Below, piece by piece: positions 1 through 17,607 of a DNA stretch of 17,607 nucleotides. Made by a program: the position numbers and the translations under genes. The first letter of the stretch is position 1; each line of letters opens with the position of its first letter. The notes below the pieces were generated by a model. The model did not search any database. It worked only from the letters and a program-made list of their open reading frames with translations, and was not told the origin of the DNA. Origin of the DNA: Marine Group I thaumarchaeote (GTDB lineage Archaea; Thermoproteota; Nitrososphaeria; Nitrososphaerales; Nitrosopumilaceae); contig CP054849.1 in assembly GCA_044358425.1 (NCBI GenBank), positions 1,227,629 to 1,245,235 of the forward strand, written 5' to 3'.

Positions 1-2386
1 CACTTGTCATGTGAAGAACTTGTTTATGTCTAGAGCCATCACGGTATACAGTCATACCTTTGAGTCCAAGTTCATGGGCTAACAAGTATGATGATTTGAC
101 ATCTTCAGCTGTTACATCATATGGCATGTTGATTGTCTTTGCAATTGCGTTTCCAATCCAATCTTGCCATACACTTTGAGCCATAAGGTGATCAGCCCAG
201 TGTATATCCATTGCAGTTACAAATACATCTTGCATCCATTGTGGAATTTCATCAATTCCACTCAATGAACCATAGTTGTCTGCAATCTTTTCAAGAATTT
301 CATCTGTGTAAAGACCTTCATTTCTAAGAGCTTCTTCAAGAATCTTATTTGTGTAAAAGAATCTTCCAACAGTTACTCTTTTCTCAAATACAAGTGCAAA
401 TGCCGGTTCCATTCCATTTGAACAATCTGCAATCATAGAAAGTGTACCAGTTGGTGCTACTGTAGTAGTTAGTACATTTCTAATTCCATGTTTTTTGATT
501 TTTTCAATCAATGGACCCCATTCAAATGAATGAGCACTTTTAGATTTTTCATAATATCCAGCTACTGGAATTTTACCTTCAGGATATTCAGTCTTGGAAC
601 ATAATGGGAACTCACCACGAGATGTAGCAAGTGCAACACTTTCTTCCATAGAATAGTAAGTTAGTGCTTCAGAGAGTTTTGATTGTAGTTCATATCCTTC
701 TTTGGAATTGTATGGAATTTTGAGTTTGTATAATAGATCTGCTACACCCATTACTCCCAATCCAATTCTTCGAGACTCTTTTGAGGCTACGTTGATTTCA
801 GGAACTGGATAATGATTTACATCAATAATATTATCCAAAAATCTTGTTGTTTTTCTAATGATTTCTTCATATCCTTGCCAATCAAATTCGTAAGAACCGT
901 CTGCTTGTTTTTGTGCATAGTTTACTAAGTTGATTGAGCCTAGATTACAAGACTCGTATGGGTAAAGACTTTGTTCACCACATGGATTTGTTGCTCTAAG
1001 TGGAGCCTGTCTTGCTTTAGCAAATACATTGTATTTGTTAATTTGATCAAAGAAGATCAATCCAGGTTCTGCACTTTTCCATGCAGATAATGCAATTAAA
1101 TCAATTAATTGATGTGCGTTAATTTCTTTGACGGGTTTTCTATCACGTGGACTTCTCAAGACATAATTTCCATCTTCAGTATTTACAAGTGCATTCCAGA
1201 AATCTTCCCAAATACCAACACTGACATTAAAGTTTTCTAAAACACCAGGTTCTGTTTTGTTTGTAATGAATTTTTCAACGTCTGGATGCCATGCTTCAAT
1301 AATTCCCATGTTTGCACCACGTCTTTTACCACCTTGTTTAACAACTTCAGTAACTGTATTGATGATGTTCATGAAAGATACTGGACCAGATGCAACACCA
1401 GAAGTTGATGCAACAATATCTCCTTCTTCACGAAGATCAGAATAATTGATTCCAACGCCGCCACCAGATTTGAAAATTAATGCAGCATCAGAAGTAGATT
1501 TCATAATCTCTTCCATGCCATCATTCATTCCAAGTACAAAGCATGCAGATAGTTGTCCTAATCTTCCACCAGCATTCATCATTGTTGGTGAATTTGGCAA
1601 AAAGTTTTGTGCGGTCATCATTTCAAAGTATTCAGTAATTCTATCAGAATAAACTTCAAGTTTTTTTGCTGCTAATAATGTCAAAAGATCTTTGAAACTT
1701 ACTTTCATTTGACCTTTGTTAGCAAGTGTGACATAATGATTGATTAAAGATCTAAAATGCCACTTGTTGAAGAAATAATCTCCTACTTTGAATTTATAAT
1801 CAAAAGCATCTAATTTTTCAAGATAAGATTTGGCTTCATCTACATCTTGTTTGTTATTACCAGATTTATCAAATATCTGAGAATCATATAGCATATCCCC
1901 AATTCCAACTAAAATTGCTACTCTCTCAAACATTTGTGTTGGAGTCTCGATAATTTCACTTTTTGAGTTTCTAAAGAGGTATCTTGAGGCTAAAACTCTC
2001 AAACAATTAAGATCAAATTTCTTTGAAACTGGATCCAATGATTTTAGGTTTAAAACTCTCATCTTCTCATCTCTGAGTTTTCGTCTTTCGTGTCTGTAAA
2101 CTATGTAAGATTTTGCGATATCACTATTACCACTATCAATCAAAGTTGATTCAACAATATCCTGAATATCCTCTACAGTTGGTGATTTTTCACTTGTAAA
2201 TCCCTGTTCAACAAGTTTGTTAAGCACTTCTCCTGCTAGTTTATCTGCAACACCACGGTCGGCTTTGGAGGTGGCGGCTAATGCCTGGTATATGGCATTT
2301 GAAATTTTATCTAAATCGAAAGCCGTAACTGTACCATTACGTTTACGGATCTCATTGATCGTATTTTCTATTTGTGAATTATCCAT
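1..2386 (-). CDS. nrdJ: Class II (adenosylcobalamin-dependent) ribonucleotide reductase with N-terminal ATP-cone; 3' end lies beyond the left edge of the window
   Basis: Absent from the ORF track (no stop in window); translated by hand in key segments. Starts MDNSQIENTINEIRKRNGTVTAFDLDKI (ATP-cone), then GQLSACFV (~1540-1560), RATNPCGEQSLYPYESCNLGSINL (~930-1000; thiyl Cys/Glu loop) and TVAPTGTLSMIADCSNGMEP (~405-465). ATG at 2386 is preceded by GGAGA; an alternative in-frame ATG lies at 2404. Class II rather than class I is inferred from the archaeal context and no beta-subunit gene in the window. Confidence 0.92.
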   Translation of the reverse strand, partial: MDNSQIENTINEIRKRNGTVTAFDLDKISNAIYQALAATSKADRGVADKLAGEVLNKLVEQGFTSEKSPTVEDIQDIVESTLIDSGNSDIAKSYIVYRHERRKLRDEKMRVLNLKSLDPVSKKFDLNCLRVLASRYLFRNSKSEIIETPTQMFERVAILVGIGDMLYDSQIFDKSGNNKQDVDEAKSYLEKLDAFDYKFKVGDYFFNKWHFRSLINHYVTLANKGQMKVSFKDLLTLLAAKKLEVYSDRITEYFEMMTAQNFLPNSPTMMNAGGRLGQLSACFVLGMNDGMEEIMKSTSDAALIFKSGGGVGINYSDLREEGDIVASTSGVASGPVSFMNIINTVTEVVKQGGKRRGANMGIIEAWHPDVEKFITNKTEPGVLENFNVSVGIWEDFWNALVNTEDGNYVLRSPRDRKPVKEINAHQLIDLIALSAWKSAEPGLIFFDQINKYNVFAKARQAPLRATNPCGEQSLYPYESCNLGSINLVNYAQKQADGSYEFDWQGYEEIIRKTTRFLDNIIDVNHYPVPEINVASKESRRIGLGVMGVADLLYKLKIPYNSKEGYELQSKLSEALTYYSMEESVALATSRGEFPLCSKTEYPEGKIPVAGYYEKSKSAHSFEWGPLIEKIKKHGIRNVLTTTVAPTGTLSMIADCSNGMEPAFALVFEKRVTVGRFFYTNKILEEALRNEGLYTDEILEKIADNYGSLSGIDEIPQWMQDVFVTAMDIHWADHLMAQSVWQDWIGNAIAKTINMPYDVTAEDVKSSYLLAHELGLKGMTVYRDGSRHKQVLHMTS

Positions 2387-2419
2387 TATAATATCTCCTA
2401 CCATAGTAGAAAAGTAGTA

Positions 2420-2432
2420 TCTATAAACTTTC
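2420..2432 (-). promoter_or_regulatory. Putative BRE/TATA box of nrdJ
   Basis: Minus strand reads GAAAG-TTTATAGA about 35-45 nt upstream of ATG 2386, matching the archaeal purine-rich BRE + TTTAWA layout. Confidence 0.5.
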
Positions 2433-2635
2433 AACAGAATTTGTTTGAAATTTTAGTTGAACATTCTTTACAACGCTCCAATGTTAATCGTAGTGGTACA
2501 AAATCATAAAATGTTAAACGAGTATCGCTTAATAAAATAGATGACAACAGACAAGTTAATAATTATTAGAACTTAGTCCATACTTTCATTACGATGATCG
2601 CATTTAGAATCGGAGCTTAATACAATGTATTATAA

Positions 2636-4804
2636 TTAGACAACATATGGGGATTTACATTTTGGACACTTGTCTTCAAATGGTTCATCCTTAAATCCAC
2701 ACTCACCACAAATAGAAGTTGCTCTTACAAGTTTAAAAGATGGCACTAGTTCTGCAGTTTTTTCAATTGATTTTTTGATGTCATCGACTTTCAAGTTTTT
2801 ATCAATATCTAAAGTAACAAGCAAGCCACCATTGAGTAATTTTGAGATTTTATTGGACTCAGAAATTATTTCAGATTTTGGAGTATATTCATCAATTTCT
2901 GAAGCATTAATCACAGTACCTTGAGAATAAAAGTCACTTTCCATAGAATTAAGACTAGAGTTTTTACCGTATTTTTCACCATCTAAAGTAGCAAAACGTG
3001 ATGAACCCTCTGTTTCAGTCATACAAATAGTCACATTGTCGCCTAATTCTTTACCCTTTTTGGCGCCAACATCAACTGCAGTTTCAATGACTTTGTGAAG
3101 CACAGCACGACCATCCTTATTGTCTTTAAACCCTAAAATGTTGAAAATAGACTCTCTAAGACCAACTAGATTTATGACCAAGGAGACAGAACTTCTTTGC
3201 ATATATTGAGTATTTTTAGCAAGAATAGGATTGAGTCCTCTTCTGGTTAAATCTGAGATTTCTTTCTTTCTAAGTGCCATTGAAGCCAATGCAGGTTTCA
3301 TTAGCAAAGCTAATCTTGCTCTAAAGTAAGTCTCATCTTTGTTTGATTCAAATGCCAATCTAGGAAGGTTAATGGAAACAGATTGCAAGTTAATTGCAAG
3401 TGAATTATTAGATTTTGAAGAACCATTAGTTACTCCGCTACTTGCAGTTTGACCTTTGGCAATCATTACTTTGCCACCAAGTAATAATATTTCAGAAATT
3501 GATTGTGATACATCAGTGATCTTTCCTTTTTCGTTATCAATTATCAAACCAATTTTTGGTATTGGTGTAATTGCAACATAATTTTTGTATGCATTAATAA
3601 TTGAATGAATTATTTTTGTATCAGAGCCTAGTTGTAATCTAATTGATATGTTTGTACTAGTTTTATTATATTTAGAAGTAGTAGAAGCAGTTGCAAATGT
3701 ATTAGTTAATTGTTCTTCTAGTTCTGAAAGTGATTTAGAATGTTTTGCAAACACTGCAACTAATCCATCTAAGACAACTTCCTTTGAAGCCTCTTTTGAT
3801 AAAAGTGAAATTAAAACAGACAAAGAAGTTGTAATTTCATTTAGTTGTTTTGAAGCATTGATTCTTGATACATCAAGATATTTTCCTCCAAGATCAAGTC
3901 CATCATCAAGTAATTCTTTTGCATTTACAAATATTGTATCAGGAATCATAGACCAAACTCCAGGATTTGAAATATGTATATCTCCAGATAAGTGATTGTC
4001 AGCTACATCTTTTGGTAAAACGTTTGTTAACAAATGTTCAGCAAATATTTTTTGACCAGTATTAAACAAAAGACCTTCAGCACCATTATCAACATTATCT
4101 AAATTAGAAACCATTTCTTGAACATCATAAACAGGCATACCTAGGCGTGCAAGTTTGTTTCTGTATTCCTCATGACCGTGTTCTAAAAGAACTGAATTTA
4201 CCATATCACGAATTACTGCGCCTGTAAGATAGGTGGTTTGATACTTGTAGATTCTGTTTTCAACTTCTTCGGTAATCTTTTGTGCTAATTCTAGTGGAAG
4301 ACTCCCTTCACGTACTAGTGATTGAATAATTTTATGAGAATTAAATTCTTCAATAGATTCGCCAGATGTTCTGACATACATTTTTCCACTTTCAATAATT
4401 GATCTTTCTTCAATTTGTCTGGCTAAACTTAAAACAAGTTTTCCAAGATTAGTGATTGTATAACGTCTTTCAGATTTGTTAAGTGCAACTAGTGATTGTC
4501 TAAGTAATTTTCTCAAGTGATATGCAAATTTTCCACTTTCTTTTTTAGATTTGAAACCAGCTAATGATTTTAGCTCAGAATATGTTAATGGTCCTTTAGA
4601 ATTTAAAATTCTAAGAATATCAATTCTATTAGGACTTGCCATGACAGAGAAGATCATTCTGACACGTTTTGATGTGGATTGTAAAATTCCACCACGTTTT
4701 GGATCAGAGTCGTCGTCGATATCAGAATCTAAATCTGCATCTAGATCATCATCATCAGAATCTAAATCCATATTCATTTCTAATTCTTCTTCGTTCATTG
4801 TCAT
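2636..4804 (-). CDS. ArsR-like winged HTH / ATP-cone / NrdD-like (class III RNR fold) fusion protein, predicted catalytically inactive
   Basis: wHTH: IFSVMASPNRIDILRILNSKGPLTYSELKSLAGF...KFAYHLRKLLRQSLV...YTITNLG. ATP-cone-like: YVRTSGESIEEFNSHKI...IRDMVNSVLLEHG. NrdD hallmarks: HLSGDIHI, VSINLPRLA, INLVGLRE, SRFATLD, and a C-terminal Zn ribbon CGECG...CPKC. The ORF track starts at TTG 4816; ATG 4804 or 4798 is more likely. Confidence 0.85.
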   Translation of the reverse strand: MTMNEEELEMNMDLDSDDDDLDADLDSDIDDDSDPKRGGILQSTSKRVRMIFSVMASPNRIDILRILNSKGPLTYSELKSLAGFKSKKESGKFAYHLRKLLRQSLVALNKSERRYTITNLGKLVLSLARQIEERSIIESGKMYVRTSGESIEEFNSHKIIQSLVREGSLPLELAQKITEEVENRIYKYQTTYLTGAVIRDMVNSVLLEHGHEEYRNKLARLGMPVYDVQEMVSNLDNVDNGAEGLLFNTGQKIFAEHLLTNVLPKDVADNHLSGDIHISNPGVWSMIPDTIFVNAKELLDDGLDLGGKYLDVSRINASKQLNEITTSLSVLISLLSKEASKEVVLDGLVAVFAKHSKSLSELEEQLTNTFATASTTSKYNKTSTNISIRLQLGSDTKIIHSIINAYKNYVAITPIPKIGLIIDNEKGKITDVSQSISEILLLGGKVMIAKGQTASSGVTNGSSKSNNSLAINLQSVSINLPRLAFESNKDETYFRARLALLMKPALASMALRKKEISDLTRRGLNPILAKNTQYMQRSSVSLVINLVGLRESIFNILGFKDNKDGRAVLHKVIETAVDVGAKKGKELGDNVTICMTETEGSSRFATLDGEKYGKNSSLNSMESDFYSQGTVINASEIDEYTPKSEIISESNKISKLLNGGLLVTLDIDKNLKVDDIKKSIEKTAELVPSFKLVRATSICGECGFKDEPFEDKCPKCKSPYVV

Positions 4805-4920
4805 GACTAAGATCAAGTATAGGAGTAAATAAGACTTATGACTAGAATGATTCTAATAAAAAAATACTACAATGTAAGAAAAAATATTAGAAAAAATTTA
4901 TAAAAAAGATCATGTTGTGA

Positions 4921-5082
4921 TCATTTTTCTTCTACATCAAGTGAAAATTCAGATGTAGAAAGCTTTTGTCCACAAGATGGACACTTACCATTAGTAGGAT
5001 TCAAAACATCTTTTAATGATTTTAGCATTTTCATATCTTTGATCTTTTCTCCACATTTTCCACACGTTATTTCTACAGACAT
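4921..5082 (-). CDS. Small zinc-finger protein (53 aa, CxxC...CPxCG)
   Basis: Not in the ORF track. Hand translation: MSVEITCGKCGEKIKDMKMLKSLKDVLNPTNGKCPSCGQKLSTSEFSLDVEKK*. It has two Cys knuckles and fills the intergenic gap on the same strand as its neighbours. Confidence 0.8.
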   Translation of the reverse strand: MSVEITCGKCGEKIKDMKMLKSLKDVLNPTNGKCPSCGQKLSTSEFSLDVEEK

Positions 5083-5151
5083 AAAATAATGATATTTTTA
5101 AAATAATTAAGAATCTATTCTGATTTTTTTTAATAATTCAAACAAATATTT

Positions 5152-5517
5152 TTACTGTTTTTCTATGATGATTCCTCTTTCATCAAAACCAGTGATTTTT
5201 GCTCTAGTTCCAACAGGTAAATCATCAGGAGTTGCAATTCCTCCCATAAATCCAGAAATTCTCAATTCTGCATCATCTAATTGAAGTACTACAAAAGCGT
5301 ATGGAGTATGTTTTTCAAATCCTGCAGGTGGTACTGTAATTATAGTATAAGTAGCAATTGAGCCTGTACCCTCTAAAATAGTGTCTTCAAATCCTTTACT
5401 TCCACATTTTTGGCAGTAATATACTGTGGATAAATGAAGATGACCGCAACTTGAACATTTGTGAGTTAAAACTTTACCTTCTTTTGCATTTTCAATCATT
5501 TGTTCTTCGACAGACAT
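5152..5517 (-). CDS. DUF35-family Zn-ribbon/OB-fold protein (acyl-CoA-binding thiolase partner)
   Basis: CSSCG...YCQKCGS Zn ribbon, then GSIATYTIITVPPAGF...PYAFVVLQL OB fold. The start was moved to ATG 5517, just after the thiolase stop, to avoid the overlap given by the ORF-track start at 5568. Confidence 0.9.
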   Translation of the reverse strand: MSVEEQMIENAKEGKVLTHKCSSCGHLHLSTVYYCQKCGSKGFEDTILEGTGSIATYTIITVPPAGFEKHTPYAFVVLQLDDAELRISGFMGGIATPDDLPVGTRAKITGFDERGIIIEKQ

Positions 5518-5518
5518 C

Positions 5519-6673
5519 TTACACACTCTGGAAAACATGTACTGCACAACTTGCACCAGTTGCACCAAAATTATGAGTTAAACCAACTTTAGCATCTTTC
5601 ACAGTTCTTGCACCAGCTTTACCAGTTAATTGATCATATACTTCAACTACTTGTCCAATTCCAGTTGCACCAATTGGATGTCCTTTTGATTTAAGACCAC
5701 CTGATGGATTAATTGAGATATCTGAATTTAATTTTGTTCTACCTTCACGAATAGCTTGTATACCTTGTCCTTTATCAAAGAAACCTAAATCCTCAGTGTC
5801 AACAACTTCTGCAATTGTAAAACAATCATGTACTTCTGCAAAGTCTACATCTTTTGCAGTAATACCTGCCATCTTGTATGCAGCTTCTGATGCAATCTTT
5901 GTACTTGGAATAGTTGTCATCTGTTCTCGTCCTTGTAATGCAGCAGGTGAACCACCTCTACCAGATCCAGTTACTTCAATGTAATCACCACCGTGTGCTT
6001 TTGCAAATTTTTCAGAACATAAAATTACAGAACTTGCGCCATCAGAAAATGGACAGCAATCATAAAGTTTTAGAGGACTAGCAACTACTGCAGAGTTCAT
6101 TACATCGTCAACAGTAATTTTTTTCTGCATGTGTGCTTTTGGATTTAAAACTCCATTATCATGATTCTTTACTGCAACTGCTGCAAAGTCTTCTTCAGTT
6201 GCATCAAACTCTGTCAAGTAAGCTCTTGCCATTGATGCAAACAATCCTGGAAACGATGCACCTGCTTGACCTTCATAAAAGAAATCAGAACAATATGCAA
6301 AGTAAGTTGTTGTCCATTCAGTTCCAGTGTGAGTTACTTTTTCAACACCAGTTGCAATTAGACAATCATAAAATCCTGCTGCAATATTTGCATAGGCTTC
6401 TCTAAATGATACAGAACCACTTCCACAAGCTGATTCAATAGTTAATGATGGTTTATCTGGAATTCCCAACCTACTCATCAAAACAGGACCAATGTGTACC
6501 TGCTTATCTGCAATTCCAAAAACGTTAGAAATGTAAGATGCACCAATCTCTTTTGGGTCAATTCCTGCACTTTCTATAGCTGCAACTGATGCCTGAGTAG
6601 TAATATCTGCAATACTATCGGCTAATTTTCCATATTTGGTGCTTCCAGCGCCAAGAACACAAACCTTTTCCAC
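5519..6673 (-). CDS. Thiolase (acetyl-CoA C-acetyltransferase family, archaeal/SCP2-like type)
   Basis: ESACGSGS (catalytic Cys), EVHDCF, NPSGGLKSKGHPIGATG, C-terminal HNFG, and adjacency to DUF35. GTG 6673 is preferred because TTTTTATAG (6695-6703, minus strand) sits at leaderless-promoter spacing from it. Confidence 0.93.
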   Translation of the reverse strand: MEKVCVLGAGSTKYGKLADSIADITTQASVAAIESAGIDPKEIGASYISNVFGIADKQVHIGPVLMSRLGIPDKPSLTIESACGSGSVSFREAYANIAAGFYDCLIATGVEKVTHTGTEWTTTYFAYCSDFFYEGQAGASFPGLFASMARAYLTEFDATEEDFAAVAVKNHDNGVLNPKAHMQKKITVDDVMNSAVVASPLKLYDCCPFSDGASSVILCSEKFAKAHGGDYIEVTGSGRGGSPAALQGREQMTTIPSTKIASEAAYKMAGITAKDVDFAEVHDCFTIAEVVDTEDLGFFDKGQGIQAIREGRTKLNSDISINPSGGLKSKGHPIGATGIGQVVEVYDQLTGKAGARTVKDAKVGLTHNFGATGASCAVHVFQSV

Positions 6674-6694
6674 AAAACACACTGACCAAAGTCC

Positions 6695-6703
6695 CTATAA
6701 AAA
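6695..6703 (-). promoter_or_regulatory. Putative TATA box of the thiolase-DUF35 operon
   Basis: Minus strand TTTTTATAG lies 22-30 nt upstream of GTG 6673, within a short divergent intergenic region. Confidence 0.5.
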
Positions 6704-6730
6704 TCGTTTTAGTAAATTCAACATCATAAA

Positions 6731-7198
6731 ATGCCAAGAAGAAAAAGTAAGCTAAAGACAGTTCAAATTAAGAAGATCACTGCCAGACATATAATAAAAA
6801 TTACAAAGTCAACAACAGAGGTTTTCAAAAAAGAGATCGCTCAATACTTAGACAATAATGGATTTCTATCATGGTCATCAAAAGAAAAAAAATACTTTCT
6901 TCTTGGAACAAATTCTCCTAAAAAGGGATTAGTTCAATGTCCACAGTGTAAAGTTGGAGAGTTAATGGTTATTCGATCAAGAACTACAAAAAAACGCTTC
7001 ATGGGTTGTTCAAATTTTTATGACGGATGTAAAGCATCATCACCGCTATTACAAAAAGCAAGAATGAGAGCAACAAAAAAACCATGTGAGGTTTGTAAGT
7101 GGCCAATGATTATTTTTCGTTATTCAAGAAATCAAAAATGGATTCATCAATGTTCAAATTTTAATTGTGAAAGTAGAGTTACTAAATCTTCAAAGTAG
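6731..7198 (+). CDS. Stand-alone topoisomerase IA-type C4 zinc-ribbon domain protein
   Basis: CPQCKVGELMVIRSRTTKKRFMGCSNFYDGC and CEVCKWPM...CSNFNC match two TopA C-terminal Zn-ribbon repeats. No TOPRIM or catalytic core; very basic. Start uncertain. Confidence 0.8.
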   Translation: MPRRKSKLKTVQIKKITARHIIKITKSTTEVFKKEIAQYLDNNGFLSWSSKEKKYFLLGTNSPKKGLVQCPQCKVGELMVIRSRTTKKRFMGCSNFYDGCKASSPLLQKARMRATKKPCEVCKWPMIIFRYSRNQKWIHQCSNFNCESRVTKSSK

Positions 7199-7988
7199 TG
7201 TAAGTATCTGCTCTTCTATTTTTTAGCAGTGGTAAAGATTTACGAATTTGTTTTACTTTCTTTAAGTCAATGTTAACATAACCAATTCCCTGTTTCTTTT
7301 TCATATCAAGTAAAATTTTACCATATGGATCAACAACTAAACTTCTACCGCAGTAAATATTTCCAACTTGATCAGGCGATACAACATAACATCCATTTTC
7401 AATTGCACGAGTTTTGTTAATTGTAATCCAATGTTCTTCTTTCATTGGACCTTTAACCCATGCAGAAGGTGCAATTAAAACTTCAGAGCCTGCAAGTGTA
7501 AGAATTCTTGACATTTCTGGAAATCTTAAATCATAACAAATCATCATTCCAGTTTTTCCAAGCGATGTAGATACAGGTTTAGATATTTTTGAGCCTGCTA
7601 TCATTTTTTTAGATTCCTTAAATCCTAATGCATCATAAAGGTGAATTTTACGATATACAGAAATTACTTTACCTAAATTATTAATTATAAACGAAGTATC
7701 ATAAACACGATTGTTTTTTTTAGATTTTTCATAAAATGAACCAACTACTTGAATATGATTTTCTTTTGCTGCTTTTGAAATACTAGATACAAAATTACCT
7801 TTAATTGTTTCAGATAAATTTACAAGTTCCTTAGCAGTTTGAGATGATTTTGTATAAAACATCATAAATTCAGGAAATGCACAAAGTTTTACATTTTTAG
7901 CTGCTGCATTTTTAATGTATGAAATTATTTTTTTTAGATTTTTTTCTTTGTTTGTTGATGCTTTGAATTGTACTACTGCAATTTTCAT
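7182..7988 (-). CDS. Carbon-nitrogen hydrolase (nitrilase superfamily, Nit1/Nit2-like amidase)
   Basis: E-K-C triad motifs FPEF, YRKIHLYD and ICYDLRFPE; also RAIENG and GRSLVVDPYG. Confidence 0.92.
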   Translation of the reverse strand: MKIAVVQFKASTNKEKNLKKIISYIKNAAAKNVKLCAFPEFMMFYTKSSQTAKELVNLSETIKGNFVSSISKAAKENHIQVVGSFYEKSKKNNRVYDTSFIINNLGKVISVYRKIHLYDALGFKESKKMIAGSKISKPVSTSLGKTGMMICYDLRFPEMSRILTLAGSEVLIAPSAWVKGPMKEEHWITINKTRAIENGCYVVSPDQVGNIYCGRSLVVDPYGKILLDMKKKQGIGYVNIDLKKVKQIRKSLPLLKNRRADTYTTLKI

Positions 7989-8048
7989 AAAATTGAATAT
8001 GTTGATAAGAATAAAAAGATAAAGAAGTACATGTTTAGGATGAGCTAG

Positions 8049-8060
8049 AAAAAAAGAAAA
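8049..8060 (-). terminator. Putative oligo(T) terminator after the tautomerase gene
   Basis: Minus strand TTTTCTTTTTTT begins immediately after the TAA stop at 8061. T-runs are common in this AT-rich DNA. Confidence 0.4.
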
Positions 8061-8237
8061 TTAAAGTTGGTTTCCAGCTAAAAACCAATTTTCTTTAGGA
8101 TTATCCTCAAAAACAACAATAACATGACTTTCTTTTGTTTTTAGAATTTCTACAGCAGATTTTGTGATTGCTTTTGCATATTCATCCTTTTGTTCCTGGG
8201 TTCTTCCAGGATACATTGACACTGTTATCAACGGCAT
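8061..8237 (-). CDS. 4-oxalocrotonate tautomerase family protein (58 aa)
   Basis: Not in the ORF track. Hand translation: MPLITVSMYPGRTQEQKDEYAKAITKSAVEILKTKESHVIVVFEDNPKENWFLAGNQL*. Catalytic Pro1 after Met removal, GR(T/S)xEQK motif and W...G tail. Confidence 0.92.
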   Translation of the reverse strand: MPLITVSMYPGRTQEQKDEYAKAITKSAVEILKTKESHVIVVFEDNPKENWFLAGNQL

Positions 8238-8277
8238 GAAAATTTTTAATTCATTGAAGAATTTATTCTTTCAATAT

Positions 8278-9051
8278 TTATCTAAAATCAGATCCATAAC
8301 CATATCTTGTTCCATATGTGAAGTCTGAACTATGTGTTTTTTTATACAAATACCCTGTAGCAAGTCCAATTACAAAACCACCAATGTGAGCAAGATAAGC
8401 CACTCCTCCACCAGCTACACCAAATCCTCCAATAAAGAATGGAAGTAAATTTTGGAAAATCAACCAAAATGGCAAAAACCAGCGTGCCTGGATATGCATC
8501 ATTCTCCAAAAGAATCCAAGCATCAAAAATGTCTGAATTCTAGTTTTAGGGAAAATTATCAAGTATGCTCCTAAAATTCCAGAAATTGCACCAGATGCAC
8601 CAACAGCTGGTGTTGCACTAGAAACATCACCGAAAATATGAACTAGTCCAGCAACAACTCCCCACATCAAATAGATTCCAAGAAATTTTATTTTTCCAAA
8701 TTTTAATTCAATGTTATCACCAAAGATCCACAAGAATAGTAAATTACCACCAAGGTGAAGTAAACCACCATGCATGAATGTAGATGTCAACAATGTTAAT
8801 TCAGGAAAAGCTGGACAGCTTTGAATTGTTCCACCCATATCTACTCCACTAAATGCACCTGTTATACAACCTGGAACTGCACCCCAATTGTAAAACATTA
8901 CAAATGCATTTTGATTTGTAAAATCAAAAAATTGTCCAGTGTAAAGGACTTCTAAGAAAAATACAATTACATTTACAATTATTAATCCAATAGTTACTTT
9001 AGGTTTGAATCCTGGAGGATGTGGATTTTCATCTCGTATTGGTAGCAGCAT
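8278..9051 (-). CDS. Rhomboid-family intramembrane serine protease
   Basis: FMHGGLLHLGGNLLFLWIFGDNIE, VGASGAISG (catalytic Ser), AYLAHIGGF (catalytic His); multiple hydrophobic helices. Confidence 0.95.
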   Translation of the reverse strand: MLLPIRDENPHPPGFKPKVTIGLIIVNVIVFFLEVLYTGQFFDFTNQNAFVMFYNWGAVPGCITGAFSGVDMGGTIQSCPAFPELTLLTSTFMHGGLLHLGGNLLFLWIFGDNIELKFGKIKFLGIYLMWGVVAGLVHIFGDVSSATPAVGASGAISGILGAYLIIFPKTRIQTFLMLGFFWRMMHIQARWFLPFWLIFQNLLPFFIGGFGVAGGGVAYLAHIGGFVIGLATGYLYKKTHSSDFTYGTRYGYGSDFR

Positions 9052-9106
9052 AGATAATCTATTTGATTAAAAATTGTATAATAACATTATTCAAATAATA
9101 AAATCA

Positions 9107-10411
9107 TCATACAACAATAATTTGTCTTTCAATGAGATTTTTGATTATAATTAAGAATTCATCATCAGAAATTTGTTCTTCATTCCACCAACCAGCAATA
9201 GTTTTAGTCCATTTTGGAATTTTCCAATCACTTTGTGAAGATTTTTCTAATGTTGAAATTTCAATTATTTGGGTATCAACTAGAAATTTTATTCCTTCAA
9301 GAAATTCTGAATCTACAATTTGACCAGTAGACCACCAATCTCCACTTTGTTTTATCCACATTGGGACTAAAGGCATATCAGGAGGCAATCCCTTATCAAA
9401 CCCTGAAATTTTCAAAATTCCTTGGGATTGTGGTTCCACATCAAATGCTACGTGCCAATATCCCATTTGATCCATACTTTGGATAAAATCAATTGGTTTA
9501 TCGTTGACAGTAACGGAGAATTTTTCATTTCCAGAAATTGGGGGAAATTCAAAATTAGCATATGTTGAAAAGGGATAGCTGGTTGTTCCGCTAATAGTTA
9601 GAACATTTCCTTTCTCATCAAATTTTGCACCATAATAGAATGTACCAGGTGAATCATATCTAAAATCAAATGTTCCGTCATTCTTTTGTGTAGAAATTGG
9701 AACTACAGTATTATCAACTGGTGCAAAACAAGAGTAGAAACGTACTGGTTCAGATACAGATGGATCAGGGTAAATGGCAAAGTCTAGAATCTGTCCAGGT
9801 TCAATTTTTTCAATTCGTTCAATGTTGTGAGCAACATCTAACATGTATGTTTCATGGCCATGTACAATTGCATACACTTTGGGATTGTATACTGTATAAT
9901 TTCCAATATTCTGCATTTTTCCAGTAACATGTCCATCATCATGAGTGATCAAAGTTTTATCATAAATGATTTGAATTGGAAGACGATCTTTTTCAGTTTT
10001 AGTATAAGTTAGTTCTGCTGTTAACAATTCTGGAGTTAGACCATGAATCTCAGGAAATTTTGTTTTAAATGGTATATCAGTCATTGCAGGAATTGGCACA
10101 TGAACAAATTGTTTTGTAATTTTTTTATCATCAGTGTCAATTACAGAAATTGTAATTGTTGGAATCAATGCAAAATCATTTTGATTTTTTACATTTCCAA
10201 CTACAGTGAAAATACCTTGATTGTCATAGTAACCAGCATATTGACTTTCAGGAATAAAGACATCAGCAAAGGCCATGTCAGGAATGATAAGAAGAATAGT
10301 GAATAAACCCAACAATAGAAGAGTTTGCGGCTGAAATACTCTAGAAAGAGTTGATAATGTCTTCAAATCCAGATGTAGATTTTTCGAGTGAACCTGGTCT
10401 ATGCTCTTCAA
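9107..10411 (-). CDS. Secreted/surface protein with Ig-like (FxLYD-like) domains and two C-terminal Trp-rich repeats; true start probably near 10315-10340
   Basis: Signal peptide LLLLGLFTILLIIPDMAFA|D; two beta-rich repeats (VVGNVKNQND, VTGKMQNIGN); C-terminal P.W.K...WW...QI.D.EFL x2. The ORF-track start overlaps the upstream gene by 71 nt and is probably too long. Confidence 0.75.
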   Translation of the reverse strand: MKSIDQVHSKNLHLDLKTLSTLSRVFQPQTLLLLGLFTILLIIPDMAFADVFIPESQYAGYYDNQGIFTVVGNVKNQNDFALIPTITISVIDTDDKKITKQFVHVPIPAMTDIPFKTKFPEIHGLTPELLTAELTYTKTEKDRLPIQIIYDKTLITHDDGHVTGKMQNIGNYTVYNPKVYAIVHGHETYMLDVAHNIERIEKIEPGQILDFAIYPDPSVSEPVRFYSCFAPVDNTVVPISTQKNDGTFDFRYDSPGTFYYGAKFDEKGNVLTISGTTSYPFSTYANFEFPPISGNEKFSVTVNDKPIDFIQSMDQMGYWHVAFDVEPQSQGILKISGFDKGLPPDMPLVPMWIKQSGDWWSTGQIVDSEFLEGIKFLVDTQIIEISTLEKSSQSDWKIPKWTKTIAGWWNEEQISDDEFLIIIKNLIERQIIVV

Positions 10412-10970
10412 CTAACTTGTCTACCAACTCGGTTACTTTAATATGATATCTTTTTTTCAAATCTACCATTTTAGTTTCAACTAATCCATCATCAACAATT
10501 TGTGAAAGATAAAGTGAAACGGTTGAAGGGGATTTTTTAACTTCGTTTACTAATTCTGAAAATTCTAATCCATCTTCTTTAATTAAAGCAAGTAACAAAG
10601 CGCGTGGAGTTTCTCTTCTGAGTGCTTTGATAACAATTGATTCTTCTTCAGTAATATTTGGAGAATAAAACCTGACTTGTCTAGGACCACGCATTACTTT
10701 AACGAGGCCACCATCTTCTAGTTTTTTTAGATAATGAGACAAAACTCCATTTTTTAATCCAGATGAACGCATAATTTCACGGAATTGAATTCCAGGATTA
10801 TCATGTGTAATTCCCCCAATATGCAAAAAGATATGGGCTAAATGATACCCATGAAACAGGTGTGGAATAATTATTGGAATTGCTAAAATTGCGATTACTC
10901 CAGTAACAACAACAGAAAACAAAGTAGATTTTCTTTCAAGTATGTTTTCAGGCTTAAACAATGTGATCAC
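10341..10970 (-). CDS. Tandem winged-helix (ArsR/MarR-like) transcriptional regulator with an N-terminal hydrophobic, His-rich segment
   Basis: DNPGIQFREIMRSSGLKNGVLSHYLKKLEDGGLV and DGLEFSELVNEVKKSPSTVSLYLSQIVDDGLV are two wHTH units. Residues 17-35 are hydrophobic, followed by PHLFHGYHLAHIFLH. Confidence 0.8.
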   Translation of the reverse strand: MITLFKPENILERKSTLFSVVVTGVIAILAIPIIIPHLFHGYHLAHIFLHIGGITHDNPGIQFREIMRSSGLKNGVLSHYLKKLEDGGLVKVMRGPRQVRFYSPNITEEESIVIKALRRETPRALLLALIKEDGLEFSELVNEVKKSPSTVSLYLSQIVDDGLVETKMVDLKKRYHIKVTELVDKLVEEHRPGSLEKSTSGFEDIINSF

Positions 10971-11020
10971 ATTATTGAATTATCTAAATTTAAACACAAC
11001 TGGTTCAAACTTCGAATGGA

Positions 11021-12586
11021 CTATGAGTGAATTGGAATTATTTGTTTTTGAGTCAAAAATTCAAGAATTTCAAAAAAAGTTTTATCATTAATTTCGCCAT
11101 TGATCCACCAACCAGCAATAATTTGTATCCAAGAAGGTATTTTTTCTACTTCAGAAATTTCAGATGAATTATCATAAATTGTGATAATTTTATTTTCAAT
11201 TAAATAATTAATGGTATCAATTAACTTACCATCATTAATTTTTCCTTCTGACCACAACCGGATGTCATTTGTAACCCAATCAGGAATTAAATTAGAATCA
11301 ATATTTTTATTTTCATGAATTGCAATAGGAATACTAGTTGTTGCAAATTCATTACCATCTAAATTTTTAAAATTGAGGTTCACAATTCCTGAAATATTTT
11401 CAGGAATAAAAAAATCTGCAACATTGTGCTCAGTCTTGGAATCAGTACTAATTCCATTTTGCTTGAAAATTAATTGATTGTTTTGTGTTATAGAAAATTC
11501 ATAATTTGTGGAAACGGGTTTGTTTTTCAAGAAAATATCAGTTATATCAAAAATAATTTTAGCATTTGAATTAGATTCAAGGTATTCTGGTTCCCAAGAA
11601 ACAAGAATTCTAAACTGTCCATTGTCTGTAACTGAACTAATATGAGTATAATCACGGTCTGGCGTAATTTCAAAATTCATTCCATTTAGATTTGCACTGT
11701 TTTCAAAAATATTTACCAATTCCTTTTGATATATTATGAAATGAACAACACGGCCTTCAGTAAAAAAATCATCAACATTAACAATATCATCTGATAACTT
11801 TATGTCATTTACAGACATTGAAAATCCAGACAAAAGTAGTGCACCAAATTCTTTTGGAATTATAATTTCTTCATGAACAACTGAAGTTTGATTAATATTT
11901 TTTAATGACCATTCAAAAGGCATTGAATAACTAATTTTTTTTAATTTTGGGTCATATTGAAAATTTGAAATCTCATCATAATATGTCACTACTTTGATAT
12001 TTTGATTTCCAAAATCTGGATCAATAAAATCATGAGTAGTTGTTTGTGCAATTGAAATTCCTGCATTAAAAACAAGAGGGGTTTCTAGTTTTTGAGAATA
12101 ACCATCAGCCGTAATGATACTAATATCTAATTTGTATAGTCCGCCTTCACTAAGTTTTGGACCTTTTACATCAATTAATCTACTTTCTAAACCTAGTAAT
12201 GAACCAAAAAAATCTTCACCACTGTCTTTTTCTTCAACAATAATTGAATCAGTATCTTCAGATACAAAATTGAAAACTAGAAAACCATTATCAGCTTTGA
12301 ATTCTTTTTCAAAAAGAAATTGTTCTCCACGTTCGGATTTTACTAAAAATGTTACATCACGTAATGTGATTTTAGAATCAAAATCAATTAAAGCGATTGA
12401 AATTTGTTGATCATTATTTTCTATATCATCTTTTGTTGAAGATGAAACTTCTACACTTACAAGTTTACCATTTAATTCAACTGGTGGAAATATTTCACTT
12501 CCGACACCATGACCATATGCGTCATAAAAATTAATGATTAAACCAGAAGAAAATATTAAAAATAAAATTAATAATAAATTTTTCAA
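11021..12586 (-). CDS. Secreted/surface protein with predicted N-terminal His after signal cleavage, VHEE motif and two C-terminal Trp-rich repeats; paralogue of 12828..14543
   Basis: Signal peptide ...YDAYG|HGVG. Motifs shared with the paralogue: GGLYK, TYYDE, MPF.WS, VHEE..PK.F, VHF.I. C-terminal IPDWV...W.EG.I.D and IPSWI...GWW..G.I.D. Confidence 0.8.
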   Translation of the reverse strand: MKNLLLILFLIFSSGLIINFYDAYGHGVGSEIFPPVELNGKLVSVEVSSSTKDDIENNDQQISIALIDFDSKITLRDVTFLVKSERGEQFLFEKEFKADNGFLVFNFVSEDTDSIIVEEKDSGEDFFGSLLGLESRLIDVKGPKLSEGGLYKLDISIITADGYSQKLETPLVFNAGISIAQTTTHDFIDPDFGNQNIKVVTYYDEISNFQYDPKLKKISYSMPFEWSLKNINQTSVVHEEIIIPKEFGALLLSGFSMSVNDIKLSDDIVNVDDFFTEGRVVHFIIYQKELVNIFENSANLNGMNFEITPDRDYTHISSVTDNGQFRILVSWEPEYLESNSNAKIIFDITDIFLKNKPVSTNYEFSITQNNQLIFKQNGISTDSKTEHNVADFFIPENISGIVNLNFKNLDGNEFATTSIPIAIHENKNIDSNLIPDWVTNDIRLWSEGKINDGKLIDTINYLIENKIITIYDNSSEISEVEKIPSWIQIIAGWWINGEINDKTFFEILEFLTQKQIIPIHS

Positions 12587-12587
12587 T

Positions 12588-12794
12588 CTATGTCCACTTG
12601 TTTGGATCTTTCTTTAGAATTTCCTTTCCATCAATTGTAATTGAATTTTTTTCTTCAAATACAGTATGCCATTTACCATTATCTGGAAAAATTTTATTCA
12701 TTTCCTCAAACTTTTTGTTGGTTGGAGGTTTGTTCATTAACGCTCCCCATCTCATATTTGGTACTTTTGGCATGATATCATTGATGTCTTTCAT
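12588..12794 (-). CDS. Small hypothetical protein (68 aa)
   Basis: ATG-initiated ORF filling the gap between the two paralogues on the same strand, ending 1 nt before the next start; protein-like composition (MRWGALMN, GKWHTVFEE). Confidence 0.75.
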   Translation of the reverse strand: MKDINDIMPKVPNMRWGALMNKPPTNKKFEEMNKIFPDNGKWHTVFEEKNSITIDGKEILKKDPNKWT

Positions 12795-12827
12795 GTTTAT
12801 CTATCTCAAATTTTATTTAAAAATCTA

Positions 12828-14543
12828 CTATTCTACCCTCAAAATTCCTTCTTTGATCAAAAATTGAATTCCTTGAACAAATGAATCGTCATCAATTGTT
12901 CCGTCAGCCCACCATCCAGCATTATTTTTTACCCAGGATGGAACATCATTTCCAGAATTAGTTCCTTGTGTGGTATCTGGGATTTTTAAAATATTTTCTT
13001 TAACTAAAAATTGAATTCCTTGAATGAAAGAATTATCATCAATTGTTCCGTCAGCCCACCATCCAGCATTATTTTTAATCCAAGATGGGATTGATGAAGT
13101 TTCTAAAATTACTGATTCTTTAGGAATAGTAGATTTTGTTGTGCCTGGACCTAGTTCAATTATGGTAGAACCAATGCCAGAATATGTTGGATCATAATCT
13201 AATCCAGTTCCATAAACTAGAATATCAAATCTAATTGGACCATCAGTTGGAATGTAAATATTTTGGATGTCAATTCCTTCTGTTGAAACTATTCCTGGAT
13301 TTACTGAGTCATCGCCATTATATCTTGCAATTTCATTATCAAATTCATCAATAATTACGTAAGTATATCTTACATCTTTGATGAGGTCTCTATTTTCATT
13401 GAAAAATGTAAACTCAAAAGGTACATCCTGATTTGCACCATAATTTCCGTCCCATGAAATATTTACTGTTGTAGGAGTTTGTTCATAATTTTGAGTATCT
13501 ACAAGATAAAATTCAGTTGAACTTCTTTCAGCTTCATCTAGTGGAACTAATTTGAAATCCATTTGAGGGTTATCAAAATTATTTGGACCTAATTTATTAT
13601 TGATATTTACTAATTCATTTTTAGAAATTAAGAAGTGTACAATGTTTGTATCATCAGAGGTATAAGGATCATTGAGTATTGCTCTTTGATCAATTTCTAT
13701 ACCATTAACATAGCCTTTGAATTGCTTACCTTCCCCATATGGTGCAAATGTTTTTGGAACTCTAATTTCTTCATGTACAACTTGCACTAAATCAACATAG
13801 TCTGGACTCCAATCAAATGGCATGTCAAATGAGATTGAATTGTCAGATGTATCAAATGCAAAGTTATCTACCTCATCATAGTAAGTTTTTATAACAACTG
13901 GTATTTCTTCAGCATTTGCTGTTTTGAAAAAGAAATCTTGTTCTTGTGCAATACTAACAAAAGTTTCATAAGTTAATCTCTCAGCTAATACACTTCGAGG
14001 ACTAGTAGCTGCTTCAATGTCTACAGTAATCTTGTAAAGTCCACCTTGAATAAATATAGGACCAGTCATCGATGGTCTTCCACATATGTCTAAATTTTCA
14101 TCATTACATTCTGCTCCTTGAACAAACAGAGCACCTGGAGCACTAGCGTGCTCAGAACCACCATAAATTGTACAAGTTTCAATTGGATCTTTGTCACATC
14201 CAAGTTGTGGTTTGATTTTTACATCTAGTCTTCCATCATTATCATAAAACAAATTTCTTGCTAAAAGCTCTCCACTTTGCCAAAGTTCAACTCTATATGT
14301 TACCTTATCAAGATTCGTGTCAGTTAATGTATCAAAGAAACGAATTTGCATATTTGTTGGATCAAGATATCCAACAGTGATATCAGATGGATCTAGTTGT
14401 GTTCTTACAGTTACTTCCATATCACCAAAAGTTATTGGTTCAGCTTGATCCCCACCAAGCCCGTGTGCAAATACATCTGGAATAATCGCAGGAATAGTAA
14501 AAATTCCAACTACAATAATCAACAATCCAATCTGCTTAAACAA
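12828..14543 (-). CDS. Secreted/surface protein with predicted N-terminal His after signal cleavage, VHEE motif and two C-terminal Trp-rich repeats
   Basis: Signal peptide ...PDVFA|HGLGG; two Cys pairs (probable disulfides); [10 protein letters not shown]; tandem PSW(I/V)[26 protein letters not shown]. Confidence 0.85.
12859..13076. repeat. Intragenic direct repeat with 147-bp period (Trp-rich module duplication)
   Basis: An exact 41-nt match at 12889-12929 and 13036-13076, and an exact 19-nt match at 12859-12877 and 13006-13024, both offset by 147 nt (49 codons). Confidence 0.9.
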
Positions 14544-14656
14544 TACAAAAATTCGGCTAATTCCATATTTAAAGATGGTATCAAACTTCTATGCGTGGTA
14601 ATCTTTTTGGATAAAATTTGAGTATAATTTTTATTTGTTAGATTAAAACTCCTGGT
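14544..14656. promoter_or_regulatory. Divergent promoter region with two putative TATA boxes
   Basis: Minus strand CTTTAAAT (14567-14574) lies 24-31 nt upstream of TTG 14543; plus strand TTTTTATT (~14627-14634) lies 23-30 nt upstream of ATG 14657. Both fit leaderless archaeal transcripts. Confidence 0.55.
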
Positions 14657-15457
14657 ATGAAATTTTTATTAGTTTTATTATTAATTCCACTTTTCACAAT
14701 TCCTGCATTTGCTGAATCTCAAACTTTACCAACAGATCAAGGAACATTAGATGTCAAAATATCTTATGATGATGTTAAAACTGGTCAATTAACTAAGTTA
14801 CCAATAGAATTCATTAATCCAATGACACAAAAAACTCAAGTTCATATAGATTATAGAATTACAATTGCAGAATCTGGTGAAACATTATTTCAAACTCCAA
14901 ATTTAATTCATACGTCTGAAGGAATCATAAATGGATTCAAATTTGAATTTCCAAAAGATGGATTATATAATATTCAGATAGATGCTGAAGGAATTTTATT
15001 CACTCCAATTCCAAAAGAATCTGTAACGTTTGATATCTTAGTAGGTGAAGCTGCTGCTCAACCATCAGTTCCATCTAATGAACAAGGCGGCGGTTGTCTA
15101 ATTGCAACAGCAGCTTACGGCTCAGAACTTGCACCACAAGTTCAGATGTTAAGAGAAATTCGTGACAACCAATTGATGAACACAGAATCTGGCTCTGCAT
15201 TTATGTCTGGATTTAACGAATTGTACTATTCTTTTAGTCCAACAATTGCAGACATGGAACGTGAAAGCCCAGTCTTCAAAGAGATTGTAAAAGCTGGCTT
15301 GACTCCAATGCTCTCAACTTTGACAATTATGGAAAGTGTAGAAACTGAAAGTGAAGTCTTGGGACTTGGACTCTCAGTAATTGCATTGAATCTTGGAATG
15401 TACATCGGACTTCCAGCATTTGGTATCGTTAAAGTCATTCAATTAAGAAAAAATTAG
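14657..15457 (+). CDS. Secreted, membrane-anchored protein with CFI-box-CTERM domain
   Basis: Signal peptide MKFLLVLLLIPLFTIPAFA|E; beta-rich domain (Q.HIDY, HTSEG); GGGCLIATAAYGSELAPQVQMLREIRDN...YYSFSP; C-terminal hydrophobic helix with a basic tail. Confidence 0.85.
   Translation: MKFLLVLLLIPLFTIPAFAESQTLPTDQGTLDVKISYDDVKTGQLTKLPIEFINPMTQKTQVHIDYRITIAESGETLFQTPNLIHTSEGIINGFKFEFPKDGLYNIQIDAEGILFTPIPKESVTFDILVGEAAAQPSVPSNEQGGGCLIATAAYGSELAPQVQMLREIRDNQLMNTESGSAFMSGFNELYYSFSPTIADMERESPVFKEIVKAGLTPMLSTLTIMESVETESEVLGLGLSVIALNLGMYIGLPAFGIVKVIQLRKN
15086..15393 (+). repeat. CFI-box-CTERM coding module, copy 1 (copy 2 at 17300-17607)
   Basis: The two 308-nt stretches are colinear with no net indel and share long nucleotide blocks (ATTGCAACAGC, CTTACGGCTCAGA, GAACACAGAATC, TTTAGTCCAA, CTCAGTAATT). 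Confidence 0.85.
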
Positions 15458-15515
15458 AAAAAGTTTTTGATAATCCTAGAGACATTTTTATGGATCACAA
15501 ACCCCTTAGGGATTA

Positions 15516-16916
15516 ATGAAGACTAAAGCAATAAGCTCAATCTTTGTACTATTTGCTATCGCAGCAGGTATGGCCTCAATGGCACCAGCTGCTTTTGCAG
15601 ACCACGCCGAAGTTGCAATTGGTGCAGTAGAAGAATCTGGATTCTCACAGTCTTGTGTTGAAACAGGTTGTTACACACCAATGATTGCAACAGTTGACGT
15701 CGGTGGTGTTGTAACCATGACAAACACAGATCCAACAGGAGTTCACACGTTCACATCAGGAACTGTTGACGGATTTGCTCCATCACCTGATGGTATATTT
15801 GATTCAAGTGTAATGATGTCCGGTGATTCATTTGAATGGCAAGCTAATGTGTCTGGTCAAGTACCATACTATTGCATGCTACATACTTGGATGCAAGGAA
15901 CTATTGTAGTACAAGGAAGTGCACCTGTTGTTGCACCAATACCTCAACCAATTTTACAAAGCGATGTAAAACTAAAAGTTGGTAACTCTTCATACAAAAG
16001 TGGCGATACAGTATTTTATTCAGGTAAAGTAACTAATGCAAAAGTAGGTTCTGCTATAACCATAACTCTAACTTCACCTAATGGGGATTTGGTTGCAGTA
16101 GAACAATTATCTGTTGGTACGGATGGTGAATTTAGATCATTCTTTTCAACAGAAGGTTCGTTGTGGGGTACTAATGGAATGTACACAATTCAGGCACAAT
16201 ATGTCTCCAGTCAAGACTCAGTTCAATTTAAATTCAAAAATATGTCTACCACTCCAATAAATCCTACACCCATAGTTTCTGAAAAAATTAATGTTTATGC
16301 TGATAATAATTCTTATAATTCAGGAGCATTGGTTTCAATAAGTGTCAGTACTGCAAGTAATGCAAATGTTGCAATTAGTGTAAGTGATTCTGACGGAAAT
16401 AATATTGTAACAAGAACAGTTACCACCGATGGTTCTGGAAATGGTTCAGTCCAATTCAAATTACCAAATTCTGCTAAAAATGGAACGTATGTTGTAGATG
16501 CAACTGCAACAGTTTCAGGTAAGAAAATATCTGATTCTACCAAATTTACAGTATCTTCAAATTCTACAGGTAACATTACCATAGTATCATTATCTCCAAC
16601 TGATCAACAAGGAAATCCCGTATCCTCATTTAATAAAGGTAAGTTAGGATTTGTCAATGTTGTTTTAGACTCTGATTCCAGTACTACCTCCCTTGTAACC
16701 ATTAATCTATTTGATTCCCAGTTAACTAGTCTAGGTATAGGTTCGTTCAAAACTACCTTAAACTCTGGACAATCTGAAATGTCATTGTCATTTTTTATTC
16801 CAAATGATGCAGAGTTTGGAAGTGGAGATATTTATGCAAACGTATTTTCTGATTGGCCAAGTCAAGGAGGAGTTCCACTAACAGGTGAATCTTCAACTAA
16901 GGTACGATTACAATGA
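15516..16916 (+). CDS. Secreted type-1 (blue) copper cupredoxin domain protein with C-terminal Ig-like repeats
   Basis: Signal peptide ...PAAFA|DH; type-1 Cu ligands GVHTF and YYCMLHTWMQG (His, Cys-x2-His-x2-Met); Pro-rich linkers; beta-sandwich repeats (SYKSGDTV...GMYTIQA, SYNSGALV...GTYVVDA). Confidence 0.88.
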   Translation: MKTKAISSIFVLFAIAAGMASMAPAAFADHAEVAIGAVEESGFSQSCVETGCYTPMIATVDVGGVVTMTNTDPTGVHTFTSGTVDGFAPSPDGIFDSSVMMSGDSFEWQANVSGQVPYYCMLHTWMQGTIVVQGSAPVVAPIPQPILQSDVKLKVGNSSYKSGDTVFYSGKVTNAKVGSAITITLTSPNGDLVAVEQLSVGTDGEFRSFFSTEGSLWGTNGMYTIQAQYVSSQDSVQFKFKNMSTTPINPTPIVSEKINVYADNNSYNSGALVSISVSTASNANVAISVSDSDGNNIVTRTVTTDGSGNGSVQFKLPNSAKNGTYVVDATATVSGKKISDSTKFTVSSNSTGNITIVSLSPTDQQGNPVSSFNKGKLGFVNVVLDSDSSTTSLVTINLFDSQLTSLGIGSFKTTLNSGQSEMSLSFFIPNDAEFGSGDIYANVFSDWPSQGGVPLTGESSTKVRLQ

Positions 16917-17607
16917 AATCCATATTATTTCTGATATTGCTTCTAGGTGTATCTATGACTCCATTATCTTTTGCAGAATCAATTACAATTCAGACTAACA
17001 ATGAACAATTTTCAAGTGGAGACATTGTATCTATTGATGGCCAAGTTTCTGGAGGAAATACGGGGGATTTTGTAGCACTAGAAATTAAAAATCCTAGCGG
17101 TGAGACAATTCTAATTCGAACCGTAACTTTAGGTGATGGGGGTTCATTTGATTTGAAGTTTAAAATACCTGAATCCGGAGAGAGTGGAAGTTATGATATT
17201 GTAGCTAATGCCCAACTTGGAGGCCAAACCATTACTGAAACTAAAACAATTAGTAAAACAAATACTCAATCAACTTCTTCAAACACTTCATCTAAGGAAG
17301 GTGGGGGTTGCCTGATTGCAACAGCCACTTACGGCTCAGAGTTATCCCCACAAGTTCAACTACTTAGAGAGATTCGTGATAATCAATTACTGAACACAGA
17401 ATCAGGTACTGCATTCATGAGCACATTCAATGACATTTACTATTCATTTAGTCCAATAATTGCTGATTATGAGCGTGAAAACCCATACTTCAAAGAAGCT
17501 GTAAAGATTGCAATTACTCCAATGATCAGTTCATTGTCTCTAATGGAAAACGCTGAATCTGAATCTGAAGTTTTGGGCATTGGAATCTCAGTAATTATGT
17601 TGAATTT
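16913..17607 (+). CDS. Secreted Ig-like domain protein with CFI-box-CTERM; truncated at the right edge
   Basis: Not in the ORF track. ATG overlaps the upstream stop (ATGA). Hand translation: MKSILFLILLLGVSMTPLSFA|ESITIQTNNEQFSSGDIVSIDGQV...GSYDIVANA, a Ser/Thr linker, then EGGGCLIATATYGSELSPQVQLLREIRDN in the same frame. Confidence 0.88.
   Translation, partial: MKSILFLILLLGVSMTPLSFAESITIQTNNEQFSSGDIVSIDGQVSGGNTGDFVALEIKNPSGETILIRTVTLGDGGSFDLKFKIPESGESGSYDIVANAQLGGQTITETKTISKTNTQSTSSNTSSKEGGGCLIATATYGSELSPQVQLLREIRDNQLLNTESGTAFMSTFNDIYYSFSPIIADYERENPYFKEAVKIAITPMISSLSLMENAESESEVLGIGISVIMLN

Follow-up and report, generated by a model that had tools for sequence, protein, structure and literature searches.

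Organization of the locus

The window, i.e., the whole 17,607-nt stretch of DNA that was analysed, carries on its minus strand a gene (2636..4804) whose product joins a winged helix-turn-helix (wHTH), an ATP-cone and a protein body similar to the anaerobic, class III ribonucleotide reductase (RNR) NrdD. The open frame spans 2636..4816 with the stop codon at 2636-2638, and the ATG at 4802-4804 (MTMNEE...) is the likely start codon, giving a product of 722 aa. Downstream on the same strand is nrdJ (2..2386, start codon at 2384-2386), which encodes a class II B12-dependent RNR with a canonical ATP-cone (TIGR02504, 713 bits) and runs off the window. This is the arrangement given by the original prediction, with the gene directly upstream of nrdJ.

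The spacer between the two genes (2387..2635, minus strand) was characterised from the sequence and from alignments. Ahead of nrdJ it contains a palindrome GCGATCATCG at 2592-2601, an inverted repeat at 2476-2493 whose arms vary with lineage, a conserved box GCGTTGTAAAGAATGTTCAAC at 2456-2476, a TATA box for nrdJ (TTTATAG, about 2421-2427), all on the minus strand, and a GGAGA Shine-Dalgarno sequence. On the other side of the gene, the upstream alignment reveals a conserved promoter box GTCATAAGTCTTATTTACTCC at 4822..4842, minus strand, a candidate autoregulation site.

Domains of the protein

The N-terminus is an acidic D/E-rich tail (4682..4804, minus strand) that is probably disordered, with predicted pLDDT <50 for residues 1-42 in P0001 numbering, and its length varies between orthologues. 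It is followed by the wHTH (4430..4654, minus strand), where Pfam matches to PF24038 DUF7347 (40.7 bits) and PF12840 HTH_20 (33.1 bits) cover residues 55-129 and exceed the respective cut-offs of 27.6 and 27 bits. A putative recognition helix, GKFAYHLRKL, lies within it at 4505-4534 (minus strand). Among 50 diverse members of the family, Y99 and H100 of the wHTH are invariant, and G95, F97, L101 and L104 are kept in at least 90%.

The ATP-cone (4163..4381, minus strand; PF03477 at residues 146-218, 38.5 bits with a cut-off of 25.8) has V148, R149, F158 and I163 invariant in the 50 diverse members. Both N-terminal domains were thus correctly anticipated as an ArsR-like wHTH and an ATP-cone preceding the barrel. 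The hairpin of the ATP-cone reads VRTS in place of the canonical KRDG, with one invariant Arg and with the second basic residue of the K-R pair replaced. In PcNrdD, according to PMC11226230, Lys7 and Arg8 are the basic hairpin pair that holds the triphosphate in the ATP-cone. Because of the VRTS hairpin, binding of ATP or dATP by this ATP-cone is uncertain. Three true archaeal NrdDs encoded next to family members display VRTS (one protein) or VRRT/VRGT (two proteins) at this position.

The remainder is an NrdD-type alpha/beta barrel (2717..4099, minus strand) and a C-terminal Zn ribbon. The NRDD profile PF13597 matches residues 471-722 with 100.9 bits (cut-off 26.2) over profile positions 275-529 out of 562, thus the match halts short of the region that carries the glycyl radical; for the N-terminal portion of the barrel, the match is to profile positions 4-99. 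All of the motifs noted earlier are found in the protein: HLSGDIHI, within HLSGDIHISN (3965..3994, minus strand), SINLPR (3359-3376, minus strand), VGLRE and RFATLD in the barrel, and the CxxC...CxxC Zn ribbon (CGEC...CPKC; 2657..2710, minus strand). By alignment, HLSGDIHISN is the remnant of the HxHD triphosphate-binding motif, with the second His changed to Ser and the Asp to Asn. The segment ahead of SINLPR, first read as ASSGVTNG, aligns as TASSGVTNG (3422..3448, minus strand) and is a finger-loop remnant in which the thiyl-radical Cys is replaced. The translation also confirms that the protein stops 6 residues past CPKC, with KSPYVV as the C-terminus and no glycyl-radical loop, and that there are only five Cys (598, 703, 706, 717 and 720, P0001 numbering), four of which sit in the Zn ribbon.

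Loss of catalytic elements

An active NrdD has a C-terminal R-x-x-G-Y glycyl-radical loop after the Zn ribbon and a thiyl Cys at the finger-loop tip. An alignment of 70 members of the family and three true archaeal NrdDs was used to count catalytic residues. The beta-1 Cys occurs in 0/70, and a Cys for the thiyl radical in 0/70 at its own column and 2/70 at the adjoining column. The ENANLQ (NxN) flap is deleted in every alignment row listed. The second His of HxHD is found in 1/70 and its Asp in 10/70, and at the glycyl-radical position a Gly is retained in 13/70, with 26/70 truncated there. The roles of the beta-1 Cys, thiyl Cys, NxN flap, HxHD motif and radical Gly are those described in PMC11226230. 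The protein scores 91.4 bits against the NCBIfam NrdD equivalog TIGR02487, below the cut-off of 326.35; the true NrdDs that neighbour family members score 488-518 bits across the full Pfam profile.

The alignments show homology to class III RNR together with loss of the catalytic residues, and this loss is a family-wide trait, not a truncation peculiar to one sequence. The sequence side of the proposal that it is an RNR pseudoenzyme is thereby upheld, as the thiyl Cys and beta-1 Cys are gone in all 70 and the Gly loop is cut off or decayed. Taken with the domain matches, the protein is best described as a dead paralogue of archaeal class III RNR NrdD that has kept the ATP-cone, barrel and Zn ribbon, has been stripped of all elements of the radical chemistry and has gained an N-terminal wHTH.

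The rest of the genome (91% complete, with 202,863 bases read as N) was searched with profiles for the partners of an active enzyme. The window had been noted to lack the NrdG activase; none was found in its 17,607 nt, and the result extends to the genome, where the best match, which resembles QueE, reaches 49.3 of the 131 bits required. Genome-wide, no Gly_radical domain and no match to NrdR (TIGR00244) were detected. A separate glycyl-radical peptide assisted by NrdG, which could have restored activity, thus has neither of its components among the detected genes. NrdG2 is above cut-off in 1/121 genomes of the order. The nrdJ gene is the sole class I/II barrel detected in the genome, and the NrdD-like regulator candidate is present in one copy.

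Distribution, naming and selection

Among 8000 candidates scored, 4074 proteins fall at E <= 0.001, and the 120 proteins listed (709-815 aa) share the same domain order throughout. A match is found in 291/401 genomes of the phylum, a count in which some matches may be true NrdD. Homologues had been expected in other Nitrososphaerota; they are found there, but the expectation was too narrow, as the family also occurs in Bathyarchaeia and, as more distant members, in Caldarchaeales and Asgard archaea. The suspicion that such proteins are annotated as an anaerobic RNR was well founded: the NCBI name of the distant members is "anaerobic ribonucleoside-triphosphate reductase".

The frame is intact in 30 loci fetched and in the 150 matches listed, with internal stops in 2 listed matches. 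Against the 8 closest orthologues, dN/dS of the whole protein is 0.057-0.103, and by domain it is 0-0.014 for the wHTH, 0.013-0.066 for the ATP-cone and 0.05-0.21 for the barrel. The protein is under purifying selection and is not decaying, and the wHTH is its most constrained domain.

Predicted fold and dimer

A phmmer search of the PDB with the single protein gave no match, and the family profile was needed; with it, five distinct NrdD sequences were found at E 2e-37 to 5.7e-30. The AlphaFold2 model has a mean pLDDT of 86.7 and a pTM of 0.76, and in a Foldseek search with this model the rows listed at ranks 1 to 34 are all NrdD structures.

A homodimer was predicted for residues 240-726 with a score of 0.77, the best of 3 controls scoring 0.00. 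In calibration, the mark was reached by 20/30 proteins solved as pairs and by 1/23 solved as single chains. The dimer runs agree on at least 88% of contacts, with a partner pLDDT of at least 82, and the predicted interface includes 309-320, 326-342 and 368-385. It should be noted that NrdD dimers have already been solved, so that the dimer prediction may mirror likeness to them. Of the PcNrdD specificity-site residues Glu290 and Asn298, Asn298 could be placed on the PDB chain by means of the HMMER alignment, in a stretch that aligns poorly with the family, and Glu290 did not agree with the residue count; retention of these residues is not claimed.

Neighbouring genes

In 73/80 Nitrosopumilaceae loci the next gene downstream is nrdJ, on the same strand and 151-551 nt away; the remaining 7/80 are at a contig edge with at most 552 nt left downstream. 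Six further loci of the same family or order have nrdJ downstream in 4, divergent in 1 and absent in 1. Among 80 Bathyarchaeia loci, a true nrdD is downstream on the same strand in 29 and nrdJ in 5, and pyrB is nearby in 11. When only those with at least 2500 nt downstream are considered (n=46), an RNR gene is present in 27, pyrB in 9 and neither in 10. Thus an RNR or pyr gene was not found nearby in 10/46 well-covered Bathyarchaeia loci and in 1/6 of the same-family or same-order loci. Neighbours were confirmed by profile (pyrH_arch 198 bits, PyrB 383 bits, NrdJ 400 bits), a glutaredoxin-like protein being another confirmed neighbour of family members. The linkage to nrdJ that was first proposed is kept throughout Nitrosopumilaceae, but it is too narrow a description: outside the ammonia oxidisers the family adjoins a true nrdD, nrdJ, pyrB or pyrH. 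Judged by gene order, the family is functionally linked to these genes, although synteny does not give the nature of the link.

Promoter and spacer sequences

The box GTCATAAGTCTTATTTACTCC upstream of the gene holds an inverted repeat, ATAAG-T-CTTAT (4829-4839), that overlaps a TATA-like element. The ATG lies 21 nt past the TATA-like element, and the stretch from the box to the ATG (4805-4821) is 17 nt. Conservation of the box was read from the 10 rows listed of 80 aligned upstream stretches. Promoter alignments and a genome scan revealed no motif that occurs in both promoters, that of the gene itself and that of nrdJ. In the genome-wide scan, the three long boxes gave one match each and no further sites in the sequence outside the 202,863 N, and since the conserved boxes occur once each, no regulon is definable from them. 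A scan with the inverted repeat returned 3 chance-like matches in addition to the original site.

The repeat upstream of nrdJ changes in arms and spacing across lineages, and the putative recognition helix is nearly invariant. This combination is a poor fit to a fixed protein operator. A role as structured RNA was considered for the repeat. In the register 15-21/26-32, 66.1% of cells pair, and 15 double-change cells are present versus 6.8 +/- 1.9 in shuffles (1/500). In the register 16-21/23-28, 72.5% pair (0/500 shuffles), but this leaves a loop of 1 nt, which is impossible for RNA. Thus no single pairing register fits a structured RNA at this repeat. An Rfam search of 2300-5200 produced chance-level matches only, with a best E of 0.57.

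Metatranscriptome contigs between the two genes were compared in 4 of 24 listed runs; contig depth in such data cannot rank genes. Three runs (X1, X2 and X4) have no contig over about 2394-2560, and in the fourth (X5) one contig, 2383-2648, bridges the two genes, a pattern compatible with separate transcripts as well as with a single one. Separately, the gene is found at >=99% identity on contigs from metatranscriptome runs belonging to 3 studies, which does not by itself prove transcription.

Proposed function

As catalysis has been lost, a DNA-binding domain is present and the gene stands before the sole working reductase, the protein is probably a nucleotide-sensing gene switch. It is fairly likely that this dead NrdD-like protein senses nucleotides and regulates the transcription of RNR and pyrimidine genes in the manner of NrdR, without being homologous to it. 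From sequence, we infer DNA binding, nucleotide sensing, the sign of regulation, the operator and control of nrdJ. The protein would form an NrdD-type dimer. Its ATP-cone would read the nucleotide pool, and the former specificity-site region, located at the dimer interface, possibly would do so too. The nucleotide state would then alter how the two wHTH domains engage promoter DNA. Here, this would adjust how strongly nrdJ, the sole RNR gene, is transcribed, and probably the regulator's own gene as well; elsewhere in the archaea, nrdD, nrdJ and pyrimidine genes would be controlled.

The linkage to RNR genes would fit equally well with a protein that acts at the protein level, i.e., a non-catalytic subunit whose dead barrel binds the working RNR or buffers or reports dNTPs, with the wHTH serving protein contacts or localisation. 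The purifying selection on the barrel and dimer-interface region and the lack of a convincing operator would also suit such a role. However the partner RNR differs in class, NrdJ here and NrdD in Bathyarchaeia, which argues against a single conserved protein interface, and the neighbours pyrB and pyrH are not RNR subunits. Moreover the wHTH is the most constrained domain (dN/dS 0-0.014), with a putative recognition helix nearly invariant family-wide, and a protein-level role is considered rather unlikely. A broad DNA-associated factor, linked to chromatin or replication and coupled to dNTP supply, would account for the wHTH with its long acidic tail and for promoters that have no common conserved operator. 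Such a general role is improbable, as the gene keeps a tight, strand-conserved position directly before RNR genes in two classes of archaea and is present as a single copy in the genome of the window.

Two further readings concern the protein itself. Retained enzyme activity, whether as a class III RNR with its radical supplied in trans or as a barrel with a new non-radical chemistry, could be argued from the conserved barrel and from the Gly at the radical position in 13/70 members. This is very improbable given the absence of thiyl Cys and beta-1 Cys in 70/70, the deleted NxN flap, the degenerate HxHD, and the fact that neither NrdG nor a Gly-radical domain was detected in the genome; Bathyarchaeia, in addition, have the family gene beside a complete NrdD. 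The weak NRDD score (100.9 bits) might point to a pseudogene undergoing decay or an artefact of annotation, but the chance of this is negligible and the reading was rejected on account of the intact frames (in the 30 fetched loci and the 150 listed matches, with stops in 2 of the latter), dN/dS of 0.06-0.10, the domain order shared by the 120 proteins listed from a family of 4074 at E <= 0.001 among 8000 scored, and the confidently predicted fold.

The reading as a nucleotide-sensing regulator can be extended, more tentatively, to a dimeric switch with two inputs, ATP/dATP at the ATP-cone and dNTPs at the specificity-site region. Such a switch, which is somewhat less likely than not, might be the archaeal counterpart of NrdR and might set the expression of RNR, of whichever class the cell possesses, and of pyrimidine genes in Nitrososphaeria, Bathyarchaeia and Asgard archaea.

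Searches of the literature turned up neither an account of such a protein family nor an archaeal RNR-specific regulator, and look-ups in PMC3019208, PMC2795772 and PMC9531940 gave no mention of such proteins. The family is probably undescribed, with databases labelling its members as an enzyme. This naming wrongly assigns an anaerobic RNR to aerobic ammonia oxidisers in metabolic reconstructions. With a large, strongly conserved family placed before two RNR classes, archaeal RNR control becomes testable with one protein and two short DNA fragments. If the regulator reading is true, the family would be a clear case of the allosteric machinery of a radical enzyme reused as a transcription sensor.

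Comparison with known systems

The best match in sequence and fold is NrdD (phage T4, Thermotoga maritima, Prevotella copri and Streptococcus thermophilus), with which the protein shares, by homology, its ATP-cone, its barrel and its C-terminal Zn ribbon. It retains the NLPR and HLSGxIH motifs, and an NrdD-like homodimer is predicted. It differs from NrdD in having no glycyl-radical loop, thiyl Cys, beta-1 Cys or NxN flap, in its degenerate HxHD, in the added N-terminal wHTH and acidic tail, and in being encoded in a genome where no NrdG was detected. As judged from these differences, it is not a member of the NrdD enzyme family in the functional sense.

NrdR, composed of a Zn ribbon and an ATP-cone (TIGR00244), is presented in the abstract of PMC9110341 as a repressor specific to RNR genes that occurs in most bacteria and in some archaea. 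Like NrdR, the protein joins an ATP-cone to a DNA-binding module and is encoded with RNR genes, and the proposed logic is also the same, in that the nucleotide state of the ATP-cone would set promoter binding. As counterparts of the RNR promoter boxes that NrdR binds in an ATP/dATP-dependent manner, candidate conserved boxes are present here. Unlike NrdR, whose DNA-binding module is an N-terminal Zn ribbon, it has a wHTH for this purpose; its own Zn ribbon is C-terminal and of the NrdD type, and it carries a dead RNR barrel of ~480 residues. TIGR00244 is absent from its NCBIfam matches. With a different DNA-binding module and no TIGR00244 match, the protein is an NrdR analogue in which homology is confined to the ATP-cone. 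The original prediction of a convergent NrdR analogue stands with respect to architecture; sensing, DNA binding and control of nrdJ remain putative, and no operator motif shared by the two promoters was detected.

The wHTH is like that of ArsR/SmtB-type and other archaeal wHTH regulators, as seen in the matches to PF12840 and PF24038 above their cut-offs. It differs from that of the ArsR/SmtB metalloregulators, for which NF033788 gives 23.8 bits, below the cut-off of 55. The putative sensor part also sets the protein apart from ArsR/SmtB, being the scaffold of a nucleotide enzyme and not a metal site.

Gene, start codon and domains

The open frame of the putative regulator gene spans 2636..4816 on the minus strand (ORF translation). 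The ATG at 4802-4804 is the most probable true start and gives a protein of 722 aa (MTMNEE...). This codon lies 21 nt past a TATA-like box that orthologues share as a conserved feature, and the nearest database relative also has 722 aa. Pfam places a winged HTH at residues 55-129 (PF24038, 40.7 bits; PF12840, 33.1 bits), an ATP-cone at residues 146-218 (38.5 bits) and NRDD at residues 471-722 (profile positions 275-529 of 562); the N-terminal portion of the barrel aligns to positions 4-99 of the profile. The observation behind the original prediction, a catalytically dead NrdD (class III RNR) barrel preceded by these two domains, is confirmed. All motifs that it cited are present where it placed them, the C-terminus lies 6 residues beyond CPKC, the Zn ribbon holds four of the five Cys, and nrdJ, the gene for the B12-dependent class II RNR, is next on the same strand.

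Loss of catalytic elements

Seventy members of the family (50 representatives and 20 proteins translated from fetched loci) were aligned with three true archaeal NrdDs. Each of the three is encoded right next to a family member in Bathyarchaeia and covers the full Pfam profile (488-518 bits). The catalytic roles of Gly711, Cys416, Cys171, the NxN flap and HxHD are known from P. copri NrdD (excerpts of PMC11226230). The first-strand Cys is found in 0/70 family members, and the two columns of the finger-loop Cys pair retain it in 0/70 and 2/70, respectively. The ENANLQ (NxN) flap is missing from every row of the alignment block inspected; in the HxHD motif, the second His is kept by one member and the Asp by 10 of the 70. 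The radical Gly is retained in 13/70, and 26/70 terminate ahead of its position. Bathyarchaeia forms (~750 aa) display a decayed yet recognisable tail, Y-x-R-...-Y-x-P-L-x-x-W, and Nitrososphaerales forms, including the protein described here, end right past the Zn ribbon. Thus the truncation is not private to one sequence, as the original prediction had allowed it might be, and the Cys loss is universal among the 70. The protein is homologous to NrdD and failed every test of catalytic membership.

The genome consists of a single contig and is 91% complete; 202,863 of its bases are given as N. Within it, the sole match similar to the activase NrdG is QueE-like, at 49 bits versus a cut-off of 131. 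Neither NrdR nor a Gly_radical domain, such as a separate glycyl-radical peptide would have, was found in this 91% complete genome, and its one class I/II barrel is the neighbouring nrdJ. NrdG2 exceeds its cut-off in 1/121 genomes of the order.

Predicted fold and dimer

A family profile built from 50 diverse members matches the five distinct solved NrdD sequences (E 2e-37 to 5.7e-30); the protein's own sequence as the only query against solved structures gave no match. The AlphaFold2 model is of high confidence (mean pLDDT 86.7, pTM 0.76), with disorder confined to the acidic N-terminal 42 residues. Among the Foldseek matches listed from the PDB, ranks 1 to 34 are NrdD (target-normalised TM-scores 0.52-0.66), and class I RNRs rank after them.

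Core residues 240-726 are predicted to form a homodimer, with a score of 0.77, where the best of three controls scored 0.00; this mark was attained by 20/30 proteins solved as pairs and by 1/23 single-chain ones. The runs agree (at least 88% of contacts in common, partner pLDDT at least 82). The predicted interface takes in hairpin 309-320 and helices 326-342 and 368-385, a region that appears to align with the NrdD specificity-site hairpin (HMMER alignment). Since solved NrdD dimers exist, the passing score may reflect mere likeness.

Distribution and gene neighbourhood

Of 8000 candidates scored in a word-index search, 4074 proteins reach E <= 0.001; the 120 matches listed are 709-815 aa long with identical domain order. 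The 50%-identity representatives searched include 1216 matches at E <= 0.001, 182 of them at E <= 1e-30. The gene is present in all 56 sampled Nitrosopumilaceae genomes, and across the phylum matches at E <= 1e-5 occur in 291/401 genomes, a figure that may count true NrdDs. The 750-aa forms are assigned to Bathyarchaeia, including Hecatellales and Bathyarchaeum (named records), and Caldarchaeales ('Aigarchaeota') have ~570-aa forms without the Zn ribbon. Remoter members, placed by source names in Baldrarchaeia, Odinarchaeia and Helarchaeota, are labelled 'anaerobic ribonucleoside-triphosphate reductase' by NCBI. No description of the family was found in the literature covered, a library with limited subscription-journal coverage that includes RNR surveys.

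The linkage to nrdJ is kept in 73/80 Nitrosopumilaceae loci, where that gene is immediately downstream and in the same orientation after a spacer of 151-551 nt; the remaining 7 run out within 552 nt. Six further loci of the same family or order show nrdJ downstream (4), divergent (1) or absent within 19 kb (1). In Bathyarchaeia, a true nrdD is downstream on the same strand in 29/80 loci, mostly with a glutaredoxin-like gene in between, nrdJ is downstream in 5/80 and pyrB is nearby in 11/80; no RNR or pyrB neighbour was found in 35/80. In the 46 Bathyarchaeia loci whose downstream stretch reaches 2500 nt or more, the neighbour is RNR in 27, pyrB in 9 and neither in 10. A pyrH-like gene is upstream and divergent in 4/14 distant loci. 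For every type of neighbour, a single example was confirmed (pyrH_arch 198 bits, PyrB 383 bits, NrdJ 400 bits). Thus the family tracks RNR genes of whatever class, and pyrimidine genes as well.

Promoters and candidate operators

The regulator's own upstream region has a strongly conserved box in the alignment, GTCATAAGTCTTATTTACTCC (4822-4842), within which the repeat ATAAG-T-CTTAT, inverted in its two arms, overlies a TATA-like element. The nrdJ spacer displays an invariant TATA box, a Shine-Dalgarno sequence and, upstream, three other elements that are conserved. Of these, the palindrome GCGATCATCG is at 2592-2601, an inverted repeat lies upstream of the nrdJ TATA box at 2476-2493, and the conserved box GCGGTGTCAAnATTnTTGAAC (window version GCGTTGTAAAGAATGTTCAAC) follows it at 2456-2476 on the minus strand. 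The position of the inverted repeat is constant in the Nitrosopumilaceae loci (L037-L116), and its arms and spacing vary by lineage (for example TATGAA-n-TTCATA, CTCCAAC-n4-GTTGGAG, TTCCAA-n6-TTGGAA). It may be a hairpin or an operator; pair counts do not tell the two apart. The genome scan (202,863 bases as N) revealed no further copies of the promoter boxes, and the regulator and nrdJ promoters have no clear motif in common.

The Bathyarchaeia loci (L137-L216) have a different motif from these boxes, TACAGAATTTTATAC, which marks the spacer ahead of nrdD or of the glutaredoxin-like gene. At two or fewer mismatches it has 27 matches in 25/80 loci versus 3.8 in shuffles, all on the sense strand, and two loci (L194 and L210) have an additional copy 71 nt ahead of the regulator gene. 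The regulator gene itself was found at 99% identity or more in contigs from four metatranscriptome runs of three studies, where DNA carry-over is possible.

Additional observations

Directly upstream of the regulator gene is a 53-aa CxxC...CxxC zinc-finger ORF (4921-5082, minus strand), whose coding sequence is conserved in the inspected Nitrosopumilaceae alignment rows that extend to it. Its sole family match is TIGR04104 (21.8 bits, under the cut-off of 45), and the palindrome GATCACAACATGATC (4908-4922) overlaps its stop. The nrdJ gene (2-2386, minus strand; G000:C1:1227672-1229978 on the genome contig) has a genomic open frame of 1227 aa, which exceeds the length of a plain class II enzyme, and its best NCBIfam model has 1684 positions; it may contain an insertion such as an intein. 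P0269, a metagenome representative of 1206 aa, is a true NrdD in which the QCC-type finger loop is intact and the glycyl loop reads RITGYY; it has an insertion of ~440 residues, intein-like in look, just ahead of the finger-loop Cys pair (SNCCAY).

The thiolase (NF004720, 447 bits) and overlapping DUF35/BbsA-like Zn-ribbon OB-fold protein at 5152-6682 (minus strand) are the usual archaeal acetoacetyl-CoA thiolase pair. Three large proteins, secreted or membrane-anchored (9107-10411, 11021-12586 and 12828-14543, minus strand), share one or two copies of a C-terminal module, IP.W.K..AGWW..G.I.D..F...I.FL; a Pfam scan of two of them found no family. A second wHTH protein (10341-10970, minus strand), with N-terminal membrane helices and an MsvR/ArsR-like match under cut-offs, is unrelated to the regulator gene. 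On the plus strand, the proteins at 14657-15457, which has no Pfam match, and 16913-17605 have in common a C-terminal module, GGGCLIATA.YGSEL.PQVQ.LREIRDNQL...; the gene between them encodes a secreted protein of 466 aa that has an MG2 domain and whose N-terminal part is blue-copper-like.

Interpretation and comparison with known systems

On the best reading, which we consider fairly probable, the protein would be a dimer that senses nucleotides and regulates transcription of RNR and pyrimidine genes. This reading has two main weaknesses: no operator was found, and the ATP-cone hairpin is non-canonical (VRTS); among the three neighbouring true NrdDs, one also has VRTS and two have VRRT/VRGT. 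A regulator acting on RNR at the protein level is unlikely, and a DNA-associated factor of a broader kind is somewhat less likely still.

Set beside the catalytic losses, a residual or new enzyme is highly improbable. For a relic the chance is close to nil: whole-gene dN/dS against the 8 closest orthologues is 0.057-0.103, with 0-0.014 in the wHTH, 0.013-0.066 in the ATP-cone and linker, 0.048-0.095 in the C half of the barrel and 0.11-0.21 in its N half, and on these substitution ratios the gene is not a relic.

The favoured transcription regulator is homologous to NrdD, yet without its catalytic features. It is not a member of the NrdR family, but would work in a similar way: it too combines an ATP-cone with a putative DNA-binding module and is encoded next to RNR genes.
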